A stretch of 64,000 nt of DNA from a virus. Of this stretch, positions 1 through 64,000 are shown one piece after another. The notes under the pieces were generated by a model. It made no database searches. It was not told the origin of the DNA and saw only the letters and a program-made list of their open reading frames with translations. Position 1 is the stretch's first letter; each line of letters starts with the position of its first letter. Location of the stretch: the IMG/VR virus record IMGVR_UViG_3300011339_000793, positions 58,902 to 122,901 of that record. The stretch is one strand, 5' to 3'. Made by a program: the position numbers and the translations under genes.

Positions 1-305
1 TTTTCTTCAGCAGAAATTGCTGCAGAAACATCCGTATAGTCTTCAACAACTACCGTGTCCCCCTTTATTCTGTAGTAAGCAATTTCTGCCCACTCTTTAG
101 GAGTTGTAGGTGTCTCTTCTGCCCAAAGTGATTCTTTCATATCCAAAATTCTTTGGTCATCAAGGCCAAGAACCTCCGCGTCCTTAGCAAAAACATATTT
201 AGCAGATTTTTCATCAGCAACTATTGACATAAAATGATTTTCTTCAAACTCTTTTCCAGTTCCGAAGTCGTCATCGTTATATACTCTATAAACTAATACT
301 GCCAT
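1..305 (-). CDS. Acidic hypothetical protein, truncated by window start (MAVLVYRVYNDDDFGTGKEFEENHF...)
   Basis: Translated by hand; ATG at 305, 3 nt after the stop of the giant ORF; open to position 1; not in ORF track. Confidence 0.8.
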   Translation of the reverse strand, partial: MAVLVYRVYNDDDFGTGKEFEENHFMSIVADEKSAKYVFAKDAEVLGLDDQRILDMKESLWAEETPTTPKEWAEIAYYRIKGDTVVVEDYTDVSAAISAEE

Positions 306-308
306 TTT

Positions 309-3300
309 TTATCTCCAGTCCTGAGCGTCTTTTGCCAAAAGTTCTTCTAGTCTCTTGACTAAAATATCTATTTCTGGTGCAGCACCGACAGGATACTCTC
401 TACGAAGTGCTTGTAGTGCTTGTTGACCACCGCGTTGTATCATTTCATAAAATGCTTCTGGACCCACTTCGTTCTTCAACAATCCTGGAAGAGGGTTGCG
501 TCCTTTATTTTTCATAATAAAGTCGTATGCAGATGCAGCATTTGCAGGGTTATCCCAAACCTTGCCAAGACCTTGGTCAAAGATTAGGGCCAATACTTTT
601 CCTTCATCTCCAACTTCTACATTTTTGTTGTCATCTCTAGCACCCTGCCAGTTATTCATATGCCTATCGTCATTATGAATAAGAGCATCAACCATTACCA
701 TTCCTAATATTTGATGAACTTGTCCCTTTTCTAGGAAAGGAGATGCGCCACCATAAAGTTCGTGTGCTTGTTTAGGTGCTTTAGCCAAAGCAAGATTTGT
801 TCCTGCTTCGCCTGTAATAACTACACGATTGTTTGAGTTATGTCTGATTGCTGGATACGCTCCAAGAACACCAAAAGCCCGTAGGAACGCTGCTCCTGCC
901 ATTTCAGAATCAACCTGCTCTTTTCCTTCATCTTGTTTATAGAAAAATACTTGACCAGACTCTTCGTCAACTATCTTGTATATCTGATTATCGCCTCTAC
1001 GTCCTCCGCCAGAGTCGCCAATTCTCATAACAATCCACTTTTTACCAGCAAAATCTAAGGACCCAGTTATTCCTTTTCTAGGAGCAACTTTTTCTAATTG
1101 TTTTATATCTAAATCAGCAAGAAGTCCACCTATGCCTATTTCTTTTTCGTTTGGTTCATATGCCAAACGTTCTTCCATAAGTTTGAAGTTCAGGTCAATA
1201 AGATTTTTTATTTCTCGGGCTTCGTCTGAAGATTTCTGTCCCTTAATTTTTTCTCCAATTGCTGCAGCCAATAGAACTCTTGCTCTAGGGCTTAGTGCTG
1301 CTAATGGCTTAGGTTGTCCGTCACTAAAGAATGCACGAATCTCTTCTTTCTCTGCATCTCCTCTAACACCTTTTCTTTCGAGTGCAGCCCAGAAATTTGC
1401 ATCCTTTACAATTACATTTTGCCAGAAAGGAGATAACTCCGCTGGGTTTTCGTTATTGTTTTTTCTTCCTTCTGCTACCTGAATAGGGTCTAAGTCTTTT
1501 GGACCTTTCCAATCCTTGACTGGCATAGCAGGTCTAGGAATTGCTGGAATACCGTCTACTTCAGACTTAATTTTTTCTAAATCATTAACGATGTCGTTAT
1601 ACTTGCCTCCTGCCCTATTTGACAGTCTTCTTATTGCTCTATCAATTTGACGCTCGAAGAGGTCTTTGTCGTTATCTTTGAGTGCTTTATAAGCAGCATT
1701 TACTGCGCGAATTCCATCTGCTTCAGTGCCCCAAACATCTTTAATTTTTGGAAGTTGTTTTTTAACAAATCCAAGTTCCTGTGCTGCCTTTACAAAATTA
1801 GGCGCTCCCGCAGGAGTTGGTGTTGGGGTTGGAGTAGGTGCAGTAGGTTTAGGAACAACAGTTCTTCCTGACCCTCCGCTTGGCACAGGGTTTTCTTTAC
1901 TTGGAACTCTGTAGATGCCATCAATCTGAGCATCTGCTTTCCAAGGCTTGTAAGTGTATTGTGCGCCACCTCTGTATTGAACCTTAACTTGAACTCTATT
2001 TCCTATAGGTGTGAGTTCTATAATTCTTCCAATGTTTCCATTGCGTGTTATAACGAAGTCGCCAATTTTTAGGTCTTTAACCTTTACAGAGACTTTTACT
2101 CCATTGTCTCTTACATATTGACCGCCCTCTTTCATAAACTTATCTTCTACTTCTTTTTCAGAAGGAAGAGCAACGTTATCTAGGTTAGGAATAGCACCAT
2201 CATTCATAGCCTCATCGCCAGCGGCGGCCTGTTGAATATAGTCCCCAGCACGAGCAAGTTCTACACGAGCGTTTTGTTCATTTTTATCTCTAACAACTAT
2301 TTGAATATTGCCGTTTTGTTTATTAATAACAGCGCCTTCATATACACCATTAATTTTTATCAAACTAAGTTCGAACTGTCCACCATTCAAATCTTTTACG
2401 GTCTTTTTAACAATATCTTCTGGCATACCGATAGGGCCAGCATCAATTGGTTTTGGTAGAGGTTTTTGGTCATAGCCGTTAAGCCACGCCATCATTATGT
2501 CTAGACGGTCTTTATCGGTCCCAGGCATATTAAATATGTCCATGTCATTTGCCGGGTCCCTACCTTCTCCTCTTTCAAAAGCCTTACGACCCATCTCTCG
2601 GGCGTTTTCTTTCTTTTCTTCTAAATTTTTACCTTGAACTTTGTCAGGCAAACGAACCCCTGGGTTTTCAATTGCTTTTTGAATCTCACGGTCAAGTAAA
2701 TCTTTGTCACTATCTTTAAGTGCTTCAGGGGCTTTAGCAGCAGGAGCAGGTGCTTCAGGGCTAGTCCAGTTATCTACTCCAGCACCTCTACGATTTGGCT
2801 TTGCTGCGCCACCCTTCCATTTCCTACCGTCTTCTAGGTTGGCAAGAACATCATCAGGATTATCGTTGATAAGAATTAAGTTATCAGCAACGACCATTCG
2901 TCCACCTTGATTGATTTGACCAAAGACATCTTCGTTTTCCCATTGGACAAACACATTGTCAAGATGAACTTTTCCAGCACGCGGAGCACCGCCAACTTTC
3001 TTTCCTTCATTTACTTGGTCACCAACACGACGCTTAACAATTCCTCGTCCGAACTTTCCTGCTCTCTTAGGGTCACGGAAAATAACAACATCGCCAACCA
3101 GCACTGGTTCGCCATTTGCATCTTTGAATAGACCTCTATCTTTGTTTTTAGCAGCCTGTACACGACCTTCACGAACTACTACTCTCTCGAGAGGGTCTTG
3201 ACGGCGAATGTCAGGTCGCTTTGCTCTTCCACGAGGCTTTCCTACTGGGAACTTCTCGACAGGTCCATCTCCTTCGATACGGCGGACAAACTCTAAAGGA

Positions 3301-6300
3301 GAATCTGCTTTGAATGGGCGAGGTTGTTCTTTGCCAGCGATTGGGTTGTAGACCCAGAAAACAAGACGGTCCATTCCCCACTCTTTACCGCGTTCAATAC
3401 GAATAACTTTTTCATAATGCCCGAGTTGACGATGCTTAAAGAAGTCTCCAGGTCTTACATCTTCAGCCTTGATTCCAGCCATGTCTACAGCAACGGCTTC
3501 AATCTCTTTTACGTTACGAAGAACTTCTGCTTGCTCTTCTTCGTTGAGTTGAGAGAATCTAACTTTCTCGTCTTGAGGGACTTCTTTCTTTGGTTTAGAA
3601 GATTTTGGTTTCTCTTCTTCAGCCTCAGGTGATGGCTCCGGATTTTGAATAGCATCAGAGGCACGAGCAACAAAGTCGCGTCCTTCTTTTTCTGCTTTTC
3701 TCTTTGTTGGGTGCTCGGAGTGGTGCTCGGCGAGATTGTCTCCATCAGAGTTTTGTAGAACAGCATCTACTTCATAGTTAGGAGCATCTTGTCCAGTTTC
3801 ACGAATAGATATTTGACCGTTGAGGTCTGCTGGTAGGTTCTCTACTTCAATAGTTTCTGGAGCATCATATGCATCAGCAGGAACATCTCCACGAGAAATA
3901 GGAACATCTTTTGCACGAGCCTCTTCTGGCTCTACATTTTCATCACGCTCTTGGTCTCTTAGACCGTCAGCAAACTCCTTGATGAGAGCGTCTGCTTCTG
4001 CTTCTGCTCCAGCAAAGGTTCTAAACTGTCCATCTACCTTGTAAATACTATTTCCTTCAGCATCAAAGAGTTCGGCTTCCATAAAGATTCCGCCATCTTT
4101 TTCTCCGAGTTTTACAACAGCAGATTTATCTCCAATTTCATAAACTTTTCTAAACTGCTTTCCAGCAATTGCTTCAGGAGTTTGTTCTGCCTCAGGTGCT
4201 GACTTTTTGTTTGAAACAAACTCATTTTGTGGATTGCCCTCTGGAATATCTAAATCAGCAGGGTTGATTGGACGACGAACTCCATCAAGTCTTGTTCCGT
4301 GCCAGTGCTCATAAGTATTCATTTCGCCAGTTTCAATATCGCGGCGCCAAATCTTTACTCGTCCTGGTTCTAAACCAAACTCTTCTCCAGCACGAACAGC
4401 AGTTACTTGCCAAATAATGTTTCCATCTTTAGAAGCCATAAAGTCTCCAGGAAGAATATTTCTCATTCTGGCATCTTCACGGTCAAGTAGAACAGCATTC
4501 TTATCATCAAGAACCCATTCACGAGGCATCATTCGCATTTCGCCTCTTGGATAAACAGCATTAGGTGTGAAATCTAGAATTACAACACCATCATCACGCT
4601 TTTCAATTCCATCTAGAGGAGCATCTACAGGACCCATATTGAGACCCTCAGGGTCTAGCGTAGGAGAGTTCTTTGCATCTACGATAACTTCATCGAGTTT
4701 AACTTCCTTACCGTCTAGAGCATCTCTAATTGCTTTAGCAGCGGCAAAGTCAGCAGCACCAGCATCGTCCTTAACTTTTCCTGCTTCGTAATCTCCTAAT
4801 GCCTTTTCGTATTCTTCAATTCTCTTATCAACATCGAATAGGTCTTTGCCACCATCTAGTTCAATTCCCTTATCAATGAGTTTTTCAAATATTCCTGCTA
4901 ATGCTTCCGCGTCAGCATCTGCTGCGTGCCAGTTATCTAGTTCTACTCCAAGAAATTCTGCATACTGTCCTAGACGATTTCCTTCTGGTTTTTCAGGTGC
5001 ATTTTTGAAAATATCTTGTCCCATTGCTTTTGTATCTAGCAATCCATCAGGTTGATATTCTAAACCGTGCTTATCTGCCATGCGACGAGCAACTTCATCA
5101 TCAAACTGAACATAGTGAGCAGCAAGTAGTGGTCTACCTTCAGATTCCAAACCAGCCCACTCAAAGAACCTTGCCATAGCCTCTGCTTGGTTTGGTTGCT
5201 TTGCTAAAAATTCATCTGATAAAGGATTTCCGTCAGCATCTACAGCATTTGGTTTTCCATCTTTATCAACTTCGCCAGCCCAAACATCTTTAACAGAACG
5301 ACCAGGGTTCATATAGATATTAAAACGGTCAACAATCTTTCCATCACGAACTTTTACGCCAGCAACTTGCCACGGTTCATTGCCATCTTTGTCTTTGATT
5401 CCAGTTGTTTCAAAATCAAAGAAAACAATTGTTTTATCTTTAATAAGTTCTCTAAACTTATTCCAATCTCCGCCTGCTTCACGAGCAATAGCAGCCCACT
5501 CGCCTTGGAACGCTGGCATATTAGGGACTCTCTTGCGAGATGGCTTTCTAACAGCAACAGCGTTTGGAATGTTTTGGTCTGCTTCTGGTGCCTGCTCTTT
5601 GTTATCTACTACAGGAAGATTTTCTGGAGCATTCCAACGAGCACCTGCTTCTTCAAGAAGTTTTTGGTGCTCAGCGTTCTTTGCTTCATCTTTATCTGGA
5701 ATCCATTTACCATTTACAACTTTGTTTGGTCTATGTAGTTCGCCCTCGCCCTTAGCAGGTGCTTCTACATTACGAATGACATCAATCTGAGTGTCAACTC
5801 TCCACTCTTTACGTTGTGTGCCATACCCTGGGTAATAACCTTCAACGCTTACAAAGTTAGGCTTTGTCTTGTCGTCAACAAAAACTCTTTCAATAACAAA
5901 GTGGCCCTTCTTAGGGTCAGTAGTTACATCACCAGGCTTCAAATCAGCAGCACGAACAATTGCGCGATGTGGTTGGTTAGATGGCTCTGTTGGGTCTGGG
6001 AATCTCTTCTTTGCCTCTGCTGCTTGAACGTTGTAATCTGCAAAGGCTGCATCGTATTGAGCCTGTGCTTCTGGGTCTCTAAACTTCCATTGATTGTCTG
6101 CTTTATCCTTGTATATCTTTCCAAAGTCTTTCATTTTTGGCTTAGACAAAACTGGAAGGTCGCCTTGTTCTGGCAACGGTTGAACTCCACGAATTACTTC
6201 GATTTCAGTATCTTCAATCCACTGCTTAGTGTTTTGAATAACGTGTCCAGGGTAATAACCCTCAATCTCTATACGATTTGTTCCCTCAACCTTGTTACCG

Positions 6301-9300
6301 ATTTTTGTAATAACAAAATGGTCACCAGTTGTGATATCTCCAGGCTGTAAATCTTTAACCTTAGAACGAATTCTAAATGGAGGAGGTGGACCATCTCCAC
6401 CTGCTGCTGATGGAGCAACGTTTGCTGGTTTTGGATACTCCTCAAAGCCTTCTGGAATTTCTTCTAAAGAATCTGCTTCAAAGTCTTTTGGAACCTGAGC
6501 AGATACAGTTTTCTTCTTTGCTAATGCGGGCGTTCCCCTTAATTTAGCAATTTCTTCGTCAATCTGTTCAATTCTTATGCGTGCTTTAGTTTGCATATCA
6601 GCACTTGGAGCGCCACGCTCTTGGCTAACAAACTTCTCACGTTCTACTTCTAATTCTTTTATTTTGTCTTCATTTGCAGATGGTGCTGCTTGCTCAGGGG
6701 TATCTTGAACAATACTCTCTAAGTCTTCATCAAGAATGCCCTTTACTAATGCTTCATAGTTTTTCTTTGTTTCTTCATCGCGCCACTCTAAATTATTATC
6801 AGCATCTATTGTCGCAATTGGTAAATCACCAGCAACAGCGTTATCGTCGTAGATATCAATAACTCCGTCTTGTGCAGGGAGTCTGTCATCTCCTCCATCA
6901 CGCTTAGCAAAAAGAATTCCTTCGTTTAGCCAATCTAATTCCTTAATGCCATCACGCAAAGCGTCCATTTGTTCTGGAGTTATGTCTAGAGATGCTTTTT
7001 CTTTATTTGGGTCTGGTAAATCACCAGCGTGGTCAGCAAGGCGCTTCATCTTGCCAAACTCTGACCAGCGTGCTTTCTGCTGAGCGCTAGGTAGGTCAAC
7101 AGCCCAAGAAGTTTCAAAATCGTCAAGAGCGTTTTTGTATCCATCGGTGTGGTTTTCTGGATTAGCAAAGAAATCAGCAATCTCTTGCTCGCTCATTGAA
7201 TCAAAAGCGTTTACCTGCTCATCTGAGAAACCATAGGCTTTAGCCCAGTCTTTGATTTTCTTACGAGACTCTTTTGCATAGTCTTCTTTACGAGACTCGA
7301 AGTCTGCTTCTAACTCTTTCCAATTCTTATAAGTTTTTGGTTCTAAAATATTGTTATTGTCTTTTAGAACTATATTTCCATCTTTATCAACTTGCGCTTC
7401 AAAATTATTACGTCCATAGACGTTTGAATAGTTCTCTGGAACATCTTTTCCAAATGCTCTCTTTGCTTTTTCTTGAATGCCCCAACCTTCAGGAATTCTT
7501 CTACCCTTTTCGTCAACTCTAGCCTCGGCATCTTTAGCAAGTTTTGCTTTACGCTCTGCTACTGCTTCTTTTTCTGCTTGCTGTTCTGCCATAAGACGCT
7601 CGTAAGCATTCATAGGCTTTTTCTCGACAGGAAGGTCTAAAGGAAGTTCTGCTTGTATTTCATCTGCTGGTGCATCTGCTGGAGACTCTTCTTCAGGAAT
7701 TCTTGCTTTTTCTGTTCCCTTTTTAACTTTTCTAGAACGAGAAGCACGAGATACTTCAGGTATCTCTGGTGTTGGAGGAAGTTTTCCTTCAGATTCTTCA
7801 ATCCTTGCTAAGGCATCTGCTGCATCTTCATCATTTAGTTCAACTAGGTTTCCTGCTTCAGCATATATCTTTGTAGTAGCAACGTTTGTATCAACACCTT
7901 GAAGTTGTAGAGCATCACGAATTGCTTCGCCTGGAACATTTGCTACAAACTCTTCGCCATCATCAGTTGTTAGTTTGATTGCGCCATATCCAGGTGCTTC
8001 ACCTCCTGGTTCTAATGCACGACGGAATTCTTTGAGAAGTTCTTCCTGAGAAACATTCTGCGCCAAGAAAACAGGGTTATCGCTAAAACCTACTGGAAGA
8101 TTTGGGTCTCCATCGTCTTCAGTTATCTCGCGCCAGTTTTGGAAAGGTGAAGGGTCTAATTTGTTATAGCCTTCGGGGATTTGGTCGTTAGCAATGTCCC
8201 AGTTTTTAGGAAGATGAGGTGTATGGTCTCTGCTTTCCATAAAGCGAGCCAACTCGTTCTCTGTAAGACCTTTTAGCACTGCAGGAAGAGGAGTTGTGTC
8301 TACTTTTTCTTCTTCAAACTTTGGTTCTTCAGCAGCAGGAGCAACATCTGGGCTTCCCTCTTTAGTTACACGTTCAAAAGACTCTGCAACATCTGGTTGC
8401 TCTCCAGTAACTACCTCTGGACCTTTACGAGCATCTAGAAGTGCCTTTTCGTTATCGTTAGAGCCAAGACCTTTGTCGTAAATCTTTGCTAACTCTAAAT
8501 CAGCATCTTCTCCTGCTTCATCAAGTGCTTTGTAGAGTGCTTCTGCTGGAACAAACTCTTCACCGCGATTAAAATTCAATACTCCATAACCAAAAGCATT
8601 CTCGTTATCGTCCTGAGGAAGAACTGCTTGCTCTAAAGCCTGAACTAAATCTCTTTCATCAAACATCTGCGCTATTTCAACAGGGTCATCTGTAAAGTTA
8701 GGGCTATCTTCATCTTGACGGCCTTGAACGTCGTAGTCGGCGCCCTGAGCAATCTTGTAAGCACCTTCTGGGTAGTTGAAAGCAAACTTAGATTCTTTTT
8801 CTTTAGGTAGTTGTGCCTTTGGCTTTGCTAATTCTTCTTCTTTACCTCTAAGAGCATCTTGAAGGTCTGCCCAGTTGTCAAAACCATCAATCCTGTCTCC
8901 TTCTGCTGTTTCTAAAATAAGTTTTCTCTTCTTAGTTTCACTATTTGAAACTACAAAAACATTGAAGGCTCCGTCTGCATATTTTTGAACAGATTCGCCA
9001 CCTGAGAAATCATTTTCTAATTTATTCATATCACTTTCAGATGGTTCTACCTTCTCCCAGCCTTCAGGAGAGTTTGTATATTGAATATCTGATTCATTGA
9101 TAACGTCACCTAGTTCAGAAGTAGGGACATCAATAGGCGCTGGGCTGTAGCCATCTGGTGTTGGCAGAACTGCCTTAATAAACTCGCCCTTAGAGCCAGG
9201 AACTTGTGCGATACGACCATCTGGAAGTTCAATCTGAACTAAATCACCTAAACCATCAGCAACTGTTCTTCCAACAAGACTAAATACTTGACTTCCTCGT

Positions 9301-9950
9301 CTAACTAAAGCACGAAGTCCTCCACCTTGGAAAGCAAACTTTCCTTCTCGGTCACGACGCTGTAGTTGAGCACGAGCAGAACGAGCAGCAGATGAGTTTC
9401 CATCACCAAAGGCTGCTAGCAATGCTTCTGTTGGAATCATTCCTTGAGGCAGTGCTGATAGAACTGAAGTGTAATAAGTGTGTTCTACAGAACCTACTTC
9501 TGAGGAGAAGGCAGAAGAAAGAATAGTTTTAGCACGTTCATCTGTAATTCTTGGGTCATCAGCAAACCAACGAGACCTAGCATTTCTTGCTGCAGATGCT
9601 GTTAGTGAGTGCTCCCTAGTTGAGCGAGGATGCGAAGTTGGTAAAAGGTCTGTGTTGCTAAGTGTAAGAGAACTATTTTTATTACTTTGAGCAAGAGTGA
9701 TGTAAGAAGAGAGTTCCTTTAGAGCCATATGCTCTCTAAGAGAGAAAGGTAGGTTCTTTGTTTTTTGTAAAGAACGTAATACAACTGTAAAAGCAGAACG
9801 CTTAGTTACTCTACGAGATACAGAAGTGTTTTGATTTACTTCTTCAAGGATATCTACAACAGCGTCACGCAAACGCAAAGCCTGCTTTGTGGAGTTGGCA
9901 CGACGGCCTTGCTCAGCGATAGCGAAACTCAAACGACGAACTCTACTCAT
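309..9950 (-). CDS. Giant (3213 aa) multidomain polyvalent head-associated protein with DEDDh exonuclease and C-terminal kinase domains
   Basis: Uninterrupted ORF two genes downstream of portal; FFDFETTG/HYVQFD/HAADAD exonuclease motifs; GDSGGG/FFYK/DRHMNN/DQG kinase motifs; internal repeats. Confidence 0.85.
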   Translation of the reverse strand: MSRVRRLSFAIAEQGRRANSTKQALRLRDAVVDILEEVNQNTSVSRRVTKRSAFTVVLRSLQKTKNLPFSLREHMALKELSSYITLAQSNKNSSLTLSNTDLLPTSHPRSTREHSLTASAARNARSRWFADDPRITDERAKTILSSAFSSEVGSVEHTYYTSVLSALPQGMIPTEALLAAFGDGNSSAARSARAQLQRRDREGKFAFQGGGLRALVRRGSQVFSLVGRTVADGLGDLVQIELPDGRIAQVPGSKGEFIKAVLPTPDGYSPAPIDVPTSELGDVINESDIQYTNSPEGWEKVEPSESDMNKLENDFSGGESVQKYADGAFNVFVVSNSETKKRKLILETAEGDRIDGFDNWADLQDALRGKEEELAKPKAQLPKEKESKFAFNYPEGAYKIAQGADYDVQGRQDEDSPNFTDDPVEIAQMFDERDLVQALEQAVLPQDDNENAFGYGVLNFNRGEEFVPAEALYKALDEAGEDADLELAKIYDKGLGSNDNEKALLDARKGPEVVTGEQPDVAESFERVTKEGSPDVAPAAEEPKFEEEKVDTTPLPAVLKGLTENELARFMESRDHTPHLPKNWDIANDQIPEGYNKLDPSPFQNWREITEDDGDPNLPVGFSDNPVFLAQNVSQEELLKEFRRALEPGGEAPGYGAIKLTTDDGEEFVANVPGEAIRDALQLQGVDTNVATTKIYAEAGNLVELNDEDAADALARIEESEGKLPPTPEIPEVSRASRSRKVKKGTEKARIPEEESPADAPADEIQAELPLDLPVEKKPMNAYERLMAEQQAEKEAVAERKAKLAKDAEARVDEKGRRIPEGWGIQEKAKRAFGKDVPENYSNVYGRNNFEAQVDKDGNIVLKDNNNILEPKTYKNWKELEADFESRKEDYAKESRKKIKDWAKAYGFSDEQVNAFDSMSEQEIADFFANPENHTDGYKNALDDFETSWAVDLPSAQQKARWSEFGKMKRLADHAGDLPDPNKEKASLDITPEQMDALRDGIKELDWLNEGILFAKRDGGDDRLPAQDGVIDIYDDNAVAGDLPIATIDADNNLEWRDEETKKNYEALVKGILDEDLESIVQDTPEQAAPSANEDKIKELEVEREKFVSQERGAPSADMQTKARIRIEQIDEEIAKLRGTPALAKKKTVSAQVPKDFEADSLEEIPEGFEEYPKPANVAPSAAGGDGPPPPFRIRSKVKDLQPGDITTGDHFVITKIGNKVEGTNRIEIEGYYPGHVIQNTKQWIEDTEIEVIRGVQPLPEQGDLPVLSKPKMKDFGKIYKDKADNQWKFRDPEAQAQYDAAFADYNVQAAEAKKRFPDPTEPSNQPHRAIVRAADLKPGDVTTDPKKGHFVIERVFVDDKTKPNFVSVEGYYPGYGTQRKEWRVDTQIDVIRNVEAPAKGEGELHRPNKVVNGKWIPDKDEAKNAEHQKLLEEAGARWNAPENLPVVDNKEQAPEADQNIPNAVAVRKPSRKRVPNMPAFQGEWAAIAREAGGDWNKFRELIKDKTIVFFDFETTGIKDKDGNEPWQVAGVKVRDGKIVDRFNIYMNPGRSVKDVWAGEVDKDGKPNAVDADGNPLSDEFLAKQPNQAEAMARFFEWAGLESEGRPLLAAHYVQFDDEVARRMADKHGLEYQPDGLLDTKAMGQDIFKNAPEKPEGNRLGQYAEFLGVELDNWHAADADAEALAGIFEKLIDKGIELDGGKDLFDVDKRIEEYEKALGDYEAGKVKDDAGAADFAAAKAIRDALDGKEVKLDEVIVDAKNSPTLDPEGLNMGPVDAPLDGIEKRDDGVVILDFTPNAVYPRGEMRMMPREWVLDDKNAVLLDREDARMRNILPGDFMASKDGNIIWQVTAVRAGEEFGLEPGRVKIWRRDIETGEMNTYEHWHGTRLDGVRRPINPADLDIPEGNPQNEFVSNKKSAPEAEQTPEAIAGKQFRKVYEIGDKSAVVKLGEKDGGIFMEAELFDAEGNSIYKVDGQFRTFAGAEAEADALIKEFADGLRDQERDENVEPEEARAKDVPISRGDVPADAYDAPETIEVENLPADLNGQISIRETGQDAPNYEVDAVLQNSDGDNLAEHHSEHPTKRKAEKEGRDFVARASDAIQNPEPSPEAEEEKPKSSKPKKEVPQDEKVRFSQLNEEEQAEVLRNVKEIEAVAVDMAGIKAEDVRPGDFFKHRQLGHYEKVIRIERGKEWGMDRLVFWVYNPIAGKEQPRPFKADSPLEFVRRIEGDGPVEKFPVGKPRGRAKRPDIRRQDPLERVVVREGRVQAAKNKDRGLFKDANGEPVLVGDVVIFRDPKRAGKFGRGIVKRRVGDQVNEGKKVGGAPRAGKVHLDNVFVQWENEDVFGQINQGGRMVVADNLILINDNPDDVLANLEDGRKWKGGAAKPNRRGAGVDNWTSPEAPAPAAKAPEALKDSDKDLLDREIQKAIENPGVRLPDKVQGKNLEEKKENAREMGRKAFERGEGRDPANDMDIFNMPGTDKDRLDIMMAWLNGYDQKPLPKPIDAGPIGMPEDIVKKTVKDLNGGQFELSLIKINGVYEGAVINKQNGNIQIVVRDKNEQNARVELARAGDYIQQAAAGDEAMNDGAIPNLDNVALPSEKEVEDKFMKEGGQYVRDNGVKVSVKVKDLKIGDFVITRNGNIGRIIELTPIGNRVQVKVQYRGGAQYTYKPWKADAQIDGIYRVPSKENPVPSGGSGRTVVPKPTAPTPTPTPTPAGAPNFVKAAQELGFVKKQLPKIKDVWGTEADGIRAVNAAYKALKDNDKDLFERQIDRAIRRLSNRAGGKYNDIVNDLEKIKSEVDGIPAIPRPAMPVKDWKGPKDLDPIQVAEGRKNNNENPAELSPFWQNVIVKDANFWAALERKGVRGDAEKEEIRAFFSDGQPKPLAALSPRARVLLAAAIGEKIKGQKSSDEAREIKNLIDLNFKLMEERLAYEPNEKEIGIGGLLADLDIKQLEKVAPRKGITGSLDFAGKKWIVMRIGDSGGGRRGDNQIYKIVDEESGQVFFYKQDEGKEQVDSEMAGAAFLRAFGVLGAYPAIRHNSNNRVVITGEAGTNLALAKAPKQAHELYGGASPFLEKGQVHQILGMVMVDALIHNDDRHMNNWQGARDDNKNVEVGDEGKVLALIFDQGLGKVWDNPANAASAYDFIMKNKGRNPLPGLLKNEVGPEAFYEMIQRGGQQALQALRREYPVGAAPEIDILVKRLEELLAKDAQDWR
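330..1050 (-). other. HipA/PI3K-PI4K-like kinase domain within the giant protein
   Basis: Gly loop GDSGGG, Lys in FFYKQ, Glu in SEM, catalytic NDDRHMNNW, DQG (DFG-like); boundaries approximate. Confidence 0.75.
4870..5440 (-). other. DEDDh (DnaQ-like) 3'-5' exonuclease domain within the giant protein
   Basis: ExoI VFFDFETTG, ExoII AHYVQFDDEV, ExoIII WHAADADAEAL; boundaries approximate. Confidence 0.85.
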
Positions 9951-10902
9951 TGTCGGTTCCCTCCTCCTCTAAATCTGGAAGTAAATCAGCATCTAAACTT
10001 TCATAACCCAACGAGGCTAATAGTGATGCCCTCTTGAAAGGGTCTTCCCCGTTTCTTACTGCACGAAGCCAAGAGGCGCGAATAGCGTGCTCTGCTTCAT
10101 AACCAAAACCTGAATACTCTGCCATAGCAATAATTGCATCTTCTGGGTATTCGTAATCTTCTCTATTACCAAGAACGATTTCAAGTTCTTTGTTTACAGA
10201 ATATTCTTGTAACTCTTCTTCTGTAGGACCAAAGTCTTTTTTAATAACTCCATCTGGAAGAACTGCGAATCGGCAAACCCCTAGTGGTTCTACTGGTAAA
10301 GAAATAATCTTGCATTGGTCTCCGCCAGCATACAAAACACAGTTGCCGCAGTGGACGCCAATCTCTTGGTCTTTGTTTTCCGCAGCGGGTGTGTATCCAG
10401 CCCAGATGCCACTCTCGTCCTCGTTAAACTTTCCATACTTCTGAGAAATTTCTATCAGTGCTTGTGCTAAATCTTGTTCTTCTGGAACTAAACCAGCAGC
10501 GGTAACAGATGCGCTCTTTTTTGCAGAGCGAGCGTGGTTTGGTGGAAGCAAATCATTATCTGATTTATAAGCAGAGTTAGTTGGCCTTCCAGACTTAACT
10601 AACTTGAGGAACGCATTTACACGACCCATTGCCCATTGATTGCGATTCATTCCAGGACGATGAGAAACGGAGTATGCACCAGCACCACGGCGATAAACTG
10701 CTTTGAGTTTTCCTAGAGTAACTTTCTTAGAAGACTTTTCATTGTGAGTTTTTACTTTTTCCTTCAAAGACTTTTCTACAGCAGCAGAAAACTTTACAGA
10801 GCGAGCAACCTTTCCTGTTGCAGCAGAGCCCTTCGAGTTTTTAGATGAACCCTTTACTCTATCTTTTTTAGGAGCAGGAGTTTGAGAAACAGTGCGTGAC
10901 AT
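9943..10902 (-). CDS. Head-associated protein with KAVYRRGxGAY...DNDLLP domain and a 4-Cys (HiPIP-like) motif
   Basis: Between portal and giant gene; motif LKAVYRRGAGAY-WAMGRVNAFL-DNDLLP, which I recall from phage head-morphogenesis loci; CGNC..C..GVC. Confidence 0.6.
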   Translation of the reverse strand: MSRTVSQTPAPKKDRVKGSSKNSKGSAATGKVARSVKFSAAVEKSLKEKVKTHNEKSSKKVTLGKLKAVYRRGAGAYSVSHRPGMNRNQWAMGRVNAFLKLVKSGRPTNSAYKSDNDLLPPNHARSAKKSASVTAAGLVPEEQDLAQALIEISQKYGKFNEDESGIWAGYTPAAENKDQEIGVHCGNCVLYAGGDQCKIISLPVEPLGVCRFAVLPDGVIKKDFGPTEEELQEYSVNKELEIVLGNREDYEYPEDAIIAMAEYSGFGYEAEHAIRASWLRAVRNGEDPFKRASLLASLGYESLDADLLPDLEEEGTDNE

Positions 10903-12638
10903 TACTGCTCTTGCCCTTCTGCTGGTGGTGTTGCAGGTGTGCCTGTCGCTGCTTCCATAATCATCTGGTCTTGTTCAGGAGTTAGTCCTGTCTGAGAGGC
11001 TGCTACTGCTTGCTCTCTAACTTCATTCATAACTTCTGGAGCAAAGGTTGCTAAGAATGTTTCAGTAAGTTCTGGAGTAATAACTCCCTTCTCATAAAGC
11101 ATTCGTAGAGCAAATTCGTTTGGAGTAGGTGCATCTGCATCAGAGAAACCGTGAGCACGACGCCACGCTGCTTGGCTAACAACGCCTCTGTCATATCCAG
11201 AGTCTGCATCCATAGCACGGTCATTGCGTGTAGAAACTTGTGAAGGGTCATACCAAACAACAACCTTCTCAACTTCGGCAGGGCTGTATCCCTGTGCTAC
11301 TAGATATGGACGAAGATAAACAATTGTTAGTGCATCAGCAATAAGTAGCATCAAAGGTTCAATGTGAGCCTTGTATAGGGACTCATCAATTTGAAGCGCA
11401 TTGGAATACTTAACATTTGCAAGACCTGTAACAACATCCTTTGGAACATCAAGTCCCTGCAAGATACGTTCTAGAACACGGTCAGCACGTTGAACTAGTG
11501 TTGCATCGAAAGAACGCTCGAACTTAAATTGCTTAATTTTTTCGCCAAGTTCGGCTGGACCACGAATGATAAGAGGAACAACTGCTGATGCTGACTCTTC
11601 ATCACGAATAGGAGTCGTCATAGCATCAATTAGTTGCTCTTCAAACTCGTCTTCTGCCTCTTCGGCAACAAACTGAGGATTCAATTCGTTATCTGTATCG
11701 TATGGATAGTCTGGGTCGCCACCTGATGCAACTGATAAACCATCTGGTAAATAAAGTGCGCCAGCGTTTAGGCGAGAGCGTGCTGTTGCACGGAAAGTTC
11801 TGTTAAGAAGAAGTAGTTCGGCGCAAAGGTCAAGCAAACCACGAAGTGATGAATCTGCTTCATCTGAATAACGAGGATGTGAACGCCAGATACGACCAAC
11901 AAACGCACCGTTCGTTAGTTTTTTAACTCCAACAGCATTTTGTGCGCCGTATTGTTCACGACGAGAAATAACGTTGTATCCACCGCGAGCATCTGTTGTA
12001 ACTTCATCAATAGAACGAATGTCCCAAGACTCTGGAAGTCCAGTTCCCTTTAGTTCTGGCATTTGAACTAAATAACATTCTCCAGCAACTGAAAGATTTA
12101 GAGCAGCATCACGAAGAAGCCCTGCTTGTCCGCCATATGCAGAATCTAAACGAGCAAGTGCTCGTTCTGCTGCTGCTGCGAGTTTAGGGTCAATCGTTGA
12201 GGAATCTCTTACAGATGCTGGAGAGTCTGAAGGATTGTCAATAACTGCTGCATAAATACGAATACGAGAAACAACGGATGCAACTAAATTAAAAGCGTAT
12301 TTGATTTCTCCAATAGCATCATAATATTCCCAGGCTTCTGCTTGCCAAGCCGATGACGCTGCAGCACGCCGATTTCTAAACTGTTCAAACTCCCCTTTAT
12401 CATTTATCTTTAGTTGAACTGCTGCTGCTGTTAGTGTTCTTGGAGTTGAATATGATACTGACTGAGCAGGATTAGAAATAAATACTGATGCTGGTCCAGT
12501 TACTTTTGGAGTTGTATATAAAACTTGAGTAGAACGACTGCTTCTGCGTCGTGAATTCTTTTTGGATTTAGGAGTATCTTTTTGTTTTGCTGGTGCCGGT
12601 TGCGCTGGCTGTTCTTCGCCGCGTTGAAAAACGCTCAT
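10902..12638 (-). CDS. Portal protein
   Basis: AWQAEAWEYYDAIGEIKYAFNLVASVVSRIRIYAA resembles actinophage (cluster B-like) portals; SD AAGGAG precedes ATG at 12638. Confidence 0.85.
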   Translation of the reverse strand: MSVFQRGEEQPAQPAPAKQKDTPKSKKNSRRRSSRSTQVLYTTPKVTGPASVFISNPAQSVSYSTPRTLTAAAVQLKINDKGEFEQFRNRRAAASSAWQAEAWEYYDAIGEIKYAFNLVASVVSRIRIYAAVIDNPSDSPASVRDSSTIDPKLAAAAERALARLDSAYGGQAGLLRDAALNLSVAGECYLVQMPELKGTGLPESWDIRSIDEVTTDARGGYNVISRREQYGAQNAVGVKKLTNGAFVGRIWRSHPRYSDEADSSLRGLLDLCAELLLLNRTFRATARSRLNAGALYLPDGLSVASGGDPDYPYDTDNELNPQFVAEEAEDEFEEQLIDAMTTPIRDEESASAVVPLIIRGPAELGEKIKQFKFERSFDATLVQRADRVLERILQGLDVPKDVVTGLANVKYSNALQIDESLYKAHIEPLMLLIADALTIVYLRPYLVAQGYSPAEVEKVVVWYDPSQVSTRNDRAMDADSGYDRGVVSQAAWRRAHGFSDADAPTPNEFALRMLYEKGVITPELTETFLATFAPEVMNEVREQAVAASQTGLTPEQDQMIMEAATGTPATPPAEGQEQ

Positions 12639-12672
12639 AGACTTACTCCTTGTCTTTTTCACGGAATACGAA

Positions 12673-12975
12673 TCAATCTCTATCTTCGTATGCGGCTAAA
12701 AGGCCCGCCACGGCTGATAGTCCTAAGACTATACAAATGTAGAGGGTTACCTTAGGCATAATAATACTTGATAGAACGACTATTGATGCTGTCCAAACGC
12801 TCATACACCACATACAAGTGAATAGATATCCAAGCCCCCCTCTCTCTGGCTTAAACTTTTTCCAGATTAGATTTCTGACCGAAGAGAAGATTTCATCTCG
12901 TGTCAAGAAACGAGCAAGACGGTATGTAGCCAATGCCCCAATAAGGAAGCCGAAAAAATCAGTTGTTATCATCAT
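12673..12975 (-). CDS. DUF1360-family membrane protein
   Basis: LATYRLARFLTRDEIF...LFTCMWCMSVW motif; commonly next to actinophage portals. Confidence 0.75.
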   Translation of the reverse strand: MMITTDFFGFLIGALATYRLARFLTRDEIFSSVRNLIWKKFKPERGGLGYLFTCMWCMSVWTASIVVLSSIIMPKVTLYICIVLGLSAVAGLLAAYEDRD

Positions 12976-13324
12976 CAGCCATAATAACGCTTCCGTATGG
13001 ATACCAGGACCTTAGACGCGACCCGCAGCCACAATTCTCATCTTTTCTAAAAACTATATTTTTATCGCCAACTGTCAGAACTCTATGGAGTTTGCCCTCT
13101 TTATTGTATGAAAGTATTTTTTCTTGGAAAACGAGTTTAGGACCTTCAGGAGAATCAATGGCGATAAGAATGGTTTCATCAACTACTACCACCCGCGCCT
13201 TGTCTACTCTACGAGTTCCCTCAGGGGCGTCTCCGCCTGTAGGTAGAAACAACTCTAAAGAGCCCGTAAAACCTTCAGGGGCCAAAGCCGCTCTTGCTGG
13301 AAAAACGTCTGCATGAACTCTCAC
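12959..13324 (-). CDS. Hypothetical protein (CGCG motif)
   Basis: ORF overlaps neighbours in the head operon. Confidence 0.7.
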   Translation of the reverse strand: MRVHADVFPARAALAPEGFTGSLELFLPTGGDAPEGTRRVDKARVVVVDETILIAIDSPEGPKLVFQEKILSYNKEGKLHRVLTVGDKNIVFRKDENCGCGSRLRSWYPYGSVIMADDDNN

Positions 13325-13668
13325 TTAAACTCCTTATACTCGGTTGGGATATAAAAGTTTTCCCAGCCAAGATATTGTTTTGCCATAGCAATTGGGACTA
13401 GGAGAGGTTTCTCTCTAGTTGCTTTTCCTCCGAACAGAACTTCATCAATCTCCTCAGAACTTCTAGCAACCTGACAATACATCCACGACTCAATGGTTTG
13501 TAGAATCTCTAGAGGAAAAGCGATGGGGTATACAGATTTATCGGAGGTAAGAGTCTCTAGTGGTCTTGCGTTAGGTCGAGCCTTTTCTTTTTTAGGGTTA
13601 GACCATATTGCAATAACCATTTCATTCTCTGAATATGTTCCTGAAGATGTCTTATAGGTTCTAGCCAT
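13321..13668 (-). CDS. Hypothetical protein
   Basis: ORF coupled to neighbours. Confidence 0.7.
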   Translation of the reverse strand: MARTYKTSSGTYSENEMVIAIWSNPKKEKARPNARPLETLTSDKSVYPIAFPLEILQTIESWMYCQVARSSEEIDEVLFGGKATREKPLLVPIAMAKQYLGWENFYIPTEYKEFK

Positions 13669-14161
13669 TAGATAAGCGCCTTGCTATTGCTCTATAAGTA
13701 ACTCCTGCTGCCTCAGCAATGTCTGCGGCTGGAATACCTCTGTTGTATAACATACGAGCAAGGTGGGTAAACTCTTGATTAGCGATGGCTAGCGGGCTAT
13801 CTGGAGCCGTTTTAGACCTATACCTGTTGGCTAGGCTTGCTAATTCTTTTAGACGCGGCTTGAGGTCTGCTGGAACGCTTGGAGATATAGAGCGTAGTCG
13901 AGGGGTGCTGAGTAGCGGTGCCGTAGAGGTCAAAGACTTAGGTGGAGTTGGCGGTAAAGGCCTTCTCTGCTCTTGAGTGGTGGCGTTTTGAACCCAGAAG
14001 TGAACTGTTGATTTAGGTTTCTTTGGTTCGAGGGAGTTGGCCATAATCCCTAAAGACCAGCCTGATTCCCAGAGGGCTTTCAGACGTCCGTGAAGTAGGT
14101 CCGTTGGGAGTGAAGAAAGAAATCTCACCTCATCTGCTGGGAGTTTTATCTTCTTCTTCAT
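13661..14161 (-). CDS. Double helix-turn-helix DNA-binding protein (paralog 1)
   Basis: WSLGIMANSL and IPAADIAEAAGVTYRAIARRL HTH-like segments; similar to 17146-17811 and 55241-55810. Confidence 0.7.
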   Translation of the reverse strand: MKKKIKLPADEVRFLSSLPTDLLHGRLKALWESGWSLGIMANSLEPKKPKSTVHFWVQNATTQEQRRPLPPTPPKSLTSTAPLLSTPRLRSISPSVPADLKPRLKELASLANRYRSKTAPDSPLAIANQEFTHLARMLYNRGIPAADIAEAAGVTYRAIARRLSNG

Positions 14162-14605
14162 ATGCTTATCTTACAGTAAATAATAAACCCGTACATAGTC
14201 CTAATCACCATTTCTATTGGACGAAGGAAAAGAAAATATGAATGTTTCCAAAAAATGCTTTTGGCCTGTGAGATGGAAGTAGTAGTATTTAGCGTTCGAC
14301 CAAATCGTTTCCAAAGTCTTTTTTATAATCTATAAACAATTTGTTTTTGTTTGATTTCTTCTGACAAAGGGCTCTTGTTTTTTATTTTTATTTGTTTGTC
14401 TGGAAACCTTCCTACCTTTCATTGTGTAAATAGTCAAAGTTGAGCCAATACGACTCAACTTTATGACTTGAGAATAGTTTTTTGTTTTGTTCTTGTTTTA
14501 TAATTTACTTTTTAGTTATCTATAAAGTTTTGTTTAGAAAAAATGTTTGACTTATCTATGATGTTTTATTTATAAACTATAAATCTTTACTAGAGAGTCA
14601 AGGTG

Positions 14606-14711
14606 CTACTAACTAGTAGGCTCTGACTACTAACACTCTTACTACTGGCTAGTAGGTCTAGTGATACTGACTAGTAGCCTAGAGGGTAGGGGTCTTGCTA
14701 CTGGCTAGTAG
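14606..14711. promoter_or_regulatory. Four palindromic operator-like sites CTACT-N4-AGTAG
   Basis: 14606-14619, 14642-14655, 14664-14677 (1 mismatch), 14698-14711; between divergent promoters. Confidence 0.65.
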
Positions 14712-14725
14712 CCTACCTACCTGCC

Positions 14726-14753
14726 TTGACAAAGGCTCTAGCCTATGTAAGAT
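14726..14753 (+). promoter_or_regulatory. Sigma-70/SigA-type promoter
   Basis: TTGACA-16-TAAGAT. Confidence 0.5.
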
Positions 14754-14782
14754 AACTAACAGGGGGTAGGCGTGTCTATGAC

Positions 14783-14836
14783 TTGACAGGGCTTATAGGT
14801 AGTGTAGTCTTATCTCATAAGCACAAGGGGTGCTTA
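14783..14836 (+). promoter_or_regulatory. Promoter cassette copy 1 (TTGACA/TAGTCT + TAAGCAC-AAGGG-GTGCTTA palindrome)
   Basis: Near-identical to copies at 15154 and 15575. Confidence 0.8.
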
Positions 14837-14857
14837 GGAATACGAAAGGGAAAACAA

Positions 14858-15079
14858 ATGGCACAACACGGAGTAAGTATTACAACAGAAGGACACCACT
14901 ATAACTTCGTAGTAGATACAACCCCTCAGGTTAGGGAACTACTGCTAGGCACTACCGCACCTATTAGTGAGGTAATTGTTATGGAGGAAGGCTACGGCAA
15001 GGAAGCCCGTATGCTAACAGCCGAGGAAATCTTGGCTATTATCCTCAACCACCCTAAACAGGCATTATCTCTAGCCTAA
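14858..15079 (+). CDS. Small early hypothetical protein (73 aa)
   Basis: SD GAAAGGG before ATG 14858; followed by terminator. Confidence 0.8.
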   Translation: MAQHGVSITTEGHHYNFVVDTTPQVRELLLGTTAPISEVIVMEEGYGKEARMLTAEEILAIILNHPKQALSLA

Positions 15080-15093
15080 TAGACTAGGCAAGG

Positions 15094-15117
15094 AAGCCCC
15101 CGAGAGGGGGCTTTTTT
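15094..15117 (+). terminator. Rho-independent terminator
   Basis: AAGCCCCC-GAGA-GGGGGCTT followed by T-run. Confidence 0.85.
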
Positions 15118-15153
15118 GTTATCAAATTGTTATCTAAATCACCTGAAATCAAC

Positions 15154-15208
15154 TTGACACGCTTACCCGCATAGCATAGTCTTATCTCATAAGCACAAGG
15201 GGTGCTTA
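15154..15208 (+). promoter_or_regulatory. Promoter cassette copy 2
   Basis: TTGACA-17-TAGTCT then TAAGCAC-AAGGG-GTGCTTA. Confidence 0.8.
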
Positions 15209-15224
15209 CAAAGGGGGCAACACA

Positions 15225-15392
15225 ATGGAAGGTCTAACACTAGACACAGAATTCTCAACAATGGGAATGACTTTCGAGGGCGAAGAACCCGCAAAACTAA
15301 AAGTAAATAAGAAGGCTCGCTATTGCGAGTGTGGCACTAAACTCTCAATGTATAACCTAGAGAGTGCTTGCTACCGCCACCAAAGAAACTAA
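15225..15392 (+). CDS. Small Cys/His-containing early protein (55 aa, MEGLTLDTEF...CECG...CYRH)
   Basis: Hand-translated; SD AAAGGGGG; terminator follows. Confidence 0.75.
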   Translation: MEGLTLDTEFSTMGMTFEGEEPAKLKVNKKARYCECGTKLSMYNLESACYRHQRN

Positions 15393-15404
15393 GACTCAGA
15401 GAGA

Positions 15405-15430
15405 AGCCCCTCCGCAAGGAGGGGTTTTTC
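15405..15430 (+). terminator. Rho-independent terminator
   Basis: GCCCCTCC-GCAA-GGAGGGGT followed by T-run. Confidence 0.8.
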
Positions 15431-15574
15431 TTTCCCCCGAGTGGAGTAGCAAAAAGTAAAAAACAAACAAAGCGAGGGCAAAGAAACAAAAATTGTTCAT
15501 AGTGAGCAAAGCCGGCACCCGAGTATTTTTCTGACACGGCAAAGAAAAGTGATAGACAACACACCCCCCTAGAC

Positions 15575-15629
15575 TTGACAAGCGTGTAGAACTATTATAG
15601 TATTTACTCATAAGCACAAGGAGTGCTTA
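15575..15629 (+). promoter_or_regulatory. Promoter cassette copy 3
   Basis: TTGACA-17-TAGTAT then TAAGCAC-AAGGA-GTGCTTA. Confidence 0.8.
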
Positions 15630-15645
15630 TAGAAAAGGAAAGAAA

Positions 15646-15804
15646 ATGAAAGGGCTACCTGATAGTGCGGTAGTAGGAACCTATAAGAGGCTTGCCCGCA
15701 AGCCACGCCGTGGTCGTAGTCATAAAGACGAACAGTATTACCAAGATGTAGCAGACATTATGAACGGCTGGATTTACAAACTAACTAGTTTCTTTAGACG
15801 ATAA
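15646..15804 (+). CDS. Small basic early protein (52 aa), paralog of 22883-23059
   Basis: Hand-translated MKGLPDSAVVGTYKRLARKPRRGRSHKDEQYYQDVADIMNGW; SD AAAGGAAAG. Confidence 0.8.
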   Translation: MKGLPDSAVVGTYKRLARKPRRGRSHKDEQYYQDVADIMNGWIYKLTSFFRR

Positions 15805-15840
15805 CCGCAACTTGACAAAAGAGAAAGTAGCAGAGATACT

Positions 15841-17070
15841 ATGCCTATGAAACCAACAGACGCACTAGACATACTTTCAGACTTCAAGGCACGGAGTAAA
15901 GACCGCCTATGGCAAGATGTAGTTAGACAAAACATTGCCATTAGTAATGGGGCTAAGTTTATCGGTGGACAGGTAGTAGAGGTAAGGGACAAACTATTAT
16001 CAGACCAACAAGATAAGAAAGAAAATACAGTTATTGAAAGTCTTGCCCGTATAGGTTTATCGGCAGAGTGTTTCTTTATCAAAGACGAAATGACAGACCT
16101 AGTGTTGTTCGCTTCTCAAAAACTAGATGATACAGATTTGCTTGACACAGAACTAGCACCCGCAGACAGAGGATTTGCTTACTTCGAAAAACCTATTCCG
16201 CTTACAGATGTTAGAGGCAGAACTATGTTGATAAACATAATCACTTGGGAAAAAGGTTTAGATAACAAAGGGGTTGCTGGTGTTCACTTCTCTTGCTGGA
16301 ACGATACCGCAAAAACTCCTGACGAGTTTGCTTTAGAAATTATGGCAAAGGGTAATGATAGTAAAGACTATAAAGACTTTATAAGAAAGATAGGTCGCTT
16401 TCATTGGACACTAAGCACTTCGGCAACTAACGGCACTATCGTTGGAACTAAACAACTAGATTTATCAGAAGAACAACTAGAACAAATACGAAGAAGCACT
16501 TTCAGAAATAGTTATGGCGCATTGAACCCTCAACCAACCCTCAACGACTTAGAGGTTGTTGAAAAGATAACAAAGATGACAACACTTGAGAAAAATAAGT
16601 TATCCAAAGACGAAGCCACAGGTTTACAAGAAGAGTTAGGGTATGAACTACTTTCTGATGAAGAGTGGGAAGACTATAAACAACGAATAGTGTCTAGCCC
16701 AACAAACATAACCCGCATACTTCACGCTTACTGGCTACTTATGTCGCAGACGATTGTCGAGAGAGCAAAAGAAACTGGCGATAGAACACAACGCAGACGA
16801 TTGGCAAGAGAGAGTGTTCCTACCGAGGTTGTTGTTATTCAATTCCGCAAGCGTAAGTATTACAACGAAAAAGGCGAAGAAACCGAAGACAGTAAGAAAA
16901 TAGATTGGTCGCACAGGTGGCTAGTCGGTGGTCATTGGCGTTGGCAACCATACAAAGACCCCGTAAGTGGTGGCGAAATCAAAAAGCGTATTTGGATTAG
17001 TCCTTATGTAAAAGGTCCGGAAGATAAACCGCTAGTGATGAAGGACAGGGTTTATGTGCTGGCTAAGTAG
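15841..17070 (+). CDS. Conserved phage hypothetical protein (409 aa)
   Basis: C-terminal HRWLVGGHWRWQ...KRIWISPYVKGP motif that I recall from phage proteins of unknown function. Confidence 0.75.
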   Translation: MPMKPTDALDILSDFKARSKDRLWQDVVRQNIAISNGAKFIGGQVVEVRDKLLSDQQDKKENTVIESLARIGLSAECFFIKDEMTDLVLFASQKLDDTDLLDTELAPADRGFAYFEKPIPLTDVRGRTMLINIITWEKGLDNKGVAGVHFSCWNDTAKTPDEFALEIMAKGNDSKDYKDFIRKIGRFHWTLSTSATNGTIVGTKQLDLSEEQLEQIRRSTFRNSYGALNPQPTLNDLEVVEKITKMTTLEKNKLSKDEATGLQEELGYELLSDEEWEDYKQRIVSSPTNITRILHAYWLLMSQTIVERAKETGDRTQRRRLARESVPTEVVVIQFRKRKYYNEKGEETEDSKKIDWSHRWLVGGHWRWQPYKDPVSGGEIKKRIWISPYVKGPEDKPLVMKDRVYVLAK

Positions 17071-17094
17071 GAAAAAGCAAACGGCATAAACAAT

Positions 17095-17123
17095 TTGACA
17101 AGCAAGAGATTACTATGTAGTAT
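17095..17123 (+). promoter_or_regulatory. Sigma-70/SigA-type promoter
   Basis: TTGACA-17-TAGTAT. Confidence 0.75.
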
Positions 17124-17145
17124 TCTCCTAAACGAAAGGAAATAA

Positions 17146-17811
17146 ATGACGAAGAGAAACTTCAGGACAAATCCTGAACAGATGAGAAAGGCGCACTCTG
17201 CCCGCGAGGTGAACAGATACCCGCGAGTAAAGGCGATTAGTCCTGCTCTAAGCGGAACTATAAACAAACTTGGGCAGACACTACCGCAAGAGGTTGTTGA
17301 TGCTTTCGCAGATTGTACATACGAGGAACGCTCGAACTACATACACGAACTAATTGACAAGGGCTGGACACAAGCAAGCATTGGTAGAGCGTGTGGACTT
17401 TCAAGAGAAAGCATTAGACAAATCTCTAACGCAACTAAACACAACACTCAAACGAACTATCCTCTGCCCGAACCTCCACGCTATCCAATAGCGCAGAAGG
17501 TTGTCTATACAGAGCCACCCGCAGAGATGTTGGAACGACTAAAAGAACTTCAACCCTATGCTCAGAAGGTTAGGTCTTCCTCTCCTAAGTTTCGTGCCGA
17601 GGCTGAGGAATACACTTACTTACTAAATGAGGCAACTAAACTGGGAACTACGGTTTATCGTCTTGGTAAGTTATTGGGTATAACTCCTTCCGCAATTCAA
17701 TTTAGATTGGTAAGGTATGGCTATCGCACAAGCGAAGGAGAGAGTCGCTCTTACACAAAGATTGTAGAAAAGAACAAACTCAACAAGACAGAAGAAATGG
17801 TAAATGGCTAA
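17146..17811 (+). CDS. Double HTH DNA-binding protein (paralog 2)
   Basis: WTQASIGRACGLSRESIRQI and TVYRLGKLLGITPSAIQFRL HTH motifs. Confidence 0.75.
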   Translation: MTKRNFRTNPEQMRKAHSAREVNRYPRVKAISPALSGTINKLGQTLPQEVVDAFADCTYEERSNYIHELIDKGWTQASIGRACGLSRESIRQISNATKHNTQTNYPLPEPPRYPIAQKVVYTEPPAEMLERLKELQPYAQKVRSSSPKFRAEAEEYTYLLNEATKLGTTVYRLGKLLGITPSAIQFRLVRYGYRTSEGESRSYTKIVEKNKLNKTEEMVNG

Positions 17812-18169
17812 ACCGAAACCCTGCCCTAGATGTGGTAAATGGTATAACCCGCGCTTCTCTGGAACAGAAGAGATGTGCGGGTTCTGCTTCGTAAAAGAAA
17901 GAATAAGCGAACCAAAAGAAGAGTTAGATGATAAGCAAAAAGTAAAAATTGAAACAAAACAGCCGGTGATAGCAACAAAACCACGAACAACTTTACGACC
18001 TGCAACTAAAAATGCAGTGATTAAAGACGAAGAGTTCCTGGGAACTTGTAGTAAATGTGGATTACAGGTTGTAGGTTCTGAGGTTTATCACTCGGAACTA
18101 GGCTGGATTTTTTCTTGGGCTCATCAAAATGCTGACCGCACAAGAGCAAGTTTATGTTTGATTGCTTGA
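17804..18169 (+). CDS. Zinc-finger hypothetical protein
   Basis: CPRC..CGFC and CSKC..H..C motifs. Confidence 0.6.
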   Translation: MAKPKPCPRCGKWYNPRFSGTEEMCGFCFVKERISEPKEELDDKQKVKIETKQPVIATKPRTTLRPATKNAVIKDEEFLGTCSKCGLQVVGSEVYHSELGWIFSWAHQNADRTRASLCLIA

Positions 18170-18220
18170 CAAAGTAAGAAAACCCCTCTAGTTTCCTAGG
18201 GGGGCTTCCTTATTGGACTA

Positions 18221-18535
18221 TTAGTCTGCTGATTTCTTTCTGTCAACTAACGAAAACGCTTCGTTGATTTCTGTCGTTGTGAGTTTGCCGTCCGCAAGGT
18301 AAGCACGAGATAGTGCCTCCATTACAGTAGCGACTCCCAAACCACCCGCAAGGGCGATGGACTTCCATACCTCAATCCCAAACAAAGAACCTGCTCCGAC
18401 TACCGATAGCCCTGACGCAGCGAAAGTAGCAATAACTCTTCCAACAAGCATCTTCGCTTTTTCAACGAACCTGTCATCACGAGATTTTTCTACCGCAACT
18501 GCATTGTTTGCCTTCGCCATGTGTTGTCCTTCCAT
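18221..18535 (-). CDS. Small membrane protein, holin-like
   Basis: Two hydrophobic segments; downstream of transglycosylase and PG-binding genes. Confidence 0.5.
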   Translation of the reverse strand: MEGQHMAKANNAVAVEKSRDDRFVEKAKMLVGRVIATFAASGLSVVGAGSLFGIEVWKSIALAGGLGVATVMEALSRAYLADGKLTTTEINEAFSLVDRKKSAD

Positions 18536-18610
18536 AACCTACACGGGCGTAAAAAAACGCCCCGGCTAGTCAAGTTTATTTGACAGCCGAGGCGTTGATT
18601 TGTTTCTAAA

Positions 18611-19087
18611 CTAAATTACAGTAACAGATGTTCCTTCAAAGAGTCTGCCAATGGTATCTGCACAGTTGACCTTGCACTCTTCTACCGCACAACCACAGAA
18701 CTCGGCGAGCGCAGTTTTAGTTCCCACGCTTAACCAACCTCTCTGGTCGGAGCCTGCATCTTCATGTCCAAGAGCAACAAGTCTGTCCTGAACTAATGCA
18801 ACTGAGCGAGAGTTTCTGCTTCCTGCTTGGAAAACCAAAGAGGACAACATAACAACTTCGTCATCTGCATAGTCATCTTCAGCCGGTGACTTAGACTTTT
18901 TACTTTTTACTACTGGCTCTACAACTTCTTCTACAACAGCCGGCTCTTCAACAACAACAACTTCTGGTTCTACAGGCTCAACCGCATAGGATTCAACAAC
19001 GATTTGTTCCTCGAAAGCCGGCTCAACTGGTATTGCTACCGGCTCAGCCTCGTAGGAGAAACTTGATAACTCTTCTTCATAACTCAT
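18611..19087 (-). CDS. Acidic protein with C-terminal peptidoglycan-binding-like domain
   Basis: VALVQDRLVALGH...GWLSVGTKTALAEF resembles PG_binding_1. Confidence 0.5.
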   Translation of the reverse strand: MSYEEELSSFSYEAEPVAIPVEPAFEEQIVVESYAVEPVEPEVVVVEEPAVVEEVVEPVVKSKKSKSPAEDDYADDEVVMLSSLVFQAGSRNSRSVALVQDRLVALGHEDAGSDQRGWLSVGTKTALAEFCGCAVEECKVNCADTIGRLFEGTSVTVI

Positions 19088-19089
19088 TG

Positions 19090-19692
19090 TTAGAACCTTT
19101 CTGGAAACTTGTTATACCACTGCATAAATCTTATCTCATCTTTGTTGGTGTAAGGAGCCTCTACCTTCCAAGCAGCCCAATTTTCGCCACCATTGCTCAT
19201 GTGATAAGCAATCTCAGCGTTAATTACCGCATCAAAAAGGTCTTTGTTGGTTTCGAGGTCATACTTGTCTCGACGAGTTACGCCAAGCCCACCAATCATA
19301 TTGATTTGAAAGATGCCGTATGAGGAGTCACCCGTTCTTGAATTGCCATTGAAGGCAAGGGGGCGACCATTACTTTCTTTCTTAACTACAGCCCATGCTG
19401 TTTTTAGGGCTTTACCTTCAAACCCAACTGCCGAAAGCAACTGCGCTAATTCGACATCTGTGAATGGAGTCTTCTGCACGGAGAACTTCTTTAATTGGAG
19501 TTCTGCGATTTTTGCTTTTTGCTTTTCTATCTCTGCTTCTATCTTGGAGATGCTTTGTTTTTCATCTTCCTTGACTATGGCAATTTCCTCAACCCAAGAT
19601 GCTTGGGCGTAGGCCGTAAAGACCGACAAGAAAACTACCGACAGAACAACGCTAACGATTTTATCGAAGGCTGTGCCTGTGGGTTTCTTCAT
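19090..19692 (-). CDS. Secreted lysozyme-like lytic transglycosylase
   Basis: Signal/TM segment; AWAVVKKES catalytic Glu, SYGIFQIN, NAEIAY..SNGGENWAAW. Confidence 0.8.
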   Translation of the reverse strand: MKKPTGTAFDKIVSVVLSVVFLSVFTAYAQASWVEEIAIVKEDEKQSISKIEAEIEKQKAKIAELQLKKFSVQKTPFTDVELAQLLSAVGFEGKALKTAWAVVKKESNGRPLAFNGNSRTGDSSYGIFQINMIGGLGVTRRDKYDLETNKDLFDAVINAEIAYHMSNGGENWAAWKVEAPYTNKDEIRFMQWYNKFPERF

Positions 19693-19918
19693 TGATTATT
19701 CCTTTGTTCGGGGACATGGACAGGTGCTGTCTTAGCCACCTCGGCGTCTATAAAAGCCCGCCCAGTTCCCCCCGCTGTGGGGAGATTGGTTGGTTTACAA
19801 CCTTTCAAGTTCGTGCGACCAACTGTAGTCGCTTTGTCGTTGGGATAACAGTAGCACAGAATTGTCAGGGAAGTAGCGTTTTTAGGGGAAAAACGCCACC
19901 TCCCTTGTGTGGGATAGA

Positions 19919-20383
19919 TTACATTCCAAACGCTTTTCGGCAGATTGGCCCTAGCCCCAACTCACGACTTACCTCGTCAGTAAGTTCAGCCCCGCATTTA
20001 GCACAGCAGGAGTAGTGAACCGCAAACAACTTCGCATACTTGTATGGGTCTTCTAGCAAAACACGCACAAACATAAGCGTATCTTCGGGTGCTGGCTTGA
20101 TGCGAGTGAACCCTCCGTATGAACCAACTAGACGGCGAAGGTAGGCTGTCTTCTTGAACTCACGGGTTTCAACGAAAACATAATCATTATCAACAGGTTG
20201 AACCATAAAATCACCCATAAGTTCAGATGTAGGTATGGCGTACTTAGATTTAGGCAACTTAGAAAGTGCCCCATAAAGTTCCTTCCAATCCACTTGATTG
20301 GTAGGAATAACCGCAGGTGCGTGAACCGCAGGTGCGGGAGCAGGGTTCTCACCGAAGAGAACCATTTGTGATGCTGTGGTCAT
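19919..20383 (-). CDS. DUF6011-like Zn-binding protein
   Basis: CAKCGAELTDEVSRELGLGPIC C-terminal motif. Confidence 0.7.
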   Translation of the reverse strand: MTTASQMVLFGENPAPAPAVHAPAVIPTNQVDWKELYGALSKLPKSKYAIPTSELMGDFMVQPVDNDYVFVETREFKKTAYLRRLVGSYGGFTRIKPAPEDTLMFVRVLLEDPYKYAKLFAVHYSCCAKCGAELTDEVSRELGLGPICRKAFGM

Positions 20384-20405
20384 TTTGACCCCCTTTCAAA
20401 AACAA

Positions 20406-20434
20406 ACAATACTACAAGCCAAGATAAAAGTCAA
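20406..20434 (-). promoter_or_regulatory. Early-type promoter
   Basis: TTGACT-17-TATTGT on minus strand. Confidence 0.75.
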
Positions 20435-20509
20435 GACGACACACCAAACAAAACCCCTACCCGAGGAAGGTGGGTAGAGGTTCTGTTATGGAGTTTCCTT
20501 GACCTTTGC

Positions 20510-20704
20510 CTACTTCTCCCTAGAGGCTAGCAATGCGCTTGCCACAGCGGAGAGTCCCAGAGCCAAAGTCCAAGTCATATCATTTTGCCACGCAGAGACG
20601 AAAGACGCAAGCCCGAGCACGACAGTAACTACTGCTGTCCAAACTACATTCATGTTATTCATTAGCCTTCTTCTTTCTTTTGGGGGAGGTTCTTCCTTTG
20701 ACAC
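20510..20704 (-). CDS. Small membrane protein
   Basis: Two hydrophobic helices. Confidence 0.55.
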   Translation of the reverse strand: MSKEEPPPKERRRLMNNMNVVWTAVVTVVLGLASFVSAWQNDMTWTLALGLSAVASALLASREK

Positions 20705-20882
20705 GAGCGGAGGGGTCTCTTACAACCACACCTTTACTACGAATTGCTTTGCGAGCGCATCGGTAGGAAACTTTCAGTTCGCTGGCTACGCTTTCTATTG
20801 ACAAACCTTCTTGATACATTTTTGCAGCGTCTTCAGCAATCTTTTTACTTTTTGTTATTCCCGGCAGGGAGGCTCTTGTCAT
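20655..20882 (-). CDS. Small HTH DNA-binding protein
   Basis: KMYQEGLSIESVASELKVSYRCARKAIRSKGV. Confidence 0.7.
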   Translation of the reverse strand: MTRASLPGITKSKKIAEDAAKMYQEGLSIESVASELKVSYRCARKAIRSKGVVVRDPSARVKGRTSPKRKKKANE

Positions 20883-21362
20883 TTACACTTTCTCTTCTTC
20901 GTATGGTCGTTGAACCGCATTTTGAATAACAGCAGGGTCTAGCCCTTTACTTTTCAACCACTCAATAGTTTCAGGGTCTTGTGCTTCATTGTGAACATGG
21001 CGTCCTTCGTTCCAAGTGAAGAAAGAAGTTGTGCCTTCAGGCAGAACCCAGAGGTGATACTGGTTAGAGGTATCAACAAGTTGGCTTTCAGGTGGGAAGA
21101 TTTCTACTGCTTCTCTTTCAGCACCCGCAAGTTCATTCTTGATGCGCTGGAAGTGTCGCCAATCCCTGACAGCCTTTCTCTCGTTGTGTCGGATAGAAAG
21201 ATGTAGTCCACTCTTCTCACCAAGTTCAGGCTCTAAAACTGTCTTGACAACTGTATAGAACTTATTTCTATAGATAGTTTGGTTTGGTTCAAGAGTTATT
21301 TGGTTGGAATTGACTACCGCAATAGCCTCTTCAAACTTATCCCAAGTAGGTTTAGCCGACAA
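20883..21362 (-). CDS. Conserved phage protein (DUF7694-like)
   Basis: WRHFQRIKNELAGAEREAVEIFP.ESQLVDTSNQYHLWV motif. Confidence 0.6.
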   Translation of the reverse strand: MSAKPTWDKFEEAIAVVNSNQITLEPNQTIYRNKFYTVVKTVLEPELGEKSGLHLSIRHNERKAVRDWRHFQRIKNELAGAEREAVEIFPPESQLVDTSNQYHLWVLPEGTTSFFTWNEGRHVHNEAQDPETIEWLKSKGLDPAVIQNAVQRPYEEEKV

Positions 21363-22233
21363 CTACTTGACCCATTTCTTGTATAAACGATAGCCAATGT
21401 ATCCAAGAAGGACGGCAATCAAGGCTGGAGTATAAACAGAGATGCTAAAGAAGTTTGAGGAAACCTCAATCCACTCGAACTGACATTGAAACCCGCACTC
21501 GGGGTCTAACTGTGTTATTTCTTCCATTTTTACTTTTTCCTATTTCTCTTAGTTTTTGATTGAGTTGTAGTGAAGTTCAGCCAGTTCTTTGCGAAGTTCT
21601 AAGTTCTCCCGCAACAAATTTCTGTGTGCTTGTATGGAGACTACCATTACAAAGCACGAAGAGGCGAGCGCAATAATAAGTCCTATCATTGTTCCAGTAT
21701 CTAAAAACATTAGGCGTTTACCTCTTCTTCTTGTTTGATGCTTTCTTCCACCGCACGCTTGATAGTGATGTAAGCATTACCGCATGGATAGCAGAATCTT
21801 TCTGTGAAAGGCATCTCCCGCATAAAGGCATCTACGCCTGAATAAATAATCTGAGTGTTTTCACAATGAGGTGTTTGACATTTAGCCATTTACTTTTTCC
21901 TTTCAGGTAGCGGAAGATTTCTCATGTAATCTCTCCGTGCTTCTTTTGTTGGTAATGCTTCTCTCTCAGCCATTTGCTCTTCTGTCATAAAGGCAAACTT
22001 CAATACAAACTCTGTAAACTCTTCTTTAGTCAAAGAGGTTTTCGCAAGTAGGTCTTCACCCTTCTTAGTTATCCTCATGGGTATAACAAATCTAGGCAAA
22101 ATTGGTTCATCTGCTCTGTTGGCACTTTACACATTTCAGGTGTTGTAGCGTCAAGAGCCCAAACAATAAGTGCGATAAAGATAATGACTACCGCAAGTCT
22201 GCGTCTTTTGTATTTTGCTTCTGTTCTAATCAT
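21363..22233 (-). CDS. Run of five small coupled ORFs (21363-21527, 21549-21710, 21710-21889, 21890-22078, 22075-22233), several with single TM helices
   Basis: Hand-translated; overlapping stop/start codons; SD or A-rich motif before starts. Confidence 0.65.
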
Positions 22234-22330
22234 TTTGTCTTTTCCCTTTCTTATTGACTTCCCTAGCCAATAACCTTATTGTATCAACTTCCCTGACATT
22301 TATCAACTTCCCTGACTTCGGCGTGTCGTC

Positions 22331-22849
22331 TCACTCCGCCTTAGGGAGTGAGAGCAACCACGCTACAAACCGAGCATTACATAGGGCGTTAGGACTTCTT
22401 CGCTCTCTAATCAGGTCAATCGCTTCTTGGGCTGAATAACCTTCTTTGATTAGGACTAGAGCCATAATTAGCCCTGACCTGTTCCAACCTGCTTGGCAAC
22501 GAATAAGAACCTTCTTACCCGCCTTCCAATCTTCGTGAGCAATCCGCACCGCTTGGTAAATCTGCTTGAAGTCAATGTCTTTCATGTCTCCGTCATAGAA
22601 CGGATAACGAAACTCTTTTACTAACCAATCCGCAGGTTGAGCCCACGCATAGGCAGTAATAACTGTGTCAAAGTCTGACTTAGTAATGAACGCACCTTCA
22701 TTGTGCGCCCTAGCATCATTGACAGTATCAAAGTCGTCTGTTCCACCCTGCCATAAGTTAGGAAGAACCTCTGACCATAAATCTTTATCTAGCACCAATC
22801 CATAGTCGGGTCGGGCTAGGTCTTCATCTACATTTACATTTGTATTCAT
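22331..22849 (-). CDS. Dual-specificity protein phosphatase
   Basis: CX5R active site IRCQAGWNRSG; acid loop PFYDG. Confidence 0.85.
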   Translation of the reverse strand: MNTNVNVDEDLARPDYGLVLDKDLWSEVLPNLWQGGTDDFDTVNDARAHNEGAFITKSDFDTVITAYAWAQPADWLVKEFRYPFYDGDMKDIDFKQIYQAVRIAHEDWKAGKKVLIRCQAGWNRSGLIMALVLIKEGYSAQEAIDLIRERRSPNALCNARFVAWLLSLPKAE

Positions 22850-22882
22850 TTTTCTTCTCCTTTCAAGGGAAGTGTATCAGTT

Positions 22883-23059
22883 TTACTTCTTTTTGTCAAA
22901 TAATCTAATAATCTGAGCGACTCTGCGAGCCAACCAATCGTTCATAATGTCTGAGACATCTTGATAATACTTCTCATCTTTCATACTACGACCCTTGTTT
23001 CTACGAGAAGCACGCTTTACTGCCGTATAGACCACGCTATCTGGCAATCCTTTTGGCAT
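22883..23059 (-). CDS. Small basic early protein (58 aa), paralog of 15646-15804
   Basis: Hand-translated MPKGLPDSVVYTAVKRASRRNKGRSMKDEKYYQDVSDIMNDW; own promoter and SD. Confidence 0.8.
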   Translation of the reverse strand: MPKGLPDSVVYTAVKRASRRNKGRSMKDEKYYQDVSDIMNDWLARRVAQIIRLFDKKK

Positions 23060-23092
23060 TTCTTTTTCCCTTTCTTTCTAGTTGTTATCCGT

Positions 23093-23121
23093 ATTATAGC
23101 CCAACCAAGCGTAAAAGTCAA
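23093..23121 (-). promoter_or_regulatory. Consensus promoter
   Basis: TTGACT-17-TATAAT on minus strand. Confidence 0.85.
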
Positions 23122-23304
23122 ATCAAGAAGAAGAAGTTGTTTATGTTCTGTCCTCCTTGGTACGCATCAACGAACCTTACGCATAGTTTTTTACTTTTTG
23201 CTATGTACGCTGTCCTGCTGGACTTCAATATAACTTCCGCATCTCCACCAGAAAATAGAAAAAGGTTCGGGGGGGAACCCGAACCCTTCTCTTTGCGGAA
23301 AATC

Positions 23305-23733
23305 TTAGCGGAGATATTCTCCGAAACGACCCCCCAGTAGGAAAGCAGTCGGGATTACTTGCTTGTTATATCCCAACCAGTGAGCGACTTGCTCGTCAGT
23401 AAGACCTAAAGTCTCACCTTCTTCATCCGCACCCCCAGTAATAATTACATTACCGAGAATAGGATTACTTGCGTTGAAAGTCTCTGAATAGATAGCCGAA
23501 GCAATCATATTTAGTGGCAGACCTTCAGCGATGCCATTTTCATTACACCACAAGTCCGCGTCTCCTAGACCAACGCACTCAATCATTCCACCCACCGAAT
23601 TGCTAAGTAGTTTGTAAGAGTCTCCAATCTCAAACTCTACAACGGACTTAGTGCCTTCAGTAGTAATGATTACTGCCTTTTGTTTTTTACCCAATTTAAT
23701 CACCCCCTTGTTGTTGTTGCGTAAGTATAACAC
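23305..23733 (-). CDS. DUF3846-family protein
   Basis: VGGMIECV...LWCNENG...LPLN..AS...ILGNVIITG. Confidence 0.7.
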   Translation of the reverse strand: MLYLRNNNKGVIKLGKKQKAVIITTEGTKSVVEFEIGDSYKLLSNSVGGMIECVGLGDADLWCNENGIAEGLPLNMIASAIYSETFNASNPILGNVIITGGADEEGETLGLTDEQVAHWLGYNKQVIPTAFLLGGRFGEYLR

Positions 23734-23834
23734 TTTGTATAAAGAAAGTCAAATCTATTTAGAAAAATTATTGAGGGTTCTTACTTACGACATTGGGCGA
23801 GGACTCCCTCAAACTGCCCCTGTTTCGGTAGGAA

Positions 23835-24074
23835 TTATGCTACGAGGATTACTTCGTATCCTCTTGTAATCTTGGACTGAACCTTGTCATTGGCGTATGC
23901 CTTAGCAAGGAATGGATAAGCAAAACTTTTTACTTGCTTTGCTTGTGCTGAAACATCTTCAGCCTTACCCCATAGGGTGATAACTTTGTTATCTTCTACG
24001 ATAACCTGATAAATCTTCTTGAGACCGGCATTTCCGCGTTCTCCGTCAGACTTCTTGACGAGTATCCACTTCAT
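23835..24074 (-). CDS. WGR-domain-like protein
   Basis: KIYQV...VITLWGK...AKAYANDKVQSKITRGY; ATG at 24074 with SD. Confidence 0.6.
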   Translation of the reverse strand: MKWILVKKSDGERGNAGLKKIYQVIVEDNKVITLWGKAEDVSAQAKQVKSFAYPFLAKAYANDKVQSKITRGYEVILVA

Positions 24075-24541
24075 TTTTTTCCCCTTTCTGAAGGTGATAA
24101 GAGTAGTGTAGCACTTTTGTTTTGTCTTGTCAAATCTATTTAGTTTTATTCTTTGAGAGAAGCCCCGCACTTGGCGAGGCTTCCCCCTTCTAAAGAATTA
24201 GTTGAATAATTCTTTAGGGTTTGCTGGCTGATACCAGTTATCTCCGGAGAGATAATCTTCAAACTGCTCTTCGTTCATAAGAGCCCCCTTTCTTTGTAAT
24301 ACCGAGTCTACCAGTTTTTGTAGGGAAGTCAAGTCGTGTCGGACTATTTCTTTTCCCCCCTACTCCTTATGACGAACGAGGGTGGCAAATCTCAATGCAC
24401 TAGCGATTTTGGTCAAGAAGTTGTTTGGAAGTTGCCGGGGCCCCCTACCGGTTATTGCAGTTTTTTACTTTTTGCTACGTCACTTAAATCCGGTACAAAG
24501 AAAAACCCCCGCATCTCTGCGAGGGCTTCTCCCAATTCTGT

Positions 24542-24763
24542 TTAGTTCTTTACAAGAACCGCAGGGTCAAACCCTTTAGCGCACTCACGGCCTACTGGCC
24601 AGAACCCCTGTGAGATAGTTCCCCTGTCTGCATCGCTGGCTGGGTGTAGAACCGAACCCGAGATAGATAGATGAACCAACCATGCGTTGTTTCCTACCTT
24701 GCGTCCGCATTGGCAACACGCATCATCATTGAGACCATTTACAAAATCTCCGAAAGAAATCAT
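24542..24763 (-). CDS. Small Cys-containing hypothetical protein
   Basis: SD AAAGGGGG; CCQCG..C. Confidence 0.65.
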   Translation of the reverse strand: MISFGDFVNGLNDDACCQCGRKVGNNAWLVHLSISGSVLHPASDADRGTISQGFWPVGRECAKGFDPAVLVKN

Positions 24764-25119
24764 TTACTTCACCCCCTTCCTTTCCTTGATAGTCTAAGCA
24801 TACTACATCTATAAATAAAAGTCAAGTCAAGTTGTTTGGAAGTCGCCAGTTACTCACAAATAAAAACTGTTATCTATCTCACAGTCAAAATGTCCGTTTT
24901 GTCTTCACATTTAATTTGTCAGGGTTTTTGGCAAATCAGACTAGATAAGTTGTTTGGAAGTTGCCCGCAGCCGGCTTTCCAGGGAAAAAAGTGACATAGC
25001 AAAAAGTAAAATTACAACGGCGGCGGAAGTAAGAACCGCGAGTTGTTTGTAGAGCCCGGATGGTAAGACCGGTAAAATAAAAAACCCCGCCATTTCTGAC
25101 GGGGCTTTCTTAATAAGTC

Positions 25120-25305
25120 TTAGGCTTCTGCCCTTAGACAACGCATCTCTTCTTCTGCGACATCAACCGCATGGAGGAAGTTTTCAGGATGCATTACATA
25201 GCCGGCAAGGTAGGCGTATTTACCTTCATACTTTCCGTGCCAGAGTTGATAGTGGTTTTCAATACGATACAAGCGATACTCGCCATGCTTTTTTATAGCC
25301 CTCAT
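25120..25305 (-). CDS. Hypothetical protein
   Basis: Coupled to upstream ORF; terminator-like hairpin downstream. Confidence 0.6.
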   Translation of the reverse strand: MRAIKKHGEYRLYRIENHYQLWHGKYEGKYAYLAGYVMHPENFLHAVDVAEEEMRCLRAEA

Positions 25306-25539
25306 TTATCTATCCAATCGCAAGATACGGACAAGTTCACTAGCAGTTATTTCCCAGCCCGCATCTGTCTTTACGGCAGTAGCAGGGTGAGGCACTATGT
25401 CGGCAGGTAATACGACTACCGCATCATAGTCTTCCTCTTGATAGAGTTCCCAAGCCTTGATAGCAGGTTCCGCATAGTCAAGTGGTAGTGGTGGATAAAA
25501 GTTTCCTCGCAAGTGATAACTCATCGAGATAGTGTTCAT
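25306..25539 (-). CDS. Hypothetical protein
   Basis: ATG overlaps the stop of an upstream small ORF. Confidence 0.6.
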   Translation of the reverse strand: MNTISMSYHLRGNFYPPLPLDYAEPAIKAWELYQEEDYDAVVVLPADIVPHPATAVKTDAGWEITASELVRILRLDR

Positions 25540-25944
25540 TACTTTGCCTCGCAATCGTGTCCATACCCGAGTTCATCGGGTGTAAGTGCTTTCTCGCACT
25601 CACCGCAAATAGGAACAACCTTGCCACTCGCATAGAGTGCTAGGTGCTTTAGAATCATGTCTGACATTTACTTACCCCCTGTAAGTTTGGTTGTTGTCGT
25701 AATCATAACACTCGCTTTGATAAAAGTCAAGCCTTTATGTCCATTAGGTAATCCATTTGATTACAAGTAAGGCAGATGTCTAGAGTCTCATCGTAATCCC
25801 ACTCCGCACCGCACCAGTTACATTTAGTTGTCTTTAGCATCTTTCCCCCTTTATTAGGTTCAGTAGGGGAGTCGTATTGTTTCCGACCCCCTAGGTTTCA
25901 GGTCGTTCAGGTGACCAGCGACTTCCCCCCTACTGAATAACCGA

Positions 25945-25973
25945 ACAATAACACTTATCCGAAAGAAAGTCAA
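25945..25973 (-). promoter_or_regulatory. Early-type promoter
   Basis: TTGACT-17-TATTGT followed by TCGGT. Confidence 0.75.
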
Positions 25974-26074
25974 ATCCAAATCAGCGTGTCTTGTCCAAAT
26001 AGGCGGGCAGAGGTCAATAAGTTATTTGGAAGTGTGACCAGTGATTAATCAAGTTAATCATTTTTTACTTTTTG

Positions 26075-26647
26075 CTACGAGCCGAAGTGTTGAACGCTCA
26101 CATAAATCGGAGGACTCGTGCTTGGGTCGAGCCTAGATGCAATAGTTATTGCTTGTCGTATTAAGGTTTTTGCTGTTCCCAGAGTTCTTTTTCTAGTTTC
26201 TAGAGTAGCAAGTAAAGCCCCCTGTGCGTAACTACTTCCAGAACCAATAGTATAAACACCAGACTCGTCTCTACCCCAAGCGTAGTCCTCGGCTATTTCA
26301 TAGACAGTCCCGTTGATAACTACCAACAACTGACTATCGTGTTCGCCGTCTTTCGAGTAGGACGCTTCCTCAAAGCACTTTTTTAGTTCGGGGATAAACA
26401 CCGCAGTCATAAACTTATCTAGTCTTACCCCGTAAGCCGTTGGAGAGCATACCGGTGGCTTGAACACATACGCCAGTATGTTGATAGCACGGAGGTCGCC
26501 AGCGCAACCTATTAAGTAATTTCCGTTCTTAAACAACTTGCCATTATCTTTTGGGAGCGTATAAATCTTGCTGTTGTCTTCAGTCACTCTACTGTCGTAA
26601 CCAATGACAGCCCATGACTCACCCTGAACGGCTGCAATAGTAGTCAC
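26075..26647 (-). CDS. Proteasome beta/HslV-like Ntn-hydrolase protease (copy 1)
   Basis: N-terminal (M)TTIAAV...IGYDSR, LIGCAGD, IGSGSSYAQGAL, DPSTS. Confidence 0.8.
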   Translation of the reverse strand: MTTIAAVQGESWAVIGYDSRVTEDNSKIYTLPKDNGKLFKNGNYLIGCAGDLRAINILAYVFKPPVCSPTAYGVRLDKFMTAVFIPELKKCFEEASYSKDGEHDSQLLVVINGTVYEIAEDYAWGRDESGVYTIGSGSSYAQGALLATLETRKRTLGTAKTLIRQAITIASRLDPSTSPPIYVSVQHFGS

Positions 26648-26678
26648 GCTTTTACTCCCGTTCGTTTTTTACTTTTTG

Positions 26679-26933
26679 CTATGACTCGAAGCCGTCCCAC
26701 AAATCTTTACGGAGTTGTTCATACCTGTCGCCATGATGCCCGTTGTATTTGTTTGAGATGTCCTCGTCCCTCAGAAGATAGTCTAGCGAAAGAACGGCAA
26801 CGCAATCGGGCTCGTCAAACATAATAACCAGTTTTGTATCCCCGTCCTCAGGGTTATCTACAATGGCACAGATAAAAGGCAAGCCACCCCCGTTCGGGTG
26901 GTAGTCCTTAGCCACTATCTTCATGCTTCTCAC
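26679..26933 (-). CDS. Hypothetical protein
   Basis: ORF track; begins with HPNGGG motif. Confidence 0.6.
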   Translation of the reverse strand: MRSMKIVAKDYHPNGGGLPFICAIVDNPEDGDTKLVIMFDEPDCVAVLSLDYLLRDEDISNKYNGHHGDRYEQLRKDLWDGFES

Positions 26934-27089
26934 GCCTAAAAGGTTAGCGGTGCTTGCCGAAGGTGATTTGCTCCTAAAACACTAAAGCCCCCGAGATTGG
27001 AGTTTCGGGGGCATAGCGGAGCGCAGAAGGGAAAGGGTATTCCTTGCGCTCTATGTCGCCGTCAGAAAGGGGGGAGACGGCAACACTAC

Positions 27090-27431
27090 TTATAGTTTAT
27101 CAAGTATTTCTAGAGGCACAATGACATCTGCTGAAATTACCTGTCCGACAGAGTTCGTTCTAGCGAACCTGCCTTTCGGGTTATCAAACCTGACAGTTAC
27201 CTTTGTTCTACGAATACCAACCACCGAGCCAACTTCGCCTCGGAGGTATTTAGTTCCGCATCTTTCGTTTATGGTAATTCTGTCTCCTACAACGAAATCA
27301 TCTATTTTTACTTTTTCCTTTAGAAGTTCTTTTCGTTCTTGGATAACTCTGCTTAGTTCGGATAAGTTTTTATCTAACTCACCTCGTTCTATCTTGTCGC
27401 AGAAAGATACAAATAAGTCTAAATTACTCAT
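27090..27431 (-). CDS. SH3/KOW-like hypothetical protein
   Basis: FVVGDRITIN...GSVVGIRRTKVTVRF; start overlaps upstream stop. Confidence 0.55.
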   Translation of the reverse strand: MSNLDLFVSFCDKIERGELDKNLSELSRVIQERKELLKEKVKIDDFVVGDRITINERCGTKYLRGEVGSVVGIRRTKVTVRFDNPKGRFARTNSVGQVISADVIVPLEILDKL

Positions 27432-27666
27432 CAAAGTCGTTGTCATCAAGTTCCTCCCCTGCCTCATCAACAACTCCAATGCTGTTGGAAACGGAGGCAA
27501 CATCAAACCCGTAGTATTCTTTTACGAATACAGACGCCACACGGACACTAAAGTCGTGTTCGCTTTCGTCTTCGTTGCGTAAGTTGTTGTCAAGAACGAC
27601 AGTAGTCATCAAAGTAAAGTAATCTCCAACAAACATTACTGTTCTTGACAGGTTTATGTTATCCAT
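27424..27666 (-). CDS. Hypothetical protein
   Basis: Coupled ORF. Confidence 0.6.
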   Translation of the reverse strand: MDNINLSRTVMFVGDYFTLMTTVVLDNNLRNEDESEHDFSVRVASVFVKEYYGFDVASVSNSIGVVDEAGEELDDNDFDE

Positions 27667-27807
27667 TTACGCTCACCTCGTAGTCAATTAAAACTTTTAG
27701 TTGGCTCTCATCTATAACGCTAGACAATCTGCCAACTAGATACTCAACGGCATTATCTCCGTAGTTGTCTCTAACTAACCGAGCAAGAGTGTTTTCTGCT
27801 TCTGTCC

Positions 27808-28038
27808 TCATTTGTTTAGTTCCTCCACATAGTTACTAAACTTTGTATCAAGTTCATCAGAAGTCGTGCCCTCAGGTAGAGGGTAAAACTTTCCCTCACC
27901 TTGATACGAGTAATCCCAAGTGCCTAAGGACTCGTTCCAAATAGTTCCGTCAGGAAACCGCACTTCTTCGCTATCAACATCATGCGACCAAGTTTTGGTT
28001 TCATCATCATACTTTACGATAAAGTGGTGTTCAGCCAT
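27808..28038 (-). CDS. Acidic hypothetical protein
   Basis: Coupled ORF. Confidence 0.65.
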   Translation of the reverse strand: MAEHHFIVKYDDETKTWSHDVDSEEVRFPDGTIWNESLGTWDYSYQGEGKFYPLPEGTTSDELDTKFSNYVEELNK

Positions 28039-28310
28039 TATCGTTCCTCGTCCGTGGCTTGCTCAATGTGTTGAGCGAGTGCTTCGGGGTCTGCCCCAGC
28101 ACTAACAAGAACCTTGCGCCATAGGTTCATAGCACCATACTTCTTGTCCATCATAAAAAATAACTTATCCATAGAAGTATCTTTTTTGTTCTGCCACTTC
28201 TCAATGTCATCATCAAACATTGTTATCAACAATGCCAATGACATTGTTAGCAGACTAACTTCTTCCTCAGATACCTCTACCTGTAATACATTTGTTTCAT
28301 TGTCAGCCAT
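28038..28310 (-). CDS. Hypothetical protein
   Basis: SD AGAAAGGGGG and own promoter. Confidence 0.7.
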   Translation of the reverse strand: MADNETNVLQVEVSEEEVSLLTMSLALLITMFDDDIEKWQNKKDTSMDKLFFMMDKKYGAMNLWRKVLVSAGADPEALAQHIEQATDEER

Positions 28311-28338
28311 TTGCTGACCCCCTTTCTTTCTAAACCGA

Positions 28339-28367
28339 ACAATACACTATCTGACTATAAAAGTCAA
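28339..28367 (-). promoter_or_regulatory. Early-type promoter
   Basis: TTGACT-17-TATTGT followed by TCGGT. Confidence 0.75.
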
Positions 28368-28741
28368 ATCTCTTCTTCTTGCGTGTTGCCACTAAACATT
28401 TCAGAGATAGGCATAAAGTCCAACATCTCTAATTGTTCGTTGAAACACTCCACTTGGCAATCTTTACAGAATTGGTTGTTCCTAAACTGCTGAGCAACTT
28501 TTAGCCTATAAAACCTTTCAAGGCTTGCCTCAATGGCTTCTTTTTCCCCTGAGGTAAGAAGGTCAGGGTTTTCTTTTCCTTTTTGGCACATAGGTATCCA
28601 CATAGTGTCTTCTGTAATTTTTATTTCATCTTCGGGATTATCTTCGGGTGTCCATACAGGTTCGTATTGGTGAAGCCCTGTCTCTAGTATTTTTGAGACT
28701 TTCTTGAAATTAAGTGGTTGTTGATAGTTGTTGTCTGACAT
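28364..28741 (-). CDS. Hypothetical protein
   Basis: ORF track; CKDC motif. Confidence 0.55.
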   Translation of the reverse strand: MSDNNYQQPLNFKKVSKILETGLHQYEPVWTPEDNPEDEIKITEDTMWIPMCQKGKENPDLLTSGEKEAIEASLERFYRLKVAQQFRNNQFCKDCQVECFNEQLEMLDFMPISEMFSGNTQEEEI

Positions 28742-28833
28742 ACCGCCCCTTCGTTTGTTTTTTACTTTTTGCTATACAACTTTTTTTGTAAAGAAACCCC
28801 CCACCCTTTTGAGGTGAGGGGCTTCTATAACAA

Positions 28834-29340
28834 TTACTTTACTAGGTTCGCTAGGAAAGTTGTTAGGGCTATCTCCAACTCGGGAGAGAGTTCCGCATCA
28901 TTTTTCATCTGTGGAGTTTTCATTACAGGTGAAACTTTGGTGCTGGTGTAGTCAGCGAATAGGGATACAAGGTGTGGGTTCGCTTTCAAGAGTTCTTCCT
29001 TGTCTAAGGACTCACGATTTTGTGTTCCAATAACAACTACTGGAACTCCTGCGATAGTGCCTTCTTTGGCGATACCGACCCAAGATGAGCCGATTTTTAC
29101 ATAACCAAGCAGAGCGTAAAGTTCTGCCTGTGTCTTTTCGTAATTTGCCTCTAGGCGTGATTTAGCAGTTTTGATAGCCTGAAACTTCTTTAGAAGTTTC
29201 TTGGCGTCTGCGCCACTTGTTGCGTTAGCATCAAGTGCTATGGAGATTGTTTCTCCGAGTTCAACCGAGATAGTTTCCTTAGTCTTTTTGACTAGGGCTA
29301 CTTCCTCGCTATTGAACTTTATGTCATCTTGATTTGACAT
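28834..29340 (-). CDS. Hypothetical coiled-coil protein
   Basis: SD GAAAGGA, promoter upstream, terminator-like hairpin at 28795-28825. Confidence 0.7.
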   Translation of the reverse strand: MSNQDDIKFNSEEVALVKKTKETISVELGETISIALDANATSGADAKKLLKKFQAIKTAKSRLEANYEKTQAELYALLGYVKIGSSWVGIAKEGTIAGVPVVVIGTQNRESLDKEELLKANPHLVSLFADYTSTKVSPVMKTPQMKNDAELSPELEIALTTFLANLVK

Positions 29341-29417
29341 AGTGTCCTTTCGTCATTTCCGAGAGAGAAACCTTTTCACTCCCTAAGTAGTTGAACCTTG
29401 TTCATCTACTAAACCGA

Positions 29418-29446
29418 ACAATACACTACCGACCATAGAGAGTCAA
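29418..29446 (-). promoter_or_regulatory. Early-type promoter
   Basis: TTGACT-17-TATTGT followed by TCGGT. Confidence 0.75.
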
Positions 29447-29487
29447 ATCCAAATCAACACTTGCCTATGTGTTTTGTATCACATAGT

Positions 29488-30497
29488 CTAGTCCTCGACA
29501 GGCTCGACTTCTATCTCTGTGGCACGAGCAAGGTCGTGCCCATACTCGTTCTCCAGCCAATCTCGGGCAAGGGCTTCAGCACCCCTTTGGGTTTCCGAAC
29601 TTACCTCTGTCCCGAAGTGTGAGATGAAGGTTGCTTTCCAAGTTTTATTCATCTCCAACAACTCCTTGCGCAATCTCTACGAAATCTTCGGCAGCCGAAC
29701 TTTGGAAGTGCCACTCCCCGTCCTCATAGTTTTCTACAACTAATGACCATTGAGTTTCGGATAGAGAAGGTGCGCCATAGCCTTCAATAGTTTCTTTGTC
29801 CCAATACGCAACTATCAGTTCCGTATCAGGTGTGTATGCCTGTAATTGCTCAATTAAATCTTTTACTCTCATTTTTACTTTTTGCTTCCTCTCTCGGTTT
29901 ATGCCACTAACAAACGAACATTGTTTGCTAGTTGCTTTACTGCTATCGGTTCGTGGTCATAAGCCATGCCCTCGTCCCAGCCACAAATCGGTGCTTGCCA
30001 TTTATCAAGCCACAACCCGTAGGTGTCCCGTTGTATCTCCCACCCGCAACTCTTGCAGGTATCCGTGCCGTTTGTCATTACTTCTCTCCCGTCATAATCA
30101 TTTCGCTTGCCCGTCTGTCTTTGAGATAAGTTTCCGCATAAGCAATAGCCTCGCTTATTTCGTGTGATACACAATCAAGATGCTCGCCATAGCAGTAGAG
30201 GTCGAACCAAGAATTACTCGCCCAATCAAGAAGCCCTTGTTCGTTTGCCAATCGCAACGCATCATCTGTGGTCAAGCCAGCGTCTATAAAATCTGAAGGG
30301 TCATACAGACTACGAACAACTTGCCCTTGTGGTGAGTCGAGTAGATGCGCTTTTGTTTCTCCGTCACAGTAGATGTCCACCGCAAAGCCTTCATAAGAAA
30401 CTGTCGCCAATAATCCAAAGCCCGTAAAAAAGATAGCGTCCTGTTGTTTTGGGTCGGGCGCAACGCCTGACCTGTAATCTACTTTTACTTCAGACAT
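29488..30497 (-). CDS. Four small coupled hypothetical ORFs (29488-29652, 29645-29872, 29899-~30080, 30078-30497)
   Basis: ORF track with starts adjusted to SD or motif positions. Confidence 0.6.
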
Positions 30498-30630
30498 TTT
30501 ACTTTTTCCTTTCGTCATTTTGTTTGTTAGGTGTGTCGGTTCGGTTCTGTGGTGAGAGATTGTAGAGAGAGATTATTGTGTTTGGAAGGACACCCTCAGC
30601 CCTACACCCGAACCGACACCTGTTAGAACA

Positions 30631-32442
30631 TTAGGCAACTGCCCTTTGTCCAACTTTGTTTAGGACTCGCATAGCAGACATACCGATAATTTCGGAAGCC
30701 TCTGCTGGATTACTTATGTCTCTAACAACTTCTGCGTATCCTTGCCCGAGTTTGTTAGCAGTATGTCCATTGTCGAAGGGAAGCCACAGAATTGCTACAC
30801 CTGCTTTTTCACACTTCTTTACAATCTCCATACACGACTTTGTTTCCTCAGGTGTGTATTCTCCGTCAGAAACAATAACTAGAAGTCTTGCCCCATTTCC
30901 GTAGAGCAATCCTAGAGTTCCGTCTAGTGCCTTGAACGCTTTAGTGAACTTCTCAGTTCCGTCCTGAGCAGTAAAGACTTTTACCTGAGGCAACTTCTGC
31001 CCAACGCTAAGTGTTGGGAATACATCATTTCCGTAATAGACCATAGCGCACTTACCTTGAATACGATTTACTGCCTCAGACATAACCCACGCAGTAGTAG
31101 CCATAGGGTTCATAGCAGAGCCCATTGAGCCCGAGATGTCCACCATAACTCCAACTGTAAGTGTTGGTTCGTCTGTGTGCTTACGAACAGTTTTACGGAA
31201 AGGATTTTCGTTTTTCATAACTCCCATTGAACGAAGTGCCTTGTTCTGCATAATTGCTTTAGTGCGAAGTCTGCCCGGAGGAGTAGCACTAGCAATTTCT
31301 TTTACATCTCTTTCACGATACTTTGCTTTTTCAAGCAACTGACTAATACGAACAGAGGCAGAACGCTCTAACGAATTAGGTTCTCTTTGTTCAACAAGTT
31401 TGCTATTGCTCTTACCAACACCTACACCTGTTGATTTATCAAAGACCTTGTTCGCAACTTCTTTGTTTTCTGCTTGCTCTTGTGCTTCTGAGGCTTTTGC
31501 TTGTGCCTCATCTTTCCAATCCTCTAATTGTTCTTGGTCAGCAAGTTCGTCAAAGTTAGACATCTCTATGTTTTCCGCAATCTCTTTTAGAGTTTCCATA
31601 ATTGCGTCTGCGAGTTCTTTTGGCATAGGCATACCTTTTGGCGCAGGAACACCGCAACCACCCTCAGGATTTTCATTAGGAGTCTCGCCTCTTTCTTTAC
31701 CAATCTTGCGAGCCAACTCAGCCCAATCTTTTGCTATTGGATAAAGTTCTGTTGCGTCTGAGTGCTTGTCGTGGCGTTGTGCCATGCGTGCTAACTCACG
31801 GAAAGCATTTAGGTTGTCCTCACCTATTTGGCTTTTTACCCACTCATCTATTTCGGCAACTTCTCTTATAGAAAGAATACCTGCTTCAACTCGGGCGTGA
31901 ACAAGACCTATGAGATTTGTAATTGCTATTGTTGGTTGCTGATTGTCGAAGGCTTCTTTAGCATCTCCAATAGCAAGTTCCATAGCGCAAGAGCGAAGGA
32001 AAGGCTTAGCCTTACTATCTCTTAGCAATCCTTGATACTCAATGCGACCTTCCTCTAACAACATCAAGGCTTCATACTCATCTCGCTTTAGTTCTTTGTA
32101 TGCGTCAGGCATAGACCATTGTGAGAAGCGAGCATGGAAGGCTTCGTGCATAATCGCACCTGTTGCCATTGGAAACTCGTATTGTGTTTTACGAAGTGTT
32201 ATGTCGCCTATGTGGTCAGGAGTAATTCCATTTCCGAAAGCAACTTCAACATTTACTTCTACTTCCGCAGTTTGCGGGTTGTAGCAAGCGGGGGCAGAGC
32301 CACCCGCACCGGGACCTACATACGCAACAAGGTCGTCTCTGTGAGACCACTTGTTCGCTAGGTATCCAACATCTCTACCAATTTTGAGCCACTCAACTGG
32401 CGTTGCTTGCGCTCTAGTTTCACCACTTTTTATGTGAGCCAT
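30631..32442 (-). CDS. VWA-domain protein with N-terminal HExxH metallopeptidase-like region (CobT/NorD-like)
   Basis: AIMHEAFH and LLEEGRIE; MIDAS VMVDISGSM, TEK, LVIVSDG. Confidence 0.85.
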   Translation of the reverse strand: MAHIKSGETRAQATPVEWLKIGRDVGYLANKWSHRDDLVAYVGPGAGGSAPACYNPQTAEVEVNVEVAFGNGITPDHIGDITLRKTQYEFPMATGAIMHEAFHARFSQWSMPDAYKELKRDEYEALMLLEEGRIEYQGLLRDSKAKPFLRSCAMELAIGDAKEAFDNQQPTIAITNLIGLVHARVEAGILSIREVAEIDEWVKSQIGEDNLNAFRELARMAQRHDKHSDATELYPIAKDWAELARKIGKERGETPNENPEGGCGVPAPKGMPMPKELADAIMETLKEIAENIEMSNFDELADQEQLEDWKDEAQAKASEAQEQAENKEVANKVFDKSTGVGVGKSNSKLVEQREPNSLERSASVRISQLLEKAKYRERDVKEIASATPPGRLRTKAIMQNKALRSMGVMKNENPFRKTVRKHTDEPTLTVGVMVDISGSMGSAMNPMATTAWVMSEAVNRIQGKCAMVYYGNDVFPTLSVGQKLPQVKVFTAQDGTEKFTKAFKALDGTLGLLYGNGARLLVIVSDGEYTPEETKSCMEIVKKCEKAGVAILWLPFDNGHTANKLGQGYAEVVRDISNPAEASEIIGMSAMRVLNKVGQRAVA

Positions 32443-32580
32443 TTGCTCATCTCCCTTTTCTATTAGGCTTCCAATCCCAATACCTGAATAATACTTGTTC
32501 GTTCTGTTATTGTCAAATCGTGTCTAGGGGGTGGGTGAACGCTCCCACCCCCCGACCAGCCCTGCCTATCTAAGGGGGTC

Positions 32581-33639
32581 TTAGATTTTGGCAGGTTTCA
32601 CTTCCTCACCGAACGCCCTTGAAAGGACATCTGCGATAGTTGCTCTATCGCTTTCAGGTGAGGACGAGATTAGGTTTGCGAGAGCAAACGCAGTTCCGAA
32701 AGTTGTTGCTATGTCTCGGAAGGCAAGCAACTCACGCATTTGTGGAGACCAACTAATTTGGTTATCCAGTTGCTTACGATAAAGATTTTGTGCCGAAGTG
32801 ATTAGCAAACTTGGAACACCCAACTTCTTTGCGAGTGCGTAGTCAGTAGTCATTTCAACTTGTAGAGTGAAGCGAGAAGTCAATGCCTCAGAGATACGAA
32901 CTCCGGGGGCATTAGGGTTGGTAGCACTCACCACAAAGAAATCAGGGTGAGCCTTGATAACTCCACGCTCGGGATTAGCAGAAACAACTAACTCTCTGCG
33001 TCCGTCCATTGTTCCGTAAAGTATTGCGAGAACCTTTGGGTCAATCAAACCAATTTCGTCAATGAAATAAACCCAACCATTTTCCATACACTTTATTAAA
33101 TCTCCGTCAATCCACTCAAAGTTTCCACTTGGAGTTTGGACATAAGAGCCAATTAGGTCAGAGACTTCAATGTCTCCGTGTCCTACGAGTGTTCTCATCT
33201 CCGCACCGAAGGTTGCTTCAACGAGAGCAGTTTTACCTGTACCTGGCGCACCATAGAACATAGGGAACATAGGTGAACCTACACCTGTAATAACTGCTTG
33301 CTTTGTGGCTTCTTTAGCATTACGCAAAGCCATAACATCTTGATGCTCTCCCCAAGAGCGAGCATAGTAAATAGCACCATTAGGTCTTAGATAACTGTCC
33401 ACTCCAATAATTGCTTCTACTTGTGGCAGTTCCATTTTCAACCTTGACTTTCGTGGCGCACGCTCTGAACCAACTGCTCGCTCAACATAGCGACCAGCAG
33501 GTAGAACTTGTGAACTAAGTGCGACAGTAGCCTTTTCATTTATCCCCTGAGTAGCAACTAGTTCGATAATTTCCCATAGCGTTGGAGATGAGTTAGGAGT
33601 AATCACTCCATACTTATCTTTTGCTTTTATTGCGTCCAT
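32581..33639 (-). CDS. MoxR/CbbQ/NirQ-type AAA+ ATPase
   Basis: Walker A GAPGTGKT, Walker B YFIDEIG, ATNP, EALTSRF; adjacent to VWA gene. Confidence 0.9.
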   Translation of the reverse strand: MDAIKAKDKYGVITPNSSPTLWEIIELVATQGINEKATVALSSQVLPAGRYVERAVGSERAPRKSRLKMELPQVEAIIGVDSYLRPNGAIYYARSWGEHQDVMALRNAKEATKQAVITGVGSPMFPMFYGAPGTGKTALVEATFGAEMRTLVGHGDIEVSDLIGSYVQTPSGNFEWIDGDLIKCMENGWVYFIDEIGLIDPKVLAILYGTMDGRRELVVSANPERGVIKAHPDFFVVSATNPNAPGVRISEALTSRFTLQVEMTTDYALAKKLGVPSLLITSAQNLYRKQLDNQISWSPQMRELLAFRDIATTFGTAFALANLISSSPESDRATIADVLSRAFGEEVKPAKI

Positions 33640-33660
33640 TGTAGTTTATCCCCCCTTTTC

Positions 33661-34119
33661 TTATACTAACTCTGCGGGAAATCCGAGTGATTTCCTAGAG
33701 ATGTTTATACGATAAAGAACCTTGTTAGGTGTGTTTCCCTTCGCTATGTCGTCAGCATCAAAGCGAGAGATTTCTGTAAGGATTGGCTTTTGACGGATTT
33801 TCCAACCATGCTTGATTAGTTCATCAAACATAGCGAGCCCATACCTCATGCGTTGTTCTGTGAACTCTGAAACATTTTCCTCAGAGATTTGACGACCTTC
33901 GTCTAACAAACCTTTTACAGACTCATGTCGTAGAGTGGTGGTGCGCCATTGTTTCTTTGGCGATACAGGAGTTATGACTCTCCTATGTAAAGCCATAGGA
34001 ACTAGGTTTCCCGAGTTGCTATAACAATCAGGAGTAATAAGCATTTGCATAGTTTCGCCGACATTTTCGAACTCGGCATAAACCGCAACCCCCTGAACCT
34101 TCTTTTCTTTTTCTAGCAT
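33661..34119 (-). CDS. Hypothetical protein upstream of the AAA/VWA pair
   Basis: SD GAAAGGA; same operon. Confidence 0.7.
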   Translation of the reverse strand: MLEKEKKVQGVAVYAEFENVGETMQMLITPDCYSNSGNLVPMALHRRVITPVSPKKQWRTTTLRHESVKGLLDEGRQISEENVSEFTEQRMRYGLAMFDELIKHGWKIRQKPILTEISRFDADDIAKGNTPNKVLYRINISRKSLGFPAELV

Positions 34120-34257
34120 TTGTTTTCCTTTCGTATGTAAGTGCTAGGCGTTCATTTCTTATTCAGTTGTATAAAGCGAACTTTACACTACGGGGGTCAA
34201 TTCTGTCAAGTCTATTTTCATAGATGTTTCTAGGTTTTCCCCCCTAGTGTTCGTATC

Positions 34258-34539
34258 TTACTCTTTTTGCATAGCCTTGTCAAATTGAGCGTCAAGGTCG
34301 TTGTCCTCTACTGCCTGATGCAGTTCTGCCCTTTGTCGCTCGTCAGCCTGAGCAAGGGCTAGGGCAAGGTTAGCCCTCTCCGCATCTCCGACCTCATCTA
34401 TGGCTTGCCAATCTGCCTCAGACCAATTCTGAGTATCAACAACAACCATGCCATCTGCGACCCCATAGTTTCCATCAAGGGCGAAGTAGTGGTGGTTTTT
34501 GTCAGGTGTCATTTCCTCTTGGCTTATTAATTCACTCAT
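34258..34539 (-). CDS. Acidic hypothetical protein
   Basis: 15-bp motif directly precedes ATG. Confidence 0.7.
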   Translation of the reverse strand: MSELISQEEMTPDKNHHYFALDGNYGVADGMVVVDTQNWSEADWQAIDEVGDAERANLALALAQADERQRAELHQAVEDNDLDAQFDKAMQKE

Positions 34540-34705
34540 TTTACTTTTTGCTACCTCTCTTAGTTTATCTCGTAGTTGTTACAGATTTCTTGAACAGCAT
34601 CATTGAGAGTGTTTGACAACAAACTTATTTCGTTGTCAGATAGATGAGCAACCATTTCATCTGTGATTTGTGATTGCCACACAACACCTTTTATAGATAA
34701 GAAAC

Positions 34706-35377
34706 TCACTTCAGCACCTTCAATTCATTATCAACGAATAGTTCTATTACTACTGTCTTGTTAGGACAATCTTTATACCAATCATCTTCATCTTCATCTC
34801 TTTGACAAATACAGTTATCTTCTTCATCTCTATCTACATAATCTTTATGTGAGTTAGGTATGTCGTATTCACGAACAATGCTAGAGCCTTCTTCTGTCCA
34901 AAGGATTTCTCCACCCCAACCTTGTTCTTCTTCATACTCCAAAGTTATTTCTAGTTTTGGATACTGTATAGAAAGTTCTTCAATAACAGGAAGTGGAGGC
35001 GACCACGCAGTATTGAAACGATAACGCAGAGTTGTTGGGTGTTCTTCTTCTAGTGAAGTATCAGAGTATTCATCTTCATCTCTTACTGCTATGTCCCACT
35101 TAGTTCCCCACTTAGAGTTGTTGAAGTTATACCAGTTGTATTCACTTTCGCCTTGCTTCTCTCCATTGGCGTAGCCATGAGTTCCAAAGTATTCATCTAA
35201 CTTATCGTCAGGTGGCGCAATAATGTTCCAGAAAGAGATAATTGGATTTGAGTAACTAGTAACTTCTTTATCGTTCGCATACCGCTTTTGGATAGGCTTA
35301 CCGAGTTGTGCTTTTACTTTTGCAATCTCTTCTTCTGAACCTTCTATGGTCAGAGTGTTATAGACCCAGTTTGGCAT
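34706..35377 (-). CDS. DUF1281/YubB-like ferredoxin-fold protein
   Basis: MPNWVYNTLTI...WYNFN..KWGTKWD...FNTAWSPP...YEEEQG. Confidence 0.8.
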   Translation of the reverse strand: MPNWVYNTLTIEGSEEEIAKVKAQLGKPIQKRYANDKEVTSYSNPIISFWNIIAPPDDKLDEYFGTHGYANGEKQGESEYNWYNFNNSKWGTKWDIAVRDEDEYSDTSLEEEHPTTLRYRFNTAWSPPLPVIEELSIQYPKLEITLEYEEEQGWGGEILWTEEGSSIVREYDIPNSHKDYVDRDEEDNCICQRDEDEDDWYKDCPNKTVVIELFVDNELKVLK

Positions 35378-35404
35378 CTTGTCTCCTTTCTAAAGACAAA
35401 GCGA

Positions 35405-35433
35405 ACAATACACGCTAGTTATTTTTTTGTCAA
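35405..35433 (-). promoter_or_regulatory. Early-type promoter
   Basis: TTGACA-17-TATTGT. Confidence 0.75.
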
Positions 35434-35682
35434 GTGCTTAGTGGTGCGAAACTCAGGAAGTGTGTAATCAGGAAGTCCAAACATAAATCCTCCACCATTA
35501 CCTTCTTCATCTTGCGAGAGGACAAGTTCAACGAGTTCTCCATTTGCAAGTCTTGCTACGAACATTGGAAACCCACGACCTCCAAAGTCATCAGAGTCAG
35601 TTCCCTTGAACCTGAGGATTGTTGCGCCTTCAAGTTGTTTGTAGTAGCCCATGTTCCAGCGTTCTTGTGTTGAGTCTTTCAT
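35419..35682 (-). CDS. Hypothetical protein
   Basis: LVLSQDEEGNGGGF motif; SD GGAG plus A-rich motif. Confidence 0.65.
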   Translation of the reverse strand: MKDSTQERWNMGYYKQLEGATILRFKGTDSDDFGGRGFPMFVARLANGELVELVLSQDEEGNGGGFMFGLPDYTLPEFRTTKHLTKK

Positions 35683-36129
35683 TTTTACTTTTTACTCCTG
35701 TTCCTCTAGGGCACGGCGTTTGTTCTCCAAACGAGTGCGGTTGCGCTTAGTCCTCTTGTCAGCAAACACCTGTGCTTTTTGGTTCAGCACAAAGCGACCT
35801 CGCATACGAAGCAAGCCGTCAAGTGGTTTTATCTTTTTCATTTCCGTATTATAGGGCACGCCGTTCTTTTTGTCAAGCCTTGCTGTCAACCACGCTTGCA
35901 GCATTTCCCTCCTGCACTAACTACAAACAATTTAGGCACGCCGTCTTGCCTGGCTACGAAGATTTTTACTTTTTGCTAATCGGCACAGTTGCCTGGCCGC
36001 CGTTACACTTCACAACAACTTTCCGTTCTATACACCCGTGCCGTCAACCTCCCTTGCGCTCGCCGAAGTTTTGGGCAAACAAAAAACGACTTGCCGTTAG
36101 GCAAGCCGTTCTTCGTATCTTAGAAAGGA

Positions 36130-36534
36130 TTATGCGCTTTGCTCGAGCCGTGTTCTGGTTTTCCAACCATCACCTGAGATTTTGATTCGGAATACTTTCT
36201 CAAAGGCTTCTGCTACCGCATTAGAGATGTCGGTATATGTTTCATCACTCTCTCTAAAGAGTGAACCCGCTTCAGGGATTGACGGAATATCCGAGTCCTC
36301 CGTGTAATCACCTAAAATTAAAACTCTGTCGCCTTTCCAGCGACCTGAGATTTCGGTTGCGGGGAAATCCCCACCACCCCGTGCCGGACTTGTCATCATC
36401 AAGATATACATAGCATCTGCCAATGTTCCCTCGAAGTTGCCCGTATGTTCATACTGCTTGAGCCCTAGACCCAAGCCGTGTGGTTCGACTTTTTCTTTCT
36501 TATCAACATTTACTAAAATGTGATATTGCCCCAT
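36130..36534 (-). CDS. Conserved phage hypothetical protein
   Basis: MGQYHILVNVDKKE...GRWKGDRVLILGDY. Confidence 0.75.
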   Translation of the reverse strand: MGQYHILVNVDKKEKVEPHGLGLGLKQYEHTGNFEGTLADAMYILMMTSPARGGGDFPATEISGRWKGDRVLILGDYTEDSDIPSIPEAGSLFRESDETYTDISNAVAEAFEKVFRIKISGDGWKTRTRLEQSA

Positions 36535-36582
36535 GTGGGTTGCCCTTTCTGTTAGGTTATGCGTATTGTATAACTACAATTA

Positions 36583-37321
36583 CTATTTTGTCAAATCTAT
36601 TGATTCGGCGTGTTCGCTTACCGATTCCGAAATCATATTTGAGATGGCTTCATCATTAGAGTCCAGCCCCCCGTGTTCTTCCATCTCTTTGACTACCTTA
36701 GACCACGCCTCATCTGTAAGGATAACCTCATCAGTTGGTTGATAATCAAAGGTGTCTTTATACCAAACCAAAGCAATGACTTCTTCATCAGGGTCATACT
36801 TTTGTAGTTGGTCTACTAAATCTCGTGTCTTCATTACACGGCCTCCTCATTCTCATCTTCAGACCACCCTTGGTCTATTAGACTTTCAAATCCCATATTA
36901 GGGTCTACAGGGTTTGTGGTGACCGCTTGAATAAATCTTAGACCGCAAGAGTCTTCATACCACTCTTGTAAGGTGGCAAACATTTCTTCAGGTGTTGCTT
37001 GCTCTTTTGTAATTAGTGGGTCATAACCATACTCTCGCATTAGTTCGACCTGCTCGTCATCCATTAGCAAATAAATCTTATGGCAGGTATCCCAAGCAAT
37101 AGCCTTAGCATCACCTACTCGCTCTGCTACTAAATCGAAACTCATTATGCCACCACCAATCTTTGACCTAGGCCAAGGCCTAGTTGTCCGGTGGTATATG
37201 TGTTAAAACACATATCGCATAAATTGGCCCAAGGACCCATTACTGTCTTTGCGTCATACAAGGCTGTATCACCGCAGGTATCGCATTTAGGTAAAGAAGT
37301 TACTTTGACTTCTTGACTCAT
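36583..37321 (-). CDS. Three coupled small ORFs (36583-36834, 36834-37145, 37145-37321 Zn-finger CDTC..CDMC)
   Basis: Overlapping TAATG junctions; promoter at 37351-37379. Confidence 0.7.
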
Positions 37322-37350
37322 AGTTCATCTCCTTTCTAGAGATAAACCGA

Positions 37351-37379
37351 ATACTACACCGACTAAATTTTTTTGTCAA
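37351..37379 (-). promoter_or_regulatory. Early-type promoter
   Basis: TTGACA-17-TAGTAT followed by TCGGT. Confidence 0.75.
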
Positions 37380-37799
37380 CTCCTACAAGAAGTTTTTTCT
37401 TTTTCTTTTCTTGTCTGTTGTCGGAGGCTACTGCCATCGCAAATACAAGTCGCCACAGCAATTTGTTCATAGTTACTTTCTTCATGGGTGCTCTCGTCTT
37501 TCTCGTCTTTTGTGTCTTGCGGTTTTTACTTTTTGCACGAGTCTTACCATTGCGAATACTGGCGCTAAAAAGATTCGGTCCATCAACTCGGCCTTGTATT
37601 CGTACTCGTCTACCGTGTCCTCTTGAAAGAGTTGGTCGTATGCTAGTTGGGTTCGTCTGCTCATACGGTTGACTATAGACCCACTTACCTCTGGTGTCAA
37701 CACCAATACATTAATGTCAGCGGTTAACTTATTTATATACCCTATGGGCAGGCCGGCATTTTTTGAACATCGAATTCTGTGCACGCGTTGTTTACAGTT

Positions 37800-38690
37800 A
37801 AAATTGTTTGTAGTTGACTTTGCGGCGGAGCCGCAAAGCGGAGTCTAATGGTAGATTGCCGTCAAGTCAATTCGACACGCTCACCGTTCAGTGCAATCCC
37901 TGGCCGCTGTCGGTTACTGACAACTATAAATAACTTTCCAATGCTCACGCCGGCATCCCAAGTTTTTTACTTTTTGCTAATGCGGTGGAGGTGGAGGCGG
38001 TTCTGGCGGAGGAGGGCCTCGCCTGGTAGCGACATCTAAACAACTTGCGGTTCTCACCATCTGGGACTCCAGCGGTTAATCACGCGACGCGTTATTAGGG
38101 CAGGCCGTTATTAATTTCTTTGACTTTTCTGGAGGTCTGGCAAACCGAGGTTGGTGCAACTACCAACAACTCACGGTTCCTCTGCGGCGAACGGTCTTCA
38201 GGCTGGCCGCCGTTACACAACCAAACAACTTCGACATCTCTACCTGGTTCGTCCCACTGGCACGCCGTCTTTTACTTTTTGCTGTTCTTCGCGGTTTGCT
38301 GTTGAACTAGAAACAACTTCTTACCATCAGGGCTGAAGCCCGTTAGGCGCTCGCCGTCTTACGCATACTTAGTTAGGTGTAAGGGTGTACGGTTACTACC
38401 ATACAGTGACGTCCAACTGCAAGTGACTACGAACAACCGTTCACTACTGGTCAGTAGATTCGACAGCGGTTGCTCCATAAGACATCACACCTTGTTCCTT
38501 TGTGGCAGCGCAATATGGGCAGCGGTTATATGCTCCCTGCTCCCACGCCGTTCCACACCAGAAGCAATCGGTTAGAACTGTCTCGAACTCCACTATCGGT
38601 TACTCTCTTTCCCTTTATATACGCAGGCCGGCTTTTTACTTTTTACTACCGTTGCCACGCCGTTATTCGATTTGACAGATGTTAGTTTAT
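37800..38690. repeat. Noncoding block rich in C[CG]GTT pentamers and other dispersed motifs
   Basis: 19 C[CG]GTT counted in 37860-38670; also TTTTACTTTTTGCT, AAACAACTT and one CTACT-N4-AGTAG. Confidence 0.7.
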
Positions 38691-38872
38691 TAACTAGACT
38701 GTGCATTAGCACCGTCTAGTAAATAAACCTGTATCTTGGAAACCAAAGCGGTTGCTTCATTAGCGCGAGCCGTTGCTCGTATGTGCGCTTGCCGGTCTGT
38801 TGAAAACTCTATGTCCTCCATGCAGCGGATTGCGTGCTCGGTTGCTGCGGTTAGTAAATTGTCTATAGTCAC
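38690..38872 (-). CDS. Hypothetical protein
   Basis: Coupled to upstream ORF. Confidence 0.55.
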   Translation of the reverse strand: MTIDNLLTAATEHAIRCMEDIEFSTDRQAHIRATARANEATALVSKIQVYLLDGANAQSS

Positions 38873-39777
38873 TCGGGCCTGGCCGCCTCTTCGGTTTCAG
38901 TAGTTGAAAGTTCAACTAACGGTTCTGCATCAATAATGTTTGTATCTGGAGAGGCCGCTTGTATTTGATTCAAGGCAGCGTTTCTCAGGGACTCAAGCCG
39001 TTGGGCAATAATCTCGTGCGGTTGTAGACCTACGTTCTCTACCTCCACCGTCAACTCCACTCCTCCACGCACGCCGGCGCGGTCAAGGATTTCGGTTGAC
39101 GCTTTCAAGCGCACTGGTTCTGATTGGGCATCCATCATAAGTTCTTCAAGAACCTCGACAGCGTAAGGTGCACTCTGAACAATTTTTGCACGTGCCCGTT
39201 CGATGTCCCCTCCAGGCTTTCGTGAATACTTCAGATGGTAGCGACAAGCACCGTCATCCTTCAGACGCCCGCTTGTCCACATTAGACAACGGATACCGTC
39301 TGACTTGACAACTTTACATCTATGTGGTAGACCCTTCGGTTGACGCTTGGCAGAAACCTCGCCGCTCTCTTGTTCTTTGAGATAAGCACGGGTTGAGGCG
39401 ATTACCCAGGGAGGGGTCATCTTGCAAGCCGTTGCATCAATTATCAAGTCCAGGCCGGTCAAGAAGTCTGAATTGTTATTAGTTGGGTCCGTTAGGAGCG
39501 GACGACGTTCTGAAAAGTTAACAAGCCTGCGCTCGCGGAGTTGTTCTTTAGAGCGTGCCGATATGAGACCCGTTGAATGTCCAATTTGGTCGTAGACATA
39601 ATCCCAAGTAAGTCCTGCGTCTCTAAGGATTTGACGGTTCTCAAAAGTATCTTCACAGACCCCACGGTCATACTCAACAATCCCAAACTCGTTTAGGTCA
39701 GGCCTAAGGTCTAGGGGTGTTGATATATCTGGGAGGCCGGCTTCGTCCGGTTCGTTTATCTCTAATTCACTACTCAT
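38869..39777 (-). CDS. Probable terminase small subunit
   Basis: Cys/His cluster (CKVVKSDGIRC...ACRYH) then APYAVEVLEELM..AQSEPVRLKASTEILDRAG, a helical motif typical of phage TerS-like proteins. Confidence 0.5.
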   Translation of the reverse strand: MSSELEINEPDEAGLPDISTPLDLRPDLNEFGIVEYDRGVCEDTFENRQILRDAGLTWDYVYDQIGHSTGLISARSKEQLRERRLVNFSERRPLLTDPTNNNSDFLTGLDLIIDATACKMTPPWVIASTRAYLKEQESGEVSAKRQPKGLPHRCKVVKSDGIRCLMWTSGRLKDDGACRYHLKYSRKPGGDIERARAKIVQSAPYAVEVLEELMMDAQSEPVRLKASTEILDRAGVRGGVELTVEVENVGLQPHEIIAQRLESLRNAALNQIQAASPDTNIIDAEPLVELSTTETEEAARPE

Positions 39778-39872
39778 TTTTACTTTTTGCTTTCCAAAAA
39801 GGTTTGCCCCCTGCAGATAATTATTTTATTATATTTTTTACTGCAGGGGGACAAACCAATTTTATTTAGGTC

Positions 39873-40163
39873 TTACTTTTTCTTAGCGGTCTTCTTCGGT
39901 GCTTTGGCGGCGGTCTCTAGTTTCTTAGATACCTCTTTCGCTGCGGCTTCTGCGACACGCCCGAATGCTGGGTCCTTCTTATTGACGAATCGCAATGCGA
40001 CTGGCACAAGAGATGCCCATAGGGAGTTAGCAACCAACAACCACTCTGACTGACCGAAGTCCAAAGGACTTCCGATACCACTTGTTGACATAACAATAGT
40101 GATAGCGCCGATAGCCTGGCCAAGCAAGTTCCGAACGTAGGACTCAATGAGTGCCTTATTCAT
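39873..40163 (-). CDS. Holin-like membrane protein
   Basis: Two TM segments, LRFVNKKDPAFG, basic C-terminus. Confidence 0.6.
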   Translation of the reverse strand: MNKALIESYVRNLLGQAIGAITIVMSTSGIGSPLDFGQSEWLLVANSLWASLVPVALRFVNKKDPAFGRVAEAAAKEVSKKLETAAKAPKKTAKKK

Positions 40164-40493
40164 CTTTTTCTCTCTTCCGCGTATCTATAATGGAAGGTGA
40201 TACGCTTCAATAACAGACATTAGCAGATACAATGCCAAAAGTTTTTGTAAAAACGCTGAGAGATAGTTACCTTTTACTTAACAAGAAATAGTTTTAGGCG
40301 TAGAAATCAGCATAAAATAATTGATTATTATATGATAGAAACTATTAAAAAATGTTGTGGCAAAGTGCTTTTGGAATTAGGTTTTGAGTCCTAAATATCG
40401 TCGTAGCAGATACCGCAAACCCACCAAGCAAAGACTTCAATAGCCTCTGACTCTGGCACAGGTTCCTCGCAACGGGAACATTTTATTGTATCT

Positions 40494-41997
40494 TCACTCA
40501 TCGGTTTTGCGTTCTACTTCAAACGGTCTTTTGAAATCTCTATAATCGTTTTCAGATAGAGGTTTGTATTTTTCTTCTCTCAACATATCAATGACCCTCC
40601 GCATACCAAGGGTGTAGAGAGTTTTGTCCTCTGCTCCCATAGCCTCTTCCCAATCTCGGATTAGAAGTGAGATGTTGTTGACTAGTTCTTGGTCTCTGTT
40701 GTCTATGGCTTCCTCTATAAAAGAAATCAAGTCTGGAGCACCATCTGGTTTAATATCTCCAGTCATCATCTTTCCTTGGATGAACTCCGAGATTATTCTT
40801 TTGATTTCTGCTTTGGTCATGACAATCTTCCATTCTTTTGTAGATTGAAATTACAGTCGTGGCACAGAAGAATATCCATGCGGTCAGTGATTTTGTCTTT
40901 GTCTGGTTCTGCTGAAAGACCTGTTTTCGTTATAATAACTGGAATCAAATTGTTGTCAGTTCCACAGGCGGAACAAACTGCTGCACCTTCAATCCAATCA
41001 AAAGAACCACCCTTCTCCATCAAGGAAGCAATACCCTGAGATAGAGCATGAAGTGGACCATTACCTCTAGAGAATCTAATAAAAGGATTTAGATTGGTTG
41101 TTGTAATAACTGGTCGGAACTTATCGCAGTGGCATCGTCTAGCGTTTGGTTTGCAATGATATAGACCAGTAATTGATTTTCTATGTCTAGAATAAGAATG
41201 CCCGCAGATGCAGACCTCTCTCGCACGACGCTTGTCTTTTTGGAGGTTTAGGTCAGTAGCAGTCTCTTTTAGTTCTGTCTCAGAGAATCCGAACTTCTCT
41301 AGAGCAGACTTTGTAGTTTGCTCGTTAAGATTTTGGGAATTGTTCTCCACCGAAATCCCTCCTCATCTTGTCAATAATCTCTTGGAACTCTTCTTCGGTT
41401 TCAATCTTTTCTTGGATATGAGATAGAAAGTCTTCCATCATTTTTCTTTTTCTTATTCGGTCAAGGTATCTGACCCAAGAGAAAGAAGCAAGGTTCATTA
41501 GAAAACATATTGAAGCAAGTATAATAAAATCTAATACTCCTAGAGTTATTATATTATTCATCAACTTCTAACTCCTCCACAACACCAATCGTTATTAGAT
41601 GTCTATAGATAGCATTAGCATCTCCCATAGCAATCTCAACCCACTTCTCGTAGTCATCTCCTACGGGTAGCCTATTTGGGAACCAATATTTCATTAGCGC
41701 TATAACCATTTCATCAATTAAGATATTGGTCTCTAACGCAACATTGCTGTTTTCTTCTTCTTCCATTGTCTTCCTCGTCTCTTATTGCTTCCAGGCATCT
41801 GGTAAATCTAGAGGCGTGCAAGCGGTTATCTTTGATTTACAATCAAGGCAGGTTCCTTCAGTTGCCCACATTGAAATGTTGTAACTATCTTGACAAAATC
41901 TCACAGGGATTACTAGCCACACACAACCGCACATAGGACATACGGGAGTGGGTATTCCACTAGCATCCATCTCTGGGAACTGGTCAGATTTATTCAT
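40494..41997 (-). CDS. Five hypothetical ORFs (40494-40820, 40817-41350 Cys-rich, 41325-41564, 41554-41766, 41782-41997 Zn-ribbon)
   Basis: ORF track; overlapping arrangement. Confidence 0.65.
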
Positions 41998-42464
41998 CTT
42001 GTCTTTCCATCCTTTGGATAACTTAACCTACACCCTGGTCTTGTATTTGTCTATCCACCCTATAGAACCTATTTTTTCTACCTAATCTTTCTATTGTAAC
42101 TATACTCCTGACTTTTTCTTATTTTGAATTATACACCAAGAATTCTATGACTTTGTATAACTTCTATTGACCACTATAAAAACCCTTAACGCGTAGGGCG
42201 TATCTTAAGGGTTAACGGATTTTATACTGGTAAATACTACAATACTTAGATAGAATGATAGAAAAAATAGAATATTCTATTATACTAGACCAAGAAATCT
42301 TTGTAAATCAAAAAATAATTTCTATTGCCAATAGAAAGTTTTTTTCTTTCATCACTTCTATTTACCACTATTATTCTATCAAAGTATCGGCAAAGTGACT
42401 TGACATAGACCCCTAAAATTTGACAAGACAACTGCCAACTTAACATATAGATTAGGGTTGTCAG

Positions 42465-42668
42465 TTAGTTTTTTCTATGTTTTTTGATGTATCGCAAAGC
42501 AAAACCAAGAACTAAAACATCATCCATTTGACCCAACACAGGGATAAAATCAGGAATCAAATCTATTGGAGATGCTAAATATAGAACCAGCAATCCAACT
42601 ACAACCTTGACATGGAGTGGACAACTACGAACATCTTCTATGATGGATTTGTATTTCTCAAACTTCAT
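42465..42668 (-). CDS. DUF1232 (YkvA) family membrane protein
   Basis: [25 protein letters not shown]. Confidence 0.9.
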
Positions 42669-43293
42669 AGACAGTTTCTTTATGATGCTTGACCTTTACT
42701 TCAGGGTCTACAAAAATCTTGAATCCAGCCCTAGAGGCATTGGCACACCAAGAGTAGTCTTCACCAACATTGACTTTGACTTCCCCTAATTGTATACGGT
42801 TGATGAAAAACCAGGGCCTCTCCATTTTTTCAAAGACTCCCCTTTTGACAGCCAAGAATCCAAAACCAACCCCACCCACTTCAACAAACTCGCTATGTAA
42901 TAGAAACTCAACCTTGTTGACCCTAGTAGGTAGCCCACCCTCGCTAGGGTAGTTGACCGCAACATTGCCAGCCACATCCAGTTGATATAGACCAGAGACA
43001 ATATCTAGGTCTGAATCCCACAACTTTAGGAAGTCTTCAGGTTCCCACTCAATATCTGAATCAATCCAGAATATCTTGTCATACTCGACCCCACCAGCAA
43101 CTTCATTGGTTGTCCACGAATGCGAACTACTATCTAGAGCAGTCAACTCTCTAGCGGTTGGCACAAAGGAGGAAAACCGAGAGATGAAGGAATAATCTAC
43201 CCCTCGCTCATCTAAAGCCCTACAAGTCTTCACCAAACTCTTTACATACCCCATCTTGGCATCAGAGCCAGGGGTAGCAATCAAAACTCTCAT
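42658..43293 (-). CDS. GT-A-fold glycosyltransferase-like protein (copy 1)
   Basis: [14 protein letters not shown] (DxD), [21 protein letters not shown] in C-terminus. Confidence 0.75.
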
Positions 43294-43961
43294 ATAGTCC
43301 ACCCAACCTCTTTATAGTGGGCAACCTGCACAGTTTTGTCTACCATAATCTTATATCCAGCCTTATTTGCTTTTAGACACCACGAGAAGTCTTCCCCCAA
43401 AGAGACAGGCATACCTGACATCTCTATGGTATCTATATTAAAGTATGGCCTTTCTAATGACTCGAACACCCCCGCTGCCACACATAGAAACCCAAACCCA
43501 ACAGTGTAGGTCTCAACAACTTCTTGACCTGAAGGTATGTAGCCTAGAAAGTTTCTTTTGTTATGCCAGTAGGGAATCCCATTATCTCCCTTATAAAAGA
43601 CGCAAAGGTTTCCAGAACCATCAGCAGGGTATATCCCCGAAATTATACTTTCCTGACTTTCATAGAGTTTCATAAAGTCATCTGGAGTCCAAGCAATATC
43701 TGAATCAATCCAGAAGATTTTGTTGTAAGTAATGCCTTGAAGGATAGGCTTTTCTAAAAACTCATCTTTGTTGTCCATAGGACGAGGATTTGATAGAACC
43801 GTTGCCTCCCTTGCGTGAGAGACAAAAGAAGAGTATTCACTAGTAAAAGACCAACTTATATTTTCTTCTTCAAGCCTTTTTATAGTGTGCATAAGGCTTT
43901 TTACATAAGCACTTTTCATAGAGTGCCCAGGGGTTGCTATTACTACATCGCGGTGTGTCAT
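43290..43961 (-). CDS. GT-A-fold glycosyltransferase-like protein (copy 2)
   Basis: VVIATP, WIDSDIAW, GFGFLCV, GEDFSWC. Confidence 0.75.
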   Translation of the reverse strand: MTHRDVVIATPGHSMKSAYVKSLMHTIKRLEEENISWSFTSEYSSFVSHAREATVLSNPRPMDNKDEFLEKPILQGITYNKIFWIDSDIAWTPDDFMKLYESQESIISGIYPADGSGNLCVFYKGDNGIPYWHNKRNFLGYIPSGQEVVETYTVGFGFLCVAAGVFESLERPYFNIDTIEMSGMPVSLGEDFSWCLKANKAGYKIMVDKTVQVAHYKEVGWTI

Positions 43962-43997
43962 CAGGCTCCCACCTTATTGCTCTGTTAAGATAATTCT

Positions 43998-44433
43998 ATG
44001 GACGACGATATTCTAGATTTTACTTGTGATTGGGACGGTTGTCCAACTCACCTTATAGAGGGAGCCAAAGGGGAAGAGTTCATAACTGTCATTGCGCAGG
44101 ATGCTCTCAAGTTCTTTTACTCCACAGATTGTTTAGCACTCTGGGCGGGCAGTTTCCCCATAGGCTATCTAGTTACAGGCAGAAACGCTGAAGATGTATA
44201 AGCCACTAGATAGTGAAGTTCTTTTTGAAATTAGTGAAGCAATTATGCTTGATAGAGATTGGTCTCCTAAAGATAACCCAATAGAGTTTGATAGAGATAG
44301 AGACGATAGTCAGATAGTTCTTATACAAGAAGACTTTGATACTTACATAAAATACCTCCATAAATGGGGCTATAGCGTCATAGAAACGGCTAAACTTACA
44401 CCTACTAAATCTAAATCAAAAGTAGGGGAGTAA
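43998..44433 (+). CDS. Two small hypothetical ORFs (43998-44201, 44194-44433)
   Basis: ORF track; overlapping. Confidence 0.55.
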
Positions 44434-44518
44434 GACCAAAAATGAATTGGATACAAGCATCAATTATTTTTGGACCAATAATTATTCTACTTATCGCATT
44501 CTGGAAGGATATTAAATA

Positions 44519-45295
44519 ATGGCAACAAAACAAGGAACAGCAGCCCGAATCATCGAAGTTGCTACAGCGGAAATTGGAACTATCGAAGGTCCAAAAGATA
44601 ACCAAACAAAGTATGGTGCTTTTACAAAAGTGAACTTTCAACCTTGGTGTGGAAGTTTCGTTATGTGGTGCGCTAATGAAGCAGGAGTAAAGGTTCCTAA
44701 TACAGTTTCAACTGTTGCAGGTGCAGATGCTTTCAAGAAGCAGAAGCGTTGGTATGACAATGATGGAACAAATGTTCCAGAGCCAGGCGATATCATCTAT
44801 TTTGATTTCCCAGGTGACGGCGTTGATAGAATTTCTCACGTTGGTATTGTTGCTAAGGTAGATGCAAAGAGCGGAATCGCTATCTGTATCGAAGGAAACA
44901 CCGCAGGAAACCCAAAGGGAGACCAGCGAAATGGCGGAGAGACTTGCAAGAAGGAACGTGCATTCCGTAAAAACAATGCAAAGAAACTTCTTATGGGAGT
45001 TGTCGGTTGGGGTCGTCCTGACTACGCAGGTTCATCTGCTAATCCAGTAGAACCAAAAACTACACCAGCACCTGTTACTGACCCACTTGTTTATCCTGGT
45101 GAAACAATTGACCCAGGTGAATCAGGTATTCATATTAAAACTATTCAACAAAAACTCAAAGTTCCTAAGCCAGATGGTGTTTATGGTCCAGTAACAAAGA
45201 AAGCAGTAATTGCTTTCCAGAAAGCAAATCCAAAACTTGGTGCTGCTGATGGCGTTGTTGGTCCTAAAACTTGGGCAGCAATTATAAAACTTTGA
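44519..45295 (+). CDS. Endolysin: CHAP amidase plus PG-binding domain
   Basis: QPWCGSFVMWC, PGDIIYFD, SHVGIV, IEGN; C-terminal DGVYGPVT/DGVVGPKTW. Confidence 0.9.
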   Translation: MATKQGTAARIIEVATAEIGTIEGPKDNQTKYGAFTKVNFQPWCGSFVMWCANEAGVKVPNTVSTVAGADAFKKQKRWYDNDGTNVPEPGDIIYFDFPGDGVDRISHVGIVAKVDAKSGIAICIEGNTAGNPKGDQRNGGETCKKERAFRKNNAKKLLMGVVGWGRPDYAGSSANPVEPKTTPAPVTDPLVYPGETIDPGESGIHIKTIQQKLKVPKPDGVYGPVTKKAVIAFQKANPKLGAADGVVGPKTWAAIIKL

Positions 45296-45639
45296 TAAAC
45301 AAACTCTACGATATTTATATCTCTGGACCAATGACAGGTCAACCAGAGTTTAATTATCCTTTGTTCAATAAGACAGCAGAAGTGCTACGCTCTTATGGCT
45401 ATGTCGTATTTAATCCAGCAGAATGTTTTGAAGGTAGAACAGACCTGCCAAAAGAAGTTTATATGCGAGAAGACATAAGAGCAGTAGTAGATAGCAAAGT
45501 AGTAGTTACTTTACCTTTTTGGGTTGAATCCCCTGGGGCTTTACTTGAGGTTGAGGTTGCTAAGGCTTGTGGTGTTAGTGTTATATCATTCGAAGAGTTT
45601 ATAAATAAAGAACAGGGAATGCAAACGCTAGAGTATTAG
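45271..45639 (+). CDS. DUF4406 / nucleoside 2-deoxyribosyltransferase-like protein (start uncertain)
   Basis: IYISGPMTG..EFNYP.F, VFNPA, W..S.GALLEV..A. Confidence 0.8.
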   Translation: MGSNYKTLINKLYDIYISGPMTGQPEFNYPLFNKTAEVLRSYGYVVFNPAECFEGRTDLPKEVYMREDIRAVVDSKVVVTLPFWVESPGALLEVEVAKACGVSVISFEEFINKEQGMQTLEY

Positions 45640-45648
45640 GGAGAAATA

Positions 45649-45882
45649 ATGTCTAATGACAACGTAGCAGTTCGTTGGAGTGATTACGATGAGTTTCGTT
45701 CACGAATAGAATACGATACAAGAAATAAAATATCAGAAGACTTACAAAGAAAGATTGCTATTGTAAAAGAGTCTTCTCTTTCAAATGAATTTCTTGCTGG
45801 TTTATCGCTGGCTAATGCTATTGTATTACAACAGACAGAGGACATTGCGTTGGACGAGAGTCCTCAAACACTGCTACCTTAG
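45649..45882 (+). CDS. Hypothetical protein
   Basis: SD GGGAG; ORF track. Confidence 0.6.
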   Translation: MSNDNVAVRWSDYDEFRSRIEYDTRNKISEDLQRKIAIVKESSLSNEFLAGLSLANAIVLQQTEDIALDESPQTLLP

Positions 45883-45971
45883 TTTTAGATAGTATTACTC
45901 TCTAAGGAAGACAATTCCTTAGACGAAACGAAAAAAGACCATCGCTCATCACTTGAAAAGGGGACATCTCT

Positions 45972-48017
45972 ATGTCTATTAGTTTTTCTTTCCGCCTATC
46001 AGAAGATTTTATTAATGGATATAAAGAACGTAAAGCACCGTTTGGTTATAGAGATGCAGCGGGAAACTCGGTTGGAGAGATTACTTTTCTTCGCACATAC
46101 TCTAGATTAAAAGAAGATGGAACTAAAGAGACTTGGGTTGATGTATGCGAGCGCGTAATCAACGGTATGTATTCATTACAAAAAGAACACGCTAAATCTA
46201 ATAGACTTCCTTGGTCTGATACTAAAGCAGCGGCTTCTGCAAAAGAAGCATTCGAGCGCTTGTTTGAATTAAAGTGGTCTCCCCCGGGTCGCGGCCTTTG
46301 GGTTATGGGAACACCAATTGTTATGGCACAAAGAAACTCTGCTGCATTGCAAAACTGTGCTTTTGTTTCAACAAAAGAAATGACTAAAGCAGACCCATCG
46401 AAACCATTTACTTTTCTTATGGAAGCATCAATGCTTGGTGTTGGTGTTGGTTTTGATGACAAAGGCGCTGACAAAGATTTTACAATCTATGAACCACTAG
46501 AAGGAGAGACATATGTCGTACCAGATACCAGAGAAGGGTGGGTCAAAACACTTGAACTCATCATCAATGCCTACTTACGACCAGATATGAAGGCTCCAAT
46601 ATTTGATTACTCAGAAGTCCGTCCAGCAGGCACTCCAATCAAAACGTTTGGTGGAACAGCAGCAGGACACGAACCGTTAGAGCGTCTTGTAAACCACATC
46701 ACTAAATTGTTTAGTGGTCGCGCAGGAGAGAAAGTAACTCGCAAGGACATTGCAGACATTGGAAATATGATTGGTGTTTGTGTTGTATCAGGCAACGTTC
46801 GTCGTTCCGCAGAACTTCTCATTGGTCGAATTGATGATGCAGACTTTTTGAATCTAAAGAACCCAGAGGTTTATCCAGAGCGCAACTCTTATGACCCAAA
46901 GAATCCAGGTTGGGCTTGGATGTCTAACAATTCTGTAGAAGCAACCGTTGGCGCAAACCTTGACTCAATTGTTGATGGTATCGCTCGTAATGGTGAACCT
47001 GGAGTTATTTGGTTAGATGTGTCTCGTCAATATGGTCGTTTGGTTGACCCACCTAATAACAAGGATTATCGCGTAGAAGGTTATAACCCTTGCGCTGAAC
47101 AATCACTAGAGTCCTACGAGATGTGCACGCTTGTGGAGACTTACCTTAATCGCCACGAGGACCTAGATGATTACAAGCGAACACTTAAATTTGCTTATCT
47201 TTATGCCAAAACTGTGACACTTCTTCCAACTCATTGGGCAGAGACAAACGCAATTATGCAGCGTAATCGTCGCATTGGAACTTCAATGTCAGGCGTAGCA
47301 AACTTTGCAGACAACCGAGGACTTCCAGCACTTCGTCAATGGATGGACAAGGGATACGAGACAATTAAGTATTACGACACTACTTATTCAGAATGGCTTG
47401 GAATCCGTGAATCTATCAAGACGACAACTGTTAAGCCTTCTGGCACAGTTTCCATTCTTGCTGGTGAAAGTCCTGGCGTCCATTGGACTCCTGGTGGTAA
47501 GTATTTTATGCGTACCATTCGCTTTGCTAATTCAGACCCTATGCTTCCGTTATTTAAGTTGGCGAACTACAAAGTTGAACCAGCATCGGAATCACCAGAC
47601 ACTACATCGGTTGTTTATTTTCCAATCAAGTCTGAGTCCAAGAGGGCTGAAAAGGATGTCTCAATCTACGAAAAGATGGCGTTAGCAGCATACGCACAAC
47701 GCTACTGGTCAGATAACTCTGTATCAGTAACTGTCTCTTTCAACCCTGAAACAGAATCAGAAGCGGTTGGAACTGTTCTCCATCTCTATGACGGCCAACT
47801 CAAGACTGTCTCCTTCCTTCCTTCAGGAAACTTCACATATCCACAAATGCCATACACACAAATTACCGAAGAAGAATATGAAGAACAAGGCACGATGCGC
47901 CTGTTTCCAATTGACTTTTCAGGGGTGTATGCTGGAATGGCAGCAGACGCTATCGGCGAGGCATATTGCACAACAGATGCGTGTGAAGTAAAACTTATTA
48001 GCGAGAATCAAAAGTAG
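45972..48017 (+). CDS. nrdJ: Class II (adenosylcobalamin-dependent) ribonucleoside-triphosphate reductase
   Basis: FLRTYSR, PPGRGLW, NCAF, GNVRRSA, NPCAE, TTVKPSGTVS, C-terminal CTTDAC. Confidence 0.92.
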   Translation: MSISFSFRLSEDFINGYKERKAPFGYRDAAGNSVGEITFLRTYSRLKEDGTKETWVDVCERVINGMYSLQKEHAKSNRLPWSDTKAAASAKEAFERLFELKWSPPGRGLWVMGTPIVMAQRNSAALQNCAFVSTKEMTKADPSKPFTFLMEASMLGVGVGFDDKGADKDFTIYEPLEGETYVVPDTREGWVKTLELIINAYLRPDMKAPIFDYSEVRPAGTPIKTFGGTAAGHEPLERLVNHITKLFSGRAGEKVTRKDIADIGNMIGVCVVSGNVRRSAELLIGRIDDADFLNLKNPEVYPERNSYDPKNPGWAWMSNNSVEATVGANLDSIVDGIARNGEPGVIWLDVSRQYGRLVDPPNNKDYRVEGYNPCAEQSLESYEMCTLVETYLNRHEDLDDYKRTLKFAYLYAKTVTLLPTHWAETNAIMQRNRRIGTSMSGVANFADNRGLPALRQWMDKGYETIKYYDTTYSEWLGIRESIKTTTVKPSGTVSILAGESPGVHWTPGGKYFMRTIRFANSDPMLPLFKLANYKVEPASESPDTTSVVYFPIKSESKRAEKDVSIYEKMALAAYAQRYWSDNSVSVTVSFNPETESEAVGTVLHLYDGQLKTVSFLPSGNFTYPQMPYTQITEEEYEEQGTMRLFPIDFSGVYAGMAADAIGEAYCTTDACEVKLISENQK

Positions 48018-48035
48018 ATAGAAAAGGAATACGCA

Positions 48036-48380
48036 ATGACAACAGAAACCGTAAGAACACGAGGCGTATCAGCAATCAACTCAATTAGTGCTGCCTTAAA
48101 ACCGCAGAGTGATTTCTGGGCCTGGCAAGCAAAAGGACTATGTAAAGACGAAGACTCTGAAGTTTTCTTCTTAGAAGCAAATATGCGTGGAGATATTAAG
48201 CGTCTTCGCGTTGATATTGCAAAATCTATCTGCAAACCGTGTCCTGTAAAAAATGAATGCTTGGAGCACGCTTTAGCAGTCCCTGAAAATTACGGCGTTT
48301 GGGGAGGGCTTTCTGAAGAAGAGAGGGCTACCATTCTCTCTAAGCGTGGTTTCAAACCTGAATACACCCGTCTAGGATAG
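48036..48380 (+). CDS. whiB: WhiB-family transcription factor
   Basis: W...GLC...FF...AKSICKPCPVKNECLEHAL...GVWGGLSEEER. Confidence 0.95.
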   Translation: MTTETVRTRGVSAINSISAALKPQSDFWAWQAKGLCKDEDSEVFFLEANMRGDIKRLRVDIAKSICKPCPVKNECLEHALAVPENYGVWGGLSEEERATILSKRGFKPEYTRLG

Positions 48381-48398
48381 TTGAAGGGATAACTCACA

Positions 48399-48650
48399 GT
48401 GATAGTAAATATTTACGGAAAACCAGATTGTCTGGAGTGCGAAGCAACTAGAAGGCATCTTAACAAATATAATGTTGAATATTTAGAAATTGACGTTAGC
48501 ACTGACGAAGAGGCTCTTGCATATGTTCAATCTCTAGGATATGCAAAACTCCCTGTTATTGTTGCTGGAGATGACCACTGGTTCGGCTTCCGCCCAGAAA
48601 AACTTGCTCACCTTAAAAGGTTTGGTAAAACTACTCAAGTGATAGAATAA
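48399..48650 (+). CDS. nrdH: NrdH-like glutaredoxin
   Basis: YGKPDCLECEAT (CxxC), LPVIV, WFGFRP. Confidence 0.9.
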   Translation: MIVNIYGKPDCLECEATRRHLNKYNVEYLEIDVSTDEEALAYVQSLGYAKLPVIVAGDDHWFGFRPEKLAHLKRFGKTTQVIE

Positions 48651-48687
48651 CCATCAACCTCAAATTGAAGATTGGAAAGTAAAACTA

Positions 48688-49071
48688 ATGGCAGTAGAAC
48701 ATAAGCACATTCTTATCAATGCCCGTGTGAATAACCCCCTCAATCGTTTTGAGGAAGCAACAGAGTTTCTAAATGAACTAGTTGAAAGTGTTGGTATGAA
48801 AGTCCTTATGGGACCCCACGCTACTTATGTAAATACTCCAGGAAATCAAGGAGTTACAGCAATTGTTGGTATTGAAACCAGTCATATTGCCTTTCACATC
48901 TGGGACGAAGAGCAACCAGCCCGTCTTCAGTTCGACCTTTATACCTGCGGCGCTTTAGATAAAGACATTGTTCTACAAGCGGTAAATCGTAAGTTTGACA
49001 TTGTGAGCGCTGATTATCGCATCTATGACCGCGAAACAGGCTTTGTATTGCTTGAAGAAGGAACTATCTAA
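48688..49071 (+). CDS. speD: S-adenosylmethionine decarboxylase proenzyme-like
   Basis: GVTAIVGIETSHIAFHIWDE (SH self-cleavage site), FDLYTCG. Confidence 0.75.
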   Translation: MAVEHKHILINARVNNPLNRFEEATEFLNELVESVGMKVLMGPHATYVNTPGNQGVTAIVGIETSHIAFHIWDEEQPARLQFDLYTCGALDKDIVLQAVNRKFDIVSADYRIYDRETGFVLLEEGTI

Positions 49072-49106
49072 ATAGAATATCACTACGTCCTTCTGCCCGT
49101 AAAATA

Positions 49107-49361
49107 ATGGGTGGGAGGACGTTTGTGTTTAAGAAACTAGTTGTAGTAAGTCTGTGTGCTTTTTTGCTCACTGGCTGTGGAAAGTATGACTTCAAAGAGG
49201 TCTACCGCTATCCATGTCAGGACCCTGCAAACTGGGAAACACCAGAATGTCAGCCCCCAAATTGTGAAGCCTATGGTATTTGCACTAAAGATGTAATGAG
49301 AGGAACTCCGCTCTACGATGAAGACTTCGAATATGAAAATGCCCCGTCTGCAAATAAGTAG
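49107..49361 (+). CDS. Putative lipoprotein
   Basis: Lipobox LLTGC; RYPCQDP..W..PECQPP.C. Confidence 0.65.
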   Translation: MGGRTFVFKKLVVVSLCAFLLTGCGKYDFKEVYRYPCQDPANWETPECQPPNCEAYGICTKDVMRGTPLYDEDFEYENAPSANK

Positions 49362-49632
49362 ACGACCACGTTTTACTACAGACGAACTCAATGCTCGTCT
49401 TCGTTTCTATGTAGGTTTGATGCTTGCTATGACCGTCTTTGGCGCAACAATGGCAATTATCTACGCTGTAACTTTTGTTACTCAGCCTCTTGGTGAAGTT
49501 CAGTCTGAAAATGACAAGGCATTTTTTGGTCTGCTCTCAACAACTATTTCATTTTTAGTTGGAGTTATCTCTGGATTTATGCTCAATGGCACATCTGCCG
49601 CTGGAACCAAAATAGAAGAGGAAGATAAATAA
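49333..49632 (+). CDS. Two-TM membrane protein
   Basis: Hydrophobic helices; overlaps lipoprotein gene. Confidence 0.65.
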   Translation: MKMPRLQISRRPRFTTDELNARLRFYVGLMLAMTVFGATMAIIYAVTFVTQPLGEVQSENDKAFFGLLSTTISFLVGVISGFMLNGTSAAGTKIEEEDK

Positions 49633-50042
49633 TGTATGAATATCGAGTAAAAAGAGTTATTGGGGTTGTTGATGGAGACACTATTGATGTTGACATTGAT
49701 TTAGGTTTTGACATATCTTTCTATTCACGAGTGCGTCTTGCTGGAATTGATACCCCCGAGTCTAGAACAAAGGACAAAGAAGAGAAGGTTTTAGGTTTAG
49801 AGGTAAAAGAAAAACTAAAGAAACTTCTTAGCGAAGCAAAAACTGTTGTTATCAAAACAGAAAAGCCAGACTCGACTGAAAAATACGGACGTGTTTTAGG
49901 TTGGTTATATATAGATGGCGCAGAAAAATCTGTTAATGAAGGTCTTATTGCCAGCGGTTATGCTTGGTCATATATGGGAGATACAAAAGTTAAAGACTTT
50001 GAGGCGCTCAAAGCCAAGCGTAAGGCATCAGGAACGCTATAG
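49632..50042 (+). CDS. Thermonuclease (SNase-like)
   Basis: VVDGDTIDV, VRLAGIDTPE, EKYGRVLG, NEGLIASGYA. Confidence 0.9.
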   Translation: MYEYRVKRVIGVVDGDTIDVDIDLGFDISFYSRVRLAGIDTPESRTKDKEEKVLGLEVKEKLKKLLSEAKTVVIKTEKPDSTEKYGRVLGWLYIDGAEKSVNEGLIASGYAWSYMGDTKVKDFEALKAKRKASGTL

Positions 50043-50146
50043 TTCTCCAATGAGAGAACTTTTTCTTACAGTTATCTTTCCTCTCTACTGTTGGGTAGCG
50101 GGGATGGTTGTTATGTACATATGGATGAAATACGGAAAGAAGTGAA

Positions 50147-50314
50147 GTGGCTATCTACGAATACTCTTGTGAAACTTGTAGTTCACAAATAGAAACACAA
50201 ACCCACTATGAAGTCGGGCCAGATTGCACAGTTTGTTATAGACTAATGAAACGAGTCTGGACAGCACCAGCAGTTCAGTTCAAAGGAAGAGGCTTCTACT
50301 CAACTGGAGGCTAG
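50147..50314 (+). CDS. FmdB-family zinc-ribbon protein (55 aa)
   Basis: Hand-translated AIYEYSCETC...PDCTVC..MKRVW.AP.VQFKGRGFYSTGG. Confidence 0.8.
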   Translation: MAIYEYSCETCSSQIETQTHYEVGPDCTVCYRLMKRVWTAPAVQFKGRGFYSTGG

Positions 50315-50387
50315 TGACCTGTAACTCAGCCGGCAGAGTGGCGAACTGTTAATTCGCAAGTCGGAGGTTCGAGCCCTCCCAGGTCAG
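50315..50387 (+). tRNA. tRNA-Asn(GTT)
   Basis: Cloverleaf: TGACCTG/CAGGTCA acceptor, GCGAA-ctGTTaa-TTCGC, GGAGG-TTCGAGC-CCTCC; no encoded CCA. Confidence 0.93.
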
Positions 50388-50550
50388 CAAGTTGTTATTA
50401 CTTAGTATTTGGAACGCGCACCATTTTATGACGACCACGGCGCCATGAAATAATCCTACCCCCATTTTTTGTTATACTAGATGAACCACAGCCGAACGGT
50501 GTGGAACTAAACCGCTATCGCCTAACGGGGTAGCAGAAAGCGAGACAGCC

Positions 50551-51036
50551 ATGTCCAAAGAGACAACTGTTTACAACTCATATCTAACATCCCCCTCAGT
50601 AACAACAACTACGGTCAACTCTTCATTTGAAAACTGGCTCCCAAAAATCAACAACTGGGCCATAGGATTTGACCGCCACTGGGATTTGTTAGAAAACTTC
50701 CATAACTCAATGACAACACCTTCCTATCCTCCATACAACATCATCAAGGTTGACGAGGATGATTACACAATCGAAATGGCAGTTGCTGGTTTCTCTAAGA
50801 ACGATATTGAAATTGTTCAACAGGAACAGACATTGACCATCGAAGGCAAAAAGGACAAAGAGGACACAAGCAACTATGTCCACCGAGGAATTGCTGCTAG
50901 AGACTTCAAACATACTTTTGCTTTGGCAGATTATGTAGAAGTAGAGTCAGCAAAATTTACAGATGGAATTCTCTCTGTCAAGATTAAAAGAGAAGTTCCC
51001 GAAGAGAAAAAACCTCGTACCATTACTGTAAAGTAA
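50551..51036 (+). CDS. Small heat-shock protein Hsp20
   Basis: YPPYNII, IEMAVAGF, YVHRGIAARDF, DGILSV, VPEEKKPR.I. Confidence 0.92.
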   Translation: MSKETTVYNSYLTSPSVTTTTVNSSFENWLPKINNWAIGFDRHWDLLENFHNSMTTPSYPPYNIIKVDEDDYTIEMAVAGFSKNDIEIVQQEQTLTIEGKKDKEDTSNYVHRGIAARDFKHTFALADYVEVESAKFTDGILSVKIKREVPEEKKPRTITVK

Positions 51037-51131
51037 GTCTTAAGCGCTGAGGGGGGTTGCCTCTCAGATAGAGGCAATTCCTAAACGTGCCTTAGCCTTA
51101 CGACCTGAGCAAGTCGTAAAACTGCTCCAAC

Positions 51132-51205
51132 GCGAGTGTTGCATAATGGTAGTGCATCTGCCTTCCAAGCAGATAGTGCCAGTTCGATTCTGGTCACTCG
51201 CTCCA
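51132..51205 (+). tRNA. tRNA-Gly(TCC)
   Basis: GCGAGTG/CACTCGC acceptor, TCTGC-ctTCCaa-GCAGA, T-loop TTCGATT, encoded CCA. Confidence 0.93.
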
Positions 51206-51207
51206 AG

Positions 51208-51363
51208 TTATTTTGCTTTAGGGTTTGGAACGCGTTTCATTTTGTATCTGTTTTTTCTTTCATCAAATACAAGCGTCTTAATAAACTTCTTCCACGCTTT
51301 TCCATTAGGGCGATTGCCCGCCGACATAACTTTAGCGGGAGCCTGCTGCTTTCCTTTTGACAT
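51208..51363 (-). CDS. Small basic protein (51 aa)
   Basis: Hand-translated MSKGKQQAPAKVMSAGNRPNGKAWKKF... Confidence 0.45.
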   Translation of the reverse strand: MSKGKQQAPAKVMSAGNRPNGKAWKKFIKTLVFDERKNRYKMKRVPNPKAK

Positions 51364-51508
51364 ACAACAATCTTACACCAATTACTTGCTCAAGAAATCT
51401 ATTCTACAACTCGGCGTGTTGGTGCTGTAAAGCAAGAAGTAGAGCCATTAAGGTTTGTTTATGACTAAACACATCAACCTAATCACTGGTCTCAATTACA
51501 TCTAAAAT

Positions 51509-51742
51509 ATGACTATGAGCCAAACGGGATATGAGACCGACACAGACACGTTTATGGACACAGATAGCGGTGACCATGACCGTTTTGCTCACTATGTTGA
51601 TAAAGAGGCGGCTACAGAGGCAACAGTTATGGGATACCCAGTTGTTGCTCTTTGTGGGAAAGTCTGGGTTCCCTCTCGTGACCCAGAGAAGTATCCAATC
51701 TGTCAGACTTGTAAAGAGTTATTCCTAAGTTTAGGAGCCTAA
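51509..51742 (+). CDS. DUF3039-family protein
   Basis: DHDRFAHYV.K...ALCGKVWVPSRDPEKYPICQTC. Confidence 0.9.
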   Translation: MTMSQTGYETDTDTFMDTDSGDHDRFAHYVDKEAATEATVMGYPVVALCGKVWVPSRDPEKYPICQTCKELFLSLGA

Positions 51743-51958
51743 ATGAGCGAAACAGCAAAAGTTATACAGCCGCAGGACCGTTGCGATAGGTGTATTGCTA
51801 AGGCTTTTTATATGGTCGTGTTCAATAGTGGAGATTTATACTTTTGCGCTCATCACTTCCGCGAGCACGAAGATAGTTTTATCGAGACTGCTTTAGATAT
51901 ATATGACGAAACTGATGAAGTTTTGTTAGAGCCTTTAGAGCATCAAACTACTAATTGA
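51743..51958 (+). CDS. Small actinobacterial Zn-binding protein (DUF7455-like)
   Basis: DRCDRC.AKA...LYFCAHH..EH. Confidence 0.7.
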   Translation: MSETAKVIQPQDRCDRCIAKAFYMVVFNSGDLYFCAHHFREHEDSFIETALDIYDETDEVLLEPLEHQTTN

Positions 51959-52855
51959 TTCGTCAATTCTTTTCTTTGCTATTTCAGCATATTCAGGGTT
52001 TATCTCAACCCCAATAAAGTTTCTTTGATGCCTTAGGGAAACAACTCCTACTGTTCCAGAACCAGTAAAGGGGTCTAGAACAGTTCCACCTACAGCACTT
52101 CCTGCAAGAACGCAGGGTTCAACGAGTGCTTCTGGCATAACAGCAAAATGAGCACCAGCAAAAGGTCTGGTGTTTATAGTCCAAACATCTCTTTTATTTC
52201 TTTTACCATCGTAGATTTTATAAACTGGCGGTCTTGCGTTTACACCTTTTATACCCTGACGTTCTACAGAGCCCTTAGCCCCTTTAGTTCCAGCAGGAAT
52301 AACACCGTCTTCTTTGATTGCCTCACTATCAAAATAGTATTTAGGAGACTTGCTTAACAAGAAAACATACTCGTGCGACTTAGTGCACCTATCTTTTACA
52401 GACTCAGGCATTGGGTTTGGCTTTGCCCAAATAATGTCTTGGCGCAGATACCAACCATCGGCTCGTAGAGCAAAGGCAAGCATCCACGGAATTCCAACTA
52501 AGTCTTTAGGTTTTGTTCCTTCTGGAACTAGTCCACCTGTTTTCTTTTCAAGATGGCGCTCATTATGTTTCTTTCCTAAATTACCTGCTGGTCCTTTACC
52601 TGAACCAGAATAACTATCTCCGATATTCAGCCACAACGTTCCATCATCTGCCAATACACGCTTTACTTCACTAAAAACTTTGACCATTACATCTATATAG
52701 TCCTGAGGGTTTTCTTCTAAACCTATCTGACTTTCGTTTCCGTAATCTCTAAGACCCCAGTAGGGAGGAGAAGTTACACACATATTTACACTTTTATCTT
52801 CTAACTCTTTTAGTTTATCTAGAACATCACCAATAAGAAGGTTGTAGTGTGTCAC
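51935..52855 (-). CDS. DNA methyltransferase (N4-C/N6-A, beta class)
   Basis: TSPPYWGLRDY, IIWAKPNPMPESV, HFAVMP, LDPFTGSGT. Confidence 0.92.
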   Translation of the reverse strand: MTHYNLLIGDVLDKLKELEDKSVNMCVTSPPYWGLRDYGNESQIGLEENPQDYIDVMVKVFSEVKRVLADDGTLWLNIGDSYSGSGKGPAGNLGKKHNERHLEKKTGGLVPEGTKPKDLVGIPWMLAFALRADGWYLRQDIIWAKPNPMPESVKDRCTKSHEYVFLLSKSPKYYFDSEAIKEDGVIPAGTKGAKGSVERQGIKGVNARPPVYKIYDGKRNKRDVWTINTRPFAGAHFAVMPEALVEPCVLAGSAVGGTVLDPFTGSGTVGVVSLRHQRNFIGVEINPEYAEIAKKRIDESISSLML

Positions 52856-52863
52856 TGTGTCTT

Positions 52864-54099
52864 TTACTCCTTACTATCTTTGATTGCAAAATCAATTCGT
52901 GCTTGAGAGATTTTTACATACTCTTCTGATTGGTCAATACCAATAAAACTAAAACCTTCATACATACAGGCTTTGCCAGTAGAACCCGACCCCATAAATG
53001 GGTCAAGCACTATTCCAGTAGGCGGGGTTATTAGTCGCACAAGATACTGCATCAACGCTATTGGTTTTACTGTTGGGTGGTGATTACTTTGTGCAGCAAC
53101 ACCTTTTTCATCAAAAGTTCCCATTCCAGTCTTTGTTCTTGTGTCAGGACGCTTAACTTCAAATCCATCTAAACCATCGTTCCTGTCACGCTTATTTGCT
53201 TTAGCGCAATAAAAGAAACGAGCAGCAGAGCCGTCATCTCCCATTGCTCTGAAACCACCTTCTGTTTCTTGACCAGATGCAAAAGTTGTTGCTACAGCCT
53301 TACCCCTCTTAGCAGGATAAGCACCACCCTTTGCTCTAGGAAAGAGTTCTGTTACTTCTTCACTACCATCGTGAATAAGATTTGCTGGAAACCTTCCTTT
53401 GTTATTCATTTCTTGTTCGTATTCTGGTTTTACTTTTTCCCCAAACCCAGACCACATTTCTAATTTATTGATAGGAATTTCTTCGCCTGGCACTCTTGAG
53501 TCGTCTATGTTAATACCGCCAACTCCGTGCTTGAGGATATTGTTTACAACGGTTCCTTCTAATGGTTTGCGTGCTAAAACTATTGGTTCGTGTGCTGGCT
53601 TGAGAGCAGTGCCCCAGCCTTCCCATTTCTTTGCTTCTTCAGAGGAAGGTTTTGTTATGTAGTCTGTTTTTCCAACAGTTCCTGATTCAAAAAGCGTATT
53701 GTCTTTTGTAGAGTTTTCTCTGCTATTAGGATTTCTACCAACAACTTCTCGTTCTACACCTAAGTGCTTATCTAATTGCTTATCAATAGCCATTGACTTA
53801 GGGAAACCAGAACCATATACCCACATAATTTGGTCTCTAATTTCAAACCCAGCATCTTCAATAGCAACTGCCATTCGGTGATAAGTGCGTGAACCTGAGA
53901 AAGCAAGCAAGTGCCCTCCAGGTTTTAGAACTCTATACGCTTCACGCCATACATCTACATTAAAAGCAATGCCAGTTGCGTCCCACTTCTTTCCCATAAA
54001 TCCTAATTCGTAGGGAGGGTCAGTAACAATAGAGTCAACACTGTTTTCTTCTAGAGTAGGCAAGACTTTTAGACAGTCTCCGTGAAAGAGTTTTAGCAT
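52864..54099 (-). CDS. DNA methyltransferase (N6-A/N4-C, beta class)
   Basis: TDPPYELGFMGK.WD, HEPIVLARKP, HPTVKP, LDPFMGSGSTG. Confidence 0.92.
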   Translation of the reverse strand: MLKLFHGDCLKVLPTLEENSVDSIVTDPPYELGFMGKKWDATGIAFNVDVWREAYRVLKPGGHLLAFSGSRTYHRMAVAIEDAGFEIRDQIMWVYGSGFPKSMAIDKQLDKHLGVEREVVGRNPNSRENSTKDNTLFESGTVGKTDYITKPSSEEAKKWEGWGTALKPAHEPIVLARKPLEGTVVNNILKHGVGGINIDDSRVPGEEIPINKLEMWSGFGEKVKPEYEQEMNNKGRFPANLIHDGSEEVTELFPRAKGGAYPAKRGKAVATTFASGQETEGGFRAMGDDGSAARFFYCAKANKRDRNDGLDGFEVKRPDTRTKTGMGTFDEKGVAAQSNHHPTVKPIALMQYLVRLITPPTGIVLDPFMGSGSTGKACMYEGFSFIGIDQSEEYVKISQARIDFAIKDSKE

Positions 54100-54186
54100 A
54101 ACCGTAAGGTAACACACCCTCACCTAAACCTACCCCGTGACACTCCGTCTTCGATTAACGGCACGAGAGGGCAGAAAAACGGGTTT

Positions 54187-54432
54187 TTAGATTATTTTAT
54201 TGATTCGCTCTTTAGACCAATGCAAATATGATTTTACATAAACCACAGCGTAGGCAACAGCAGAGAAGATAAACCCATACTGGTCTGTAATAAGGGCGTA
54301 GGCAATCCACAAGGCTTCATTGAAGGTCAGAACAATCCAACCCCAAATAGTCTTACGACCAACAAAATAAATTCCGCCTACGCCAATTACAGCCAGAACC
54401 CAAGAGCCATAGTTCTCTATCAGACTTATCAT
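54187..54432 (-). CDS. Small PnuC-like membrane protein
   Basis: Three TM helices with RKTIWGW..WI.Y..QYGF pattern. Confidence 0.55.
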   Translation of the reverse strand: MISLIENYGSWVLAVIGVGGIYFVGRKTIWGWIVLTFNEALWIAYALITDQYGFIFSAVAYAVVYVKSYLHWSKERINKII

Positions 54433-54818
54433 TCCATGCTCAATCCAAGTTTATCTATCTGTAGAAGGAAACTAAAGTTAGGGCCTAGTAGTTCAATTGT
54501 TACATTATCTATAGACATAAACTTATTCTCAGCATCAATATCCCAATGCTGAACTTCATCATAAGTTGGTCTTAGGTAGTTGATGGAGTGGTTGACTAGG
54601 TATTCAGGTCGCAGGGCGTGCTCGTCGTCTTCCTTAATCTCAGGGATTGAGGCAATTTTGACTAGCCCTCCACAAATGATAATCCACTTGTTTTTCGCGG
54701 TAGTAACAAATAAATACAGATTCCCACTACTTGTATCAACACGGGTAATACCGTGGGTGATTAGTTCCTGGTTTATCTGAGTCCACAGTTTGTTAGTTTG
54801 CTCGTTGGCTACATCCAT
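54429..54818 (-). CDS. Hypothetical protein
   Basis: ORF track; overlaps neighbour. Confidence 0.6.
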   Translation of the reverse strand: MDVANEQTNKLWTQINQELITHGITRVDTSSGNLYLFVTTAKNKWIIICGGLVKIASIPEIKEDDEHALRPEYLVNHSINYLRPTYDEVQHWDIDAENKFMSIDNVTIELLGPNFSFLLQIDKLGLSME

Positions 54819-54845
54819 TGTAAAAGACTACTCTATTATTAGGCT

Positions 54846-55142
54846 ATGGAAGAGCGAAACGACCAACAATACAATGAAGAGTTTCTTAAGATAATTATGG
54901 ACTCTGGCTATAGAACAAACAATCCAGAGTTTGTTGCTGAACTTATTGGAACTCTTTATAACTATATGAGCGAGAAGACAGGGTGCTCAACTAGAGAACT
55001 TTCCCCGTATATAGGTGAGATAACTAAGTTAGTCGGTCAAGACCACGTTCAAACACTTTCGGTAGATGATATGTGCGATTGGATTATTTGGTATAAAAAG
55101 CAAGGTCTACCCACTCCACCTCCAACTGACGAGTTTATGTAA
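54846..55142 (+). CDS. Hypothetical protein
   Basis: ORF track. Confidence 0.6.
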   Translation: MEERNDQQYNEEFLKIIMDSGYRTNNPEFVAELIGTLYNYMSEKTGCSTRELSPYIGEITKLVGQDHVQTLSVDDMCDWIIWYKKQGLPTPPPTDEFM

Positions 55143-55240
55143 GAGTGTTATATTAAAAAAGTCAGGTAAGTTAACTCAAGTTGCTTATTTTGTCTAGTCA
55201 CCTATATGCTTATCTCACGACAAAGACGAAAGGAACCGAT

Positions 55241-55810
55241 ATGAGTAATCAAAATTCATATGTCAAGATTAACCATACTCTTCCACAAGAGGTTGTTACA
55301 ACATTTAAGAGTTTTGAAGGTGCTATTGATAAGCGTAATGCTTACATTGTTGCTATTAGAAACAATCAATGGAGTCTTCAATCAATTGCTGATGTAGTTG
55401 GAACTACGAGAGAACGTATTAGACAGATTGCTGAAGGGTTTCAAGGAACCCCATTAACATCTAATGTTCCTCTACCAACACCGCCTCTAAAACCAGTGCG
55501 CGAAAAACGAGTTCTTCCAGAGCCGAGTGAAGAAGACATCACAAGACTTCTTAAACTTCAACCTCTTGCTCAGAAAGTTCGCTCTCACTCACAAGCAAAC
55601 AGAAAAGAAGCAGAGGAATACACTGCTTTACTATTCAAGATTTACAAAGAAGACGGAGTTTCTTTGTTTAGACTTGCTAAGCGTTTAGGAGTAACCCACG
55701 GGGCTTTACGTTTCCGTATGGCTCGCTATGGCTATATTGAGGGCACAACTTCTAAGAGCACTTGCTATAAACCAATTTTGGATAAGAACCGATATGTCCT
55801 CAACTCTTGA
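55241..55810 (+). CDS. Double HTH DNA-binding protein (paralog 3)
   Basis: WSLQSIADVVGTTRERIRQI and SLFRLAKRLGVTHGALRFRM; SD GAAAGGA before ATG 55241. Confidence 0.75.
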   Translation: MSNQNSYVKINHTLPQEVVTTFKSFEGAIDKRNAYIVAIRNNQWSLQSIADVVGTTRERIRQIAEGFQGTPLTSNVPLPTPPLKPVREKRVLPEPSEEDITRLLKLQPLAQKVRSHSQANRKEAEEYTALLFKIYKEDGVSLFRLAKRLGVTHGALRFRMARYGYIEGTTSKSTCYKPILDKNRYVLNS

Positions 55811-55955
55811 GCCCAAGTTCGGCTGGGGCCATGAAGAGGCAATGCGCAACTATAAGGAAGCACTTGCTGTTCAGATTGAACAACTCGAGATTGACCCGAG
55901 TTGGAGACCAAACGAAGTTGTTAGGTATGTAGCAAGATTAGTTCGCAATACTTAG
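55794..55955 (+). CDS. Hypothetical protein
   Basis: Overlaps HTH gene end. Confidence 0.55.
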   Translation: MSSTLEPKFGWGHEEAMRNYKEALAVQIEQLEIDPSWRPNEVVRYVARLVRNT

Positions 55956-56056
55956 ATTTCGTCGCTCTACAAACTTATCTTTTCCGGAAAGAAGTAAGGG
56001 GCTAGAGACACGAAAAGACCTGGGTAAGTCTAGAAAGTGCCCAACTTCCGTCATAG

Positions 56057-56084
56057 AAAAGGCTCCCTTCGGGGGGTCTTTTTT
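56057..56084 (+). terminator. Rho-independent terminator
   Basis: GGCTCCC-TTCG-GGGGGTC followed by T-run. Confidence 0.8.
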
Positions 56085-56134
56085 ATTGTAAACTAAAGTT
56101 GACAACATATGTATATGCCTATAACCTACTAACA

Positions 56135-56434
56135 ATGATAAAAAAGAGAAAAATGAATTGTTCTAGATGCAAAGAAAAACTTACTCATACTGGTTTAGGC
56201 GGGTATGACAATGCTCTTCGTATTACTTTAGATGGCGGATATGCCGAGTTTGTTGATGGAATTGTTTTTGCAAATGATGATTTTGCTAAGCCGCCTCTTG
56301 GTCACATTCTTTGCCACAGGTGTGGACATGAACTGATGAACTGGCTAAAAGTGCCAGAACAGAATATAGAAGGTTGGCACCAGCGTGTAGAGAGCGAACC
56401 TCTTTGCAGAGGTTGGGTTTTTCCAGAGAATTAG
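56135..56434 (+). CDS. Cys-rich hypothetical protein, probably leaderless
   Basis: TTGACA-17-TAACCT ends 7 nt before ATG 56135; CSRC..CHRC. Confidence 0.6.
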   Translation: MIKKRKMNCSRCKEKLTHTGLGGYDNALRITLDGGYAEFVDGIVFANDDFAKPPLGHILCHRCGHELMNWLKVPEQNIEGWHQRVESEPLCRGWVFPEN

Positions 56435-56742
56435 TCATCTGGGTAAATACTTTTGAAATACTCTATTCCGTCTTCTGTAGCGGAAAAACGTGCTTGAAGT
56501 TCTTCATTGTAGTCAATCTTTATAAGACCTAAAGAGAATAAATTCATAAGATTCTCATTTACCCCACTCATTACTTCTTCATAGAACTCTGGGACCAGAA
56601 CCTTCATTAGTTCAAAGTTATATGTATAAGTTAGTTCCCCATCTTCGTCAAAGCCATCTTCTTCAAGGATGCCAACCTCTATAAGCCAGTCAACCATCTC
56701 TTCAGATTCTTGGCCTAGTGGCTCGAAGTCTTCGTATTCCAT
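56431..56742 (-). CDS. Acidic hypothetical protein
   Basis: ORF track. Confidence 0.65.
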   Translation of the reverse strand: MEYEDFEPLGQESEEMVDWLIEVGILEEDGFDEDGELTYTYNFELMKVLVPEFYEEVMSGVNENLMNLFSLGLIKIDYNEELQARFSATEDGIEYFKSIYPDD

Positions 56743-56989
56743 ATATTTATATTACATTGATGTTATTTGTATTATTAGGACATACGCAAAGTTTTTGAAA
56801 AAGATTTGTATGTATAAACAACTTAGAGAAGACAGCCCCACAAAACTCCCTCCCTCTCCCTCCTTCTCGGCTCCTCCTCCTCTTCTTCGCTTAACGGCAA
56901 GAGAGCGCAGAGTAATCAAGTTCTTATTATATAGAAAGTAGAATAGGTTCAAATAGCATATTTGATTTGGTCTTAATCTTTACATTAAG

Positions 56990-57472
56990 ATGGCTACTAA
57001 GAAAAAGCGTGCCTCAGCAAACCACTCTCAGGCAATCACTAAGACTAAGGGTGTCGGAAAAGCAATTCATCTTCTTGCTTTAGAGGGCAAGTCTTATAGT
57101 CAAATCTCAAATGAACTAGGAGTTTCTAAAGGAACTATCTCCTACCACCTAGGGACTAACCAAAAAGACAAAACTGTTCAAAGAACACGAGGCTATAGAG
57201 CAGCCATTGATGCATACTTGCAAGCCACAAAATCAGCAGTAAAGTTCTGCCCAGACTGCGGTGAGCAAAAGCAATGGTTCCAAATGGACTTCGACCATGT
57301 AAGAGGAAAGAAGAAGTTCAGTCTTTCTCGCTACCATCGCTTTACCCAGAGCATAAACATAGTCAAAGAAGAGGTGGCTAAATGCGACATTGTTTGCGCC
57401 TGTTGTCATAGACTACGGACATATGTAAGGGCTATGGAGGCTAAGCAACTTCGTGAAACTAAAGTGGAATAA
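56990..57472 (+). CDS. HTH plus HNH endonuclease
   Basis: SYSQISNELGVSKGTISYHL; CPDC, MDFDHV, KCDIVCACCHRLRT. Confidence 0.85.
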   Translation: MATKKKRASANHSQAITKTKGVGKAIHLLALEGKSYSQISNELGVSKGTISYHLGTNQKDKTVQRTRGYRAAIDAYLQATKSAVKFCPDCGEQKQWFQMDFDHVRGKKKFSLSRYHRFTQSINIVKEEVAKCDIVCACCHRLRTYVRAMEAKQLRETKVE

Positions 57473-58001
57473 AAGCACAGACGAAAGATTCTGGCAAAAA
57501 GTCCTCATTGATGAAGAAGAGGATGATTGTTGGTGGTGGGTTGCCGCAACAACAAGTAGTGGTTATGGAGCATTTTCTTATAGAAAGCACCAAATCCTTA
57601 CTGCTCATAAAATCTCTTACGCCTTAGCAAAAAACAAAAAGGTATACACCTCTTCCAAACTTCACGTTATGCATCTATGCGACAACAAACTTTGCGTCAA
57701 CCCAGAGCACCTTCAACTAGGGACTCCAAAAGAGAATCTAGAAATGGCTATTGAAAGAGGTCTAAAAAAGTCTATTGGAGAGGTAGTTGGTAGACCAATA
57801 CTAAATAAATACTGTAGACACGGCCACGAAAGAACAGAAGAGAATACTATTTACAAAAGCAAAAACGGATATAGATATCCTCTATGTAAGCCTTGCTATC
57901 AAGAAAGCACTCGTAAGTATCGTAAAAAGGCTAAAGTAAAACTCCGCGAATACCATCGAAAGTATAGAGCCCAGCGCAAACTCAAACCCCCTCCCCCCTA
58001 A
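57453..58001 (+). CDS. HNH endonuclease (HNH_3-type) with Zn-finger C-terminus
   Basis: CWWW...SGYG, HVMHLCDNKLCVNPEHL..GT..EN; CRHGH..ENT..CKPC. Confidence 0.9.
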   Translation: MKLKWNKSTDERFWQKVLIDEEEDDCWWWVAATTSSGYGAFSYRKHQILTAHKISYALAKNKKVYTSSKLHVMHLCDNKLCVNPEHLQLGTPKENLEMAIERGLKKSIGEVVGRPILNKYCRHGHERTEENTIYKSKNGYRYPLCKPCYQESTRKYRKKAKVKLREYHRKYRAQRKLKPPPP

Positions 58002-58071
58002 ACCCCCTCTTTTCGTCCTCGTCTTTTAACGGCAAGAGAGCGCGAAAGAATGAACTTTTTATTATATAAAG

Positions 58072-58266
58072 TTATCTACATACGGCGCAATAAAATGGCG
58101 TGCGAAGGTTTTCTTCTTTAGTAACAATTACTTGAGAACACTTAGAGCATCTAGCATCTACTAGCCCGCGCTCTTTTAGAGAACTATTAGTTTTTATACT
58201 CCAAGAGCGAGTGTAGTAAAACTTAGTCAAGTACCAAGTAATTGCTATACAAGTTATCGTAATCAA
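58072..58266 (-). CDS. Small TM plus Zn-ribbon protein
   Basis: CSKC..CAVC. Confidence 0.55.
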   Translation of the reverse strand: MITITCIAITWYLTKFYYTRSWSIKTNSSLKERGLVDARCSKCSQVIVTKEENLRTPFYCAVCR

Positions 58267-58508
58267 TCTTTGTTCTCCTTTTCTGTTTCAATACTCCAAC
58301 ACTGTTTACATATCCAAGCATCTAACTCTGGCTTCCATAGATAAGTAACTCTTTTAGGTATCTTGCTGCTACACAAAGGACAAGTTGCTTTCGCATCTTT
58401 TTCTTTAACCCATGTTTGAGGCATGGCCGTAATATATCTTTAGAGGGATAAAAAGAGAATTTGACTTTCTATTGTATAACTGCTACACTTGCTTTTGGAG
58501 GTAGATAA

Positions 58509-58802
58509 GTGGCAAAAGAAAAAGACATATATGACATAGGAAGATATTTTCTAAAAGACATTCCAGCAGATGTCTCTGCTGTCTTAGAGATAGAAGGTGT
58601 CAGACCCATAAAGGCTGGCAGTAAGTTCAAGGCTCATAATGAACGGGGATTGTTTACCTTTCTATATGTCCAAGCAGGGCAGATAACCTGCTTTGACCCT
58701 CAGGGGCAGTTCAGAGCCTTACCTATCAGCAAGGTCAAAAGGTCAGTCAACCCCTCAAAAAGAGAGAAAGCGGCTAAAGTAGCAAAGAAAGCCAAAGTTT
58801 GA
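58509..58802 (+). CDS. Hypothetical protein (SH3-like)
   Basis: Promoter TTGACT-17-TACACT at 58461-58489; SD GGAGG. Confidence 0.65.
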   Translation: MAKEKDIYDIGRYFLKDIPADVSAVLEIEGVRPIKAGSKFKAHNERGLFTFLYVQAGQITCFDPQGQFRALPISKVKRSVNPSKREKAAKVAKKAKV

Positions 58803-58835
58803 CTTTTACAGTTTTAAGTGTATTCTTTACTCACT

Positions 58836-58991
58836 ATGACAAAAGGACAAAAAGAAATGACAAAGAGCGCAGTCAGGGTTGTTATCTGCCCTGAGTGTAA
58901 AGCCGAGTTTCCCGTTCCCAAAGGGTTTGCTCATACTGTGTTGATGAAACATATGAAAGAACATATGAAGCAACATAAAGAAGTTCGATAA
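58836..58991 (+). CDS. Small C2H2-like zinc-finger protein
   Basis: Hand-translated CPEC...KHMKEH; promoter TTGACT-16-TATTCT. Confidence 0.55.
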   Translation: MTKGQKEMTKSAVRVVICPECKAEFPVPKGFAHTVLMKHMKEHMKQHKEVR

Positions 58992-59245
58992 AACTTCTGA
59001 TACACTTTTGGTAACTGGGCCCTTCCTTAGTGATGGACTTTAGTTACCGCCTTCGCCCCTACCTAGACTCAACCCTAGTAGTAGGGGCGTAGTGCTTAAC
59101 AGCCCAACCCACACCCTCTCTCCCTCCCTCTCTGGACTTCCCCGTTTTCTTATATCGGCAAGAGAGCGCGAAAGAATGAACTTTTTATTGTATAGTTTTT
59201 TGCTAATCAAACCTTAGGTAAAGGCTAAGAAACCTTAGGTAAAGG

Positions 59246-59776
59246 CTAAGGGCATTTTTGTTCAAAGTGGTAGTAAGGGGCACTTGTATAGATGTCGTTC
59301 TTGTCAGCAATCTGTAAAGCCTTTTCCCAACTTGCTCCGGCTTGTAGTGCTCCCAAGGCATAGTTAGAACCCGTACCGACCCCGTAGAACCCGTCATCTC
59401 TCATATATACAGTGCAGTTGTCGTCAAGTTCGTAGATAACTCCTCTAAGAGCAATCAAGAATACATAACCTGATTCACTATCTTTTCTGTCTAATATGTA
59501 TTCGTTCTTTTTTAGACAGGCTCTTATGCTTGGTCCTACTTTAGTAACTACAAACTTGTACAAATCTTTGTTCTTAGGGACCCTAGGAGGATTCCATATA
59601 TGTTGAATAATGTCGCACGCTTGAGCATCTCCTGCCCCCGCAACCAAATACTCTCCTCTTTCAGTCACCTTCATTACGCTTGGGTGGGAGTAAGGTCTAC
59701 CATCTTCCCCAGCGGTTCTTGAGTCGCAAGCCAATAGACAACCAAGGTTCTTCTGTATTCCTATTATTGTTGTCAT
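59246..59776 (-). CDS. Proteasome beta/HslV-like Ntn-hydrolase protease (copy 2)
   Basis: (M)TTIIGI..ACDSR, LVAGAGD, GVGTGSNYALGAL, DIYTS. Confidence 0.8.
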   Translation of the reverse strand: MTTIIGIQKNLGCLLACDSRTAGEDGRPYSHPSVMKVTERGEYLVAGAGDAQACDIIQHIWNPPRVPKNKDLYKFVVTKVGPSIRACLKKNEYILDRKDSESGYVFLIALRGVIYELDDNCTVYMRDDGFYGVGTGSNYALGALQAGASWEKALQIADKNDIYTSAPYYHFEQKCP

Positions 59777-59968
59777 GCCACAAGAATAGCCTAAACAAAC
59801 GTGAAACCAGGGTAGACATCCCAAAGTTGTTTGGATGTTGCTAGAAGTATCTTAACATACGTTTTACCTCCTATGCCAAAAAATCGTCCAATGTGACACT
59901 TAGAAAAGGCCATATATCGAGGGCAATATCCATACACCCTTAGTTGTAAGTCTGTATGTATTGTTGTA

Positions 59969-60392
59969 TTGTTATGCTCACAGGACAACCTGTTTTATGA
60001 AAGGAAACATCATATGGACTGGAAAACACCGTTCGAGATTGCTTTTCAACTAGGCATGGCTGCTATTGGCTGGGCTTTAGTTTTGATTATAGTTTTTCTT
60101 ATCTTTGCTATCTCTTATGCTGCAGTGACCACTATTGCCAGCAGTTGGAGAAAAAAGAAGAACCCTCAAGATATAAAGAAAACTATTCTAAAAGTAGTAA
60201 ATAAAAGTGAATAAAGAAATTACTTTTCAGAGGAAAGTAGTTTTAGGGAGTGGAACTTGGGATAGGTGGGGCTTTGGAGTGTCTTACTGCCACTACAGTC
60301 GTGCTATTGCTATTGAACTTATACATTGGTATTTCTATATAGAAGTCTGGCCTAAGGGTGCAGGTTTTGAAAAAGCAGAGCAAACCGAGTGA
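59969..60392 (+). CDS. Two small hypothetical ORFs (TM protein ~60015-60214; 60207-60392)
   Basis: ORF track. Confidence 0.55.
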
Positions 60393-61042
60393 GTAAGGGT
60401 ATTGCTTATTGCTACGCAAGAGTCTCCACTGCTATGCAAGCAGAAGAAGGGGTCAGCCTTGATGCTCAAGAGAAACAACTTATTTTTGCTGCCGAGTCTC
60501 AAGGCTATACAGTTGAAATGCTTCGTGAAGAAGGTAAGTCTGGTAAGAATATAAAAGGAAGACCAGTCTTAAGAAAAGCCTTAGAAGACCTAGATGCTGG
60601 AAAAGCAGAAGCATTATTTGTAACTAGATTAGACAGACTTGCTCGCTCAACTAGAGACTTTTTAGACATAGTTGACCGTTCACATAAACACAATTGGCGT
60701 CTAGCGTTGCTTGATTTAGGTTTAGATACTGCCACTTATCAAGGTCGGTTTGTTGTAACCATTATGTCTGCTATGGCAGAAATGGAGCGTGGAATGATTT
60801 CTATGCGTCAAAAAGACATCCACGAAGACCGAAGAAGTAGTGGTAAACGCTGGGGAATTGATTTAGGTCCTCTACCTCTTGTTAGTTCAGATATAAGAAC
60901 AAGAATTGTAAAAGAAAGAACTCTTGGTTTATCTTATAAAGAAATAGCAGATAATCTAAATAAAGATTTAGTTCCTACAGTCTTATCTGGTAAAAAATGG
61001 TATGCGTCTACTGTTCGTGAAATATACATTCGCGTTTCGTAG
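60389..61042 (+). CDS. Small serine recombinase (resolvase/invertase family)
   Basis: YARVST..Q, SGK...RP.L, VTRLDRLARS, AEMERGMIS.R; short C-terminal DNA-binding region. Confidence 0.9.
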   Translation: MSKGIAYCYARVSTAMQAEEGVSLDAQEKQLIFAAESQGYTVEMLREEGKSGKNIKGRPVLRKALEDLDAGKAEALFVTRLDRLARSTRDFLDIVDRSHKHNWRLALLDLGLDTATYQGRFVVTIMSAMAEMERGMISMRQKDIHEDRRSSGKRWGIDLGPLPLVSSDIRTRIVKERTLGLSYKEIADNLNKDLVPTVLSGKKWYASTVREIYIRVS

Positions 61043-61102
61043 TTTTTTCTTAGTGTAAAATACTCTTATAACAAATCATCCTGTGGTGGGAGTATTGTAT
61101 AA

Positions 61103-64000
61103 ATGTTGCGCCATTGCGCTGCTAGTTTTATTAGTTTGCCCTATTGTAGAAAAGTAATAATAGGGCTATTTGGCTATTCCTTTTTTGTAGTAATCTATTC
61201 AATACTTACCCCTTCATTGGCTTATGCCACTGAGAGTTCCACTCAAAACGGAGGTGCTTCGGAAAATAATAATTTAGATTCCAATGCGTCATCGGAGGTG
61301 GTCCAACAAGACCCTTCAGTTGTCTCAGCGCAAGGGACAGTGACTGAAGCGTCAACTGCTGTAGCAACGGCAGAGTCTGCGGTAACAACATTAGAAACAA
61401 AAGTAACTCAACTTACGGAGGTAGCATCATCAATATCTCAACCAGCCCAGGTCGTAACTACTGCTATACAAGGCGCAACTAACTCTGTAGAGACAGCCAG
61501 CGTAGCCACCCAGTCGGCAGCATCAGCAGTTAGCACAGCGCAAACAGCCATCACAGCAACGGAAACTGCCAATCAAACTTTGGCTCAAGCAACCTCTACA
61601 GTTGCGACACAGACAGCGGTAGTTGCACAAGCACAAACAACTCTTACACAGGCATCAGCAGCAGTAGATTCTCAAGAAGCAGTAGTCGTCTCTGCTCAGT
61701 CGGAAGCAACATCAGCAGCAGCAGCAGCAAGTGCTGCAAACACAACTACAACAGTTACAGAGACTTTTGCTAATAACACCACAAGCGTAGTTACAGTCAC
61801 TACTGGCTCGGGTGTGTCTATCGGAGGCAATTGGAATACTGCTCAAACATCAGGACCAGCACTTGTAATTATTAATCCAGCAAACAATGTTGTAATTGAT
61901 GTGAACCCAAGTAATACAGGAACTGTTACTTCTGTAACTATGGGCGTATACGCTAAAAATGGCGATACAACAATGACAGCAACAAACACAGATGGCTCAA
62001 CTAACACAACAATTATTGATAATAATGTTTCTTCCCAAACACAGGCGGTTGGTTACACTTCTACTGAAACTATAACTGGCTCATCCATCGAGACGCTAAC
62101 AATTACAAAAGATGCTGATTACTACATTATTGATAATATTGCTGTAACTAAGACTTCTTCAGACCCTGCTCTAACAGCAGCAGCAGAGTCAGCAGCAACT
62201 GCTCTTTCCACGGAGCAAAGCACTCTTACAACTTTACAGACAGCAGAAGCAACTGCGACTACAACTCTCTCTACCGAGCAAGGAATTCTTACAACTTCAC
62301 AGACGGCACAAGTTAATGCTCAGGCGGCAGCAACTACCGCTACAACAACTATGCAGACAGCAGCCACCACCGCTCTCTCATCTTCCGAAACAGCAACAGC
62401 CTCTGTAGCAGAAGCAGTTGTTGTTATTGCTGTAGCGCAAGTAGTTGTTTCTTCAGCAGCAATTGAGACAGTATCCAGTGCACTACAGACAATTGTTGCT
62501 TCTTCGGATGCTCTACCAATACAAAAAACAGAAATAGTTGCAGTAGTTGATGCCGCTGTTGATGCAGTCGTTGAGGCGCAAGAAGCCATTGAGACAGCAA
62601 CAACATCTATGCAAACAGCCCAAACGCTTGCAGAGACTGCTCCTACAGTAGAAGCAGCAACAGCAGTAGTTGTAGATAAGACAGAAGTTTTAGCGCAAGC
62701 GCAAGCAGAAGTAGATGCTCAGGAAGTAGTGGTGGCACAAGCCACTTCCGCTGAGGCTGCTGCACAAGCAGTGGTAGATGCTGCTACATCTCCTGGATTA
62801 AAAGTAGAGGTTTATAACACTCAGGGGCAAAACAATGCTCCAGTATTACCAACAAATGCTGTTCCTATTCTGACAACTACAGATACAAATGGAATTAATG
62901 AGCAATGGGGTGGAGGAGCAGTTGCGGGCTCTAATCGCAGCGAGGATGTAATTGTTAAATACTCTGGTCAACTAACTGCCCCTGTTACTGGAACGATTAG
63001 TCTTTATGCTCCAGGAGATGACGGAGTGAGAGTTATTCTTGATGGAAATACTGTTATAAATGACTGGTTTGATAAAGGTGGGGGTGGCTCTACACGCACC
63101 TATAATGTTGTAGCCAATGACCCGATGGACTTTGTTCTTTGGTATTACGAAAACGGCGGAGGCGCCTGGGTTCAATTTTATTGGAACTTAGGAGCAGGAA
63201 CTGCAATAGTTCCAGGCTCAGCATTTACTCAATCAAGTGCAACTTCACAACAACTTTCTGATTTAGCAACTGCTGAAGCAACTCTTGCTCAAGAACAAGA
63301 CGAACTTGAAGTTTTAGATTTACAGGAAGACGTTGCCCAACAAAACTTACTAGGTGCCCAGCAGAACTTAGTAGCCGCTCAGACTGCTGTAACTGCTATG
63401 GAAACTGCTGTTTCAGATGCACAGACTGCAATAACAAAAACAGTAGAGGCTATTGCTGCTGTCCAAACTGCACAGACAACAGTTCAAGAAGAAGTCATTC
63501 TGCAAAGCCCTATCGAAGCCCCAACAAACATTGTTGTTACACAGTTAGAGAATGGCGATATTCAGGTTTCTTGGGACCCACCATCAGGAATAATATCCCC
63601 AGAGCGTTATGCAATTTCGTGGTCCGCTGGGAATAGCGGATGGGGAATAGCAACTGGTAACGCAGGAGATGCAAATGCTCTTAACACAAGCATTGTTCTT
63701 TCAGCATCTTTGTTTGAGTCAACTGGTGGATTAGATACTACATATCAAATTAGTGTTCGCTCAGATAATGACTCACTTGCTAAATATTCAAGCGTAGTTG
63801 CTACTCAAGTTTTTGTTGATGATTTAACTCCACCTCCTCCTCCACCTCCTCCAGTAGAACCAGAACCAGAACAACCTCCTGTTGAACCAGAGCCTCCAAT
63901 CGAACCTCCTGCTGAAGAACCTCCAGCTGAAGAACCACCAGCAGAAGAACCTCCTGCTGAAGAACCTCCTGCTGAAGAACCTCCTGCTGAAGAACCCCCT
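61103..64000 (+). CDS. Large secreted/surface protein (>966 aa, truncated): signal/TM, Ala/Thr-rich stalk, PA14 domain, FN3 domain, (EEPPA)n repeats
   Basis: Hand-translated; GLKVEVY...DDGVRVILDG..VINDW..WYYENGGGA (PA14); APTNIVV..VSWDPP..Y (FN3); open to window end, absent from ORF track. Confidence 0.8.
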   Translation, partial: MLRHCAASFISLPYCRKVIIGLFGYSFFVVIYSILTPSLAYATESSTQNGGASENNNLDSNASSEVVQQDPSVVSAQGTVTEASTAVATAESAVTTLETKVTQLTEVASSISQPAQVVTTAIQGATNSVETASVATQSAASAVSTAQTAITATETANQTLAQATSTVATQTAVVAQAQTTLTQASAAVDSQEAVVVSAQSEATSAAAAASAANTTTTVTETFANNTTSVVTVTTGSGVSIGGNWNTAQTSGPALVIINPANNVVIDVNPSNTGTVTSVTMGVYAKNGDTTMTATNTDGSTNTTIIDNNVSSQTQAVGYTSTETITGSSIETLTITKDADYYIIDNIAVTKTSSDPALTAAAESAATALSTEQSTLTTLQTAEATATTTLSTEQGILTTSQTAQVNAQAAATTATTTMQTAATTALSSSETATASVAEAVVVIAVAQVVVSSAAIETVSSALQTIVASSDALPIQKTEIVAVVDAAVDAVVEAQEAIETATTSMQTAQTLAETAPTVEAATAVVVDKTEVLAQAQAEVDAQEVVVAQATSAEAAAQAVVDAATSPGLKVEVYNTQGQNNAPVLPTNAVPILTTTDTNGINEQWGGGAVAGSNRSEDVIVKYSGQLTAPVTGTISLYAPGDDGVRVILDGNTVINDWFDKGGGGSTRTYNVVANDPMDFVLWYYENGGGAWVQFYWNLGAGTAIVPGSAFTQSSATSQQLSDLATAEATLAQEQDELEVLDLQEDVAQQNLLGAQQNLVAAQTAVTAMETAVSDAQTAITKTVEAIAAVQTAQTTVQEEVILQSPIEAPTNIVVTQLENGDIQVSWDPPSGIISPERYAISWSAGNSGWGIATGNAGDANALNTSIVLSASLFESTGGLDTTYQISVRSDNDSLAKYSSVVATQVFVDDLTPPPPPPPPVEPEPEQPPVEPEPPIEPPAEEPPAEEPPAEEPPAEEPPAEEPPAEEPP

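What the first reader, a model, noticed from the sequence alone, without database searches (positions are those of the whole stretch)
309..9950. 3213-aa polyvalent protein in the head module combining a DnaQ-like exonuclease, repeated beta-barrels and a HipA/PI3K-like kinase
Seen: one ORF placed just after portal and a small head protein, where MuF/maturation/ejection genes usually lie. It carries intact DEDDh and kinase motifs separated by acidic Pro/Ala/Glu linkers. Established: phages package multi-effector polyvalent proteins that enter with the DNA. Inference: a virion-packaged, possibly proteolytically processed toolkit that degrades or trims nucleic acid and phosphorylates host targets at infection. 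I do not recognise this domain combination as described.
Basis: partly seen in the sequence, partly recalled or inferred. Interest (0 to 1): 0.85.

Follow-up and report, generated by a model that had tools for sequence, protein, structure and literature searches.

The report
Giant phage head protein, swappable kinase
A 3213-residue protein encoded between the portal and the capsid protease of a freshwater actinobacterial phage joins a conserved scaffold and an intact DNA/RNA-trimming exonuclease to a lipid-kinase-like kinase that is exchanged between near-identical phages together with a small neighbouring gene, which looks like a virus-carried weapon with its own safety catch.

Summary
The ORF is real: window 309-9950, minus strand, 3213 aa. 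It lies in the order portal, 319-aa DUF5824 protein, giant, 268-aa protein, 1969-aa prohead protease polyprotein, major capsid protein.

The DEDDh exonuclease is confirmed (Pfam RNase_T, E 3e-13). Its five catalytic residues are invariant in all 75 aligned family members. The C-terminus is a genuine atypical kinase of the PI3K/PI4K-HipA-CotH fold (AF2 pLDDT 87.6; CotH Z 12.8, HipA 11.2, PI4KIIα 10.7). The Lys, Glu, DRHxxN and DxG positions are conserved. A ~70-aa repeat occurs at least five times, but its barrel fold was not tested.

The protein belongs to a family of at least 83 metagenomic giants. They share a fixed N-terminal chassis, two repeats and the exonuclease. Their C-termini vary:
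- kinase in at least 50;
- ArdC-N + MPTase-PolyVal, UvrD helicase or an ADP-ribosyltransferase in others.

Two phages 92-97% identical in flanking DNA have replaced one block. It covers giant residues ~2594-3213 plus the first ~133 residues of the downstream ORF. That small domain follows all 7 C-terminal-kinase giants examined and none of 3 without one.

Best reading: a virion-carried polyvalent effector with a polymorphic kinase and cognate-partner cassette. Packaging itself is inferred, not shown. I class it as a new variant of a known kind.

The parts
309..9950 (-). Giant ORF, 3213 aa, no cysteine, net charge about -131
9576..9950 (-). N1 helical domain (res 1-125), DUF5824-like. It is shared with the upstream 319-aa protein and ends in the conserved TDLLPxSHPxSTRxHx[LM]TASAL motif
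9051..9395 (-). N2 module (res 186-300): QRRDRxGRF motif plus a small beta domain. It is also found in the 1969-aa protease polyprotein and at the N-termini of post-portal giants of cultured actinophages. Candidate capsid-targeting module
8421..8777 (-). A1 alpha/beta module (res 392-510), first of two copies
7851..8183 (-). A2 module (res 590-700), second copy
6396..7850 (-). Variable, charged, partly helical middle region (res 701-1185), present in only about 20 of 83 homologues
6165..6398 (-). Repeat B1 (res 1185-1262)
5751..5990 (-). Repeat B2 (res 1321-1400)
4887..5426 (-). DEDDh 3'-5' exonuclease (res 1509-1688); catalytic residues D1512, E1514, D1617, H1675, D1680
4251..4487 (-). Repeat B3 (res 1822-1900)
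3255..3494 (-). Repeat B4 (res 2153-2232)
1881..2111 (-). Repeat B6 (res 2614-2690), first element of the swapped cassette
1131..1805 (-). Helical accessory domain before the kinase (res 2716-2940)
312..1127 (-). PI3K/PI4K-HipA-CotH-like kinase domain (res 2942-3213): K3005, E3016, N3093, D3095-R-H3097, N3100, D3125, G3127
1..2171 (-). Exchangeable cassette: giant res ~2594-3213 plus the first ~133 res of the next ORF. It runs about 100 bp past the window's left edge
3..305 (-). Start of the 268-aa downstream ORF. Its acidic N-domain is linked to the kinase. Its Cys-rich C-domain lies outside the window
9943..10902 (-). 319-aa DUF5824 protein, always directly upstream of the giant
10902..12662 (-). 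Portal protein

Best explanation
The ORF encodes a head-module polyvalent effector of a freshwater low-GC actinophage. A conserved N-terminal chassis (N1, the RDxGRF/N2 module and two A modules) probably directs a few copies into the procapsid; this step is inferred. The protein would then leave the virion with the DNA, also inferred. A conserved DEDDh 3'-5' exonuclease, flanked by small repeat domains, would trim nucleic-acid 3' ends; the domain and its catalytic residues are shown, the substrate is unknown. A C-terminal helical-plus-kinase unit of the PI3K/PI4K-HipA-CotH fold would phosphorylate a target in the infected cell; the fold and motifs are shown, the target is unknown. The kinase end behaves as a polymorphic cassette. 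[quoted passage not shown] That small acidic domain is most likely a cognate inhibitor, immunity protein or chaperone that keeps the kinase harmless while virions are built.
For: Gene order portal / DUF5824 / giant / small ORF / protease polyprotein / MCP is conserved in the own genome and in 8 related loci. There are 83 homologous giants. The chassis is present in 75-81 of them and the exonuclease in 78, with variable C-termini that include the polyvalent hallmarks ArdC-N, MPTase-PolyVal, UvrD and ADPrib_exo_Tox. The exonuclease hits Pfam at 3e-13 and PHROG 192 at 1e-24, and its DEDDh residues are invariant in 75/75 sequences. For the kinase, only 48 relatives exist among 1.84 billion representatives, nearly all at the C-terminal ends of large proteins. 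Nine alignment columns are invariant, giving the K/E/DRHxxN/DxG pattern. PF00454 hits 17/23 relatives and the profile matches PI4K type II at E 0.009. The AF2 model has pLDDT 87.6 and matches CotH at Z 12.8, HipA at 11.2, PI4KIIα at 10.7, and Vps34 by Foldseek at probability 1.0. A kinase HMM finds 50/83 giants with a C-terminal kinase. Cassette: L010 and L011 are 92-97% identical in DNA on both sides but diverge over giant res ~2594-3213 plus the first 133-142 res of the next ORF, whose C-domain stays about 99% identical. The small N-domain follows 7/7 C-terminal-kinase giants, once as a free-standing 117-aa ORF, and 0/3 others. The N2 module recurs in the protease polyprotein and at the N-termini of post-portal giants of cultured phages: Pumpernickel gp82, Mimi gp77 and gp79. 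Cysteine is about 70-fold depleted: 65/83 giants have none, as do the MCP and a 1272-aa protein further downstream that I take, from its size and position only, to be the tape measure. All giants are acidic.
Against: There are no virion proteomics for this phage or any relative, so packaging and injection rest on gene position, shared modules and analogy. The N-terminal 760 residues match no solved or predicted viral fold, and no MuF domain is detected. The window's own kinase does not reach any Pfam threshold. Kinase activity, substrate and toxicity are untested. The link between the kinase and the small domain rests on 10 loci, several of them closely related. The candidate protease motif is not enriched in the giant (1 observed, 1.1 expected).
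Confidence: 0.6

Rival explanations
1. It is a phage-borne polymorphic toxin used mainly in competition between phages or between lysogens, like the MuF toxins. The injected kinase harms cells or rival phages that lack the matching immunity domain, rather than serving host take-over.
For: C-terminal cassette swapping between 92-97% identical phages, with a co-varying downstream domain. MuF toxins sit right after the portal gene, and about 89% of them are followed by a small candidate immunity ORF (PMC5576092). The relative DSL-LC01 was called lysogenic by its authors.
Against: No MuF domain is detected. Many family members carry ArdC, helicase and peptidase domains typical of anti-restriction establishment functions rather than toxins. 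No integrase or lysogeny evidence was examined for this genome. The universally conserved exonuclease does not fit a simple toxin-delivery stalk.
Confidence: 0.15
2. It is an internal head or ejection-apparatus protein whose enzymes act on the phage's own DNA ends or on the cell envelope at entry. The kinase may act as a true lipid kinase on phosphatidylinositol lipids, which Actinobacteria make.
For: The closest sequence-level relatives of the kinase are lipid kinases: PF00454 and PI4K type II. A helical domain precedes the kinase as in Vps34/PI3K. The exonuclease and chassis are conserved in nearly all members, as expected of a core virion function. That Actinobacteria have phosphatidylinositol is general knowledge and was not tested here.
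Against: The best structural matches are protein kinases, CotH and HipA. A housekeeping entry function would not be expected to need a co-varying partner domain or to be replaced by ArdC, helicase or ART modules in relatives.
Confidence: 0.12
3. It is not a virion component. It is a cytoplasmic late multi-enzyme for replication or repair (public annotation: 'DNA polymerase III epsilon subunit-like') that merely lies in the head gene cluster.
For: JGI names several homologues DNA polymerase III epsilon subunit-like protein. PHROG 192 is 'DNA polymerase exonuclease subunit'. Mimi gp77 is annotated as DNA helicase.
Against: The position between portal and protease is strictly conserved in every locus examined. 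An N-terminal module is shared with the protease polyprotein and other head-module proteins. Cysteine is excluded as in the capsid protein. No polymerase domain is present, and the exonuclease is under 6% of the length.
Confidence: 0.08

Closest known systems
Polyvalent proteins of phages and conjugative elements (Iyer, Burroughs, Anand, de Souza, Aravind 2017, PMC5512222)
   Same: A very large multidomain protein encoded beside virion packaging genes, with several unrelated enzymatic domains in one chain. Homologues on the same chassis carry the hallmark ArdC-N, MPTase-PolyVal, SF1 helicase and ART domains.
   Different: The window's member has none of the hallmark Pfam domains. Its kinase has the full PI3K/PI4K-HipA-CotH fold, not the truncated Ser/Thr/Tyr kinase described there. 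A DEDDh exonuclease is not among the described domains. The fixed N-terminal chassis, with C-terminal cassette exchange that includes the next gene, resembles polymorphic toxins, an organisation that paper says polyvalent proteins do not follow.
MuF polymorphic toxins of temperate phages (Jamet et al. 2017, PMC5576092)
   Same: A head-module gene next to the portal, with a constant N-terminal part, a variable C-terminal effector and a small downstream ORF that goes with the effector.
   Different: No MuF domain is detected, and one gene separates it from the portal. It is about 5-10 times larger and has a conserved internal exonuclease. The partner domain is usually fused to a Cys-rich head-module domain. 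No kinase toxin of this fold is listed for MuF in the text read.
HipA/HipT toxin kinases with HipB/HipS antitoxins; CotH; type II PI4K; H. pylori CtkA
   Same: Same kinase fold (Z 9.6-12.8) and the same catalytic-loop logic (DRHxxN-like loop, DxG). For Hip systems, a small cognate protein neutralises the kinase.
   Different: About 10-14% identity. HipA_C is hit by 1 of 23 relatives only. There is no HipA N-domain evidence. The kinase is embedded at the end of a 3213-aa phage protein, and the partner is unrelated in sequence to known antitoxins (no Pfam hit).
Phage N4 virion RNA polymerase and crAss-like cargo proteins (general knowledge)
   Same: A protein of more than 3000 aa thought to travel through the tail with the DNA, which sets a precedent for size.
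   Different: No RNA polymerase domains are detected. Relatedness was not tested beyond Pfam and PHROGs.
Microbacterium phage Pumpernickel gp82 (2235 aa) and Arthrobacter phage Mimi gp77 (2709 aa)
   Same: They come immediately after the portal. The N2 module lies at the N-terminus (E 3e-18 and 1e-8). gp82 ends in the same kinase type (PF00454 7e-5; kinase HMM 3e-13). gp77 carries a UvrD helicase, as some metagenomic giants do.
   Different: They have no DEDDh exonuclease and no N1/A chassis. They are annotated 'hypothetical protein' and 'DNA helicase', and they come from high-GC soil hosts.

Membership tests
DEDDh / DnaQ-like 3'-5' exonuclease (Pfam RNase_T PF00929) | Profile match above the curated threshold | tested here: met
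   51.2 bits against a cut-off of 24, covering the full profile 1-164; PHROG 192 at E 1e-24
DEDDh / DnaQ-like 3'-5' exonuclease (Pfam RNase_T PF00929) | Exo I D-x-E, Exo II D, Exo III H-x4-D catalytic residues | tested here: met
   D1512, E1514, D1617, H1675 and D1680 are present and invariant in 75/75 aligned sequences
DEDDh / DnaQ-like 3'-5' exonuclease (Pfam RNase_T PF00929) | Exonuclease activity and substrate | not testable with these tools
   Needs an enzyme assay
PI3K/PI4K-like atypical kinase superfamily (with HipA, CotH, CtkA, Fam20) | Bilobal kinase fold | tested here: met
   AF2 pLDDT 87.6. VIA Z 12.8 for CotH (247 aligned, rmsd 4.0), 11.2 for HipA and 10.7 for PI4KIIα. All top rows are kinases of this group. 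Foldseek matches Vps34 at probability 1.0, E 6e-5.
PI3K/PI4K-like atypical kinase superfamily (with HipA, CotH, CtkA, Fam20) | Catalytic Lys, helix-C Glu, DRHxxN catalytic loop, DxG metal-binding motif | tested here: met
   K3005 is at least 90% conserved. E3016, N3093, D3095, R3096, H3097, N3100 and D3125 are invariant, and G3127 is at least 90% conserved, in 23 sequences.
Pfam PI3_PI4_kinase (PF00454) proper | Profile match above the gathering score (27.1 bits) | tested here: not met
   No hit for the window's protein even at E<=1. Relatives hit at E 2e-6 to 0.01, and the scores seen are below the cut-off (24-25 bits).
HipA toxin kinase family | HipA_C profile match and HipA N-terminal domains | tested here: inconclusive
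   HipA_C is hit by 1/23 relatives at E 0.001. The structural Z of 11.2 includes some N-terminal alignment.
Polyvalent proteins (Iyer et al. 2017) | Two or more unrelated effector or enzymatic domains in one polypeptide of a phage or conjugative element | tested here: met
   Exonuclease plus kinase
Polyvalent proteins (Iyer et al. 2017) | Encoded among virion packaging or late genes | tested here: met
   Lies between the portal and the protease and MCP genes
Polyvalent proteins (Iyer et al. 2017) | Hallmark domains (MPTase-PolyVal, ArdC-N, helicases, ART) | tested here: not met
   Absent from this protein. Present in homologues on the same chassis: P0037 and P0074 and the list.
Polyvalent proteins (Iyer et al. 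2017) | Delivered into the host with the DNA | not testable with these tools
   Needs virion proteomics and infection assays
MuF polymorphic toxins | N-terminal MuF domain (PF04233/PF06152 or MuF3/4) | tested here: not met
   No Pfam or PHROG MuF hit. The MuF3/4 profiles were not available, so a very distant relation is not excluded.
MuF polymorphic toxins | Variable C-terminal effector with a cognate downstream ORF | tested here: met

The most novel reading that the evidence does not exclude
This is a previously undescribed, non-MuF delivery chassis of freshwater actinophages. It carries a universally conserved DEDDh exonuclease and a hypervariable PI3K/PI4K-like kinase with a dedicated neutralising domain encoded in the next gene. 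Kinase alleles turn over between co-circulating, otherwise identical phages, which implies an ongoing arms race with host defences or with rival phages. The kinase may be the first phage-injected kinase of this fold and might act on actinobacterial phosphatidylinositol lipids.
Probability: 0.3. Interest if true: 0.8.

Novelty: new variant of a known kind. Interest (0 to 1): 0.64.

Why it matters
If packaged and injected, these giants would be a major and so far unnoticed class of early effectors in phages of abundant freshwater Actinobacteria. They would show that the toxin-plus-immunity cassette logic of polymorphic toxins also operates inside polyvalent virion proteins built on a non-MuF chassis. 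The family offers a natural library of swappable effectors (kinase, ArdC-peptidase, helicase, ART) on one scaffold. It also offers a kinase fold not yet known from phage virions, and a conserved exonuclease whose target could be phage DNA ends, host nucleic acids or defence signals. Cultured relatives such as Microbacterium phage Pumpernickel gp82 and Arthrobacter phage Mimi gp77 make the packaging question directly testable.

Tried and rejected
- Megablast of the ORF against the phage collection found nothing. tblastn of the C-terminal 863 aa also found nothing.
- phmmer of the kinase region against PDB found nothing.
- Protein Atlas on the C-terminal 424 aa gave only a weak PI3_PI4 lead at rank 24. 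Atlas on B1-B2 gave no usable hit.
- A profile of the five B repeats against PDB gave only chance-level rows, so the barrel fold remains untested.
- The AF2 model of residues 1-760 (pLDDT 75) gave no convincing match. Foldseek against PDB had nothing at E<=0.001. BFVD returned only other actinophage head-module proteins at E>=2.5e-3. VIA wide gave a best Z of 6.5 on short helical stretches.
- Complex prediction of residues 2701-3213 with the downstream N-domain returned no verdict (score 0.13, below the mark of 0.32). This is not evidence either way.
- I considered the Cys-rich C-domain of the 268-aa protein as the immunity element and rejected it. It stays about 99% identical across kinase alleles and occurs fused to other head genes next to giants without a C-terminal kinase.
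- The candidate protease motif [VILM][TV][AS][AS] at linkers occurs once in the giant (1.1 expected) and lies inside N1, not in the linkers.
- Literature searches for an earlier description found none: polyvalent + actinobacteriophage, PI3K-like + virion, CotH/HipA/PI4K + bacteriophage, and the DSL-LC01 paper.
Full report
**1. The observation**

The window holds one uninterrupted ORF at 309-9950 on the minus strand, 3213 aa with an ATG start. Its start overlaps the stop of a 319-aa ORF (9943-10902) by 8 nt. Its stop lies 3 nt before the next ORF, which starts at 305.

Upstream of the 319-aa ORF is the portal gene at 10902-12662 (phrog_776, E 2e-108). The 319-aa protein carries DUF5824.

The assembly is a single 122.9-kb contig. 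Reading on from the giant, it encodes:
- a 268-aa protein;
- a 1969-aa protein containing the head maturation protease (phrog_18402, E 8e-57);
- the major head protein (phrog_777, E 3e-79);
- a major tail protein and a head-tail adaptor.

The portal is 72% identical to that of Actinomycetia phage DSL-LC01, a lake metagenome phage. It is about 60% identical to portals of 186-195-kb Microbacterium phages, and 866 actinophage records match in all. With 40-45% GC, the host is probably a low-GC freshwater actinobacterium; this is an inference.

**2. The two enzymes**

*Exonuclease.* Pfam RNase_T matches residues 1509-1688 over the whole profile (51.2 bits, cut-off 24). PHROG 192 matches at E 1e-24. 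The nearest solved sequences are PolC-type and related exonucleases. D1512, E1514, D1617, H1675 and D1680 are invariant in all 75 aligned sequences, that is the query plus 74 homologues.

*Kinase, sequence level.* The C-terminus gave no Pfam hit on its own. An exhaustive HMMER search of residues 2701-3213 against 1.84 billion representatives found only 48 relatives, almost all at the C-terminal ends of long proteins.

An alignment of 23 of them (A1) has these invariant columns, in P0001 numbering:
- E3016;
- N3093, D3095, R3096, H3097 and N3100, a DRHxxN catalytic loop;
- D3125, a DxG motif.

K3005 and G3127 are conserved in at least 90%. Seventeen of the 23 hit PF00454 (PI3_PI4_kinase) and one hits HipA_C. 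The profile's best PDB sequence matches are type II PI 4-kinases (E 0.009-0.02) and then CtkA.

*Kinase, fold level.* The AF2 model of residues 2701-3213 is confident (pLDDT 87.6, pTM 0.78).
- Foldseek ranks Vps34, PI3Kγ, PI3KC2α and PI4KIIIβ first (probability up to 1.0, E from 6e-5). The alignments span a helical domain plus the kinase, but TM-scores are low.
- Re-alignment with VIA gives CotH Z 12.8, HipA 11.2, PI4KIIα 10.7, and HipT, CtkA and Fam20C about 9.6-10, over model residues ~243-513.

Membership of PF00454 proper or of HipA is not established.

**3. Other parts**

Internal comparison and profiles define these modules:
- **N1** (1-125) is related to the DUF5824 region of the upstream 319-aa protein.
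- **N2** (186-300) starts with a near-invariant QRRDRxGRF motif. A small beta domain follows in the AF2 model.
- **A** is a duplicated alpha/beta module (392-510 and 590-700).
- **B** is a repeat of about 70 aa with at least five copies.

Low-complexity P/A/E/K linkers separate the domains. The N-terminal 760 residues have no convincing structural relative. The beta-barrel nature of the B repeat was not tested.

**4. The family**

A word-indexed search found 83 homologous giants of 1976-5050 aa in metagenomes. Mapping them onto the query gives these counts out of 83:

| Part | Members with it |
|---|---|
| N1, N2, A1, A2 | 75-81 |
| B1, B2 | 77 |
| Exonuclease | 78 |
| Middle region (701-1185) | about 20 |

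The C-terminal third is variable. A kinase HMM finds a C-terminal kinase in 50 of 83 and weak internal partial hits in 13 more. The other 20 carry ArdC-N + MPTase-PolyVal, UvrD-type helicase or ADPrib_exo_Tox.

These are hallmark domains of the 'polyvalent proteins' of Iyer et al. 2017. That paper describes a different, truncated kinase type and no DEDDh domain.

Among 50,697 deposited phage records, only DSL-LC01 shares part of the chassis, and none shares the repeat-exonuclease core. DSL-LC01 has a 3289-aa 'hypothetical protein' at the same place, and its paper does not discuss it.

Cultured relatives have analogous genes directly after the portal:
- Pumpernickel gp82 (2235 aa) has N2 at its N-terminus and the same kinase type at its C-terminus.
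- Mimi gp77 (2709 aa, annotated 'DNA helicase') has N2 plus a UvrD helicase.

N2 also occurs in Mimi gp79, in a 466-aa DSL-LC01 protein and inside this genome's protease polyprotein.

**5. The cassette**

Proteins P0005 and P0006 are 92-94% identical to the query over residues 1-2593 and 1-2394. After that they are unalignable or only 26% identical, yet both still end in a kinase of this type.

At the DNA level, their contigs (L011, L010) are 92-97% identical to this genome on both sides of one replaced block. The block runs from giant residue ~2594 to residue 133-142 of the next ORF. The break inside that ORF falls at a conserved [VI]TAA junction. The Cys-rich C-domain after the junction is about 99% identical.

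The N-domain of that ORF is found directly downstream of all seven C-terminal-kinase giants for which I had DNA: the window, L005, L006, L010, L011, L012 and L013. In L012 it is a free-standing 117-aa ORF (HMM E 4e-13). It is absent downstream of three giants without a C-terminal kinase: L007, L008 and DSL-LC01.

The Cys-rich domain, by contrast, wanders among head genes irrespective of the kinase.

The kinase unit and the small acidic domain therefore form one exchangeable two-gene cassette. This is the signature of effector-immunity or effector-chaperone pairs. Another first-stage note on this window (e1-5927600) had proposed a toxin-immunity arrangement from gene position alone. The comparative test here supports it for the N-domain only.

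**6. Packaging**

Packaging is not shown. The indirect support is:
- invariant synteny between portal and protease;
- the N2 module shared with the protease polyprotein and other head-module proteins;
- homologues bearing classic injected-protein domains;
- a beads-on-a-string build of small domains and linkers;
- extreme cysteine exclusion.

On cysteine: the fraction is 0.0001 in the 83 giants and 0.0074 in this genome's other large ORFs. Sixty-five of 83 giants have none. The capsid protein and a 1272-aa protein further downstream also have none. I take the 1272-aa protein to be the tape measure from its size and position only; it was not checked against any family library.

**7. Verdict**

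The interpretation as a polyvalent, probably virion-carried effector is the best-supported reading (about 0.6). The mechanism steps of packaging, injection, substrates and inhibition by the partner domain are inferred.

It is a new variant of a known kind. It has polyvalent-protein content and polymorphic-toxin logic on a non-MuF chassis. The exonuclease-plus-kinase combination is widespread in metagenomes but undescribed in the literature I could search.

Noticed in passing
genome 58400-58800 (left of the window); L008:6584-7999; L007:20720-22030; L001:28566-29300: The Cys-rich domain (CPPATQD...CGNC...C...CEAFDFKC...C) annotated 'high potential iron-sulfur protein' in DSL-LC01 is a mobile head-module domain. 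It is fused to the kinase-partner domain here, to the DUF5824 protein in L008, and to a protease-polyprotein C-terminal fragment in L007. It has no Pfam hit.
   Followed up: partly
window 309-9950 and 83 homologues: Near-total cysteine exclusion: 26 Cys in about 250,000 residues, and 65 of 83 proteins have none. All members also carry a strong net negative charge. The capsid protein and a 1272-aa tail-region protein of this genome also have no Cys.
   Followed up: partly
genome 49895-58084 (MCP and 1969-aa protease polyprotein); window 9600 region; 319-aa protein res 133: The motif [VILM][TV][AS][AS] is enriched in the capsid protein (5 observed, 1.2 expected) and the protease polyprotein (6 observed, 1.5 expected). 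It marks the domain junction of the 268-aa protein and the end of N1 in both the giant and the 319-aa protein. It is a candidate prohead-protease site.
   Followed up: partly
L007:6822-7295, L008:6110-6580, locus of P0055: A ferritin-like (PF00210) gene or domain sits between the portal and the DUF5824 gene in some relatives, and inside the protease polyprotein in another. It is absent at that place in this window.
   Followed up: no
L002:13972-20679 (Microbacterium phage Pumpernickel gp82): A deposited 'hypothetical protein' of a cultured phage ends in an unannotated PI3K/PI4K-like kinase with intact K, E, DRHxxN and DxG positions.
   Followed up: partly
window 63940-64000 (contig end): The contig ends inside a tandem 15-nt repeat (GAAGAACCTCCTGCT, encoding a Pro/Ala/Glu repeat) within a 966+ aa ORF that runs off the end. 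This is probably an assembly break in a repeat.
   Followed up: no
P0058-P0068, P0078, P0082 (homologues): Thirteen giants without a C-terminal kinase give weak partial hits to the kinase N-lobe about 1240 residues before their C-terminus. This may be a degenerate or very divergent internal kinase.
   Followed up: no
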